A stretch of DNA of 64,000 nucleotides from assembly GCA_010093605.1 (NCBI GenBank), contig MU004195.1:620001-684000 (forward strand). The letters are read 5' to 3'. How positions within the stretch are numbered: the stretch's first letter is position 1; each line of letters begins with the position of its first letter. The DNA is from Lophium mytilinum. Lineage: Eukaryota. The position numbers and the translations under genes are program-made. A model generated the notes under the pieces. That model was not told the origin of the DNA. It did no database searches and saw only the letters and a list, made by a program, of their open reading frames with translations. This document shows, piece after piece, positions 1 to 64,000 of this stretch.

Positions 1-1791
1 TGGGAAAGCCTATCGGAACACGTGAGCCGTCTACTTCTTTACGCTTTCTTAGGGGCAATCAATAATACTACAATTAGGGACTCTTCTTTTGATCCTGGTG
101 GATTTCTAGAAGAACCAAGAACGACCTCGAAGACGCCTCTTTTGGACCTCCGTGTTTATCCTCGAATGGACAGATACCTAGAAAATGATGTTGATGGATC
201 CTTCATCGTTGATGCACCTCTTTCCTACGTTTACGGGACACCTTTCTCTAATTCCACGTTTCTACCCGGGACCAACAATGTCATTCCCCTCACCACACTC
301 AAGATCCAAATCATAAGCTCAAATACAGGAGACGTCCTCGTCCCTTGGACTGATGTGGGGGTCAACACTACTGCAATTGAGATCCACTTTCCCCTTCACC
401 TTCTCCCCGCAACCCATGTACCATATCCTATCAGCGTTATATGTGCCTCTGCCGATGGTCTTCAAACGTTCCAGACCACAACGCTAGTGAGAGTACTCCC
501 AGCTCGTAACGATACCGGTAGCGTCGTCCGAGTAGACCAGAGGTACGGCGGCCTAGAGGTCCGTTCTTCACGTACGCTTGGTCTCTGGAAGGGCGTCCTC
601 CCCTTTTCCTTCTACACCAGCTGGGACTGGATCTCCTCAACCATCACCAACAGCTCGTCCCCAACCAACCTCACCGACTTCCGCTCCAAAGGCTTCAACT
701 TAATTCATCCCGTACCCCCCGGCGGCACCGACCCCTTCAACCACACCGTCTTCTCCCGCTTCCTCGACATCTGCGACGAGCTCGAAATCTACGTCATGTA
801 CGACATGCGCCACACGTACCAAAACCACTCCTCTCTCACCGCGCAAATCGCCAGCCTGCAATCCCACCCCTCGCTCCTCCTCTACTACACGGCCGACGAG
901 CCCGACGGCCAAACCGACCCGCTCAATGCCACCTCAACCGCGTACGGCTGGCTCCAGGAGGCAGACCCCTACCACCCGGTTTCCCTGGTGCTGAACTGCG
1001 CGAACTTCCACTTCGGCGAGTACACCGCCGGTGCCGACATCATCCTCGAAGACACGTATCCTCTGGCTACGAACAACACCTACAGTGTCGTGTACGACAC
1101 GGCTTGTAACACCACCTACGGCTGCTGCGGCTGCGACAACTGCCACGCATACGACGCCGCGTATCCGGCGTACGTAGCAAACCCATTCCTAGATGTCTCG
1201 AACCGAATACAAACCTACGGGAAGTACCAAGAATGGCTCGGGCTCGCGGCGTTAGCGGAGCAGGGCAAGGGGCGGAAGAGTATCTGGGGCGTGCCGCAGG
1301 CGTTCTACGACCAAGGGAGTTTCTGGAAGCGGTGGCCGACGGGGAAAGAGGAGGCGGTGATGGCGGCGCTAAGGCTGAATCATGGGGCGAAGGGGGTGGT
1401 GGCGTGGATTTATCCGACGGATGGGGCGGTGGAGGAGGCGATGAGTGGGTTGGCGAGGGTGGTTACGGGGGATTTGGTGAAGGCGTTTTTGCTTTATACG
1501 ATGCCGGTGGATGGGGTGGTTGAGGGGGTTGGTGCAGGGTTGGTGGATGTGAAGTTTTGGTGGGGTGGGGAGGTGGGTGGGAAAGCGCTGGTTACGCTGA
1601 TGTACATGGGGTATTCAAGCACAGCTAGCGGAGTTGAGCTGTCATTGCCAGGGAGGCGGGTGGGAGTGGTAGAGAGTGTGCTCTATGGCTCTCACGGATG
1701 GAGTGTTGAGGATGGGAAGCTCATCAAGCAAGGCGGGCTTGAGGCGCTGGAGGTCGGCATCTTCCTCGTTGAAATTAGGGGTGGGTATTAG
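1..1791 (+). CDS. Glycoside hydrolase-like (TIM-barrel) protein, 5'-partial; intron 22-77
   Basis: Long ORF with YYTADEPDG, DPYHPVSLVLNC and CGCDNC motifs typical of a fungal putative GH family. Removing the GTGAG..TTAG intron 22-77 gives GKAYRNT-DSSFDPGG in frame. Many N-x-S/T sites. Confidence 0.7.
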   Translation, partial: WESLSEHVSRLLLYAFLGAINNTTIRDSSFDPGGFLEEPRTTSKTPLLDLRVYPRMDRYLENDVDGSFIVDAPLSYVYGTPFSNSTFLPGTNNVIPLTTLKIQIISSNTGDVLVPWTDVGVNTTAIEIHFPLHLLPATHVPYPISVICASADGLQTFQTTTLVRVLPARNDTGSVVRVDQRYGGLEVRSSRTLGLWKGVLPFSFYTSWDWISSTITNSSSPTNLTDFRSKGFNLIHPVPPGGTDPFNHTVFSRFLDICDELEIYVMYDMRHTYQNHSSLTAQIASLQSHPSLLLYYTADEPDGQTDPLNATSTAYGWLQEADPYHPVSLVLNCANFHFGEYTAGADIILEDTYPLATNNTYSVVYDTACNTTYGCCGCDNCHAYDAAYPAYVANPFLDVSNRIQTYGKYQEWLGLAALAEQGKGRKSIWGVPQAFYDQGSFWKRWPTGKEEAVMAALRLNHGAKGVVAWIYPTDGAVEEAMSGLARVVTGDLVKAFLLYTMPVDGVVEGVGAGLVDVKFWWGGEVGGKALVTLMYMGYSSTASGVELSLPGRRVGVVESVLYGSHGWSVEDGKLIKQGGLEALEVGIFLVEIRGGY

Positions 1792-2091
1792 GTAAGATGC
1801 AGTAAGCTAGCATTAGTCGCTGTAAACTTCCCACTCCTTTTGAAAGCATGTTGAAAGTATGCAGTAGACGTAAGTTAAAGACTCTCAACACGAGTACTGA
1901 TTGGCAAGCGATTTCGGACAATGCAGAGAGAAACAGTGAGAAGGTTTAGGTGAGTTCATTGTTCGTTTCCAGGAACTCTAGCTACTGTTTGGGATGCTCT
2001 AACATCGTCCCTAGCCCTCAACATTCGTTGCCGCCGGCCGTGGAGATAGTTCTCATGAATCGGCTAGCAAAAGGGCGTACCCTCCCAAGTA

Positions 2092-3178
2092 TCAGTGGCG
2101 AACGCGACAGCTTTCACTGTCGTATGTGTCCCGTTCCGCATTCCAACAATCCAGACAGAGTCCCTTAGTGTTCTTGTCAATGATTTTGAGTTGCTTCTCA
2201 AGCTGTGATTGGATGTCAGTTGGATCTGAAGTTGAACCTTTGCATCCTACACCATTTTTGCAGCGACATTCGGCGGACCTCTGCATCTTGAACGATCCCA
2301 GCTTGTGCATTATTTGTGGGATAGTGAATTGAGAAAGCTTTTCCGAAGGAGGGTACAGGCCTGCTCCAGCCAAGGCGACGAAGTATTGACCAACTGCTTC
2401 CTGCTGGCAGCTGCGGTCCCCAAAGCCGTAGTAGAGGTAAGGGTGCATGATGTGCTCGAAAGCTCCCATCAGGTTCCGGTTGAGACTAAGTCTCTGCTCT
2501 TTAATAGTCTCTGTCGTTGGTCGTAAGAATTTGCTCTCCTATAATTACGGGTCATAACTTACCCAGCAGCTTTGAGTGATCGCGTTGAAAAATGTTCAAA
2601 AGATGAAGGACATTGGCGTCTGGTGAAGGCTCCCTCACCAGGGCCTCGGCGACTTTGTAGAAGGGCTCCGCAAGATCCAACTCGTAGGCGATGAGCAGTA
2701 GCTTTTCGACTTGAAGAGTTCTTTCAGCAGCATGAGACAGCAGTTCAGTAACCCAATACATTGCCCATGGCTGAACAGCTAGAGCGCACTGGTACTTGTC
2801 GCACAACCAGGTAAGCTGAATCAAGAGCTCTATGTCGATGGTCTTTGGAACTTCGTTGTGCTTGAGATGGACAATTCGGCACAACAGAACCGTCGCGTAG
2901 GGATCGTCCTCTGGAAGTGAAACCTCGCGCGGCGACGAAGAGGAGAGGCCTTCCATAGAGGTTAGCGTAAACATCTAACGGGTTAGAGATTGCTTTTACA
3001 TACCTTGACTCTCCGCGAAACCTCCGGTGAACATGGCTCTGAATACCGGCGACGCACGTGAGAGCATGTTCGAGGATACGAGGAGGCGGCTGCTGCGTCC
3101 GTCGGCGAAGTTCAGTATCACGTCGCCGTAGCTTTCCAGGATGACCAGGCCTGGGGCCTCAGGATCAGTGGAGCCCAT
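2092..3178 (-). CDS. BTB/POZ domain protein, copy 1 (exons 3178-3004, 2949-2563, 2510-2092)
   Basis: GDVIL..LLVSS..L..ASPVFRAMF..F.ES, LPEDDP and LCDKYQC BTB motifs. Introns join the three ORF pieces in frame. C-terminal GLCLDC..CRVRH. Confidence 0.85.
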
Positions 3179-3674
3179 GGCGGAGAAGCTTGGTCGGGCG
3201 GTGAGGTTGTCGGGGTGATGAAGAAGAGAAAGAAGAAAAGCTTGAAGGTGTAAACGGAAGCTGTCTTACGTCATCAGGTCCGCACAAGTGAATGGAAGAG
3301 CATCGGTAATATGGCACGCAGGGCACGAAAAAGGCGGCACACTTGGCAAGCATGCCGCCTTCTCCACACCTGTCTACCGCTGTTTGTGGTGCTTCAATGC
3401 AGTTTTAGAGACACGATGAAGATCATTACTCTTAGCTTTGGGCTATTGGAAAACTCGTTGAAATACTCCGAGCAGTGGCAGACAGGTGTACACACGACCG
3501 CAAACAACAGATCTTGATGAGTGTGCCACTTATTTCATCCCCAGCGTGTATGGGTAGGTCAAGGTAGGTAGGTGGGTTTCACCTCTTTTGTCAATTTCTA
3601 CATAAGTACTTACTTGGGATGTCCACAGTCTTTGTTCTACAGCAACAAGCCAGAAGTCGGTACAAACTCACTTT

Positions 3675-3867
3675 TCTATGCCTGTGGCTACCCGATGAGG
3701 TCTTACACTTTTAGGTACAATGACAGGTTGCAGGTAGCGCAAATTAGATTGCTCCCCGACTCATTAGCTACTACCTAGCCAGGCCAACCCTCATAGTGGT
3801 GTCGAGTGAGCCGCACTGGAGCCGAGCAGTAATGAATCCGTATGCCCAGACTTATGGCCTAATACTG
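3675..3867. repeat. Solo diverged copy of the non-coding element arrayed at 7126-7820
   Basis: gcaaattagattgc, caggccaaccctcatagtggtgtcgagtgagc and cagactt..tactg align in order with the units at 7166, 7317, 7544 and 7695. Confidence 0.8.
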
Positions 3868-3888
3868 TATCGTCAAGAACTCATCCCC

Positions 3889-4989
3889 TTAATGCTCCTT
3901 AGTCACTATCAAGACCTCCCTGCAAGCCGTATGTCCCTTCTCACAAGGCGCTTTCCTAGTGAACACAACCTCCCTCTCCGCAATCCAGCACTCCAAACAC
4001 AACCCACTAATCCGCTCACCAACCCGCCTAATCTTCTTCTGCAAAGTTCTCGTGATCTCATCCCGCCTCGTTGCCGGGTTCGCACAGAAGCAACCCCTTT
4101 CGCAAACCGGGCTCGTGATCTCTGGCAGTTGCTCAACTTTCTGCAAGATGTCAGAGAACGCGAGTAGGTTCAGACCAAAGATGAGCGGCCAGAGTCCCGC
4201 TTGGCGTAGCGCCCTCCAGTACTCGCCGATGATGAACTGGATGCAGGGGAATCCGCGGCCGTCGGGGGTGAGTTGGAGCTCTACGAATGGCTGGATGGCG
4301 GTTTCGAAGGTCCAGGGAAGGATTTGGCGGAATCCTAGGCGCTGTTGCTCGATGTGGGCTGTATGAAGGTTATTAGGATTTTCTTACACCCGTATTCGAA
4401 GCTGGGTGGCTGGATGCTTACCAGCAAGTTCCTCCATCAAAAACTCATGCCCAGCGCAAGCGATACGCATATGAATAGGGTGAATACGCTCGAAGATCAG
4501 AGCTTTCGTGACCGCTCTGAAAGCCCCTGCGAGATTCAGAGCGAGCGTGACATATAAAAGAACTTCGTATCCGCCCTTGCCCACCAGAGGCAGCAGAGGG
4601 GCAAGCCAAATGAGAGCCCATGGCTTGACGGATGCCGCGCAATCGTATTTATGGCAGACGGTCGCAAATCCTACGAGATCCGATAGGTAGACTGTTTCCG
4701 GTGCTCGGTAATCGAAGTGAAGGATCTTGCAGAGCAGAGTCATGGCGTCTTCATTGTCGTCGGGGAGTGGCACCTCGCGCGGAGAAGCGGAGGACAGGTT
4801 TTGGCTTTCTGCGAAGCCGCCGGTGAACATGGCTCTGAAGACTGGAGATGCAAGAGCGAGGACTTTCGATGAGACGAGGAGGCGGGTGTTACCGTCGCCG
4901 GGAGATAGAACTACGTCGCCGTCGTTGTCTAGAGCTATTGTCTCGGGTAGTTTGCCGGGCGGTTCGCTGTCTGGCTCGATGGCGTCCAT
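3889..4989 (-). CDS. BTB/POZ domain protein, copy 2 (exons 4989-4422, 4358-3889)
   Basis: GDVVL..LLVSSKVLALASPVFRAMF, LPDDN, CHKYDC. GTAAGC..CAG intron restores the frame. C-terminal GLCLEC..CEKGH. Confidence 0.85.
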
Positions 4990-5357
4990 GATGGTTGTTG
5001 AGGATCGGTAAGAATGCGGTGGCGGATGTAGGAGGGGGAGAAGAGGAGCAATTCAACATGTAGATAGAAACAGATACAAGATGCTGGTCTGTGCTGATGG
5101 AGACGAAGATTGGAGGTGAATGGCTCACAGTACTCTTTCATGGCACATTCTGAAGTCATCGAGACAGAAGCGAACCATCTTGCCAGACCTCTTACCTCAT
5201 TCGGGTATTTCATGTAGTGACAGAAGGCTGCACGCAGTAAGTCTCAACGGAATTTTCTATGGGCTTTTGGATAGCTTGACACCTAGCTACACTATCCTCT
5301 TCCAAGACCCAACATTATACCCCCTCCCCAACTCCCTAGACACGAGAGTCCGCTCAT

Positions 5358-6558
5358 CTAGGCATTGCTGGAATCGCTATCGTACTCGTTTCCGGTCTGT
5401 GGGCTCAGCGAGCCGCTGCTGCTGCTGCTTGAATTTCTATGCTCGACACGACACTTCTCTTCGTCGTAAAGCTTCCTTCCTTCCTTCCAACAGTCTAGAC
5501 AGAGGCCTTCGCATTGATCGAAGAGATCTTCCAAAGCTCGAGATAGGGTTTTCTTGATTTCCATTCCACCAGATGCTACCAAGCTTCCACACGGGCATAG
5601 GTCGGGATGGCAGGGTAGCCAAATCGGGACGATCGGGTACATTTCTGATACCTTGTCCCTAATTTCCTGTAGAGTCATTTCGTGGATGTGATCCGACAGA
5701 GGCCAGAGACCGATATTACCGAGCGCAACATAGTAGATGCCCGTGATATGTAGAAGACAACCTCTAGGCTGGTATTGGCAACCCTTAATGGCTGGCGCGA
5801 TAACGTCGTCGAAGATAGCGATGATCTGCTTTCGATTCTCCATCCGCTGTGTCTCTAGTTTCTCTGAAGGACTCGTTAGTATAAACAGACAATGAAAGAT
5901 GTATATCCGTCATGATCGGGGTCTTACTAAGTAGGAGCTCGTGGTCGGGAATAATCATAGCAGATTCGTAATACCACAGGGTCTTGCGAATCCTCACAGG
6001 ACGCTCAAGCATTAGTTCTCTCGTGAGATTGAAAAAGGACTCGGGCAGGTCAAGTCCATAGGCGACAACGAGAAGCCTTTCGAATCCCTCATCACAAGCT
6101 TCGTCCATCAGAGCAGCGATCCAGACCATCCCATAAGGCCTCAAGGCTGCTGTGCAATTGTACTTGTCGCTCAAGACCACAACATCAACCACAGCGAACA
6201 AGTTAAGCTTCCTCGGGATCGCCGCAGTATCGAAATGGAGGACTCGGCAAATTAGCTCCATAGCGTCCCTGTCGTCGTCGGGTAACGAGACAATACGTGG
6301 CGATGCGGAAGAGATTCCCTTAGAGAATTAGCTTATTTATGTATTCATGAGTGGTACCTTCTATGATAATACCTGGCTCTCTGCAAAACCACCAGTGAAC
6401 ATAGCCCGGAACACGGGCGAGACCATCGTGAGGACGTGCGACGACACAAGAAGACGGGCAGGCGGCTCGTCGCCCTTGCCCAACTCAAAGATCACGTCGC
6501 CGTGCTTGTGGAGGACGATCATCTCCGATGCGGTGTCGCTGGGCTCGGGGTCACCCAT
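5358..6558 (-). CDS. BTB/POZ domain protein, copy 3 (exons 6558-6373, 6318-5928, 5863-5358)
   Basis: GDVIF..LLVSSHVLTMVSPVFRAMF, SDKYNC. Two introns with branch sites. C-terminal GLCLDC..CRVEH. Confidence 0.85.
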
Positions 6559-7125
6559 CGTGAAAGGTGTTGGTCGAGGCCGTGACCGTCCACGGTGGTG
6601 AAGAAGTCGGAGGAGCTTCGAAGAGAGTTTTCTAGTAGCGGACGGAAAAGCTTTGTGCCGCGATTTGGCCTCTGCGCTGGTGAGGAGGTGAAGATATATG
6701 GTCTGTGCTCATCATCTCACTTGCAATGGGCGTTCACCTCGATTTCGATAGCAGCCGGACTGGCGGTTGCTGTTCAGATGGCAGTGGCAGGTTGCCCTCA
6801 GACACTTCACAGACCCTGGAAAAGAGATAAAGTTGGATATTTAACAGCGTATGAAAGGACTCCCAACAGTGTCAAACCAATAGTGCTTTGAAAGAAATCT
6901 GTGTACAATCTTCTGCCGCTGCTTCAGTGCTTGTGATGATTCAACAGATTGGTGAATCTTTAAAACGACGTCCCTACAATGTGTACGCTTGTCAGCCACT
7001 GTCTGAGGTAGCCTGGTGTGCTCACTGAATTCCCCAAAGCATTAGCTCAGAACACCAAAATAGTGTTGAGCCCCTTCAGGTAGTGGCAGATACAGTGACA
7101 AGCTATGAGTCTAGGCACGCGGGTT

Positions 7126-7820
7126 CGCCACTGCCTGAGGTACCCCCACAGGAACCTAAAGATCGAAGGGCGATGTCAAGTTTTAAGCAGTGCAGATTAG
7201 ACTACCTTTTGACAGATTGGCTATTTAGTACCTAGGCTACCCCCTACAATGGTGTCGAGTGAACAAAGTTGAGGCCAAGTAGTAGTAGATTAGTGTGTCT
7301 AGACTTCATAAGATCTAATGGCGATGTACAAGTTTCAAGCGGTGCATATTAGACTGCCTCTTGACTAAGCGGCTGTTTGGTAGACAGGCTGCCCCTTGCA
7401 GTGGCGTCTAGTGAGCAATACTAGAGTATATTAGCGATGAGTTCGTGTATCTGGACTTTTAATCTGGTACTGAGTGATAACGACCTTAGATTGAACTAGT
7501 TGTCGCCACTGCTTAGGGTACCCTTACACGAATTCAAAAACCTAAGGGCGATGTCAAGTTCAAACCGATGCAGATTAGACTGCCTCCTAACTAGATACCT
7601 GCTCAGCAGTTAGGCTACCCCCTACAGTGGCGTTGAGTGAGCAACTTTGGAGTTTAGCAGTGACAGATTCGTGTGTCTAGACTTACGGAGGTCTAAGAGC
7701 GAGGTCGAATTTAAGCTGTGCAGATTGGACCGCTTTTTGACCAATTGGCTGCCCAGCAGCTAGGCCACCCCCTACAGTGGCGTCGAGTAAGCAACCTTGA
7801 AGTCGAGCAGTGGCAAATTG
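7126..7820. repeat. Higher-order non-coding tandem repeat: (40-bp leader + 2 x 151-bp unit) x2, 378-bp period
   Basis: Unit starts at 7166, 7317, 7544 and 7695 (aa[g/t][g/a]gcga...tgcagattagac...aggctaccccctacagtggcg..gagtgagcaa). Leader cgccactgc..ggtaccc at 7126 and 7504. Confidence 0.9.
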
Positions 7821-7907
7821 TTGTGCGAGAAAAATTGGAGAAATTTTGGGTTGCTAAAGGCCCTAGCTAAATGTGACTGAATTTGAGACGAAATCCGGCA
7901 TTGCAGC

Positions 7908-9025
7908 TCAGTGCGGCACCCGGCATTTCTTCTTACGATAAACCTTTCTTCCTCCCTTCACACAGTCAAGACACAGCCCACGGGTATTGTTCTCCAGTTT
8001 CGACAAGCGGAGATTCAGATCGTGGTTGGGAAGGTTTCCCGCACCGCAAGCAGAACAGCCATCGACGTCGCAATCGACATTCTTGCAATCCGGCAGATCC
8101 TTCACGTCTCGTATAAGTGAAGATAAACTCCCGCTGCGAGCCCAGTCGGTGATCGGCCAGAGGTCGAGCGACATTAAGTCACGGAGAAACCGAGCGGCGA
8201 CGAGATCGCTGCATCTTCGATCCTTGTCGTTTAGTGCGCTGTCCATGGTTGCGTACACAACCCTTTCAAACTCGCTGACGATTTGCAGACAAACCTCCAA
8301 GCGGTCTGTCTCTAGACGTCCTTGGTGAGCATTGTTAGCATTCATTATTGCATCCGTGAATGAGAAGTATGTACATAGGACTTACCTAGCAAGTCGCGGA
8401 AGCCTTGACTGTGATCCGAGTGCAGAAAGCCAGCGTCGAGGGTGTAGCACCCCCCAAGCAGAAACATCTTAGTGAGCTTCATGAAGGCCTCCGGAAGGTC
8501 GAGAATGTAAGTGGCGAAAAGAAGCTCTTTATATCGACCCTTGCAAGCGGATTCCATCAGCTCAGCAACCCAGAGAGTCCCATAGACGTTCAACGGCACC
8601 GAGCAGTCGTATTTGTCGGATAAAATTGCAAGATCGACTAGAGCGCCGAGACTGAGCTTCTTCGGGATGCGCGCCACTTTATGATGAAGTATCCTGCTAA
8701 GCAGTACCATAGCGCGGGTATTGTCATCCGGTAAGGGTATTAGACGTGGTGCTGTAGAGGACAAATCCTGACTCTCGGCAAATCCGTGAGTGAACATTGC
8801 TTTGAACACCGGTGAGGCCAGGGTAAGAATCTTGGAGGAAACGCGCAGGTGAGTCACAGTTCCCCCGTCATTGCGGCCGAGCTCGAAAACAACGTCCCCG
8901 TGCTCGTCGAGGATGATGTCCGTTGTTGGCGGTCCGCCATCCGGCGCAGGCGTGCTCATCTTGGAGCAGGTGAGTGGTTGAAGGTCCATCGTTGGCATTC
9001 CGCCATCTGGCACAGGCGTGCCCAT
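7908..9025 (-). CDS. BTB/POZ domain protein, copy 4 (exons 9025 or 8959-8386, 8320-7908)
   Basis: GDVVF..LRVSSKILTLASPVFKAMF, LPDDN, SDKYDC. GTAAGT..GCTAAC..AAG intron. C-terminal GLCLDC..CRVPH. Confidence 0.85.
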
Positions 9026-9047
9026 CTTGGAGTAGGTGAGTGGTTGA
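8919..9047. repeat. 66-bp tandem duplication spanning the start codon of BTB copy 4
   Basis: ccgccatc[c/t]ggc[g/a]caggcgtgc[t/c]catcttggag[c/t]aggtgagtggttga occurs twice, 66 bp apart (MGTPVPDGG / MSTPAPDGG). Confidence 0.9.
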
Positions 9048-10385
9048 TGCCCCGCCTGTCGGTGGTGGATGAGGTATGTTGGCTGGGGCGAGTGAGGTAT
9101 CGATGAAGAGCTAGATTTCGAGCGACGAGCGGAAAATCTTTATGCCGGCATATGCGTTGAACCAAAGTGGAAAATCACCTCAACACCGTCCAAGGTGGCC
9201 CACAGAGCTACTAGGCTTGTTAAAACTGGCCTTTTCCAATTTTGATAATGTGCGAGAGGACCTCAAGCGTTGCTAGGCAAGTGTGTACAAGCAGAGTAAT
9301 TGCGCGTCTTAAATATAGGAAGATTTAGAATAGAATGGCAGATTGAAGAGCTGCCCCTTCTTGCTCATGTTGAGGATGTTGGTGAAAGTGTTTAATCCGT
9401 ACCTATCAATCTGCACAAAGCGAGTCCTCGCGCTCTTCGAGCGGCGTCGCATTGTTCTCTTCAGTTCGAGGTAGAGACATCCTCGAGGTCGGCTGAAAGC
9501 CTCTGATTATTTTGTTTTACTGATAGGAGTTCTTTTATATCCCAAAGTCTAAGGGATCCGTAACCCCAGTCTTCAGAGCTCTCTCGTTATACCAAAACGT
9601 GACCTACTATCGTACCTACTCATTTTCAAGAACTAATCTTGCTAGTATACGTTTGGGAACAAGATCGACCTTTCGTTGGCAGTTGGAAATCTTTATAAGA
9701 GTAGGAGTATATACTGAAAGGGGGTGGCGCTGATATATCGGAGGTGCGTCGGTCAGATCAAAGTTCGGGCGTACCCCGGAGGAGATCAGCGGCAACACGA
9801 GCGATGCCGAAGCGGCATCATTCGGCTGCCGACGAAGGATGAATCGGAGAAGAAGGAGACAATTGTTACCAATGCTGACTGCTCTGAGGCCCGCATTCTC
9901 ATCTTTAATGGGCTCTAGAGCATATGGAGGAACGAGAACCTCAATATAGTCGATCGAAAATAGCTTTCAGGTACCTTAGGGATCTGTTATCCATTAAGGG
10001 AAGGGTGCTGGCTCGAAAGCCTGAGCAGGAGCGCGCCTATAATTTTAAAAGACCAGCGCGGTGGTTCGACGCCTGACATTTCAAGAATGGAGCGTCGGCA
10101 GTCACAGCAGCGGCAAAGTCGCTGACTATCACTGCATAGGAGTAGTAATAACTGGAGTTGTGGAGTGACATGTTTGAGTGGCTCCGAGGACCCCCGAGAA
10201 AAAGCTCGACTGCGGCGGCTTACCTATTCACCCACACGTCATGCACTCGAGCTCCTCCAACTTTCTTTTATAAGTGCGCGCATGCTCATCACCGCCTCCA
10301 CTCTCCATCCATAATACCCCCACGACTCCAATTGGAACTAAAACCCTCGATACCCATCCCCAATTACATTGCCAGCTTCGCAACT

Positions 10386-11368
10386 ATGAAGGTCATCACG
10401 AAAGAAGAGGAGGCGGAGCATTACCGGTACGAGCTGCTCGACACCCCGCGGACCACATGATAGGTCATAAATCAATCAGCGCAACCGCTAACATGAGGCA
10501 AACAGTGCTACCGTAAAAGGCGGCGTATTTGGCATGGCCTTGGGTGCAGCAGTCGGCGGAGTAGGTGTATTCGCAGCATCAAAGCGATTCCACGGCTTCC
10601 GCCAGCTCACTATCCCCTTCCGAGCTTTCCTGGTAGCCTCGTCTGGCACATTCACTGGTAAGCCCTCACTATCACCAATCCACGGAATCGTCAATGCTAA
10701 TACACATTGTACAGGTATTATTAGCGCCGACCGCGCCTCGCGATCCTGGGACATAGCCCACAATGCGGACAAGCGCCGCTGGGAGGAAGAAGTCGCCGAG
10801 CACCACCGCATGCTCGAAGCCAACAAGACGCGCGGCGAGCGCCTCACCGACTGGGCGACCGAGAACCGCTACTCCATCATCTTTGGCTCATGGGTGGCGT
10901 CGATGGGCACGTCGTGGGCGATTGTCAGCCGGAACAAATACTTGACTGGCGCTCAGAAGCTCGTGCAGGCTCGTGTGATTGCGCAAGGTTTGACCGTCGC
11001 GGTGCTACTCATCAGTTTTGCGTTCGAGTCGAGCGATAAGAGCAAGGGCAAGGGCCGGTGGGAGACGGTCAAGGTGCTGGATCCGAACGACCCGACGCAC
11101 AAGCATCTGATTGAGAAGCGGATACATCACGAGCGGTACGAGGGCGAGGATCAGTGGAAAGGTACGTTAACATCCTGGGAGCTTGCTCAGCAGCTGCATA
11201 TCTTGGCGTTGATGAATAAAATCCGAGCCTTGCTAACTTATTGTAGAAATGGTTGAAGCGGAAGAGGAGAGGATAAGGGAGAGGAAAGAAGCCATAAAAG
11301 AAAAGGAAGACGCGGACGCCAAAGCCAAGGGGTCGAAGCAGCCAAGGAAAGAGAAGGCCACAGCTTAA
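10386..11368 (+). CDS. RCF2: Mitochondrial HIG1-domain respiratory supercomplex factor (Rcf2-like); introns 10427-10505, 10658-10714, 11162-11246
   Basis: MKVITKEEEAEHY N-terminus; NRYSIIFGSWVASM and QKLVQARVIAQGLT HIG1 motifs; canonical introns. Confidence 0.85.
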
Positions 11369-11684
11369 TCTAAACTGGTATAGACGACGACGACTGTACA
11401 CACCACTTCCCGCTTTATTCCTTGGTTCCATCTTCTTACGTCGCTTTAGCGGTCTAGGGGACTCTAGACACGGCGTTCACGGGTCTCAAGTCATTTTCAA
11501 TTTGTACAAATAGCAGGATGTAATTCCTTTCTTCGGAGAACAAGTCATAGACAGGCCGCACCGATCGATATCTTAGGCCGTTATGTCTCTATCAAACCTG
11601 CTTTGCTATCTCGCTTTTGCTAGTCTAGCTCGTCATCTCATTCCAATGCCTCTACCGCATCTCCGAACCCTCCAAGTCAATCCC

Positions 11685-12516
11685 TTATTCAAAGCCCAAC
11701 CAATTTAGCAACCAACTCAGCCAACCCCATCCACCCCACCAAAACAGCAGCAATTCCACCAACCCCAACAGCAGCTTTCCCACCCGAGTCGCAGCCCTCA
11801 AATGCGCTCCCAAGGTATACAACTCATCTATCGCCGCCTCTACCTCCGCAAACGTAACAACCGCCCCCTTCCCAAGCACCCCATCCCTCCCAACCCGATC
11901 CATCCTCACCAACCTCACCACCGTGTCTTGGTGCGCAGCCTCGAAACGCTCTTGGTACAACAACCGCCCCCCGACTGTTCCTGGGAAGTTCGCCACCTCC
12001 TTCACTCCCCACGCCGGATCCGGCGCCCGCCACAACACGTTGACATGGCGCAGCCCGCGCATGCTGAACACGTGATTCATCGGCAGCTGCCAACCCGCTA
12101 GGTGCTGGATGCGGTCGCGCTTGCTGGGGGGGAGCGTAGCCAGCAGATCCCCGAGAGCGCAGCCCCTGTGATGTTGGAAGAACTTTTTGAACGTTAGCGG
12201 CGAGGCGTTAGGCGGCATCGTGAGGAGGATGTCGTCGGCGTAGCTGAAGTAGATCTGCACCGGCGGGTCGGCGTGGGGCTAGATGGTGAGAGGCCGAGGC
12301 GGCCAGGCGGAGGGCTTCGATGCGGGATTCGGAGCCGGTGTGGAAGATGGCGGGGGTTTTGAGGGGTTTGAAGCCGCCGTGGGCGGATTGCGAGAGGGTG
12401 AGGATGCGGGGTGGGGGCATGGCGAGAGCCCAGATGTGGAGGCATAGCTCTGGGGGAAGGAAGGGGATTTTGGGGAATGTCGGGGGTGGGGTTGGGAGGG
12501 GGGTGGGGGAGGACAT
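11685..12516 (-). pseudogene. 2EXR/F-box-like protein, apparently frameshifted near 12260-12300
   Basis: FLPPELCLHIWALA..PRIL..ESRIEAL is in one frame and the expected continuation IYFSY..DILL is in another. No plausible intron lies between them. Confidence 0.55.
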
Positions 12517-14132
12517 TTTGGTGGCTGTTAGGGGAGAGATGAGAGATTGTGTTGTGGTGGTTGCGGTAGTAGTGTTGCAAGTAAGGAAGTGGAGAATCAG
12601 CGTACTGAAGTCTTGAGGTTTTGGGTGGTATAAGTATGGGCAGTCGATATGTACTTGTGTCTCGCGCGGAGAATTGTGAATGAATGATGAATTTCTTTGG
12701 CGTAGTCTCATATCTACATCATATAAGATTCTATCCAGTATAATAATGCTGAAGCTAAAAAAATGTTAACCAATATATAACTCACTTGCGGATTGGACTT
12801 GCGGTAAGACTTAGGGCAAAGTCTTCATATAAGGCGCCGAATCAGGCGTTGATAATATGATACTTTTAAAGTGCTGAATCTGAATCTTGAGGTATTTACA
12901 ATTTAGTTCAACATTGCATATGGACAGGAATTTGAGCTTTCAGAGGAATTGATTGATGTTCAAGGAGCACTTACCCTTGAGGGCAGTTGAAGCTTCGATA
13001 AAATAGCATGCAGAGGGCACTCAAAGCTATGGAGTTCCTTCAATGCCATCATCTCCACTCTTCGCCGCTCTTCGCCGCCCGGAGACAACCTTCACGAATC
13101 TATTTCCATGCACATAGAACCGATACCTTCCATCCTAGCTTCCGAATTCCGAAAGATGAAGCCGACACTCAGATCAAGCCGGTGTAGCGGAAACTTTGGC
13201 CCAGAGCACTGCTCAATATATCGACCGAAGCGGCTCCGACTTCGCAGAAGCACTTAGAACCGAGCTTTTCGCGAGGAGATATCTCGCAGCATAAGACGGC
13301 ACCGAGGAATGCACGAAAGAGTTCCAGAACTCCCCCGGACGGCGGGGCACAACTACCCCACCTCAACCCGTGTTTGTTTCCATTTTGGGTCGCTCAGCGT
13401 TCCTGGTGATGCCTGACGCCTTTGGACCGCGCTGGACCTCGTGATAGGCCGCTACTTTCACCTCAAGAAGGAAATAGTTTCCGCAGTATGGCTGTTGTTT
13501 CTCGAAGTCACTGTTTCTGCATCTAGCCATCGGGATGTTCTACGTCTTCGCATCTCGACTTCAACACTGAGTCCATGCTCAACACCCTGATGTCTCCCAA
13601 AAAGGACTACTAAGCCCGCACTAGGTATTCCAATTGGCTGAAGCTTGGAGATTCCGATAGTCCGACGAATATCCCTGCATTGCGGTACGTACTCCCAGCG
13701 GGATCTGTGCTGAGATCCCACTACCTAAGCTAGTGAATTGTATGTACCTTCAGAGACCTCCCCCCGGGTTTCCTCCGCGTAGGGGTCAATTCAGACTACT
13801 GCAGCTGTATTGCTCAAAATCTGAGCGGTCCATCTACTACGGCAAAACATGCAGCTTGCGGGCCTAAACGGCAATTACTCTTGTGAAACGTGAGCTCAGA
13901 CTCACGACATTCGTAGAGACGGCCGTCTGCCATTCGCCGCAACCCCGCTGCCCCGCACTGTCAACGAGGGGCTTTTGGCAGATGCTCCACCAGTTGGTTC
14001 GCCGAAGGGGCTGCATCACGGAGTGGGGAAGCTAAACCCGGCGGCTTCTGGAGGCACAAATTCGGGAGTCGATGGACAACAATGTGCGCTCTTTGTCTGG
14101 GCCCTGAGGGGTAGTCATGGTGAGTAAAGGTG

Positions 14133-14289
14133 ATATAAAAGCAGGCATCGCGCAGCGCAATCAGACCACAATACTTCAAGCTTCTTTAGTCACGACGTCA
14201 CCACTCTTCGTACCCATAGAAGTGAGTGAACGAGCGGTCATGCCGGCCCCCCTCCGCGGTAGCGTGTACTGACATCACCCCTTGCATAG
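14133..14289 (+). promoter_or_regulatory. FDH TATA box (TATAAAA ~14134) and probable 5'-UTR intron 14222-14289
   Basis: gatataaaagc upstream; GTGAGT donor, TACTGAC branch and CATAG acceptor lie before the ATG at 14370. Confidence 0.55.
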
Positions 14290-14369
14290 ATATAGCTACA
14301 GCTTCCCACGCGTAGCCAACCACCACACCTTCTCTCTTCTGAGCTTCTCCAGCTTGTCCTTCTTCCACA

Positions 14370-15852
14370 ATGGTATTTGCCCGCTCATTTCAGCGCATTG
14401 CGCGCCCTGCCTCCTCCCTACTCTCCGCGAGATCTGCACCCCGCATTGGCGCTCCATTTCTCCGTCAACCACCAAGCGGAGCGCGAGGGCTAACAGCAAC
14501 TTCACGCCAACAGGGCAAAGTTCTGCTTGTACTCTACGACGTAAGTCCCCCCCTCCAATTGATCGCTTTTGCAGCTCGAATTGGTGTTGACGACGGTTGC
14601 AGGGCGGCATCCACGCCGAGCAAGAACCCCAGCTTCTGGGCACCACCGAGAACGAGTTGGGCATCCGGAAATGGATTGAGGATCAAGGCCACACTCTCGT
14701 CACCACCTCGGACAAGGAGGGCGATGGCTCCAAGTTCGACCAGGAGCTGGTTGACGCTGAGGTGATCATCACCACGCCGTATGTGTACCCCGCTCACACC
14801 CTGGATGCACCTATTCAAGACCCACTCCTCCGCATAAGCTTCACGGCAGTTGCTGATACTATCCCAGGTTCCACCCCGGCTACCTCACCGCCGAGCGTCT
14901 CGCCAAAGCCAAGAATCTGAAGATTGCCATCACTGCTGGTATCGGCTCTGACCACGTCGACCTCAACGCCGCGAACAAGACCAATGGCGGTATTACCGTT
15001 ATTGAGGTCACCGGCTCCAATGTCGTCTCCGTCGCTGAGCACGTCGTCATGACTATCCTTACCCTAGTCCGCAACTTCGTCCCTGCCCACGAGCAGATCC
15101 AAGCTGGCGAGTGGAACGTTGCCGCTGTTGCGAAGAACGAGTATGACTTGGAAAACAAGGTCGTCGGCACCGTGGCTGTTGGCCGCATCGGGGAGCGTGT
15201 CCTGAGACGTCTCAAGCCCTTTGACTGCAAGGAGCTACTCTACTTCGACTACCAGCCGCTGGCTCCCGAGGTGGAGAAGGAAATTGGCTGCCGTCGTGTC
15301 GACGACTTGGAGGAGATGTTGGCACAATGCGACGTTGTCACCATCAACTGCCCGCTGCACGAGAAGACCCGAGGACTATTCAACAAGGATTTGATCTCCA
15401 AGATGAAGAAGGGTAAGAAAGCTTCGCTACGATGGCTGGGGCGTCGCTAACGGCATTCTAGGAGCATGGCTCGTGAACACTGCTCGTGGTGCCATTGTTG
15501 TGAAGGAGGACGTTGCTGAGGCTCTCGAATCTGGTCACCTCAGGGGATACGGAGGTGATGTGTGGTTCCCGCAGCCCGCCCCCAAGGACCACCCACTCCG
15601 AACCGCAAAGAACCCATGGGGAGGCGGAAACGCTATGGTGCCCCATATGTCCGGTACCTCGATTGATGCGCAAAAGGTATGCCTGACCCAGCGAAGACAT
15701 CAGCTTACCATGCTAACCAATCACAGCGATATGCTGCTGGCACCAAGCAAATTCTGGATGAATACTTCTCTGGCCGTGAAAACTACAGGCCTCAGGATCT
15801 GATCGTGCACAAGGGCGACTATGCCACCAAGGCATACGGTCAGCGAAAGTAG
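14370..15852 (+). CDS. fdh: NAD-dependent formate dehydrogenase (multi-exon)
   Basis: [69 protein letters not shown], ending ATKAYGQRK*. Confidence 0.97.
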
Positions 15853-16055
15853 ACGAGTTTCCTAGCGTTTAGTTTTGGGTTGTAACAATGAAAAGTGGTG
15901 TTCTTTGGGATGAGTAACGGGGTTCCGCAACATGGAGGGTCATAGATCTTGCAGATAGCTTGAATATGACACACATTCGATCCAAACGCTATGCTTGACA
16001 TTCTTATGTACCAAGAAGGGTATATGCGTCGCTCGCTACTTTTACGCCAACGTGA

Positions 16056-16614
16056 TCATCGCGAGTTTCTTGTTGCCGTCTCTCCCTCGTCGTCGCTGTC
16101 GTCCTTGAAGCCTTCTTCAAGATCTCGACTTAGCCGTCGGTCTTCCTCGCCAACACCGCTCCGCCGCCGCTCTAGCGCCTCCCGTCGTCTTTCATCAATG
16201 TCGAAGCCGACCATGCCTTCGCCCTCTTCGTCGTCAAACAGCTCGTCCTCATGGTCACCACTGGCGTAAGAACCGTCCACGACAGTGTGCCTCCGCCGCC
16301 AGCTCGAGGGAACAAAGAAGGTGTATAGGGCGTCCGAGGCACGCTGCCGAAGTGAAGACGTGCCGGAGGAGATCGAATCCAGCCCGTCTTGAACAGGAAG
16401 GTACTGGTTGTAGCGGTGCCTATGGCGGCGCACAAAGGGCAGGACGAGGTGTGTGAGGAGGAGGTAGACGATGAGCGAGACCAGGGCGGGCACGAGGATT
16501 GTCTGCGCAAGTAACTGTCAGCGTGATGCTTTTCTGTAGACTGCCCGCTGGCCTCGGGGTTGGCGCTGGCGCGAATAGCATAGGTACCTTTAGGAATCCC
16601 AAGAAGCCCGACAT
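16056..16614 (-). CDS. Small single-pass membrane hypothetical protein (exons 16614-16588, 16502-16056)
   Basis: MSGFLGFLK|TILVPALVSLIVYLLL TM segment; C-terminal RRLSRDLEEGFKDDSDDE resembles a conserved fungal hypothetical family. Confidence 0.75.
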
Positions 16615-17185
16615 GGCGATGCAGCAGCCTGAGCGGCGTAGTGATTTGGACGGCGGGTACCTGCAGGGGCGATCTGAGGCGTGGGCGAGCGATCTGTGGT
16701 CTTGGAGAGAGAGGGCTGGCTGAGTCGTGGTTTGCGGAGTGTTCGTTGGAGCTTGGCACCGATGTCTCAATCTCAGGGGTGGCGCATGGGGATCACGGCT
16801 CGACAACCTCAAACCCCCCTTCCCAGCACGAACCCAGACCACGCCAAACTCTTTGACACGCCCCCCAAATGTGCTGATGCGCCCGCAAAGCCTAGATCCC
16901 GTCTGCGCTCACGGCGCGCGTTGACCCACCATCGTCACCGTTCACGGCCGGGGGACACCTTTGTCGAGTTCTCCGAGCCCGTGTTGTTGACGACTGCCGC
17001 CCACTATACCACCTGCACCCCTCAACGCATAAGGCTGTATCAGCCAAGTCGGAACCGTGGCTCACATATCCTAGAGGCCCTGTCTAGGGCATTGCAACGA
17101 CACCGATTCACGCCGCGTGAGATACGATTTGGACCGCCCGCCGCAGCTGCCACCGCCAATACCGATACACATCGCATCCTGCGCC

Positions 17186-20100
17186 ATGCCTTCGAATGCG
17201 CAGCAGGATGGCAAGTCGAGGCAATCATCGGGGGGAAAGGGCTTTTTTGGAAAGAGACTGCACAAGGAGAAGCAGCCCCCCGCCGTTGAAGGACATCTCT
17301 ATCCCGGCACCCCAAGTCAGCCCCCCAGCCAACCCAGTTCGCAATCCTCGAGACATTCGCATAGAGCTTCAGTTGCATCAATAGAGCGGCCAGTATCCAT
17401 GGGGTTGGATTCGGGGCTTTCTATGACCGCAGGCGTCATAACCTCGATTCCCTACGACAACATGCCCATGGACAGTCGTTCACCTGTCCCCGTGGAGTAT
17501 CTACCCAACGACGACCCGAGAGCCGCTCGACGAGCAGAGCCTCTGCCACACCATTTGAATAAAGGAGGAGGGGACTTCCACCAATATCCTGTATTTGATC
17601 CCTCTCGCCCACCTACCAATGGCTCATCCAGCTCCGGTCCACCTAGACCACCGCCGCATGGGTCCGGCACTACCATAACCACCAGTCAGCCTGGCGACCG
17701 AGGAGTGTCGGTACAACAATGGGGGGGTGGGGGCCGGAGTAGCAATGCCAACGGATCCAACAACCAGTATAGCCAGCAGTCGTACCAATCCTACGTAACC
17801 GACTCGTCGAACAACACGCGCACGTCCTCGGATCAGGCCAGCATTTACTCCACCGATTCTAAGCACCGCGACCATCGCCTCTCCAACATGTTTTCGTATT
17901 CAGATAACCGCTCGCAGAGCACCTTCTCTTCTCTTGGTCTTGACAACCAAACCCTCCTCCCTACCGCCGGTGCTATGGGCATACACATGAGCGCGAGAGG
18001 ATCCCACCAGCATCTCCCGCCCAACCACCCATCCGCCTTCTCATCGACTGCATCGTTTGCGCCAGAGAGCTTCAACCTACAACGACCGCCAGACCATGTT
18101 ATAGAAAAGGAGTTTATGAACTTGATGGTAAAACGCGGCTGGAAAAGCTTACCGGAGCAGGCCAGACGGCAGATGGAAGCATACAAGATTGACAAGAAGT
18201 GGACTCTGGTGTATCAAGATAAACTCGCCGAATACCAGCACGAGCAAAAGAAGAGGCAGACGCAACGTACGACCTACACTGGATCTGACGCGATGGGAGG
18301 CATACTCAGCCGCGCAGAAGAAGAGGGAAGCCCCGAGTGGTACGTGCGGAGAGTTATGGACAACTCCATATCAGCAAAGCAACTCCAGAGTCTATCTGTC
18401 AGTCTAAGAACACAGCCTATCGCATGGGTCAAGGCGTTTGTAGAGGCGCAAGGCCAAATCGCACTCACGAATGTACTCGGCAAGATAAACCGTAGGCAAG
18501 GCCAAGGCCCAGCGCCTCCGATGAGGGACCAATCATCACCGGACAAGGACTTGGATAGGGAATACGACATCGTCAAGTGTTTGAAAGCGCTCATGAACAA
18601 CAAATATGGCGCCGATAACGCCCTCTCGCACTCGCAAATCGTCATGGCTTTGGCTGGATCATTAATATCTCCGCGACTAAATACAAGGAGACTGGTTTCC
18701 GAAGTTCTCACCTTTTTATGTCACTGGGCAGATGGTCAGGGGCACATGAAGGTGCTCCAAGCGTTGGACCACCTAAAAACGCAGCAAAATGAGAACGGCC
18801 GATTCGATGCATGGATGCGGATTGTCGAGGTCACCATCGATGGTCGTGGAAAGATGGGGTCCTTGGTCGGCGCTTCGGATGAGGTCCGCAGCGGTGGCAT
18901 TGGAATGGAGAACCTTCTAATGGAATACGCTGTCGCTTCAATGTTCCTCATCAACATGATTGTTGACGCCCCTGAAAGGGAACTTCAATTAAGGATGCAT
19001 ATACGATCACAATTCAGGACATGTGGCATCCAGCGTATTTTGACTAAGATGGAAGGATTTCAGTACGAGGTCATCGACAAGCAGATCGAGCGCTACAGGA
19101 CCAACGAAGCTATCGACTATGAAGATTTTCTCGATACAGAGAAGAATTCGATGGTTGACAGCGTTGAGGGCGAGGTCAAAGATATGAACGACCCTTCGGC
19201 CATTATTGATGCTATCATGAGCAAGATTCAGGGCAGCAAGACCGAAGACTACTTTGTCTCCGCACTACAGCATCTTCTCCTAATACGGGATAATGAAGGG
19301 GAAGAGCGGTTACGCATGTTCCAGCTTGTCGAATCCATGTTGAGCTACGTGGCCATGGACCGCCGGCTACCAGATATGGACCTCAAACAGAGTCTTAATT
19401 TCTCCGTTCAAAGTCTGTTAGATAGGCTGTACACCGATGGCGAAGCCCGCCTAGTACGAGACGAGGCTCTCGAGGCTCGTCAAATCGCAGACTCGGCCAT
19501 TGCAGAACGCGATGAAATGAAAGCCCAGCTCGAGCTTGGCGCCGATGGAGTTGTGGCAAAACTACAACGACAGCTCGAAGAGCAGGCGTCCATTATCGAG
19601 TTACGAGGAAGGCAAGTTGAAGCCATGAAGGCTGAGCTTGCTGAAATCCAACGGATACGAGCGCAAGAGTTGCAGCGCAATGAGCTCGAGACTCGCGAGC
19701 TTTATCTTATGCTTCGCGATGCTCAAGATGTTGCTGCATCTGCGTCGAAGAAGGGCGGTAAAGAAGCTCTCGGTGCCACTGATCCAACTCAAATGCAAGG
19801 TATTCTAGATCGTGAGAAGCTGATGGGTAGACTCGAAATCCAGCTACAAAGGGCAAAGACACAGGCACAGCTAGAGGGCAAGAACATGAACCAAGTCACG
19901 CCGTCCGAGAAGCTTCGTGAACTCCGAGAACGGATGGAGGGCGAGAGCAGTGGACAAGCTCAGGATTACAGCCATTTCAGCAGCATGAATCTAGGTTCTG
20001 TCACGCGGCAGAAAAGTGCTATGCCAAGGAGGAAGCCAATCGGTGGAGACTCCACGATCGAGGAAGATGGCAGGATGCCTGAAGTCAACGAGGATGAGGA

Positions 20101-22748
20101 GGATGTGATCATCGAAAAGCCGAGACTTGTGGAAATGAGAAGGCCGAAGATGAATGCACAACAAGCTACTGGTCTCCTCGGGGAGATCGCCAACAAGGTC
20201 AAGAGATACGATGAGAGCGACGATGAGGAAGGGGACGGTGTCACGACCGGTCCTTCGCATCCAAGTCTCGATTCCGACCCCCAAACGCCCGCAGATACCG
20301 AAAAGGCTGAAACCATCCCACCCAAGGCTGAAGCTTCGGCGATACCTCCACCTCCACCTCCTCCACCCCCTGGGATGCTTGGATTTCCAGCCGCTCCTCC
20401 CGGAATACCTCCACCTCCGCCTATGCCCGGATCTAATAATAATGCTAATATTCCCCCTCCGCCACCTCCGCCCCCTGGAATGCTTGGCTTTCCTGGTGGT
20501 CCTCCCGGTATTCCACCTCCTCCACCAATGCCTGGAATGGGTATCCCGCCTCCTCCGCCAATGCCTGGTCAGATGGACGGCTCTATGCCTCCTCCTCCGC
20601 CACCTGGAGGGTTTATTCCTGGCGCACCGCCCATGCCAGGGGCAAGGCGTGGTGGATTCATGCCACACCAGAACCAGTTCAACGCCGCACCTTCCATTGG
20701 TCTTTCAGTTGCGCGCCCGAAGAAGAAGCTCAAGGCTCTCCATTGGGAGAAGGTCGATGCGCCACAGACCACCATTTGGGCCAACCACGCACCGACGCAT
20801 GAAGAGAAGGAGGAGAAGTACCGCGAACTTAGCAACAAGGGTGTTCTCGACGAAGTTGAGAAGCTGTTCTTGGCAAAAGAGATCAAGGCCATTGGCAAGA
20901 AGACCTCCAAGAAGGACGAGAAGAAGCAAATCATCTCCCGCGATCTCATGCAGAACTTCCAGATCAGCATGTCTAAATTCAGCACCCTGTCCGTCGATGA
21001 GATCGTGCGCAGCATTATTCATTGCGACAAGGAACTGCTAGACAACACCGTGGTCATGGAATTCATGCAAAAGAATGATTTCTCTGACATCCCTGATAAC
21101 ACTGCTAAGCTCATGGCACCGTACTCCAAGGACTGGTCTGGTCCGAATGCCGTGGATAGCAAGCGAGAGCAGGACCCGAACGAGTTGACGCGCGAGGACC
21201 AGATCTACCTCTACACTGCTTTCGAGTTGCATCACTATTGGAAGAGCAGGATGAGGGCGCTTACACTCACCCGGACTTTCGAAGCCGACTACGATGAGAT
21301 TGCCGGAAAGTTGCAAGAAGTCGTCCGGGTCTCGGAATCTTTGCGTGACTCGACGTCTTTGATATCAGTTCTAGGACTTATCCTCGACATCGGTAACTTC
21401 ATGAACGATGCTAACAAGCAAGCCAACGGTTTCAAACTCTCTACTCTATCTAGGTTGGGTATGCTAAAGGACGACAAAAACGAAAGCACCTTCGCCGATG
21501 TGGTCGAGCGAGTTGTCAGGAACCAATATTCAGGCTGGGAAGGCTTTGCGGATGAGATTGGCGGCGTCATCACTGCCCAAAAACTCAACGTCGAACAGCT
21601 CCAGCTCGACGCGAAGAAGTACATTGACACCATCAAGAACGTGCAGATGTCGCTTGACTCTGGCAACTTGTCTGACCCAAGCAAGTTCCATCCTGAGGAC
21701 AGGGTGAGCATCGTCGTGCAAAGGAGCATGAAGGACGCGAGGAGGAAAGCGGAGCAGATGCAGTTGTTCCTCGAAGAGATGACCAAGACCTATGATGATA
21801 TCATGGCGTTCTACGGCGAGGATCCGACAGATGACAATGCGCGGAGAGACTTCTTTGCGAAGTTGGCGGCGTTCGTTCAAGAGTGGAAGGTTGGTGTCTC
21901 TTTCCTCTTCATCTTCTCATATTCTTACGCAATTTGGAGGAGGACAAGGGCAAAGACGAGCGTAAGGAGGAATTCACTTGTGTTCTTGAAGCTTACAACG
22001 TGCACAGAAATCCCGCGAAAAGAACATCGCTCTCGAAGACCAGCACCGCAGGAACGAAGCCTCCATGCGCCGCAAGCAGATCAACCCGGCCCTCGCCAAC
22101 ACAACCGCGGCCTCCTCCGCCGACGGCGCACCCCCCTCTCCAGCTTCTACCGGCGCCATGGACACGCTCCTCGAGAAGCTCCGCGCCGCCGCCCCGCAGG
22201 CCCGCGATCAGCGCGACCGCCGCCGGCGCGCCCGCCTCAAGGACAGACACCAGGTACGGGTTGCGTCGGGCCAAAACATCCCAGAAGTCGGCCCCGGCTC
22301 CGACGACGGCGGCGACGCCGAGCCGAGCAATGTTGGTCTACTAAGCCCCAAATCGGAGGGTGACTCGGACGGCCCTACCGTCGTCAGCCCAACAGATGCT
22401 GAGCAGGACGTTGCGGACCGCGCGGCGAGTATGCTGCAGGGCCTCCGCGGCGACGGGGACGACGGTGTCGCGCGCGACGACAGTCTAAGAGTCCGAAGAC
22501 GACGAGAAAGCGCGGATGATGAGCGGAACCGGAGGAGGAGGAGGCGGCAGGCGGCTGGGAGTAGTGATGATAGAGCTGGTGTGGCTAGCCCGCCGCCGAT
22601 TGCAGAAGAAGGGGAGGATGGGGAGGGCGCGGGGAGTCGGGACCGTGATAGCGGTGGGAGTGGGGGAACTGCGCCGGTCACAATCGTGCATCCGCCTAGT
22701 CCGGAGCAGGAAGTGAGGCGGTTGCCGACGCCGCCTGGGGACTCGTGA
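17186..22748 (+). CDS. sepA: Formin (GBD/FH3, FH1 polyproline, FH2, DAD); intron 21890-22007
   Basis: CLKALMNNKYGA in the GBD, polyproline FH1, KLKALHWEK and IGNFMN..GFKLSTL in FH2, and the MDTLLEKL..RRRAR DAD motif. Confidence 0.96.
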
Positions 22749-24062
22749 GAGTCGGGTTTTGGAGAGAAGGGAAGGGGAGGAGATGTGAATATGCTTAGGG
22801 TAAGCGCGCGTACGCTTCGTTGTCGTTGCAACACCGGCATTCTTTTATCAAAGCGGTTGTGGAGGCGGTCGATGGGATGCTTGTGGATAAACTCACTGCC
22901 TGGCTACATGAAACGAAACTACTCATGTTGGGTGGAGTGGTTGGTATAGCCGTTGATGGATTCGCTGGATGAATGAGAGGGGGGTTATGAGCGATGGATG
23001 CAATGCGACGAATTCGAGGAGAACCGGCTTGGGTTGTTATCTGTGCATATTTGCCAAGAGGAAGGATTGATTCTTCGACTTTAATATGGCTTGTTCCTTT
23101 CTTTGCTCTTCTTCATCTTCTCCTTCTTTCTTCATGAGAATTACTTGGGTGGAGATTGCCGCCTTCTCATGTCTTGGGGTTGTTTGCGGCCCTGGGATGA
23201 GCTTTTGCATAGCGCGCGATTCTTTGTGTGGATGTACTTTTATGTGCGCTGGGCTTGGGGCGTTGGGTGTTTGGGGTGCATGATTCATTGGGGTCGAGGG
23301 GGAGGGGAGGAGAGGGGGAAGGGAGCGTGGGCAAGGTTGGGGAGAGATAGTATCATTTTAATATCTTTCTTCGAGATGTTTTGCGTGCTCTTTCGTCGTG
23401 TAAATTGGAGTAACCCGCCCGTTGAGTGAAACTTACGCTACGGAGCAAAGTCGGAGCAAAGTCGGTGAATACTTGTTATCTCTGGGCAGGATACAGGATA
23501 CAGGCTGATGTGTCCGTAACATTGAGCACATGATGTCGTTATAACGTCAATACCTTCGTTCGGCACCGTCAGGGATGAGGCGGTGAGGGAGGAGGTTGGT
23601 CGAGCCACCTGAGACCGCGGCGAAGGCGTGTATCCAGACCAGACGAAGGGCAATTCACCCGAGATTTTTGACGATGTATAGGAATTATTAGGAGGTCCGT
23701 ATAGATCTATAGCCCGGGATCAAACCCAGGATTTACGTTTACATACAGTAGATCATCACCGTTTCAAGTCCTTCAATACATTTCTGAGGATATGAGCATG
23801 AGTCAAAACTATAGGGAGTCAGAACGGTGGTCGTCTTCTATGTCCTGAGAAGCATGTACTCGCTTTCAGGAACCTTCTAACTTCCAGGAGGGGCTGCATA
23901 GCACCTATGTTTTGTACATCACCGTCGCTTGTAGATCGGTTATCAGCATCATCTACCATCTAGGAAATCACATTAGAAGCTGCAGCATGTTCATCTGTTC
24001 TATGATACTCATAATGGCAGGATCGCAGTCACTTTCACCGCTATTGAAATACCGCTACCCTT

Positions 24063-24107
24063 GATAAAGTTGGCAGTCGCTTAGCAATAGCAACTGCCAG
24101 CTTTATC
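24063..24107. repeat. 19-bp inverted repeat (hairpin) immediately downstream of the HET gene stop codon
   Basis: gataaagttggcagtcgct-tagcaat-agcaactgccagctttatc; 17 of 19 positions are Watson-Crick complementary. Confidence 0.8.
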
Positions 24108-24114
24108 GTCAATT

Positions 24115-27100
24115 TTATACCAGGAGGAACACTTCAAGCTTCTCATTCGACAGTGCATCTGCGCCGACTATTCCAAAAACGTAGCAATCTCCAACCAAGC
24201 AGAACGTGTTTAGAGCCGGAGCTCGTCGAAGGATAAACGGCACTTTTGCGCCAACTATTGCCACCACAAGATCGCCAGCTTCTATGTTGGCAGGTCCCAG
24301 TCCAAGAAAGCCTTGTGCGGTAGTGAATGGTCGGCGGAAAGCGGAAACCCTTGCTATAGTAGCAAATTCGCGTTTCACAGTGTCGTTTATGACTCTTTGG
24401 GAAAAGAAATTGATGGAAGGTTTTTCGGACGGTATTTTTGCGGTCCACGTGCCTTCTTTGGTCAACTTCAAGCCTGCGCTTAAAGTGAGCCATACGGCTT
24501 CAGATCTCTCTTCGATGTCCGGAAACAGTTCCTCCGCAAAAGAGTACAAGCCATGTATGTATTCTACAGCATTTCGAAGCGGGCCCTTCGGGTCCTTCAT
24601 GACATCGTTTTCAGCGCCAGAGATCTGAATCCAAGGAACTCCAAGTCCCTCGACCAGACCAATTAAAGTACCATAAACCTGAAGGGTATGGTGATCGTAT
24701 AAGGATGGCAAGTGGTGAAGCGACCGGGTAGTGGTGTATGATGAGGACTGGCTAAATATTAGACCCGGCTTCAGGCTTGACCAATCCGGCACCCATGAGG
24801 GGAGTCCCGGAACGCATTTCTGGTGTCCGACATGTGATAAGATGTCAAGTTTCCCGGAGTGGCGACGGATGGCTGCTGTAGCCCTGGTAAAGACTTCAGA
24901 CGGCGAGTGCCTGTAATCAGGAAATATCCCAAGCTCTTCTGCATCACAAGACAACCCGAGAACCGCGTAGACCGAATCTCGTGGGTCTGACGCCTTATAA
25001 CTGCGGAGACGAGCCAGCAGTTCCAGCAATTCGATCTTCCTTTTGCGCCTCCTCAACGATTCGAAAACAGACATCTTCCTGAGCGATACTGCAATCGTTA
25101 AGGCCAAAGCAAAAGCAGGAGACTCCTCTAGTGGAACTTTCTGTTTGTTCGACGCTACAAACTTCTCCAATATCCTCAGAAAATGGTGCAGAGGTTCCCA
25201 ACCAATCTCTTTGTCTCCAACAACGACTGTCGTACGCCGAGCGAAAACAACTTCTTGGATAACCCATACTCGACCAAACCATGGGCGCTTGAAGAACTCG
25301 CCAAGGGCGTGTCCAAGGGAAATGGCTTGTGCTGCATTGGTATACAAATGAGCATAGTTGTCCGAGTAAGAATCCTTGATACTGGACGAAAGGTTTTGCC
25401 GACTATCCGCGGGATGCTCACTGAACATAGAGTTGTCAGAATGCTTCCCTAGTGGAGAAAAGGGCTCGCTCATATTCGATACCCATTGCCATACTTTGTC
25501 GCTAGCTTGATCCCTTTCTCCAAGCCACGCAATAACTGACTGGGCAGAGCTATAGATATCTGCGATGAGGCGGATCTGGGAGCTTTTCTCGTGCAAGTTC
25601 TTCTGGTTTATGCAAATCTGATCCACCCAGAGCGCAACCTTGGGTCGGTTGATTCGCATTGCTCGAAGAAAATCGTACAAATTATCAGTAACAGGTAGTG
25701 GGCATCCGTCAATATCAATTAGGCGACTACTTGAAGGATTTCCCCATGTATACGAGAGAGCGACGTATTCGGGGTTGCTTTGTAAAGAAACGGATCGTAG
25801 AGAGCAGCTGATTGTCTGGACGCCACTATCCGGAAGTATCTCCAAGAGACGAATCTCGGCTCGAGAATCGTTAAGAGGCGCGTAAAGATAACTACCGGTT
25901 TTGCGTGATTCCAGGAGATTTGTGACAACTGAGTGAGCAAGGACATGCGCTCGTTGTGACGATATGCCGCTCAAACTTGGCGAAGGCGGAAAATGTGGAT
26001 TCAAGGCCATGTCAGTGTCGACCCGGCAAAGGTTTGATATCGCAGACGACGCATTCGTAATCAGGTCTCTCGGCGTTGACTGGGAACCTGTGCTGACTGC
26101 CGGATTCAACTTCTCCATGATGCCGCCGTTTGCCTTTTCTACACCACTTAGCGCAGAGCAACACCGACTAGGTGGAAAGCAATTCGCTACATGCAGAGCG
26201 GAAGGCCGGTTTGTTGACTTAGGATCCAGCATGTTGCACAACACATTCATTTGCTTAATGTCGAGCGTGGATCTGAGGGCACCTGTTACCAAGTAACGCT
26301 GTTTCAGGATGTCTGAAACGTTAGACAATGAACTCATACCAGGATAGCCGTTGTTGACATCAAAAGCCATAGTTGTTTCGAGGAAGACGCAGCCTAGAGA
26401 AAACATGTCAGACGCCCGAGATGTACTAGACTGATGAGAAATGACTTCAGGCGCAGCATATCTTCTTGTGAAAGCCATCGAGGAACCGTAGTCGGGAATG
26501 GAAGCAATAGTGCAAGAGCCAAAATCCGCTATGCACCATCGATCGTCCTGCATGATCAATATGTTTTCTGGTTTCAGATCGCCGTGGCAGACTTCCTTGT
26601 CATGTATAGCAGCCACTGCGGAAGCAAGACACCCAAGATGCTCCACACTGTTTGTTGGAGTAGACGCCGGAAGCTGGTTCTCTAGAAGTTCTCGCAGAGT
26701 GCCGCGTCCTATCGGCATCATCAAGCCAATGTGCCTAGAATCGAGAAGCAGCCCAAAGCAGGCCATGATATGTCGATGGCGCAGTCGACTGAGCGCTTGG
26801 AACTCTCGTACAAGGGACATGCCGTGTTTGCAACGTTTAAGGGGATTTTCTCGGTGCTGTTGAGGAATGATGCATTCTTTGAGGGCTATTGGTTGTCCTG
26901 AATCGAGTCTAAACTTGGAAACACAGGCTAGAGCGCCTCTGCCTACAATCTCCTCTCGGCGGATTTTGGCTTGAGGAATCTCTACTGCAGAGAGGCTTTG
27001 ATCCAGTAGATTGGATCTGATGAGCAGAGTCTGTTCGATCGGCAATATGGGTGAATGTGCTCGCTTCTCAAGATGAATACGGACGGCTTCATGAAGGAGG

Positions 27101-28035
27101 TTGAGAGTGTTGCACGTATTCCAACAATCATAGAACCACTTGCTAGGATCATCGTTTGAATTTCCGTCCCCATCATCTGGCCCATGGAAGGCGTCTCGGA
27201 AGAACCTATCCTGCTCATCATCGGGGAGTTGACCATCTCCAAAGTTTCCTGGTCCGTTAGAGCCATCTGGTTCATGATTGCTGTCGCCATTGTTGTTGCC
27301 GTCGTCGTCATCGTCGTCGTCGTCTTCGTCGTCTTCGTCGTCGTTGTCGTCTTCGTCGTCGTTGTTGTCGTCACTATCATCTTCAATATCCTCCTCATCT
27401 CCGCCGTTGGTGCTACTGCTTTGACTTCTGCTATCGTCCCGGTCCTCGGTGTTGTCGAACTCGGCATCCCCAACTCTAGGCGGAGGGTAGGTGGCCAAAG
27501 GTGCAAGCCAGAGGTCCTGCCAAGATGCCATACTCATCCCATCCTTGAAATGCTTCTTGATATGAGCAACTCGTGTGTCCCAATCGATGAAAAGGTCGCC
27601 ACAGAACCCGCAGAACCTCGGGAAGGAGTTGTTGTTGGTGGGGACTTTCCACTGATCTACGATCGTCTTCGCATCAAGGTTTAGGTGGATGTTCTCGAGA
27701 TGTTGTTTCAAGTGGGCAGCCCTGAAAAACATCCGCCCGCCTTTCCCTGGTACCAAGTCTTTCTCTCGGCATGGTTTGACCTGATGATGTATTTCGAAGT
27801 GTCCTTCATTAGGGTATCGAACAGAACAATCTTTGAAAGTACAAACTTGGCCAGCGTCGTCTTCGAAAATGGTACCAAGATCACATACCCAAGCATGTTG
27901 AGGGTAGTTTTGCAGTTCGTGTCTCAGCCAGTCGCAATTAGTCCGCCACGATTGTCCGCAGCCCAAGGTGCACGCGTATCTTTTCTTCCGGTCGAACGGA
28001 ATCTGTCGGTTTGTTGTTCGTTCCTCGATAGTCAT
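24115..28035 (-). CDS. C2H2 zinc finger + acidic tract + Ser/Thr protein kinase + HET domain protein (3' part of a larger gene model)
   Basis: Zinc fingers YACTLGCG..WLRHE and CGFCG..HIKKHF. Kinase IALK, HGDLKPEN, DFG, YAAPE, SDMFSLG. HET YVALSYTWG, LWVDQICINQ, WFGRVWVIQE. HET-6-like C-terminus GFLGLGP..GD..LVGDCYV. Confidence 0.9.
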   Translation of the reverse strand: MTIEERTTNRQIPFDRKKRYACTLGCGQSWRTNCDWLRHELQNYPQHAWVCDLGTIFEDDAGQVCTFKDCSVRYPNEGHFEIHHQVKPCREKDLVPGKGGRMFFRAAHLKQHLENIHLNLDAKTIVDQWKVPTNNNSFPRFCGFCGDLFIDWDTRVAHIKKHFKDGMSMASWQDLWLAPLATYPPPRVGDAEFDNTEDRDDSRSQSSSTNGGDEEDIEDDSDDNNDDEDDNDDEDDEDDDDDDDDGNNNGDSNHEPDGSNGPGNFGDGQLPDDEQDRFFRDAFHGPDDGDGNSNDDPSKWFYDCWNTCNTLNLLHEAVRIHLEKRAHSPILPIEQTLLIRSNLLDQSLSAVEIPQAKIRREEIVGRGALACVSKFRLDSGQPIALKECIIPQQHRENPLKRCKHGMSLVREFQALSRLRHRHIMACFGLLLDSRHIGLMMPIGRGTLRELLENQLPASTPTNSVEHLGCLASAVAAIHDKEVCHGDLKPENILIMQDDRWCIADFGSCTIASIPDYGSSMAFTRRYAAPEVISHQSSTSRASDMFSLGCVFLETTMAFDVNNGYPGMSSLSNVSDILKQRYLVTGALRSTLDIKQMNVLCNMLDPKSTNRPSALHVANCFPPSRCCSALSGVEKANGGIMEKLNPAVSTGSQSTPRDLITNASSAISNLCRVDTDMALNPHFPPSPSLSGISSQRAHVLAHSVVTNLLESRKTGSYLYAPLNDSRAEIRLLEILPDSGVQTISCSLRSVSLQSNPEYVALSYTWGNPSSSRLIDIDGCPLPVTDNLYDFLRAMRINRPKVALWVDQICINQKNLHEKSSQIRLIADIYSSAQSVIAWLGERDQASDKVWQWVSNMSEPFSPLGKHSDNSMFSEHPADSRQNLSSSIKDSYSDNYAHLYTNAAQAISLGHALGEFFKRPWFGRVWVIQEVVFARRTTVVVGDKEIGWEPLHHFLRILEKFVASNKQKVPLEESPAFALALTIAVSLRKMSVFESLRRRKRKIELLELLARLRSYKASDPRDSVYAVLGLSCDAEELGIFPDYRHSPSEVFTRATAAIRRHSGKLDILSHVGHQKCVPGLPSWVPDWSSLKPGLIFSQSSSYTTTRSLHHLPSLYDHHTLQVYGTLIGLVEGLGVPWIQISGAENDVMKDPKGPLRNAVEYIHGLYSFAEELFPDIEERSEAVWLTLSAGLKLTKEGTWTAKIPSEKPSINFFSQRVINDTVKREFATIARVSAFRRPFTTAQGFLGLGPANIEAGDLVVAIVGAKVPFILRRAPALNTFCLVGDCYVFGIVGADALSNEKLEVFLLV
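27290..27385 (-). repeat. GAC/GAT trinucleotide-rich tract encoding a poly-Asp linker
   Basis: (gtc/ttc)n run on the + strand encodes DDNNDDEDDNDDEDDEDDDDDDDD. Confidence 0.85.
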
Positions 28036-28071
28036 ATTTCTAACACATGTGGGTCGATTTCTGGCGCATGC

Positions 28072-29286
28072 TTATACCGCGAGATCGAAGCCGGAGAGTC
28101 CAAGAGCCGGAACTGGGTTGCTTGGAGCAGTACTGCCATTCCCGACCGTTATGTCACCACTATGGACATTGACTGAACCGGCTGGGGCATTTACAGCAAA
28201 CCAGCGGAGAATTGAGATATAGGAGTATCGAGTGAGATTTTCGAAAGCATTGATTTGATCTGGTCCTGGGAAGGAGAGTTCGAAGCGGTTGTATTTCACC
28301 CAGCATTGGAATTGATCGATTACATTCTGTGGAACCTCTGGAGCTAATTGAGCTGTCGCGAAGGACGTCGTTTGCGAGCCACAGAATTCACCCAAGTCGT
28401 AGAACCAGCGATGTATGGTTTTGTCCTTAGCTCTAGTGAGGACTACGAGCGATGTGATTATGTCTAGGCCGGCTGAGGTACCCGGATTTGCGGCTCTCCA
28501 GAGTTGAAACTGATATTTCGCACCACGGAGCGACGGTGCCATGTGAAGATCGTCCTTTCTCGACGCATTGCTGACTCCAGTATATGCTTCGCCGGTGTGT
28601 GGACCGCTTTTAGCTAGTTCGTAGAGGGTGGGATTCGAATGACTTTCCCCAGAAGTGTGGGTGAATCCAACGTTGTCGGAGGTTGACAGCGAATGAGCGG
28701 TAGGGTACGGTCCAGAGGTAGCCTGCCCCATGAGTTTGCTCAGCTAGATGACAATTAGCCCAAAACAACAATCGTCTGAAAGTATGTTCCCGAGAGGGCC
28801 AACCTACCGGATGGTCGTTATAACTACTAGAGCAGCCTGTCAAGTAGATCGCCCTCCTATGTCCAAAATTTACAGCTTCAGCATTCGGGATGGTGTTGAG
28901 CGCCTTATTATACGTTAGTAACATGGTAACACTTGATTGCGTTGAGAACATTTGGCTCTAATTTGCCATCTCCTAAAGCGACCTTTGTCTCTGAAAAAGG
29001 TGGCACAATTGGACTTCCGAAAATCCATTGAAGCCCCAGAAGTAATCGTATGGTGAGGCGTTGCGTGAAATAAATCATGACAACTTACAGTATTAGTCTC
29101 GAAAGGTCGCGCCTGAGCGTTTTGTAGGGGACGCCACGCGTCCTCAACTGAGTCCATGCTGGACAAGCAAGTTCCCTGAACTGCATTGGGTGGATAGAGC
29201 CTGTTCGATGAACGCTTTGAAGGCCTGGGATGGATTTGCGCAAGCTCCTCTCGGTCTCGGGTTCGTTTCGTTCCAAGGCCCTCCAT
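28072..29286 (-). CDS. N-terminal part of the same gene with two degenerate homeodomain-like segments (exons 29286-29089, 28903-28808, 28743 onward); in-frame TAA at 28074-28072
   Basis: Two W...P......LT......I.RWF segments (TIHRWF, SILRWF). Phase-0 introns have TACTAAC and GCTAAT branch sites. The frame continues past the TAA into the ORF at 28035. Confidence 0.55.
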
Positions 29287-30640
29287 ATTTTCGACATTCA
29301 CGGTAATATATGGGCATTCGCTGCAGGATGAGGTGTAGAAAGGAGACAACAGTATGGACAGTCTGCATAGGTGACTGATGACCTGGGCGGGCGGTCCTGC
29401 TTGGATATGCCATAACCACACCAGGAGGGCGACATCGCCTTCAATGAGGCTCTGAGACCGGTCAGAAGTCGCCCTCGAGGCTGATGTGACGGTGGCGCTG
29501 TGCTGAAGCCGAGAAAGTGAGCCTTGCAAACCTTGGAAGGCGATGCGAGTGCTGGGCCGTGGACGGGGCGTTCGCCGATTCTCATTGGATGGATTCTTGT
29601 GACCTGAAGCGTGTACTTCAGAGAAGACTACGATTTCTCCGTATGAAAATATGGTTTCTTGGAATACCCCGAGCACGCGTATGTCCTTTTACCACTCTGC
29701 GTGACTACGTCGTCTGAGGTGGCCTAACAGGTTTAGTGTTTTTGTGAGATAAAATGCTGAAGCAAATCAGACCGCGGCAGATTACCAAGGTAGTAACTAG
29801 TGCCCCAGTTTTGGGATCATCCTAGCAAGAATCCTGGAGAATTTCAAGGTAGACATACTTTTCTGGGCAATACTGCTAGTTGCACTGCTAGAATTAGTGC
29901 TATCGGAGCTTGAACATACAAAGTTCTACTATAGAATAAAGTAGGCCTGCTGAGCTCGGGTAATTTGCGAGTAATTTGCGAACTACTTATCGTTTTTCGC
30001 AGTCGTGTCGTTGAAGGGCCTTGCTATGTTAGCAAGTAAGGAGCAAAGACTCAATTTATCAAAAATGATGTCCAGGAACACAATGCTATGCGCCCGTAAA
30101 TGATCACAGGAGCTCACGGGTTTGTTGAGCCTGCTCTGTTCGAGCCCTTGTATAGGCAGGATCAAGGTAGTTCTGAATGAGACAGGTCGCCGTAGAGCCA
30201 CGACATCCAGCTGCTTTGTAATGGCAAGACGTCTATACTTCAATTCGTCTAATTTGAAAGAGGCTTGGTGTGTGTTTGAAGCACCTCGGAATCATCAAGG
30301 GATTCTGCATACTTGGTGCTGTAGCCAATCAGCGTCGTGTATACGGTTAAGGGTGGATCGAACACCCCTGTCCGCCCTGTTCGTCCCCCCGCCCTATTCA
30401 TCGCTGCGACCAAAACCCACCTACACAACTGTTTTGTTAGTAATCTGACGTATGTGGAAAGATAGAGAATATAGCTGTGGAGTATGTTGAACTCGATATA
30501 TAAATGTGATGTTCGCTGTCAATCGAAGAATCATCACACTCTCAAAATTCCCTTCACAGCCTCCTCAAAGTGACTCTGACCAACAATATTTTATATCCAA
30601 ACATCTTCCAACCAGTTCCACAACAACAAAGACTCTCACA

Positions 30641-31580
30641 ATGTCTCCTCTTCCACGCCGCGCCATCATCGCCGTCACTTCTGCCACCGCTCCTCTCCAT
30701 GATGGCCAGCCAACCGGTCTCTTCATCAGTGAAGCTCTCCACCCTTTCCGAGATTTCAGAGCCGCTGGATTCGAAGTAGACCTCGTGTCTGAGAAAGGCA
30801 CCTACGTCGCTGATTGGCTGAGTCAAACACCGGACTTCCTGAACGGTGACGACAAAAAGCAATGGGACGATCTGAAGGGAGAGTTCCGCCAGAAGCTGGA
30901 CAACATGCCAGCCGTGGACACCATTGACGGCTCAAAGGTTTGTGAAGCCACAGAGCTTGATATCAGGACTACGCTCACGCGCGATTGATAGTACGGCATC
31001 TTCTTCGCCAGCGCAGGCCATGCCGCGCTGATTGACTACCCACATGCGAAAGGGCTGCAGAAGATCGCCACGGATGTTTGGGTGAACGGTGGTGTTGTGT
31101 CTGCGGTGTAAGTCCTCCATTCGCCTTCGAGTCGGGTCACCATTGGAGGTCTTGTCTAATTTACTTCATCTAGCTGCCACGGCGCAGCAATCTACCCCGG
31201 CGTCATCGATCCGGAGACCGGCAAATCTATCGTTGCGGGCAAGACTATCACCGGCTTCACAACTGAAGGCGAGAGTGACATGCACATCATGGAGCCCATC
31301 CGAAGCTGGGGCGAGCCTCTCATTGACGAGTGGGCGGAGAAGTTGGGTGCCAAGTGTACGTTGTTCTCCTTTTCTTGCCGGATATAATCAGCCTTGATGT
31401 TGGACCTGTGGCTACCACTTGAGATTAAAATTCGCTAATCCTTTGCCCCATACAGACGTTCGATCCAAGGGTGTCTGGGACGACTTCCATATCGTAGATG
31501 GGAGAGTTGTGACTGGTATGAACCCCCAGAGTGCGCATAGCACGGCAAAGGCCACACTGGAAGTTTTTGGCAAGCTCTAG
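30641..31580 (+). CDS. HSP31: DJ-1/PfpI family glutathione-independent glyoxalase (Hsp31-like), 4 exons
   Basis: [28 protein letters not shown] catalytic Cys across an intron, [17 protein letters not shown]. Confidence 0.9.
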
Positions 31581-32059
31581 AAGAAGAAAAGAGAGAAAAG
31601 AAATGGACGGTTTGGTGGCTCTTAAAGAGATGTTTGAGATCCATCTGAGTAGTAATTAGCTTTGGATACGCTCATACATTCAACCTATGCCTCCATCCGT
31701 GAACTCCCTGTCAACTTGTGGCTACAATGCGTGAGTGCTTAGGCCATGTGACCAGACTCCACTTATGCAAACCGATCTCCTCGGGCGCGTGTAACCATTG
31801 AAGACAATGCTGAGGTGTCACAATACCTGATTGAAACGCTTCCTGCTTGTCTGAGATTGCGATTTTTTTCTGGGACCTTTTTCGAATGGTTTGCAGTAGT
31901 CATGACGTTGGCCTCAATAGCCCACAGCTAAAGAGATAGTTGTAGTGAGTACAAAGCTCTGTCAAATTATAAGTACCTAATCTTACGCGACGGATAGTCC
32001 CGAGGTCGCGTCTCCCCAGGTCAGGGTGTTAAATCCGATCCTCAACACCACTTTTCATC

Positions 32060-33523
32060 ATGCGATGGCCTTTTCGGCTGCTACCACTGTCCTTACCCTC
32101 CAAAGTTGAGGCAACACGCCTTAGACCATCCAGTTTTCTTCCACGAATCCTCTCTCGAAACCTTCAATCGAATGCATCCAATACCGAATCCGAGGCGCGT
32201 CTTCTAGAACGTCTCATCGAGCCCTGCGAAGACCGCGCTGCTGCGAAGAACGAACTACGATGGCTCAAGGAACACGTGCAAAAGACTGCGCCGGGTGATT
32301 TGGAGGCGCAGCACGCTATGTTGAATAGTTTGGTGGACGAGAGGTCGACGGGCAAGCCGTTACAATATATCTTGGGAACGGAGTACTTTGGAGATCTCGA
32401 GCTGGAATGTCGCCCTGGGGTTCTTATTCCAAGGTATAGGAACTATAAATCGGTATTCTCGAATATAAGCTAATGAAAATCTTCAAGGCAGGAAACCGCC
32501 GCCTCTGTCTCCCATCTTGTCCACCTTCTCAGCCTGGCCCCCAAACTTCGGCGCCATCTTCGGGTTCTTGACCTATGCACAGGGTCCGGATGTATTCCGC
32601 TCTTGTTTCAGCACGAATTCACTAAGGCGCGACCAGAGATACAGCTCCGATTGCTTGGTGTAGACATATCTCCAGAGGCTGTCCAGCTCGCTCGGGACAA
32701 CCGGAGCCGCTTACTCGAAGCCGCCCATCTTCAGCTCCCAAATTGTGATGAGGACCAGGAAAATTCAGATCCGAGTGACATAGAATATAATACTCCTCGA
32801 CGGTCGCTCGAAGTATTGAAGACGACGGAATTTATTCAGGCAGATGTGCTCGCTGAGGATCCTTTACTCCAGGATCCCGCAGGACCAAAATCAGATATTC
32901 CGAGCCTTGAAGCAGCTCTACGTCTTCAATCAACCGTACGCCTCGGTAAAGGACGGCACAGAACAAGCACTTTTCATAAAGACAGACCGAAATGCTGGCC
33001 GGTTCTTATCTGTAACCCGCCATATATCTCTCCGGATGAGTTTGTGCGCACGACTAGCCGCTCTGTTCGTGAATTTGAGCCTAAGACAGCATTAATTCCG
33101 CCAGTGAATTCCCAGGGACAACACATAGACCAGGCCGACACGTTCTATCCACGCCTTCTAGAACTTGCCAACACACACCGAACGATGGTAGTGTTGTTCG
33201 AAGTCGCGGACATGGCCCAGGCGCTCAGAGTCGCGCAGATGGCTAAAAGCTACCGGAAACCATGGGATGAAACCCACGCTACGAACAAAACTTTGCGAGA
33301 CTCGATTCGATCTGGTGACCTATGGGATAGCATAGAAATCTGGCGTGACCAACCTGGGCAGGCACGCGAAAATGGGGTACCCGAAGTAATCGACGGCTTC
33401 CAAGTCGCCGGCCGTGGTAACGGCCGCTCTGTTGTCTGCTGGAAGTATGCGGCAAGGAGGTGGTTTGGAGATGAACATCCTATTTCAGCACAAATTGCGA
33501 AGATCAAGTCCCAGGTTACATGA
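32060..33523 (+). CDS. MTQ1: Mitochondrial HemK/PrmC-type N5-glutamine methyltransferase; intron 32434-32487
   Basis: PLQYILG, GVLIPR|QET, LDLCTGSGCI, ICNPPY, VREFEP; Arg-rich N-terminal presequence. Confidence 0.85.
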
Positions 33524-33595
33524 AAGTGGTTTATCTAATTGACAAAAAAACTCTACAGAACGGCATATGCCATCCCCTTGAACCCTAGGGCCACC

Positions 33596-34681
33596 TCAAG
33601 TTTCCACCAGGAGTTTCTCGGAGCTGATACCACCCTTCATTAACTCATCCAACGCCTTGTTGGCGGATCCTAAGCCCCCTTCGACGACCCTCGCTTTCGG
33701 ACTCGGCACGAGATCTCCCGACACGAGCTTCTCCTTTAGCCAGTCGTTGTACACGAAACGAAACTGCTCCTTTCTTGCCTCCAGCCCTTCAGGATTCAAC
33801 ACAAACTTCGCCTCGACGCCCTCCACCTTGGGCGAGTTTTCGTCCATGGGCGCCGCCATAGCAACTTTCCCCGTCTCCACGAACTTCAAAGTCTTCACCA
33901 CGTCCAAAGTCTCCTTGAAGTTCTGCGGCGTAGCATGATATGCCACATCAATACTCAACCCATCCTCCTTCGCCGCCTTCACAATCTCCTCCACCACCCC
34001 GGCGTTCTTGTAGTCAAACACCCGGCTCGCCCCCAAACTCTTCACATACGCATGGTTCTTCTCGCTCGCCGTCGCATACACCACGAAGCCAAACAAGCGC
34101 GCCGCGATCTGGACAGCCACGCTACCAACACTCCCCGCGCCACCCCAAACAAGCACCCCCTTCTTGTCTGCCGCCGTATACTTCGTATCCCGCGGCAGCC
34201 CGATCGTGTACCACCCCGCCCACGCCGTGCTCACCGCCATGGGCAACATAGCCGCGTCCTGGAAACTGACGGCGTCCGGAATCGGCGCCACGTTCTCCAC
34301 AGGCACAATCACGCGCGTCTGCAGCGCGCCGTAGTCCGGGTTCCCTTGCTCGAAGAAGGCGGCCGCGAAGGCGGTTACGCGGGTTCCTGGCGGCGGCGCG
34401 GAGGCTGCGACCGCGGAGCCGGCGCTGAGGACGACGCCGGCGACGTCAGAGCCGAGGATTGCGGGGTATGAGGAGATGAAGAGGCCGAAGTTGCGCTGGT
34501 AGCCGTCGACGGGGTTGAAGGCGACGGCGTGGACGGCGATGAGGAGCTCGTTGGGGCCTGGGGTTGGGGTTGGGCGGTGGCAGAGGGTTAGGGGGCCGCC
34601 TTTGGAGAGGAGCATGGCTGCGAGGTGCTGCCCCTCTGGGACGGGGGTGGTACTAGAAGAGACTTCGGTGTAGGACGCCAT
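33596..34681 (-). CDS. MDR-family oxidoreductase (enoyl-reductase/quinone-reductase-like)
   Basis: AFNPVD, ILGSDVAGVV, VLVWGGAGSVG, LGASRVFDY, KLLV; intronless, 361 aa. Confidence 0.9.
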   Translation of the reverse strand: MASYTEVSSSTTPVPEGQHLAAMLLSKGGPLTLCHRPTPTPGPNELLIAVHAVAFNPVDGYQRNFGLFISSYPAILGSDVAGVVLSAGSAVAASAPPPGTRVTAFAAAFFEQGNPDYGALQTRVIVPVENVAPIPDAVSFQDAAMLPMAVSTAWAGWYTIGLPRDTKYTAADKKGVLVWGGAGSVGSVAVQIAARLFGFVVYATASEKNHAYVKSLGASRVFDYKNAGVVEEIVKAAKEDGLSIDVAYHATPQNFKETLDVVKTLKFVETGKVAMAAPMDENSPKVEGVEAKFVLNPEGLEARKEQFRFVYNDWLKEKLVSGDLVPSPKARVVEGGLGSANKALDELMKGGISSEKLLVET

Positions 34682-35896
34682 AGTGAGCGATAGAGGTGGT
34701 ATTGGAGATTGAGATCAGAAGCGTGAGAGATGAGTGTTTGATAGGTGCGAGAATCTTGGAGAGGGAGTGCGTTGATATCAGCTCAAAAGCCAGGGACGAA
34801 AAGACCCTATATACTAATGTTACACAGCGCCGTGATGGTCACAGGACTTAACCACTGCCAAACCCCGGCGACCATCCGCAGCCTCAATCCCGATGCTTCT
34901 CAGCCCCAACGCCTTCAAGGCATCATCCACGCTGTAGCTGTCGGCGTGAAGGTACTATCAAACCCGCCGACATTCTCCCACTCCACTGATACAATTCGGA
35001 ATACGGAACTGGGTTAGACGGGCTACGTGAACATACGACGCTGGGTTAGCCGTACGTCGGCGTCATCGTTCCTGGCCCCCGATGCTCGAAATAGGAGAAT
35101 GGCATTCGGCGCCTTTACTTTCGCCGTAATCCGAGGTGGTGGGATTGGTTGCGGTGGTGTTTGCGGAGTTAGGGGATAACGCCGGGTCACGTGGTGTGCG
35201 TGTTCCAGGTGAAGGGGTGGGCTAGCAGGTGTGTTGGGTAGAATGGGTCGTCATGGATATGTGTGTACACGTCTATGATATAGTCTGAGGTTGTTTTGGG
35301 GGCATGGGAGGTTTTTCAAGAGGGGGCGTTGCGGCACGTTTTGGTTTTTGGAGATGGGTTGAAGGACTGCGAACTGAAATGCAAGGTCTCGCTAAGAACC
35401 TCCTCACGCCTATTTGGCATTGCTTGGAGTATCCCCATAGGCTTTCGGAAATCGAGGTGGGACGTAAACTCTGTGAACCCGCGATTTCGGCAACCTTTTA
35501 ACTGAAACAGCGACTTGGCAGCTGGGGTACTCCTGATGATGGTATACTGTTGTCAAGACCGGCATTGGAACAGTTCCATATTTACTCCCCTATCGGTAAT
35601 AAGACTGCAGTTTGTGATGATTGGTGGGTTGGTGGGGGTAAAACGCTGTGGGCTTGGGTTTTTCACACACGGAAGATATGTTGTATTAAGAATACTGTTT
35701 CATCTTAAAATCCAATGGCTTTCCATTTAGTAGGGCATCTAACTTAGTCGATTGCCCATACTGTTTCTTTTGAATGACGGTTTCCCTTCTCGTCAGTGAC
35801 TGGCTCCATGACTCCCTCGTGCAACTAATTAATACAGAAGAATAGATCAATCCCCGAAGCTCTAGAGGAAGCTCCAAGATTCGTTCAGAGTAGCCT

Positions 35897-36826
35897 CTAG
35901 TCGTCAAGTCTCGTACATGCCTCGTTGGTACAATCAAGCAAGCTCCAATGCTTCCACTCATGAGTATCATTCAGCCGGCCCAAGGTAGTACCGCATAGAT
36001 GAATATCGACACTGGGTAAACCTCGTGCTTTTCGTACCTCGAATATATCGCGGACTCGACCCAAGACCAAGTTAACCAGGCCGGTAATGGTGTATCCAGG
36101 GACTCGGAATGACGCGTTTGTTGCCAAGGGAATGTAGTACAAGTAAAGCCTGCGCAAATTTGGCAGTGCGGCGATACGACAGAGGAACGCATTACATGAA
36201 TCGAGATAATCGTGTGCGCGAATCCGTACGAATCGGAAGTCGATGAGCCCTTCCTTATAATCAATAAGTAGACGTCCAACTTGCGATCGTATTCGTCTCT
36301 CGTGGATGGAAGCGTCGTTTGTGAGTTCAGGGGATGGTTCATACGACTCTGTGGCACACCATGATCGGGAGCGAAGGCTTGTAAGCTGGTCAGAAGCGTG
36401 GGCAGGTAAGGGTCGTCGTGTCAAGGATTCCGTTAAGACGTAGCCCAGGCTAGAGGGTCGAACCCAGGACATTGAATAGAATCGAGGACTTATGACGAAA
36501 GTGTTGTCTTTGTAAAACACTTCTTCCGCTTCGATGTTGACCTGACGAGAGACATATAGCAAATTGACGTTGACGCTTGGTGAAACGGTTGTGAGTTCAG
36601 GCCACTTGGTTGGATCTTCCCTAAGAAGGCTGACAACCTCTCTTTTACATCGGCGGAGATTCAGCTGCAATTTCAGAGCAAGGTCTGGTTGGTGACCTCC
36701 ATCTTTGTGCCTAGCTACAACTGCGTAAAAGTACACGAGGTCACGCATTTCCCGAGGGAGTTTGAAGAACCCCTTGACGGGGAGGCTGGACGCCTTCCGG
36801 CTTCCGTTCATCTCTTCCTGGTCCAT
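35897..36826 (-). CDS. Hypothetical protein with an N-terminal F-box-like motif
   Basis: FFKLPREMRDLVY...LLYVSRQVNIEAEEVFY..NTF pattern common in fungal F-box-like families. Confidence 0.65.
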   Translation of the reverse strand: MDQEEMNGSRKASSLPVKGFFKLPREMRDLVYFYAVVARHKDGGHQPDLALKLQLNLRRCKREVVSLLREDPTKWPELTTVSPSVNVNLLYVSRQVNIEAEEVFYKDNTFVISPRFYSMSWVRPSSLGYVLTESLTRRPLPAHASDQLTSLRSRSWCATESYEPSPELTNDASIHERRIRSQVGRLLIDYKEGLIDFRFVRIRAHDYLDSCNAFLCRIAALPNLRRLYLYYIPLATNASFRVPGYTITGLVNLVLGRVRDIFEVRKARGLPSVDIHLCGTTLGRLNDTHEWKHWSLLDCTNEACTRLDD

Positions 36827-38269
36827 ATCTTATCACGATCAAGTCTTTTTCGTAGCAAGTGTTGTTCGGTAAATGACTACCTTTCGCAGATGGAGCACGA
36901 TGTGGTAATCGAATGATGGTGCTGCCGAAGCGTGTATGATTGCCGCGTTGCTGGGAGACAAGGTACGACGTGATGGAGCAGTCGGAATAGAGGTCTGGTG
37001 CTTCTGAAGCAGGATGCATTTAGAGGCAGGAGGGTCGAGTCACAAGATGCGTTGAGACCTACTTGAGATGGGACATTGAAGAATGGACGTGGGGTCGTGG
37101 GGTGCTGAGAAACAGGTTATTTTGGCTAGCTCATGTTAGTGCCAAGTACTCTACCTTAAGGGCTGTAATGTACCCCTATTTAGCTCTATTTCACCAACAT
37201 GCCTCTTACCTCGATATTTCACCTTCAAGTCTGCTATCAGTCAGTACTCTCTAGCAAAAAGTCGCGCGCAATAGTGTATAAGACTTACGGTCACGTATTT
37301 GCTGTAGCTGTAGTATTTATTTCACTGCTCAAGGATTCTAACCAATCACGATGCCAGGGGAGGACCACTCTCAACTCCAGTCTCAAAACAGAAACCTTTC
37401 CGGCAAGCTGTATTGAGTGCGGGTATTGTCGAGTACCATGATATAAGGAGCAGCACATGCCACCAATCCTAGAAATGGCGCGGCGTCTTCAGGATACTTA
37501 CCTAGGCACCTTGAGCGCTCCCTGCTGCAGACTCTACCTCCACAAACGTGACTATTATTAGCGCTGCGAGTGTGCAGGGCAATTTGATTAATCGACGCCG
37601 GTGACATGTTTTCCTCCCTGCGTTTCTGCAGGCGATCCCAAACACCAGCCAGTTGACACCCCTGACTTCCCCATATTCCTGTTCGGTGCCGTGGATCGGT
37701 TGCCGAAGCACCTGCTCGACGCTTTCACCACTCCGTACTACGCCGCACAGCTGGGCTCGAGCAGCACTGGCCGCACCGAGTACCGCCGGCCAGGCCCATG
37801 GGCAGAATGGCATGCCAGACTGGCGAGAGACCATCCCCTCGATTGGTGCATCTGCTTCAGAACAGTCCAGCCCCAACTCCACCTGAGAATTGCTGCGAAA
37901 GAGCCCCCCGATGGCGGCCGGATGATGACCGTTAGAGAGGCGGGATGGACTCCGGGACGGGAATAGCTCATCAGCCCCCATGGCTGCGACAGGCCTGCCG
38001 CCGCGGTAAGATTTGTCGCGCGACGCCACTTGACGCCTCTTCTCTCGTAATGCGGAGAAGACGGCTCGTGCTGTGTCGAGGGCTGATGGAGAGACACCTC
38101 TCGCCATCACACACAGCTCCGGCCCAGCGCCTTCTTCATAACCTGCGTGGCTTCGCGGTATCTTTGTTGTCTGTCTGCGCCGCCTTCTTCGTCATGCCCA
38201 GCCATTTCCCCAAAGAGGCGATTCTCTCCCTTTGACATTATCCACTGATAAAATTCTCACGCGTCGACT

Positions 38270-39756
38270 ATGAGCCCGATTCCACGAGAATTAGCGACCG
38301 TCTTCCTTGTGAAGCGGCGTGTCGGACGCCCTACCGATCCCGATGGTCTCGTTCTCGAAGCATGGTCCCAGGGCTATATGGTGGGATCGCTCATCATCAT
38401 GGCTTGCATCACCATTGCGAACATGCGGAAGGGCGTGATACTGCATAAGGTGCGTTTTCGAGCCTATGACCAAGCGCATTGTCGCAAATGCTGCACGAGT
38501 TTAAGCTAATCGTTGCTTCTGATATAGCTCATTCTACTTGAAGTACGTATTTCCAGGAGTGCTGCTTGCCAAAAGTGCGATAATGCACTTTATACCCAAG
38601 CTCCACCTTCCCACCGCGGCTAGATCCTGCATGCCATTTCAACGACCCTCCATACACTCTACTGTCCCTGAATATCGAGGCCGCTCTCGACCACTACATA
38701 TCAGGCATTCCCTCCTTCAATGGTTGCAATTTCCACAACTTGAACGTTCGCACTAACAAATCTTTACAGCTTATCCTAGGTCTCTGGCAGGGCTTCTGGA
38801 TATTCTTCCACGATCCAGTCGGCGGCTGGTGGCTCTCATGCGGCGCCATATTTCTCAACGCCTCCTGGGTTCTACACAATGTGATCGCTTGGATGAAAAT
38901 AAAGCCTTTTCTCTCAAGGCCTGCAAGCATTCTCTTTATCACCACCATCGTCCTTTCCATACCCTACTGGATCCTCGAAATCTACGCCAACTTCGCATAC
39001 TTTCATAACATCAACACCCTATTTCTCAAGACAAGACCATGGGAGGCTTTGTGCCGCGACCCCTGGTGGATATTGACGACCATTGCGCTCTTCTACAACA
39101 TCAAAGTCCGATACGAGCTCAGAATTTCCGACATTATTCGCATATCGCCTCGATTCGGCGTCATGATGGGCGCAATGGTTGTCAGTATAGCATTCATTGT
39201 TATCGACGTCTGCTCCGTCACCGACGCTCTCAAGTCCTCGCTACCGGTTGGAATAAACCCATTCTGGAAACTGGCCTTCGTCTTCAAGTGCCTCACTGAT
39301 TCCGTGGTCCTGGACGACTTCAAGACCGCGCTGGATAGACTACGAGCGTTCAAGATTAGTCGCATGGGAAGCTTCTCCGTGGACACCAGCGATCGGCGCT
39401 CCAGAGGAGATGGCCAATTGGAACATGCGTGGGAACAACAAGCAAGTCGTCCGGGCGTGATCCCACACGTGCCAAGTCCAGACGGCGATTACCTCCAACA
39501 TGATCAATTTCCTGGACTCAAAGACGGCATAAAGCATGTTGAGACTGTCCCCCATGCGCCCGAGCCAGCGCATATGGAGGCTGTGGGAAACGACCCATAC
39601 CTGCCCTCGAGAACGCGCCGCGATAGCTGGGTCCAACTTCACGATATAGGCCATCTTACGGAAGAAAGTGATTATGCGCGCGTTGTAAAGGAGATGTCGA
39701 CCGATTCCAACGCAGAATCTCCCACCCAGAAGAATTTCTCCAGGCCTTCTCCTTAG
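38270..39756 (+). CDS. Multi-pass integral membrane protein (exons 38270-38449, 38528-38542, 38770-39756)
   Basis: About six hydrophobic segments. HK|LILLE|LILG reads in frame through a 15-nt microexon. GINPFWKLAFVFKCLTD motif. Confidence 0.8.
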
Positions 39757-39872
39757 GAAGTGGACTATCGGGTGCAATCGGTCAAACAATGCCTAGACTG
39801 GTCGTTGGACCATTGGGTCTCTTTCGCGAAACGCCGTGCGACGTTTCACGGGTCCGCATGCAACAAGTACCA

Positions 39873-39928
39873 CTGCCGATATGCCAGGTACTGGGTCTGC
39901 CGATATGCCAGGTACTGGGTCTGCTGAT
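39873..39928. repeat. Perfect 24-bp tandem duplication
   Basis: ctgccgatatgccaggtactgggt x2 plus a partial third copy. Confidence 0.9.
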
Positions 39929-40613
39929 TGGACCGAATCGAATACGAATCGCGGGGCCTCCTTCTGGTCATCTATCCGTTGTACGCCACTAGGAGCAAAT
40001 CCAAGGACCACATGCTCGCACTTGCCGGTCAGAACCTTTCTGGGGAATCTCTGCTTCTGGGAACGGCTTTGGTGATACGGCAACGGGCCCATTCGGGCTC
40101 AGTCGACATGACCCGAACGCCATGTAGCCGAGGACGGGATTCTGTGCCCTTTTACATGGCGTTGCGCCGTGAGGTCGGAACACATAGTCCGACCGAGTTT
40201 CATCTATCTACCTCGACAAAAACGCCACTGCATCGGAGATCAAGGCAACATAAGTCACGCGACTATTTTCTGATCCGCTAAATTAAGCGAACTACCCGCC
40301 GCGAACGCTCTGTGCAGACTTCACGGATTGCTGATGCAAGAGTCTCAACAAGGTCTTGTTAAGAAGAATGAGCTACAGGACTGTGTCTCTCATCAAAGTC
40401 TAGACTGGCTCGGTATCATAGACGGTGTCATATCCTCTGAAAAAGGAGATGTTCCCGTACCCTCTCGAACTCAGAGGTGATAGGAGATGGAACGGTGAAG
40501 AGGTGAACGTAAAACGCTCGGTGCCAAAAACCTGGATCTGGAGTGAATGCAATGCAATCCTCGCTTCTATTGTCACCCTCTGACGCGCCAAGCTGAAGCG
40601 CGTCTACCGCGCC

Positions 40614-42368
40614 ATGACGTCGACCTATCACAAGCCTCTCTCGCTCTTTTCTTTCAAAACACACGCCAATCGCCAGCCCTGCGTCAGCTCACTAGCCATC
40701 ACAGGAGAAACACATGAGCACTGGAACACTCTCGCACACTTAAGATCATTAGCGAAGATGGACGCGTCTAGCGAGTCCCTTTCTTTTCGCAACCTCAGGA
40801 CTGGCCGTTTCCAACGGCCTCCAAGAAAGATCAAACGCCTAGATCTAGGTAATGATAAATTGGGGATCGCCACCTGTGGGGAAACCATCAGCATGGACAT
40901 CTCACCTCACAGTAAGCTTTTGGCGGAATCCGGTCAGCAGGCACTAGGCACGCGCCCTGAACTCCTATCAGACGCGGATAGCGGCTATGCAGGGGGAGAC
41001 GTGCCGAAGGCAGCAGAATCGCCCGGTGTCTCGGCCATGTTGCAAACCCACGATCCCACCATCAACATGGGCCAAAACAGCGTGGTTGTCGGTTCGTCGT
41101 CCGCGCCTTCCCCACGTGGCGAGGATTCAGAGGCGCAACCCCTTCTCAACAACACGACGCCTCCTGACATAGCCAATGATGAAGGATCATCGTCACCGCT
41201 ACAGACTCTCGATATGCCGTCCCTGATCTCAGAACCCTATCAGGATGGTCTGAGAAATCGCCTCAGCAACCAATATTTGCCTAGCTCCATCAACCATGAG
41301 ACGAACGGTTCGTCCAGCCGACGCCTGAGCTTAGATGAAGTGCGGATCGCAAACCAAGACCAGAGGCGAAAGAGTCAGACTTTCGAGAGCGGCCAGGTCA
41401 CTGCAGCCATATTACGGAAGCAAGTCGAAGTATTCGCAGCCACCCGGCCGACCCTTCATCAAGGCAAAGGAGATTTTCAGAACAATCACGATGTACAGAG
41501 GCTTCGTTCTGGTCCTATCGATGACTCAGGTCTCCAGGCAGCAACTTCCATGTCAACTCCAGCGGTTATTGGTCTTACAAGCGGCACTACGAGTGATGCT
41601 GCGTGTGCTATTGACATGAATGAGTCTCCGAATAGCGAAGATGGAGACCGCTTCACCAACTACGTTGAGGAAGACTCTTTTGCCTGGATCCAACTACACC
41701 ACCACAGCATTTCCCGCGCAATTGTGGCTGGGGATCCCATCACCACTTTTCCCATGATCTCCAAGCACAAACTAGCACTCTGGAATATGAATCGCACAGG
41801 CACGCACAAGCCAGGTAGTCACTTAGGCCGAATTCTTCTCCCAGCGCCTCCTCCACCGCATGAGCCGGTATATACCATGCGACGCGCACCTCATGATGCT
41901 GGCGCCGAGCAGCATGAGATCGATGAGGCCATTCAGGACTATATCGACGCCATGACTCGGAAAGACAAGCTTAGAATGATTGATGAAATCAACTTCCTAC
42001 TCACTACGCTGCGATGGTCCATGGGTCTCAAGGACCTTCACCAGACCACTATGCAGCCCTTCACCGTCTTTGCTCTGAATCGGCGTCCAGAATTTGTTGA
42101 GGTGGACAAATGGACCTTACTGCACAAGTGGCTTAACCGTCAGCACGAAACCACGGCACTGCAACTCTGGGAGAAGCCGGACATAGAGGAGGGATGGAAC
42201 GTACTGGTGCCCGCGGGGATACCCTCTTGGAGCGGCGTAGATGCGCCGAGCAGCGAGCGTATGTCGCGCCCTTACTCCCCACATCCAGCTGATGAGCGCC
42301 CGAACACAACGTGGTCCCGGAGACCGCAAGACGGGTTCAAGAGTGATTTGAAGAGGGACAATATCTGA
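40614..42368 (+). CDS. Hypothetical protein (start uncertain, possibly 40758)
   Basis: 584-codon ORF with a disordered N-half and a more globular C-terminal region; no recognised motif. Confidence 0.6.
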   Translation: MTSTYHKPLSLFSFKTHANRQPCVSSLAITGETHEHWNTLAHLRSLAKMDASSESLSFRNLRTGRFQRPPRKIKRLDLGNDKLGIATCGETISMDISPHSKLLAESGQQALGTRPELLSDADSGYAGGDVPKAAESPGVSAMLQTHDPTINMGQNSVVVGSSSAPSPRGEDSEAQPLLNNTTPPDIANDEGSSSPLQTLDMPSLISEPYQDGLRNRLSNQYLPSSINHETNGSSSRRLSLDEVRIANQDQRRKSQTFESGQVTAAILRKQVEVFAATRPTLHQGKGDFQNNHDVQRLRSGPIDDSGLQAATSMSTPAVIGLTSGTTSDAACAIDMNESPNSEDGDRFTNYVEEDSFAWIQLHHHSISRAIVAGDPITTFPMISKHKLALWNMNRTGTHKPGSHLGRILLPAPPPPHEPVYTMRRAPHDAGAEQHEIDEAIQDYIDAMTRKDKLRMIDEINFLLTTLRWSMGLKDLHQTTMQPFTVFALNRRPEFVEVDKWTLLHKWLNRQHETTALQLWEKPDIEEGWNVLVPAGIPSWSGVDAPSSERMSRPYSPHPADERPNTTWSRRPQDGFKSDLKRDNI

Positions 42369-44090
42369 TCTGAGGTGTATGGGTCTGACCACGGGGCATG
42401 AAGTCTAGGTCAAACTCCTTCTTTCATGACTCTCGGCAAATAGTGCTTAGGGGAAAGGTTTGCCTGCGCAGGTTGGTCATGGGACGGCTGTTCTTTTGGC
42501 TTGGTGTTTGCATTAGCAAAGGTAAAACTGCATAGCGAGCATACGGTGTTGTGCGAGTCTAGCGTGTGCTATTGGTGCACTTACGAGCATACTGCTGCGG
42601 TGCGTAATGTCTTACTTTGAGATGTCTAATGAATGAATGAATGAATGGATTAGCGAATACGATGTTTCATGCTTGAGTGAGACGACCTAGAAGATATCAC
42701 CCACTTGTTTATGATGAACCTGGAGAGTGTGATCCTGTTATAGAATGATCTATAGCTCCTGATGCATAAGCTCTGTATATTGAAGGATTGAAAGGCCCAG
42801 AAGGAAACGGCGGATGAGCCTGGCCTTCAATGAGAGCTGGCCACCATCTTCAACCCCTGTTATTTACAGAGATCCTCGCACGCCTGGGAAAATGACTAGC
42901 ATTACAGTAATGACGAAGGAGCCAGGCCGTCAGGCTCATCAAATGCTAATTGGATTGCGATAGCCTATCGCAAGACAGCACATGGCCATACGCCGATGCC
43001 TTTGAAAAGACTCAACAAGACTCGAGCCGGGGCGTCGTGGCATGACGAAAATCTCACATCCTCGTACGCGTTATTCTGCCCACGGTCCAAGCTAGGACAA
43101 ACCCGGTTATGCAGGCATGCATCCGAGGTCAGCATTTGAGGAATCTTAGCGGATGCTGAACTCAGCGGTACTGTGAGCTGCTTCCAAGCGAAGAAGCTCT
43201 CAGCTTCGCGGCCAGCATAGGCGCCTTGTGCGGCGTGCCATTATTAGGCCAGCAGCGGTGCGGCCAGTTGGCGGCGCGATTTGCGCGGCCGCTGGCCATT
43301 ATGGGGTTTTGGAAGGGGGCTCGCCGAAAATAGTTAGCGCCGATGGAGCACCCATTGCCATGCATCCTCTCAGCATCACTTTGCGAGACACCAAGCCCTT
43401 CACACCCCATATCCCGTGTGCAGGCCTCGTCGGCTGCTGTATATCTCTCTGCTCGAGTGGCGCTCATTGCCGTGCCGTCGTCTTTGCAACCCTGCTCCCG
43501 CCTTCCGGCTCTCCTACGGGCATTTTATTGCTTCTTGTCCGTCTTCACCAGCCACCCGCTCGATCGGGCATTATCCACAACCCCATCTTCCAAGATTGCG
43601 GCATGTGCAGCCCGATAAACTACGTATCTTGACCTTTGACGACCGTCTCTTGAAGTTTTCTTCGCAGTCCGTCTCAAGCCAGTTCGACTACAGCGAGCAC
43701 GGTCTCGACGGCACTGGCGGAAAGCCTCACCCACATCTATCTTGATTAGTGAGTATTCTACTGCTCAATTCCATCTGCCAGTTCAACCTTGCTTTCGCGG
43801 CACGGCATTGGTATTGGTACTGTTGATAGCAATCGCTCCGCCATTGCTGCGCCTGCTTATAGCGCCCTCATCCTGATCTCAGCAGCTGACGCTGCTGGCA
43901 GCGGGAGAGTACAGATCACCGACCATTCTACACGTTCCCGACATTACACAACAGCAGGCGAGGGTTCCTCGACAAACACTGTAAGTTCTATCCGCTCCGG
44001 TAACTATCCGCACGCTGCGGCTTCATTGTTTTTGCCGCGCACTATTATGATCACGAGGAAGCTAATAATGTGCTTTGTCCAGCCGTCAAG

Positions 44091-47000
44091 ATGAAACGAC
44101 GACGGGGTTCGCTCAAGGCTGATCCCACTACGCCGCCGGCCTCGAAAACAGGTAGGCTTCTGCCCTGTGCCAGTTGCTTTCATCTTCGAGAATTTTCACT
44201 GACCATGACGGCAATTACTAGCCACATCTCCGGGGACAGGCCTGACAGGGAGGCTAAGACGCTCTAGTAAGCGAGGAAATCATAGTACACCTGCGAAACC
44301 AAGCAGACTGCTCCCATCCGGACCCTTTTCGATGACCACGAGAAGGGCTGCGTCGAATGCCACCAACTCCCGGGCGGGATCTGTTGCGAGCGCAAACAGC
44401 CCGGTCCAGCAGCCAGACGCTCCCTTCGACTCCGACACTGAGCGCGTCGCCAAGCGCGCCCGTCTGTCAACAGAGCCCATTTCGCCCCCGAAGCAGATCC
44501 CATCGCCCGCCAGCTCAGGTCAACAGGATGCCGTCGCATCGAAGCCAGCGTCACGCGCCAGCTCGCAGACTTCCAAGACGTCGCGCAAACGTGCGCGAAA
44601 CTCGGATGCCTCCAGCGCCAATGGTGAGACCAATGGCATCCAACTAAAGAAAAACGACAGCGACCAGTCCGAGAAGCGTCCAGCCTTTGCCCGTCGCCAG
44701 AAGAGAGCAAAAGTCGCATCAAAAGAGACGCCGGTCGAGTCGACCGAAAATGCGCCCGTGATCACGGATGAAGCCTCGACAGCATCGCGGTCACCCGAGC
44801 CGAGTCTGGAGAACGCCATCACCCAGCCACTCAAGAACGAAATTCCATCAGCGAGCCAGGAGCCTGTCAAAGTACCCAAACGGCTGCCTGGACGGCGACG
44901 GCAGCCTCACGCCGATGTCAGTATTGAAGCAGATCTTCGCCGCCAGCTTCAGCTCAAAACAGCCTATCGCGCGATCGTCAAAGCGCTAAAACCCGTGCTT
45001 GGCGAATTAAGTCAAAGAACCCTGACTGGGCTGGAAGACGACCCCGAGTACCACAAACAAAGCGAGGATCACCACCTTGTCGCCCAAGAACTGCTCCGGT
45101 ATAAGAAACAAAGAATAGCAGTCGTCGACAACAGAAAACGACTGGCAATTGAAGAACTAGAGCGCCGGAAGACCGCCGAGGAGCATATCCAGAGAGAGCA
45201 ATTTGCAGTATGTCTAATGATCTGTCCCCTTTCTTGGCGTGTCTAACCTCGAATTAGATTCGGGTCCGAAACCTTCAAGAGGACTTGCTCCTCCAGTGCC
45301 AGCATCGCTTGCTGCAACTGGAGCGCGAGCACAAGGGCTTGGATGGTACTGGGACTGACGATGAAGTGAGCCGTGGATCACTCATGTTACACGACTCTGC
45401 TAACGATAAGCAGGATGCCGTCGTGGTTCCGAGACATGGGGCCCAGTACCCCCATAAGTTGACGGGCCCGCTGCCCGCAAAATCTGAATCCCGCAGCAGA
45501 GTGTACATCGAGACTGAAGAAATGTGGAAGCAAGCTGAGGTTCGATTTGATCTCGACAAGGCGCGTAAAGCCTTCGTAAGTCAAAACACGGACGCCGACG
45601 ACGCAATCGAGAACCTTCCCGGAGGATTCGCCGCTTACGCTGGTTTGTCTGGCAATGATCGAGAGCTTGCCACAGCGAGCTACAACGTCGATACGCTTGC
45701 CGATGCCGCGATGCAGTTGGAGCAGACAGCAGCAGACCAAGCGAAGGTTAAGGTCATTCCCAACGAGGAAGCCACCGCATTACTCATGCTTGCGGACCTA
45801 TCTACTCAGCTACCTCTCGCTCCTGGAACTCCTCCGAGTCGCAACGAGCAGCTCAAACCAGCTGCAGCCGCGCCAATGTCGACCCCAGCTAGGAAAACTA
45901 TCATTCCTCCTGTGTCTCCTTATGGACCACCCTCGGCTACATCGACCGCCATGTCACTAGAGACTGCAGAAAGCAGCCCAGTGATGCAGCCAGAACAGCT
46001 GCCCAGCTCTGCACGCCCTATACTCGCAGACGTAAACAGTACTCCAATCCCAACAGTACCCCAGGAAGCTGCAAGGAACGATGCGCCTGTGAAGTCTTCG
46101 AATAAGATAACTGACCTTCTCAATGACGATGCCGAGGAATCTGGAAGCGGACTGAGAGGGCACATGAAGCCCGCAGCGTTGACATATGATGGTACACCGA
46201 CGTCAAATCTTGTCATCAATGGTCCTTCCCAGGGCCCCACTCAAACCCAAGTGATTGATGCACAGCCGGCTCAGTTAAATGGAAATTTGAGGGGCGGAGA
46301 CGGTCGACATGCCGAACACGTTGCTGAACAACGATATCTCCAGAAGCACGAGCGCAAGGCGGCGCCCTATGAGCCCCTTCGCCCACGTGAGAAGTCACCA
46401 CCTCTTGGATTCTGGTCGAACGACACCATGAGCCGGCGCCGAAATTCGAGACATCTCTCACCGGATAGGACGCCATTGACTCGCATCAGGCAGATGTTAG
46501 ATTCCTCTCGACAGCAAACTCCGGACAAGAAACTCGAGCGGGGTGATAGTGAGAGCACGAGCCAGCGACCACCGTCAAGCTCTAACACATCACGCCCCAA
46601 CGACGGCTTTTGGTCCAACTTCCCTCGCTGGGGTTCGGAACTGAGAGCTAAACGGTCTGGCAGCGAGACTGCGTCTGATAAATCAAATTCCCGTCGAGGC
46701 AGCTCGGACAGGACTCATATGAGGCCTCCACCTACTCGTAGCGAGAGCATAGCCCATCCTGCTATAGCCCAGTCATCCAACATGGACGACGGGTCTGCCA
46801 AACCACCCATCCACTGGAGATTCGCACACTACGATTCGCCGGAGCCGGATAAAAAAGCTGAGCGGGCGGGTAGCGACAGCGTCTCTCATACTGTCCGCAG
46901 GGGCAGCTTGGACAAGACTCATATGGGACCTCCACCTTCTCGCCTTAGCATTCCTCACGAGCGGACCGGAAGTGGATCCCGGCTTCCATCCTCCGGCCAC

Positions 47001-47855
47001 AACAGCGCAGCATCCCCTTCAACTGGGCAGTTTTCGTTCTCGCAGTCTCCAAATGACCAACAAGGAAATCATGGGCCGCACACTCGGCCAAGTTCTACAG
47101 AGCAGCATGGATATCGTCCACCGTGGGAAGATGGTCGCCGAGCTAGTGCTCCACAACAACACCCACCACCTATCTCTCCATATGGCCCACCGCCTCAAGG
47201 ATATCCTCCGGATTACAACGGCCAGGCTAGAGCGCCCCCACAGAGTGGTCCACCGCTTCCTCCTTTCGTTCAGACCGCGCAGGCACCACCGCCTTACAAC
47301 TACAGATTTGCGCACTATGATTCGCAAGGTCCTCCACAGCACCAATATCCCACACCAGTGAGCGGCAGCTATGGCCCTCCGCCTCCCCAACCTCCGACAC
47401 ATCAGAGCCCCTACCCCCCCCAACCGCCTCCACAGCACAACCCTGCATACAGTGGTCCACCTTCGTTCAACATGTACCAACCTCAGCAACCGCCCCAGCC
47501 CTACCAATCTCAACCACCGCCACATCACCAACAGGCACCGCCGCCCCACCAGTCACCTTACCCTCCACTCAAGTATTCTGGCTCTCAGTACGGTGGTCAA
47601 CCCATTCTACCCGCAAATATGGATCCCCGCAATTCGCAGTCTACGCCGCCCCAACCGTATGGCCAACCATCACACCCACCAGCATTCTCTCAGCAACCGC
47701 CGCACAAGCCGCAGTTTGAGCACACAACTGGACCTGGTCCGCAGCACGGCCAATCGCAAGAGTATCAGCCGAAACGTAGGCCGCGAAATTACGGTGGTAT
47801 TGCAGGATCTGAGTTCAGGACGTACACGGGCCCGAACCAGAAGCGGAGGCCGTGA
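44091..47855 (+). CDS. Large low-complexity, probably nuclear protein with a coiled-coil region and Pro/Gln-rich tail (introns 44152-44221, ~45208-45258, probably ~45366-45413)
   Basis: Splice phases join the ORFs consistently. Basic NLS-like stretches, helical EADLRRQLQLKTAYRAIVKALKPVL segment, PQ-rich C-terminus. Confidence 0.7.
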
Positions 47856-48773
47856 AGTGGTAGCTGAAGACCGGCAGTGGGGATTTGTATATACTGATTC
47901 TCTTTTTTCCCATCTCCTAACGGTCAACACTCGTTTCTTTCCGGGTCAGACTTTGGATCAGCGACCTGGATACTTGCATGCTCTGTACAACTACTGATTG
48001 TTTGTTTTCCATTCCTCAATCTTGGGCCATGCGGGCCAATACCTTTGGCTAAGGCTGGTGCATCTGCTTAAATTGCATGGAGTTAGGAGTCGTTTTTTCC
48101 ATCACTTGCCTTTTGCTATTCGAATACTTTGCTCTAATCTTTTCCTTCTTTGCTTTTCATTTTCTGCGTTTGGGCAATTCTGTTACCGGCCCTGTGTGGG
48201 CTTTGTTGCTTTGGGTTTCTATGGGGAGGGTTTTGTTAAGCTGGGCTTGCTTGGTGGTGGGCGGTACTGATACCCGGAATGGATGTATCATAGGCAATGC
48301 TATTGGCTTTCAAGTGCTACTGGATGCAAACGTGTGGTGAACTTCTGCTTGTGTCCTAATATAGTGACTCTCTACAGATAGTATAGACCCATCTACCTCC
48401 GTCTAAAGTAGCTTGTTGAGTCTGCCGCTTGTTCCAAATGTAAGGACTTCAGGCCCGTTTATAATGTCAGAAGCGTGTCAAAGGGCTCTGGAATTGGACA
48501 CACAAACTTTCATTCCTACGAAGCTGGGTATGCAGAACCCCATGAACACTCCTTTTTGGCCTGGATTTTCAAGCCTAAGTTGAGACATTTGTGAAGGGTC
48601 CAAAAGGCTGAAGGCGGTGGCAGAAAGTGGGTCTTGGCTTTCGACATCGACGTTTCTGCCTTGACCTTCACCTCACCACGACTTCGCAACTACACCACCC
48701 TGTCCACCCTCTACCGGATGCTACGCTAAACACCAACAACCCGCGAGGACGAAGCGTCTTCTACACCTCCGCC

Positions 48774-50297
48774 ATGCCGTCTCCCACCCCTTCGCAAGCG
48801 CTCAGCAAGCGTAACAACACCACCGCCCTCATGGGCCCTCCCCCAGTCCCGAAACGCCGCAAACGCCCCGCCACCGTCCTCGACGAAGACGTCTACACCG
48901 ACGCCCTCTCCCACATCATCGCGCGCGACTTCTTCCCGGGACTCCTAGAAACCAAGGCGCAACAGGAATACCTCGATGCGCTGGACTCGCAAGACTCGAC
49001 CTGGATCGCCGCCGCGGGCCGCAAGCTCACAGATCTCATGGGCGAAGACGGGCGCAAGATGCGGGGCCGTCGCGGGACCAGCATGGCGCCGAGCATGACG
49101 CCGATGACGCACCTTGGAAGAGCAGGGAGCGAGACGCCGCGGGCGTGGGGCGGCGCAGAGACGCCTGTGTCTGTGGCAGGGTCGTCATTCGGGGGATCCG
49201 AATACAGTGATGGGGAGCGGAAACAAGGGGTGGATCTGAATCTGAGCTTGACCGCGTTCCAGGCGAAATACACGTCGGAGGATAACGAGAGCTTCAACAA
49301 GCTGCTCGATCGCGAGAACGCGCGCAAGGCGGAGAAGTACGCGTGGGCCTACAACGGGAACAAGATCCTCGCGAACCGGCAGGTGATGCACCGCGAGCGC
49401 GAAGCGGCGAAACAGCTCGAAGCGAGCGAGGCCGCACGGCTCGAGGAGAAGGACGGCGAGGCGGCGTCGGCGGTGCTGAAGACCCATCGTCTCGTCACCC
49501 CTCTCGATGCCCGCCCTGCGATGCCAACCTCCGCACCGCATCGACCCAAGAACGCGCTCATGTTCCCTCCGGACTCGGTCGAAGAGACTCACACCACTGC
49601 AGCTATGAAAGCGGAGTCAGCGTCCATGGCACCCCCCAAGAGCGTCCTGCACGCGAACACCCGCTTCCCCAACCCCTCGCTCGACCCCTTCCGCCCAGAC
49701 GACCCGCCCTCGCCAACCCTCTCCGCCGTTCAGGACGCTATCGCAGGCCGGCCGCGCCCAACGGAGAGCGAAGCGGGCTATACCGGCGCCGAAACACCAC
49801 GCGTCGGCGGATATGCGTTTGTAGATGCTGATCCTGATGAACCGCCGCCGCTGGACCTACTCCGGGGCTACGGCGAGCAATCCGGAAGAGGAATTTTCGA
49901 AATCTCGGAGACCGGTCGCCGAGAGAAGTTGCACGATAAGATGGTGGAGCGGCTTGGCAGAGGGAAGAGAGAGGGCAGTGTGGCGAGTTCTAGTAGCTCG
50001 ATGATCTCCAGTATCAAGGGCGGGCCAACGCCGCGGTTTCTCAGTGCGCCGGGTAAGGGGACGAGGGGCAATCTAACGCCGGCGGCGCTGAGGCTGTTTG
50101 AGCGGGTGGGCACGCCGAAGCGGGAGGGGCTGGGAAGTGCGTTTGGGGGAGCGATGGGGGAGAAGAATGAGAGTAGGAGTGCGTGGGAGCCGACGCCGAA
50201 GAGGGGGGATGATGGCGGTAGCGGGGCGTTTGGCGGTGGTGTTGGGTCGAAGAGTTCGTGGACGCCAACGCCGAGAGTGAAGAGGATGATGGGGTGA
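48774..50297 (+). CDS. ESS2: Splicing factor Ess2/DGCR14 (Es2-like)
   Basis: VLDEDVY..LSHIIARDFFPGL, LSLTAFQAKYTSEDNESF, KNALMF, TPRVGGYAFV, LTPAA. Confidence 0.9.
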   Translation: MPSPTPSQALSKRNNTTALMGPPPVPKRRKRPATVLDEDVYTDALSHIIARDFFPGLLETKAQQEYLDALDSQDSTWIAAAGRKLTDLMGEDGRKMRGRRGTSMAPSMTPMTHLGRAGSETPRAWGGAETPVSVAGSSFGGSEYSDGERKQGVDLNLSLTAFQAKYTSEDNESFNKLLDRENARKAEKYAWAYNGNKILANRQVMHREREAAKQLEASEAARLEEKDGEAASAVLKTHRLVTPLDARPAMPTSAPHRPKNALMFPPDSVEETHTTAAMKAESASMAPPKSVLHANTRFPNPSLDPFRPDDPPSPTLSAVQDAIAGRPRPTESEAGYTGAETPRVGGYAFVDADPDEPPPLDLLRGYGEQSGRGIFEISETGRREKLHDKMVERLGRGKREGSVASSSSSMISSIKGGPTPRFLSAPGKGTRGNLTPAALRLFERVGTPKREGLGSAFGGAMGEKNESRSAWEPTPKRGDDGGSGAFGGGVGSKSSWTPTPRVKRMMG

Positions 50298-51274
50298 ACT
50301 GGTCTTCACGAAGACTCGATGTCACTCTACTTCTTTATGCTGGGAAGTGCGAATCACGCTTTACAAGCAAGGTATGTCACTTTCTTTTCTACATGCACAG
50401 CATTGGCGTTTTTCCCCTTTGGATTCACTTCGAAACGGCTGAGCTGCGAATGGCGGATCGCTGGATACGCTAGCTCTGGTAAGGCTAGTGGAGACTCGTT
50501 GAACATCAACTGCCCATGGAATCAACCGTCGAAATTGAGGAGACATGGGTGCTGGGTGTTATTGGGTGGGAGAACCGTTTGGAAGTGCTCCTAGGTTCTG
50601 CTTTCAGGAGAGCGATGTCGTTGATCCACATCGACGTATGGGAGGGCTGCGGTGGCGCATGGAAATGCGCAATGGCTGGGCAACGGAATTAGATAGACAT
50701 GAATGAAAGCCCAGAAGGGCAAGTCTTGGCGGTCAGGAAAAGTGTTGAAGCTAGAATGTGTCAAAACTTGTCAGTCGGGTTGAGGTGTCTTCTGGACAGC
50801 TCGTGTGATTGAGGTCTGATCTTGGGGTGGGCGTCAAAAGGATTGTGAATTCGACCTGGAATCAGCAACCTTTAGTCCACAGTTCAAGATTCAGGCTAGA
50901 AACCTGATGCGTAGCTGAGAGATTGAACATGAATTCAGTGAGTGCTTCGATCACTTTTGCCATGCCCCAAAACGATCCTCCCACTCTGCACATTCCATTC
51001 AGAGCACATAAAAGCGCTGGCAAAACACTGGTATCATCATTTTCTACAAGCCCCTCTTTCGTCTCCTCGTCCGTATCCAATATCTGCTGCTCAAGACGCC
51101 GTGCGCCGAGACTCTCCATCCCTCATACGCCGAAGGAAGCAATCCCTATCTGCTTCTGTGATCTCAGAAGTAGTTCCTTGGAATGCTTCATGCTAGAAGC
51201 CAGCAGGACCACTTCTTCCTAGAAACGCGCCTTGTTCAGTTGAATCTAACAGAACATCCTCCCCGAAGACTCGC

Positions 51275-52279
51275 TTAGTAGAACGATTCAACCATAGTGT
51301 CTTTATTCGTCGTGTTGATAGCGCTGGGGCCCATGCCCTCGCCGAGCCGGAAGACGGACTCGACGACCGAGAGCTCGGTCGCTGTGGTATCGAGGCCTGA
51401 AAATCATACCCATTAGCACGCCATCTTCCACACCCTCCCATCCCCACCAGGACGGAAGCAATCAGAGCCCAGAACATACCAGTCACAGCCATCCAATCGT
51501 TCACCACCATCCCCGCACCTACAACACTACTCCCGCGATTCACGCTGCCCGCCACCAGCGGCACCTGCAGCAAGCTCGACAGCTCGTCCTGGTCCTGCAC
51601 GCTGGTCTTGGGATGCACGATGCCGCCCTGATTGCTCAGCGCCATGTAGCTGCCAGTCAGCACGTTGTCCGCAATGGTCTGCCGGAACACCTCGACGCCC
51701 AGCACGTCGGCGATGATCTCCTCGGTCTCGCGCTCGATGTCCGGGTGCACGAGCGCGACGTGGTCGTTGGCGCAGATGACGTTGCCGAGTGCGGAGAGCC
51801 GCTCCTCGATGCGCTGGATCTTGACGGCGTCGGGGAGCGAGTTGCGGAGGTGCGCGAGTTCTTGGTCGGTGGTTGAGGTGGGGACGAGGAGGCCTTTGCG
51901 GTTACTTTGGAGGGTGTTAGTTGGGTCTGTGTGTCTTTTTGGAGGCCTTTGGGAGGGGGAGGGGGAGGGGTGGTTACCCAGCGGTCAACCGCCCTACTAT
52001 CCGTGTGCCTGCGATCGTGGCGTGGCAGATGGGTATCACGTCCTGCAGTTCGGCTTCGAAGACGCTGTAGAAGTTCTCCGAGGCGCCAACGGCGACGATG
52101 GCGTAGGCGTTTGTGAGGGTTGCGAAGACGCCGACCCTGTGGTTCACATCTTATCAGTATAAATCTCTACATAGCAAGTTCGAGGTTGAAAGTTGAGGTC
52201 ATGGTGTTCCCCTCTTCAATCTCATAGCGGGGCAGAAAACTCACTCGTTCGAGTTCTCAAATTGTGCGCGGACCGCCAT
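51275..52279 (-). CDS. TIF6: Eukaryotic translation initiation factor 6, 4 exons
   Basis: [63 protein letters not shown], ending VESFY*. Confidence 0.97.
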
Positions 52280-53666
52280 GATTGCTGGGGGGTTCGAGGT
52301 CTGCGTGTCTAGTGGTAGAATGGTTAGAAGAAGGGGAGGGTAAGGGTAAAGGTTGTGTTTGGTAGTATGCAGTCGAGTTGGTGAGGTTGAGTTAGTGGTG
52401 CGGTGAAAATGGTAGCGCAATAGCGGCGCTTTTGTAAGGAGCGATCGACGTCAGGTCCGGCGGGGGGCGCTCGGACCCTTGCTCAGCCTCCGCCTCAGGC
52501 GATGAGTCGAAATGACAAACCGCCACACGCTCCAGTATGACTGTTCGGGAGCTGCAGTCATGCGTTTGCGCTGCGACTGTGGAACGACGTTGCGACGGCG
52601 CTTGTGGCTATGGTATTGTGAATGCATTCTTTTGCATTAGGCCAATGGGAACATGGAGATATAGTTTTAACACAAATTTGCCTTGTGGTGGAGATCCCTG
52701 GTACTAAACTCTCCCTTGTCGCTCCATAGGTAGAGTGTTTCATCATAGGTCTGTTGTACTGCCATCCGTGAATGCACTTCTAGTACCCAAAAGGTGTAAT
52801 CCTATTCAAGTTATATGTGGTCAGACGACACCGTCTAAGGCGCCCGATGAATTGACAGAATGTCCGGTATTGAGGAAATCCGTTTCCTTCAATAAACGAA
52901 GTAAATACAGAAATCACTGGGCAACCTCAGGCGCCGCAAATCTCAGCGATGTAATACTATTTCAGAAAAGAATCGTTATATTCGCGTGCCCATCATCCGA
53001 GCCACCTCCAGAATTACAGATCCTACACTTTAAAAATGATACTATACAAATATCGAGTGCTTCGCGCACCAGCAATCTCAGCAATTTCATCCATACAATC
53101 AAGCTCTGGCTCCGGCTCGCTTCGCGCAGAAGTCGGCCGGACTCATCAGAAGATTTAGAAAGAGGACACAAGGAAACGTTCGCAAGTGATTACAACACTA
53201 TAGAAACATACATCAAGAGCGCGTAGACTCTTGCGTAATTCATAAAAGGCATGCGGCAAACTCGCCCCGCTAGCTCCGTCGCTGGAAAAAGACAAAAAAC
53301 TATGCAACGCTTGCATTCGACGTGAAGGGTTCTTTTTCGCTCGTATGTTCTAAGAATCAGAGAGATTCCATCAGATTCAATTCATGACGGTCGATATGAT
53401 GTCGACCTGTCGTTGAACCGTTCATTCGTAGCGAGACAATGAGAAAAAGGAAAAGCGTTATTAGGAGATATAGCTGTAGATGGTGTTTGTGGAGGTGTCG
53501 GTGATTCGTGATATCAGAGAGCTTTGAATCGTGGCAAAATGAAATGGGCAGAAAGAGTGAAGCCCGCTGGTGGGTAGATCGTGATCATATGAGTCAAGAT
53601 CGACATTGGTGTGGTTTTGTAGGTTCGTGAAATGTGCAGCAACGTTCGTAGTGGTGTTCCTCATCA

Positions 53667-55982
53667 TTACATACGCGATGCGACTATGGCAAGCGCAATC
53701 TGGATGATTGTCAACATTTAGGTAGAGCAAGGAGCACGAGGAAACTCACTATTGCTCCAATGAGCAGTATTCCAACAGCAGACATAATTCGATTTAGATT
53801 CCTCCACCAGAATGCTTTTTGGTAGTTTCGCCCATCGACAGGTCCGACGTGCTGTGCCAGTTGTCGCTCAAGGTCCGCTTGACTGGGTGTCGCTTCTTTG
53901 GAGAGTTCGGGGTTGGGAGGGATAGGAAGAAACGACGCAATCATCCAAGCTGTCAATTTATTAGCGACGTGTCCAGATGGCTGATTCCTCTAATTCCGAT
54001 CGACCACTTACCGAACGGGAAGATGAAACCTAAACAGAACAGCAGAATTTGCCTATTTTGCCGGCTAAACATCATGGTACTGAATGTCTCGTCGAGTGAT
54101 GGTGCTCGCCACGCGCTCAACCGTGCGGTACTTCTTTTATCGGGACGCAATCGTGGAGCAGACATTTCAGATATAGGTCGACGGGTCATGGGACCAAACA
54201 CGGAGATGTCTTGCTCAATTGACACATTAGATATCACCATTGAATCCGCTACATCTTGCGATTGCTGCTGGTGTGGCCGATTTCGCGGTCGATATATGCT
54301 CAATGGAAAGTTCCCCTCAGATGGTGTTTGTGTTCGGCCACTTTGTGCTGTGGGAACTCGACTGTCTGATGCTTCGGTGGAAGAGTCAGGGGCTCCCATT
54401 GAGGTCCGTTCATCACCGCGACGATAGTAAACCCTTTAAAATGTTAGACCTTTTCCGAAAGTTGGGGTTCGAAGACAACATACCTTGCCCATGCTGGGAT
54501 CGTGCTTGCAATAAAGTTTGCGAAATCAGATTGTGACGAGCCTGGACGTGACCCCGGACGCGAATCATTACTATTATGCCGGCTCAAATAGCCAGACCGC
54601 TGTTGCCTCAGTGGAGGGGACTGAAGAGGCGAAACTACATCTCGATGCTCGTCAGATTCGCGGCCTTCTTCAGGTCGCAATGACGGCGAGAACAGAGGCA
54701 GTGGCACAGAAACTGAAGAGTCCGTGGGCTCCGAATTATATACAGCATTATCAGAGGAAGCGACACTCGATATTGTCTGCCTGCGAGGTATCGGTGCGCT
54801 TGGCCTTGGATGCTCCACCGACTGCGAACTTCTATAGGAGGCTAGTTGGGATCCCCGATCAGATATTTGCTGCGAACCCGCATTGGAGCCACGCTCCGAC
54901 TCTGATGCGATTGTTGAAAGCTGAGAGCTCCACTGATGCACCTGCGAGGCGCGATTGTTCATTCGGGACGGATGCTTGGGCAGCACGCGAGACTCTGCGA
55001 AAAGACCGCTTGCCGACGGTGGCCGAACAATCGGGAATTGAACTCTGACTCCACTCTCAAGACTGACCTGACGAGCGGCATAGATAGGCGGCGAAGACGA
55101 GAGGGTTGGAGAGGAGGACGATCTCGGGCGGTCGTATTCATACGATAGATCCGAAGAAGCGAGTGACTCTGACGAGCTTTTGAGGGCTGGTTTCAACGGG
55201 ACCCGATTAATGGACGAAGCCTGCTTCTTCTTCCCGTTGGAACCAGTAGGTGGAGGCCGCCTGTGGCTCCGCAGTGGGGGTGTGAGTGGTACTCGCGGAT
55301 TGGAACTGGACGAGGGCCTCCGATCTTCGTGTGCTCTGTAGGTGAAGGTCTCGGACGAGGCAGTAGATGCAAGAGATGCTGCAGATGCTCTGGGAGTTAA
55401 TGCGTGGCCTTCGGACGAAAAGGAAGGAATGACAGCCCGAATAGTCGAGCGTTTTGGCGAGGGAGCGCTCTCCTGTAGTGTTCCCAAATCACTCAATCTC
55501 TCATGGCCGGGAGCAGTCGGCGATACCGGGGGAGTAGTGCCAGTGGAGAATCGACTGGACGAGGGCGAGAAGGGCGAATTGTTCACGACGGTGTCTGCGT
55601 CTGAGGTGGTCGATGCCGAGCTCCTATCAGCTCTCCTGGGTTGCAGTGGTTTCGGGACCAGGGTATTGATGGTCTCAGGGTTTGGCACGGTATTGGTGGC
55701 ATCATTGCGATCTGAAACGCGAGCCCCCCGGTCCTCGAACGCATAACCAGCTGGTGCCTTGCGAGGAGGCAGTAATTGTGCGGGATTGCTCGGGAACGGG
55801 CTCTTCCCATAGATCTGTGCGCCTGGGTCTTCGACGATGCGGATTGTGGGGCTGGAGTACTGATTGGTCTGCGAGTCTGAGCGTTCGTGCAGTGGGCGTC
55901 TTTTGGGCGAGGAGTGCGCGGAGGAATGTGGCGAGTGTTTTGGAGAGTGCGACCGAGCGGTCCGGGTGGTATTGGAGGACAT
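53667..55982 (-). CDS. Fungal serine-rich protein with C-terminal TM segments, 4 exons
   Basis: RRPLHERS N-terminal motif, IPAWAR, ILLFCLGFIFPF|AWMIASFLP, WWRNLNRIM; canonical introns. Confidence 0.8.
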
Positions 55983-57051
55983 TGGAAGGTTGAGAGAGGG
56001 TCGTAATGCTGTACAGGTCGGAGGGACGAGAGGATTGGAACAGGGAGGTTGCCGTTGACATTAAATTAGGAGATATAGGAACAAGAAAAAAGATAATAAA
56101 AAAAAAGTGCCGTATGGCGTCTGTAAAGAGTGACGAGAAGAGTTACACAAGCATGTCAAAAGAGTGACTGGTTTCTACAAATGCATTAAAAAAAGCGAGA
56201 AGGATTGGAGAGGAGAGGAGGACAGGTGGGCGACAGATAAAACTGCGCTCCTTTCGAGGCTACTGCACGCTGCAGGACTGCTGCACTCGGTTCTGCAGGC
56301 GGGCGGGGAGCCTCCAATGCCAGCTCAGGAACCCGCAGAAGTCACAGGCACGGGCCGGAGAGCTGAACCGGGCGCGCTCGGATGATGCTGAGGTGTCGGT
56401 GAGGGCTGGGATCACGGGGATTGATTCTTCGTCGTCGACTTCTTCTCTTCAACACCACGCGCAGGAACCCCTCGGTCTATATTTCTGTGCGCCCCTCGGT
56501 CCCGCCGATTGCGCAAGACGGTTCGGTCGCGATTCTCGAATTTCCCCTTATCCTCTATCGATAGGCCTCAACGGCCGCCAAAACGCGTCGACGGCGATGG
56601 GCTGGGATATCGCGTGTGGGAAATTGGGAATAATTTTAGCAGCGGGTTCCTGGCCAGTGAGATCGGGGCCCGCGGACCGTTGGAGGCTCGAGGACTGGCT
56701 GCCGGTCCCTGCGCGAGCTGAGTGGGCCGAGAGCAGAGCCAGGGGGTGGCGGATCAGATGTCGCGGTGCGGTGCGGAGGGGTGATGCAGAGTTTGTGGTG
56801 TTTGCATTCGAGGTCCCGTGACCTGCAACTGGCGCTTATCGTGGACTTCGTATTGTTCTGGGTGTTGATGGATCCTTTGGAATGCTGCCACGGCATATCT
56901 GAGCCCTTATATCTGCCACAACTCGACCCTCCTCGCCCGACAACCACGCCGGCTGCTTCATCAACGCGCACATGGCGCCCATTGGCGTGCTCCACCGCCT
57001 GAGGACCTACTACTCCAAGGAGCCCGGTACGTCGACATCCACTGGCTGACA

Positions 57052-58321
57052 ATGGCCAGCGTTCGAAACGCCCATCTGCACTCCCCACCCCTCGCGTTCT
57101 ACACCTCCACTGCCGCCCCGTAGTCGCCTGTGTATCCTCCTGTGTCTACATGTCTAGTCCTAACATTTTCACAGCTCAGAAAGCACCAGCCATCTCTCCC
57201 GGCACTGCGGCTGCGTTGTCGGTGCGTCCCGCTTCATCGTGTTTCAATCTCCACTCCCTCCCTGCCCCGCGTTATGTGATCTGCCTATGAGCAGCCTGCA
57301 ATATCTCCCTTTTATGCTAATACTGACCACTGCCGTCGCAGGTCCTCTTTACCCTCATCTACGTCGTCCCATTCTACCTCTCCAAAGCCACCCGCCCCTC
57401 CCCACAGCTCTCACGCGATGCCCCCTCGTCCATCCGCGCCCGCATACGCGCTGTCACTCTATCATGCTTCCTTAGTGCTATTCTCACAATATACGTCATC
57501 CTAGACTGGAGTGCTGTCACTCCCTCGGAGGCTCTGAAGCTGCTAGGCTGGTGGCCAATCTCCGTCGTCGACATAACAAAGACCTTGCTCCTGGTCTCCA
57601 TCCTATTTGCGGGCCCGTTGTTCGAGGCTGGTATTGTTGATGGGGGCTGGAAGGACTGGGTCCGCGGGACTTACGTCCTCCAGACCCTACGCAGCTGGAT
57701 TGGATACAGAAACTTCGTCGCTGTACGGCTCCACTCTGAAGTGCAAGACGTTACGCTCACTCTCGGCAGGGCCCAATTAGTGAGGAAATCATATGGCGCT
57801 CCCTCATCATCCCCATCCATATCCTGGCCAACGTATCGACTACGAAGATCATTTTCGTGACTCCACTATACTTTGGAATTGCCCACGTCCACCACTACTA
57901 CGAATTTAGGCTTACACATCCGCATACTTCAATGCTACCAGCGCTTATGCGCTCCCTCTTTCAGTTCACCTATACCTCATTGTTCGGCTTCTTCGCCGCC
58001 TTCGTCTTCCTCCGCACGGGCAACGTCTACTCCATAGTTCTTGCCCATACCTTCTGCAACTGGCAGGGCCTGCCACGCGTGTGGGGCAGGGTTGGCGTTG
58101 ATGCTGGAGAAATCATCGGTCCTGCAGATGCTGGAAAGAAGGAAGACACGAAAGGGTCAAGTAATGGTGTCGTGGCGACGAGTCCTGGCACAGGCGTTGG
58201 TTGGACAGCGGCATACTACGTCTTACTGGTCAGCGGAGCCGTAGGTTTCTATTGGATGCTGTTTCCGCTGACCGAGAGCGCAAACGCGTTGCCTGTATTT
58301 CAGGCTACGAAGCAGCAATAA
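57052..58321 (+). CDS. RCE1: CAAX prenyl protease 2 (multi-exon)
   Basis: RNFVA|GPISEEIIWR, FGIAHVHH, FQFTYTSLFG, HTFCNWQGLP. Confidence 0.92.
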
Positions 58322-58921
58322 CCCACCCCAAAACTCGGCCACGAAGGCACGACCGTAATTCGGCATCCAAAGAGGTAGGTATTTTGGGTAATATCAATCG
58401 AATATTTACCATGCATGATTCTCACAGCGCACGATTCAGTGCATTTTATCTTCTCCTCGCTACCACTCCCATATCTGTGACGTCCTTCTCCTCCTTGCCA
58501 TTCTAATATGTGTGACATCCTTCTCCTGTCATTATCAACTTGCTGTTGGTGTAACTCTGGGAGTGTTCAGGAAAAAATAAAAGAAAGCCGCGACCTCGAA
58601 TCTTGCCCCGTTGCTGAATTATCGAAACTGCTTCAGCAGCGGCACAAGGGGGCACTATAAATTCCTTGTTCTCATTTTAGTGCGAGTGTTAAGAGGCTCG
58701 CGACGTCGGTCTAACAGCAGCAACAAATTTCCAAAGGCGATCGATAAGATTTCGTCGTCAGGCTATACAACATGTTAGACATCTAACGTATTCACTATAC
58801 ACCCGGGTCGACGCATCCACGAAGTCAAAGACACACTCTGACAAAGCGTGGTGATTTCTCTACAAAGACTGATATCGATAAAGAGAAGAAGGCGCAATCA
58901 AACAGCGACCTAGTAGGCATG

Positions 58922-60608
58922 TCAATCGTCATCCAAGTGCGCCGACTGCTTCCTCCTCTTGATCGTCAGCTCGATATCCCGCGGAACCGAGAAGTCACTG
59001 AACTCGTTGTTCGCATACCGCTCCTCCAGCGGCTGGATGTCGTAGTTCAGCGCGATATACGCAAGCAACAGCTTCAGCTCGTGGGCAGAGAAGAAACGGC
59101 CTGGGCTGTTCGCAGATCAGTCTATGCTCGGAGAAAAAGGAGAAGAAAGAAAAAGGGGCACAAACCAAGCATGTCTCCCCAACCCAAACCCCAAGAACGT
59201 CTCCCCCGCCGCAATCATGCCCGCGCCCTCCACCCCCACAAACCTCCACGGATCGAAAGTCATCGGATCCTTATAAAACCTCTCATCAAAATGCACCCCA
59301 TACGTCGGCAGCGCCACCCTCGTCCCCTTCGGCAAATACGTCCCATCCGGCAGCACCACCCCCTTCCTCGCCACCACTTCCCGATCCACCCCCTTCAGCT
59401 TGAATGGGCTAAACCTCAAGCTCTCCCGAAATACACTATCATTCTTCACCAACTGATTCACCGCCGCCTTACTCCACACGCCCCCATGCGCCCGCAGCAC
59501 CCCCACCGCCTCCCTCCGTATCTCCCCCCAACAATCCCGCCCCACCCCCGCCGGACTCAGTATATCCAGCAACGCATTCACCATCGTCATCGTGCTGGTA
59601 TGGATCCCCACAAAATTCAGCGACAGCAGCCGGCTGCAGATCGATCGCGCGTTGCGGTCCGCGGGATCCGCGCTGCGCACCGCGTACCGCGCGAAGAACT
59701 GCAGCATATCGCGCGGCTCGTCGTAGGTCGGCACAGCCGCCGTCTGCGCAGCCGCACACGCGCGCAGGTGGTGCTCGATGAGCGGGACGATGTAGCGCGA
59801 GCAGCGGTAGTCGTAGTAGCGGCAGGGCAGCGCGACGAGGGGGCCGAGCAGCGGGTGCAGCAGCTTCGGGATCGCGTTGTTGATGACCCCCGCGCTCAGC
59901 GCGATGGTGTTGACGAAGGCGGTTTGGTAGGTGATGTAGGTTGGGTTGCGGCTGAGGGCGGCGCCGACGAAGACGCGGTTCGTGATGCGGCAGATGGCTG
60001 TGTTCATGGTGGATATCGGGACGCGCTGCCAGGAGGAGGTGTCGAGGCCCCAGAGGCTGTCGATGGAGGTGGCGATTTCGTCGATGATGTCGGGTGTCAT
60101 GCGGTCGAGGGGCATTTTGTTGAGGGCTTCGACGTGGAAGGGCCGCGTGAAGGTCCAGGAGCTCGGCGAGGTGTAGTGGAATTGGACGGCGTCTTTGAGG
60201 ACTTCGGCGATGGAAAGCACGTCGTCGGGTTGGGCGATCAGCCAGCGGAAGTGGGTTGGCGGGAGGATGATGACGGGGCGGAAGGTTATGTTGGGGCTGA
60301 TGAAGGCTTTGCCGATTTTGCAGTACTATGTACGAATCTGTCAGATGGGGTAATGGATGTGGGAGGAATTGAGAGGCTGTCACCTTCTCATACCCTTCTT
60401 TCAGATGGGCGGGTGCAGCGAAGACGTCCCTGAGGTGCAGGCGGGTGGTTGCGAAGCGCTCGTCACGTAGGCCGATCCAGGGGAGACCTGCTGGCACAAT
60501 TCTATCCTTTGTGGCTCGTCGGTGTAGAAGGTAGAGTAGCGAAAGGAACGCTGCTGTGAGCGCTAGACTGCTCAGCGAAAACGATTGTGGGAAGTAATTT
60601 GGAGCCAT
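58922..60608 (-). CDS. Cytochrome P450 (ent-kaurene-oxidase-like), 3 exons
   Basis: N-terminal TM anchor, NFVGIHTS I-helix, ESLR (ExxR), FDPWRF, FGLGRHA|CPGRFF heme motif split by an intron. Confidence 0.93.
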
Positions 60609-61107
60609 GATGCGGGCTGAGACAGATTCGTGGAGCAACGAGTCCTAGAATTGGATTAGAGGCAACCGGCGAGGTGAATGCGAGAAGTTTTGCATGTTGC
60701 AATTCGTTTCGCTACCGTTCGTTAGTATTGTTCCATAAGCGATTACCCGATATGGATGAGGTTTTCTTTGATGGGAGATGCATGGCTAGTTGCAATTCAC
60801 GATTTGCTCGTGCTGAAAGCCACTGAGTGCACAAAGACACCCTGAATATATCACTTAGCTTGAGAATACTGTATTCACAAGCTGGGTGGGAATAGAACCC
60901 ATTCAGGGGCAATATCCCGCTTAGGTCATCAACCACATGGTCATTCACGTGACGAGCCGAATTCAGCAAGGGATGCGGCACATAACCACACGGTCCTTCG
61001 AACGTTGCAATCGCTGCATTACCCATCTGGGTCTAATCGCTCTTACCTTCCATAACTCAAGATGCTCCTTGAAAGTCAGCGGTAGCCCGACCTCCCTCTC
61101 CTATCCA

Positions 61108-62088
61108 TCAGAACACCTCCTCACATCCCACCTCATCCTTACACAACCGCCCACTCGCACACTTTTCACAGCCCCCACTACTCGTCGAACTCGCCACCAG
61201 CCAGCAATCCGCCGCGGGCTGCAAGTGCGTGATCGCGTACCCCAGATCCGCACCAATCGTGAACTCCACACAGAGGGTCTGCCGCGTGAGATGGTTCATA
61301 CTAGAGCACGCGTCCATGCAGTCTTGCAGCGAGTAGGTGACGATGGCGGCAATTACGCCGTAGCCGGACATGGAGGTGCCGTTGGTGCAGCGGAAGGCGC
61401 AAGCGCCGTCGGTGTCGTGGAGGAGGAGGTGTTCGATGAAGGCGTGAGAGGCGGCGGGCAGGAGGTGGCGATTAGGGGAATAGTGGAGGGTGCGGGGGGT
61501 TTGTAGATGGCGGGTGCAGAGGAAGATGTTGGTGATGGTGATGGTGATTGGGATGCGAGTTGCTGTTACTGTTGGCGGTGGAGGGAGATGGATCTGCGTT
61601 GCTTGTGGTTAGTTATGGTGTCATGAAGCAGTTGGTACAGAGAAGCGAAGGGATGATCTAGGAAGAATGTTGAATACGAGACATATTTCTTACTTCGCGT
61701 GTTGAACTGCTAGCGAACCGCCAACGCCACCACCCATAGCCGCTCCAAATACGACTAAAGCAAGAGTAAGGAGCAGCCAAAACGTGGTCTTCCGGAGACC
61801 TAAGATTCTCTTCTCAACCGGGATATCGCATTCATCGAATGGGGGAGGAGACTGCTCATTGTACTCCAGGCCGGCAACTGAGTACACTTGAGGAGCATCA
61901 ATGGAAGGCTTCGAGGGTTTGTAGTTGTGTAGGCCACTATCTTCCGAGAACACCTCAGGAGCGTCAGCCACATTCCAGGCAGGTTGATGAAGATAACGAG
62001 AAACTTGACATAGGTGAGAGAGTATAGTCGAATATGGATAACAGATCGCAATAGTTGCTCTACCCCATCTACTAGTATATTGCGGCAT
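61108..62088 (-). pseudogene. Degenerate gene for a membrane-anchored Cys-rich protein
   Basis: RILGLRKTTFWL..GGGVGG TM motif, then an intron, an S/P linker with in-frame TAA (61568-61566), and a frameshift before YSLQDCMDACS..C..DCWL. Confidence 0.55.
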
Positions 62089-64000
62089 AGCACAGGATGG
62101 GGACTGCCACCTTGCTCCCGGAGGATTCTGTGTAGCCGCTGTACGATGTCGGCGGCGTTTGACATATGATAGCGCAAACCAGTCTTATATGATTGGCCCA
62201 ACGGGGTTCTAGAATTCTGTGAAGGTGGTGTGGCAAAACGATTGAGAAAGAGACCAATGATATCGAAGATATTGCTCTATGTGCAATTGCCGAAGTGGAT
62301 CGTACTACCTATTCTCTCTTCGCTAAGGCAAGGAGGTAAATCGTCTGGATTACCCAGCTTGGACAAATAACGCCGCTTGTGGGTTTTTATCTCCTCTCAC
62401 TATCAATGCCTGCTGATAGAAAGCTCGAGAGGACTCCCACCGGCGATGAGACTCGTCCAAAGGTTCCCGGCGTTGGGAACCGCGACTTTGGCGCAGGTCT
62501 TCCACTGGCTCTCTACTTTCTCTGAAACCGTAGCATTGAGAGCCCAGTCCTTCCATTGTGTTCGACCAGGGCCTCTAGTGTTGTACAGCGGTGGGCATAG
62601 TCAGGCTCTTTTCTGATCAGTAATAGAAGTTGGAACCTTGATACAGGTTATCATCCTCGGACTCGGCACAATATTCTTCAACTCTTGAAAGCACTGTTTC
62701 AGGCCGAGCCCCTTGGACATATCTCAAGATCTCCTAACCTGGCTTGTGACGACCTCTTCCTTCAGCAACCTTTCCTAACCGCTTTATACCCCGAAGAGGT
62801 ATGTCACGTGAATCACGGGTAGCAAAATCTTTCGGGACACGTCAGGCGGCAGCAGATAGATATACACAGAGCAAAAGTGTCGCCTGACAGTCCCTGATTA
62901 TGTCATAGCACCGCAAGTAGTGCCCAAGATAGCAGGTAAGCTTTGCCACAGCGTTATATAAGCCGTTTGCAGTGCTTCGAAGATGCCAGGATGAACAAGA
63001 AGACGTAGGCTTTTCAAACGAGTCAGCCGAGGTGGGAAGAAGACGTGGAGTAGAGAGTGGAGTTGTCAGTGTAAGAAAAGCATTGTTTTGATACTAGAGA
63101 GAAAGAATAACAAAGAGCGACAATTCTTGATTTAGAGTCGCAAAGATCACCAGAGAAATGTATATATCCGGCCGTTTGCACACAACAACAAGGCCATCTG
63201 CATGGTTCGATCGCGTCTACTTCAAGGCGGTATAATAACATCTCGCCTCGTTATGCAGAAAAGACACACACCAACGGAACTGAACTTATCTTTGAACGGG
63301 AGCTCTCTGCCGTCCCAAATATCCTGGTCACCAAATCCCCCATCACGTTGTGTATTTATTAGCCGTACAGCACTAATGTGCCACATGCAGGCTAAGTGTG
63401 ATGCAGGACGATTGGGTAGGAACTTAGCAGACGCCACAGAGCGGTAGAGTAATACGAGTGTGACTGGCCAAATTAGACGACACTTCAACCCTGTGCCGCA
63501 ATAATTTTCTTCCAAAATACTTTCCCAGCCAGCTCTATCTCTTTCACGTCTCGGCATATCCCGACCAAAAACCCACCTCGGCATCGCTACACACAAGAAT
63601 TAAGAACCGAACCACGTAGCGCATCACCGAGTCATGTCTCGCATAAACACCCCCACCCGCCAAGTTCACCCGCGTTCCCCATCGTCGTTCGCCGGCTTTT
63701 GCTTACCCCAAAGCAGCCTGGACGCACTACAGGATCGGCTTCGGAGATTAAACAGGATCATCGCTGCACGCTTTCTTTCAGCGCCGCGGCTTAAAGAATA
63801 AAAACTCTCCGGCTGTCGTGTCTCTGTGTTTCAGGTTTCAGGTGGCGCCGAGCGTTAAGAAGCCGCTAGTAAGGAAGCGTGCAGGCGATGTTGACGCTGT
63901 GCTGTTTCTGGTTCCTGCATCGTGACACAGAGCCATCGTGCAGAAAACGGCCGTCTTGTGGCACTTGTCTGTGCGGGTGAGGGAGCCGTGTGCGAGGTTA

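Follow-up and report, generated by a model that had tools for sequence, protein, structure and literature searches.

Few domains are as abundant in fungal genomes as HET, and few are so poorly understood. A HET domain suffices for cell death, is proposed to be a distant relative of TIR domains and has a proposed NAD-consuming activity, according to the available text of two sources (PMC12881547, PMC10197012); the second, a 2023 review, notes in its available part that HET proteins have had no recent evolutionary analysis and that HET activity is undefined (PMC10197012). In the Podospora HET-NACHT-WD40 NLRs (HET-E and HET-D as well as HET-R), as the available text describes them, a HET domain is joined to a putative recognition part (PMC12881547). 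This HET domain is N-terminal, with a NACHT NTPase and WD40 repeats driving it. HET-6-type proteins have a three-block HET domain and include P0001, annotated by NCBI as 'heterokaryon incompatibility het-6' from Fusarium coicis, P0003 and P0004; P0001 carries a second HET domain, and a NACHT-type module precedes HET in P0003. C2H2-homeobox transcription factors (the VdChtf1-7 and Ste12 class) hold a homeodomain and C2H2 fingers in one protein, according to the available text describing them (PMC11423567).

We analyzed a gene of Lophium mytilinum that combines homeodomain-like segments, a C2H2-type module, an acidic linker, a protein kinase and a HET domain, in a window of 64,000 nucleotides (positions 620,001 to 684,000 of contig MU004195.1, assembly GCA_010093605.1). 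As in the Podospora NLRs, its HET domain is joined to a putative recognition part, but HET is C-terminal, there is no NTPase, and a kinase lies between recognition part and effector. The gene had been predicted to be NLR-independent, and a Pfam scan of the three ORF pieces at E<=0.1 finds neither NACHT nor NB-ARC; the protein is thus not an NLR. With the HET-6-type proteins it shares the three-block HET domain and a C-terminal region that is 30-43% identical over 56-189 residues; those proteins have neither kinase, zinc fingers nor acidic linker, whereas the window HET sits C-terminal to a kinase, and the second HET domain of P0001 and the NACHT-type module of P0003 also set them apart. The C2H2-homeobox transcription factors, likened to the gene by description of their domains, lack the kinase and HET. 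The order of domains is the same in Helotiales-type C2H2-kinase-HET proteins (P0050, P0058, P0084 and P0089), annotated as hypothetical or 'protein kinase domain-containing', whose C2H2 part is 27-39% identical to that of the window and whose kinases fall together with the window kinase on one side of an SH-aLRT 97 branch. Unlike the window gene, they have another kind of HET, an unrelated tail and an uninterrupted frame, and HMM comparison detected no homeodomain-like segment in them. P0002 (Trichoglossum hirsutum) and P0056 are collinear with the window gene from the homeodomain through the C2H2 module, an acidic or low-complexity linker and the kinase, and end in ankyrin repeats where the window gene ends in HET.

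All of the domains lie on the minus strand, where the locus forms one spliced transcription unit (Table 1). The predicted limits, 29286 (start) and 24115 (end), agree with the exon structure of transcript contigs, which are assembled from one run whose RNA kind is guessed, only two intron-shaped joints pointing to cDNA. These contigs span 24136 to 29661 and, being assembled, lose rare isoforms and give no transcript ends. Two upstream GT..AG introns are spliced out, and one contig runs unbroken from 24136 to 28743 with 0 mismatches. The leader upstream of ORF A reaches 29661 in the contigs and contains six upstream AUGs; the Glonium relative P0048 also has the N-terminus MEGL. The gene had further been taken for an accessory insertion, which we found unsupported: there are no flanking repeats and no composition break, and the spacers are of ordinary length. 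The gene sits between a formin and a methyltransferase gene. Transposon-like borders were considered and rejected, the interval 21500-31500 containing no direct repeats and just three weak inverted pairs.

Table 1. Features of the homeodomain-like/C2H2-kinase-HET locus (positions in the window)
Feature	Position	Strand	Remarks
ORF A exon 1, 66 codons	29089..29286	-	begins ATG 29286 (MEGL...); contig joint 29088/28904
Intron 1, 185 nt	28904..29088	-	GTAAGT donor, CTAAC 15 nt from 3' end, AG acceptor; absent from contig record 3
ORF A exon 2, 32 codons	28808..28903	-	contig; agrees with public protein P0045
Intron 2, 64 nt	28744..28807	-	GTAGGT donor, CTAAT 15 nt from 3' end, AG acceptor; absent from contig record 1
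ORF A exon 3, 223 codons, both homeodomain-like segments	28075..28743	-	100% identity to P0045 residues 56-278
Homeodomain-like segment 1 (...FQLW...LTR...IHRWFYDLG)	28384..28521	-	degenerate, without WFxNxR contact motif
Homeodomain-like segment 2 (...FQCW...LTR...ILRWFAVN)	28180..28323	-	BLASTP to Pfam-called homeodomain of P0002, E 0.037
In-frame TAA, ORF A end	28072..28074	-	in continuous transcript contig; P0045 stops here
Candidate in-frame 75-nt intron (GTATAA...ACAG), would join ORF A and ORF B	28003..28077	-	poor signals; contig record 1 unspliced
ORF B start ATG 28035 and C2H2-type module, ~190 residues, four finger-like units	27466..28035	-	
Finger-like units 1-4	27895-27978, 27784-27843, 27685-27729, 27550-27615	-	last fully canonical
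Acidic linker, 33% D/E	26959..27465	-	poly-Asp core 27283-27381
Ser/Thr protein kinase domain, non-RD (HGD)	26188..26958	-	Pfam Pkinase E 1.9e-35
Kinase motifs IALK, HGDLKPEN, ADFG, AAPE	26875-26889, 26563-26586, 26518-26529, 26446-26457	-	
HET domain (PF06985), three conserved blocks including WxxQE	25252..25767	-	Pfam E 5.9e-30
HET-6-like C-terminal region, 378 residues	24118..25251	-	then TAA 24117-24115

The original prediction placed all domains in one reading frame, and this did not hold. An in-frame TAA between the homeodomain-like and C2H2 parts, kept unspliced in the transcript contig, splits a 321-residue ORF A (homeodomain-like) from a 1306-residue ORF B (C2H2-kinase-HET). Both ORFs lie in the same frame, one stop and 12 codons apart, and the open frame downstream of the stop is 1318 codons long. 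The public annotation holds a 278-residue protein (P0045, NCBI, Lophium mytilinum, a dothideomycete) that ends at the TAA, with 223 residues identical. When the TAA is read as X, the alignment of P0048 (Glonium) crosses the stop to the last P0048 residue (E 6e-15), the tail past the stop being short. Of 44 in-frame GT..AG candidates around the stop, none combines a 6/6 consensus donor with a CTRAY branch site. On the full-length mRNA the start of ORF B is preceded by 21 AUGs.

The likeness of the two ORF A segments to homeodomains goes no further than weak profile and HMM similarity; a Pfam homeodomain match and the WFxNxR motif are missing. Pfam (PF00046, PF05920) gave no match in the segments at E<=0.1 or E<=10, and the helix-3 motif reads RWFYDLG and RWFAVNA. 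Comparison by hhalign with three Pfam-called homeodomains of relatives, with the segments anchored by hand on the W-F pair, gave a probability of 72.8% and E 3.2e-5 over 43 columns, and reciprocal HMM matches between segments and homeodomains in a 113-sequence set were weak (E 3.8e-4 to 0.83). The best match of segment 2 is the homeodomain of P0002 and P0056, which reaches the Pfam threshold where the window's does not. From a two-sequence alignment of this region, AlphaFold drew two three-helix groups at no confidence (mean pLDDT 33.9). Searching the ESM Atlas with ORF A gave no usable match, and P0046 and P0047, which came up as matches of ORF A, are tandem-repeat proteins (14 and 8 stretches of weak similarity) and were judged unrelated.

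ORF B opens with what had been read as C2H2-type fingers. The four-finger module, its ligand spacing and its similarity to fingers in the PDB sustain this reading; Pfam does not reach its threshold in the window copy (zf-C2H2 17.8 bits versus a cut-off of 25.2, zf-C2H2_4 16.9 versus 27), and fingers 1 and 3, read directly from alignment A1, each lack one canonical ligand. The last finger has the form C-x2-C-x12-H-x3-H, with Cys and His columns invariant in A1. A three-sequence family profile matched the classical DNA-binding fingers of PRDM9 (E 2e-5) and Zif268 (E 1.9e-4) in the PDB, and proteins of the stand-alone homeodomain/C2H2 kind (P0092, P0100) are among the matches of the C2H2 profile. 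A word-indexed search with ORF B residues 1-190 returned 27 candidates, none significant. The predicted poly-Asp linker is indeed present as a poly-Asp/Glu stretch, with 25 D/E in the best 30 residues, and in each of the 36 family rows measured the D/E content of the acidic linker lies within 16-33%.

The kinase domain is called well within its profile (Pfam PF00069, residues 372-628 of the 1318-codon frame, 123 bits versus a cut-off of 31.7) and matches PDB kinases down to E 3.1e-15; all four motifs that had marked it as intact are read in the frame. All 36 C2H2-linked kinases in the alignment, one from the window and 35 from relatives, retain the G-loop, Lys, Glu, catalytic Asp and Asn together with DFG and APE. 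At the middle position of HxD, 20 have M, 14 have L, one has F and one, the window kinase (HGD), has G; Arg occurs in 0/36, making these kinases non-RD. To judge from the alignment, the retained catalytic residues fit a signaling role. In a quick tree, in which the window kinase sits on a long branch (1.99), the 38 family rows (the window among them) share one side of the SH-aLRT 97 branch with one other kinase-ankyrin protein (P0006).

A full HET domain with a HET-6-like C-terminus had also been proposed, in agreement with the Pfam call, the three blocks and a tail that matches HET-6-like proteins alone. PF06985 spans residues 769-940 (105 bits versus a cut-off of 22.5) and covers profile positions 1-146 of 146; the blocks read YVALSYTWG, LWVDQICINQ and RVWVIQE, and Y46, S50, W53, D94, C97, I98, Q100, R211, W213, Q216 and E217 are invariant in the 18 sequences of alignment A3. 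With the tail, BLASTP matched P0003, P0001 and P0004 alone (E 1.7e-11 to 6.9e-7), and PF26639 is precomputed on all three. The HET tree places the window with four kinase-less HET-6-like domains (SH-aLRT 99), a set picked up through likeness to the window, and away from 34 kinase-linked HET domains. By BLAST, the window HET reaches 1e-23 to HET-6-like proteins versus 4e-8 or weaker to Helotiales-type HET. A PDB search with the HET region gave chance-level lectin matches only (E 0.29 or worse), and one of 41 candidate stretches in a metagenome scan proved a relative, a 1442-nt contig covering the HET tail alone.

The combination recurs in ascomycetes. A profile of the C2H2 module matched 60 proteins, 36 of them with Pkinase and HET, mostly from Helotiales; in the Atlas, Pkinase with HET occurs in 5/30 matches, each a cluster of at least 50 members (63 and 57 in the two listed). 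The architecture is thus not rare. Of the condition that had been named as refuting, namely that it prove common and already described, the first half applies; in the literature searched we found no description of kinase-HET fusions. In the family, a variable N-terminus is followed by a four-finger C2H2-type module, then by an acidic linker, a non-RD Ser/Thr kinase with its catalytic residues complete, and HET. From the C2H2 module through the acidic linker and the non-RD kinase to HET, the window gene is collinear with this layout, and ORF B is collinear with P0002 (homeodomain-C2H2-kinase-Ank, E 5e-36) and with P0005/P0050 (C2H2-acidic linker-kinase-HET, E 5e-28); in the kind of its HET and tail it falls outside the family core. 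The window copy thus differs from the core at both ends, with two degenerate homeodomain-like segments in front and a HET-6-like HET and tail.

We infer a cell-death or immune role for the window gene and its family. Rather unlikely, in our judgment, is a different role as a nuclear signaling protein, that is, a C2H2-homeobox-type transcription factor with a gained kinase, in which HET would be a regulated, non-lethal enzymatic or interaction module. The C2H2 profile does resemble DNA-binding fingers, a strongly basic stretch lies ahead of the fingers in P0050, C2H2-homeobox transcription factors are described in the available text as an established subfamily in fungi that acts in development and stress (PMC11423567), and for most HET-domain genes no part in incompatibility is known according to the available part of the review (PMC10197012). 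Cell death, however, is the only HET activity reported in the available text of both HET sources (PMC12881547, PMC10197012). In the window copy, moreover, canonical DNA-contact or zinc ligands are gone from the homeodomain-like segments and from two fingers. The C-terminal end joined to the module is also interchangeable (HET of two kinds or ankyrin repeats), a pattern typical of fungal immune-type genes, which argues against nuclear signaling.

The explanation that we favor, and consider somewhat probable when taken as a whole, is that the window gene is a transcribed, divergent member of this recurrent ascomycete family, split here by a nonsense codon. On this reading the TAA in the assembled mRNA is genuine, and an ancestral single frame is now read as ORF A and ORF B. 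The kinase groups with the family and the HET domain with kinase-less HET-6-like proteins, which suggests that the effector end (HET and tail) was swapped in or joined independently. The stop is probably the derived state, judging from two distant relatives at 25-34% identity. RIP was rejected as its origin: across the gene TpA/ApT is 0.60-0.71 and (CpA+TpG)/(ApC+GpT) is 1.12-1.24, with the flanks alike. Because of the 21 AUGs upstream of ORF B, the kinase-HET arm would be expected to be untranslated from the full-length mRNA; this would make the copy either an allele disarmed recently or one that yields this protein from a shorter transcript only. The open frame of 1318 codons, with all motifs intact, fits a nonsense mutation of very recent date no better than continued selection that keeps ORF B functional.

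We think it quite unlikely that the locus consists of two ancestrally separate neighbors, a small homeodomain-like gene and a C2H2-kinase-HET gene with its own promoter in or just after ORF A, the contig being merged from overlapping transcripts. The public annotation of ORF A alone would fit, as would the start of some predicted family members near the C2H2 module (for example P0075, with its last finger at residue 152), the A at -3 before the ORF B ATG and the wholly intact ORF B; yet the two ORFs keep one frame with so little between them, P0002 and P0056 hold homeodomain then C2H2 in the same order in one protein, the P0048 alignment spans the stop, and an exact look-up of 10 Met-to-stop forms of ORF B found no counterpart in the public protein collection. 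Very unlikely is one full-length protein of ~1600 residues (homeodomain-like, C2H2, kinase, HET), produced by low-level or condition-specific excision of 28077-28003 or by recoding of the TAA: this segment opens with GT, closes with AG and is a multiple of three, so that excision joins the frames exactly, the parts are united in a single protein in relatives, and contigs could miss rare isoforms, but the contig is unbroken over the segment at a depth equal to its flanks, the donor is GTATAA with no CTRAY branch site where the confirmed introns have GTAAGT or GTAGGT and CTAAC or CTAAT 15 nt from the 3' end, the contigs carry no variant letters, a TAA with G after it terminates strongly, and no single A-to-I change makes TAA a sense codon.

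Under the favored reading, in which the Lophium copy is a split member of the family, a function is proposed for relatives in which the protein is intact. There, the transcription factor-derived module would act as a sensor or decoy, the kinase would pass perturbation of this module on to the TIR-related HET domain, and HET would kill the cell; this sensor-kinase-effector mechanism is an inference. More tentatively, and with rather low probability, C2H2-kinase-HET proteins may form a new NLR-free class of fungal immune or cell-death receptor in the style of plant integrated decoys and tandem kinases. The zinc-finger (sometimes homeodomain) module would be bait for something that targets the stand-alone paralogues which these genomes also encode, the reader of the perturbation would be a constitutively competent non-RD kinase, and the C-terminal executioner would be interchangeable, either of two TIR-related HET kinds or ankyrin repeats; the Lophium copy would be a naturally disarmed or two-part allele of such a receptor.

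With its frame broken, the window copy matters less than the family does. In the family, a complete kinase wired straight to HET with no NLR would offer a simple genetic handle on HET switching. One zinc-finger-kinase chassis with two HET kinds and ankyrin repeats points to mix-and-match evolution, as in plant, animal and bacterial immune receptors.

The locus is a real, transcribed and divergent member, split by a nonsense codon, of a recurrent protein family (C2H2-type module, acidic linker, non-RD kinase, HET domain) for which we found no description in the literature. Transcript data came from one public run with 89% of the region's sampled words, the run's kind being recorded as a guess only. 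Its contigs skip two pieces (see table) with GT..AG ends on the minus strand, consensus donors and a branch site, CTAAC or CTAAT, lying 15 nt from the 3' end, and we therefore take the contigs as cDNA. Overlapping contigs span 29661 down to 24136, and a single 4662-nt contig with 0 mismatches runs unbroken from 28743 to 24136, across an in-frame TAA. The spliced frame from ATG 29286, the homeodomain-like ORF A, comprises 66 + 32 + 223 = 321 codons and then ends at this TAA; the next in-frame ATG, at 28035, 12 codons past the stop, begins the C2H2-kinase-HET ORF B, open for 1306 codons. Among 44 in-frame GT..AG pairs spanning the stop, including a 75-nt candidate intron at 28077-28003 (GTATAA...ACAG), none has both a 6/6 consensus donor and a branch site. 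The gene limits of the original prediction, 24115-29286, are thus right but its single reading frame is wrong, because the contigs cross the TAA and no spanning pair combines donor and branch site. The spliced mRNA carries 21 AUGs ahead of the ORF B start and six ahead of that of ORF A; the six lie in the leader (29287-29661) and open short frames of 45-95 codons, which suggests that ORF A is itself translated poorly. Both stops, internal and terminal, lie in a minus-strand heptamer GGTATAA (28072-28078 and 24115-24121), possibly by chance. A separate 33-nt contig at 27311-27342, of depth 138, falls on the GAT/GAC repeat coding the poly-Asp run and probably derives from other transcripts with similar acidic repeats.

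Features of the locus and its neighbours, in window coordinates
Feature	Position	Strand	Basis or remark
1318-codon open frame	24115-28071	minus	frame reading
223-codon open frame	28072-28743	minus	same frame, directly upstream of 1318-codon frame
TAA	28074-28072	minus	sole separation between the two frames
Skipped piece, 185 nt	29088-28904	minus	transcript contigs
Skipped piece, 64 nt	28807-28744	minus	transcript contigs
Large formin gene	17075-22748		Pfam GBD, FH3, FH2
Es2 nuclear protein gene	48612-50294
eIF6 gene	51196-51984

The domain inventory first proposed is borne out for the longer frame by Pfam calls of Pkinase (residues 372-628; E 1.9e-35, 123 bits, cut-off 31.7) and HET (residues 769-940, full profile covered; E 5.9e-30, 105 bits, cut-off 22.5), and by direct reading of kinase motifs IALK, HGDLKPEN, ADFG and AAPE, three intact HET blocks, a poly-Asp core and a HET-6-like end. 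The first 212 residues from ATG 28035 gave zf-C2H2 matches only, below threshold (17.8 and 16.9 bits; Pfam, E<=10), and the upstream frames gave no Pfam family at E<=0.1. The two homeodomain-like segments of ORF A fared less well: Pfam returned no homeodomain family at all for this region at E<=10, and the DNA-contact motif is lost. The AlphaFold model, at a pLDDT of 33.9, is too poor to be informative. Segment 2 matched the homeodomain of P0002, a Trichoglossum hirsutum protein, at E 0.037 (BLASTP), and an HMM built from four segments, two each from the window and Glonium, matched it in a set of 113 sequences (E 3.8e-4); hhalign of the same four against three Pfam-called homeodomains gave a probability of 72.8% (E 3.2e-5), with segments cut around the W-F pair and hence biased toward a match. 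The reverse HMM recovered Glonium segment 2 at a domain E of 2.4e-4 and the window at only 0.83, and no such segment was found by HMM search in Helotiales family members. Together these comparisons point weakly to a homeodomain likeness.

Public annotation also ends the upstream protein at the stop. The 223-residue piece, searched with HMMER against 1.84 billion representatives, matched 4 proteins: P0045 (278 aa), in NCBI a hypothetical protein of Lophium mytilinum (Dothideomycetes, Mytilinidiales), is 100% identical and terminates at the TAA; P0048 (354 aa), from Glonium stellatum, matched at E 8.1e-5; the remaining two, tandem-repeat proteins, were set aside. For ORF B, 10 Met-to-stop forms were looked up with 0 found in the protein collection, and no near-identical protein of 718-2286 residues was returned.

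Relatives bear on the original state of the frame. P0002, whose Pfam matches are a homeodomain, a C2H2 finger, Pkinase and ankyrin repeats, is collinear with ORF B (E 5e-36), as is a second database protein, P0005; P0050 and P0052, full-length members of its cluster (1511 aa, Helotiales), show a long N-terminus, C2H2 module, acidic linker, Pkinase and HET. P0048 shares both homeodomain-like segments with ORF A and, with the TAA read as X, its alignment crosses the stop and reaches its last residue (E 6e-15), the tail beyond being short. Because this alignment crosses the stop, an undivided ancestral frame with a derived stop is most likely, both relatives being distant (25-34% identity).

A profile of the C2H2 module, run against longer proteins, gave 60 matches at E<=1e-3. 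Pkinase and HET occur together in 36/60 (906-1562 aa), those with names mostly from Cadophora, Mollisia, Phialocephala, Oculimacula, Coleophoma and other Helotiales and the rest of metagenome origin. By Pfam content the others were homeodomain, kinase and ankyrin (1), homeodomain and ankyrin with a degenerate kinase (1), stand-alone homeodomain and C2H2 forms (2), a Pkinase_C match (4), other (1) and no Pfam family (15). The ESM Atlas returned 30 matches, each a cluster of at least 50 members, with Pkinase and HET in 5/30 (top score 0.94); these counts contradict the rarity expected of the architecture. Across 36 aligned kinases (the window and 35 relatives, the rows passing motif filters among the proteins retrieved) all catalytic residues are invariant after a one-column register shift at Lys, and the residue preceding the catalytic Asp is M in 20, L in 14, F in 1, G in the window and Arg in 0. 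The finger-to-kinase linker is 16-33% D/E in 36/36 rows measured, P0088, without the anchor motif, being left out. Several genomes encode both a long kinase-HET protein and a short one ending right after the C2H2 module (P0059/P0061 in Cadophora gregata, P0058/P0090, P0091/P0093, P0084/P0102), the pattern that a guard and the protein it guards would give; alternatively, the short forms are mis-annotated fragments.

The C-terminal end of the window copy is discordant. In BLAST by parts its C2H2 and kinase parts best match family members, whereas its HET best matches P0001 ('heterokaryon incompatibility het-6', Fusarium coicis) and the database proteins P0003 and P0004 (E 1.8e-23 to 1.4e-18; family members 3.7e-8 or weaker), and its tail matches these three only. 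Quick maximum-likelihood trees agree: among 66 kinase rows, 38 family rows including the window fall with P0006, a kinase-ankyrin protein, on one side of a branch (SH-aLRT 97), the window outside a 35-row core on a long branch (1.99); among 39 HET rows the window groups with four kinase-less HET-6-like domains, retrieved by their likeness to it (SH-aLRT 99), opposite 34 kinase-linked domains. The zinc-finger-kinase chassis is thus, on these comparisons and a small HET-6-like set, joined to at least three different C-terminal ends. Five proteins with the C2H2 module and otherwise no Pfam family (P0094, P0095, P0098, P0099, P0104; 1265-1520 aa) may carry further, unnamed ends. In P0003 (Xylographa bjoerkii, 1295 aa) a HeLo-like/PigL_N region and NACHT-type module lie ahead of a C-terminal HET, an unusual position, HET in fungal NLRs usually being N-terminal.

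The surroundings look like ordinary core genome. The left neighbour is a formin, whose Pro-rich part and 3' end reach 68% G+C and whose frame changes near 22000-22363, probably at an intron; on the right, an ORF with no Pfam family is followed by a PrmC-like methyltransferase. We found no flanking repeats, composition step or RIP signature around the locus, and none of these features points to the proposed accessory insertion.

Our literature search found no description of a kinase-HET or zinc-finger-HET protein; supplementary architecture tables could list the combination. Non-RD kinases are tied to innate-immune receptors of plants and animals. In the available parts of the sources, HET suffices to cause cell death, is common among incompatibility genes and has been proposed as a distant relative of TIR (PMC12881547, PMC10197012), Pkinase is found solely at the N-terminus of NLRs (PMC4986451, PMC9815663), and C2H2-homeobox transcription factors are described (PMC11423567). 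In intact relatives the transcription-factor-derived module would serve for sensing or as bait, with the non-RD kinase as relay and HET as executioner, a plausible immune mechanism. In the window copy the stop would sever the N-terminal part, and translation of ORF B from the long mRNA is improbable, so that this copy would be either freshly disarmed or reliant on a shorter transcript. The continued openness of the 1318-codon frame speaks for a very recent stop or for an ORF B that remains in use.
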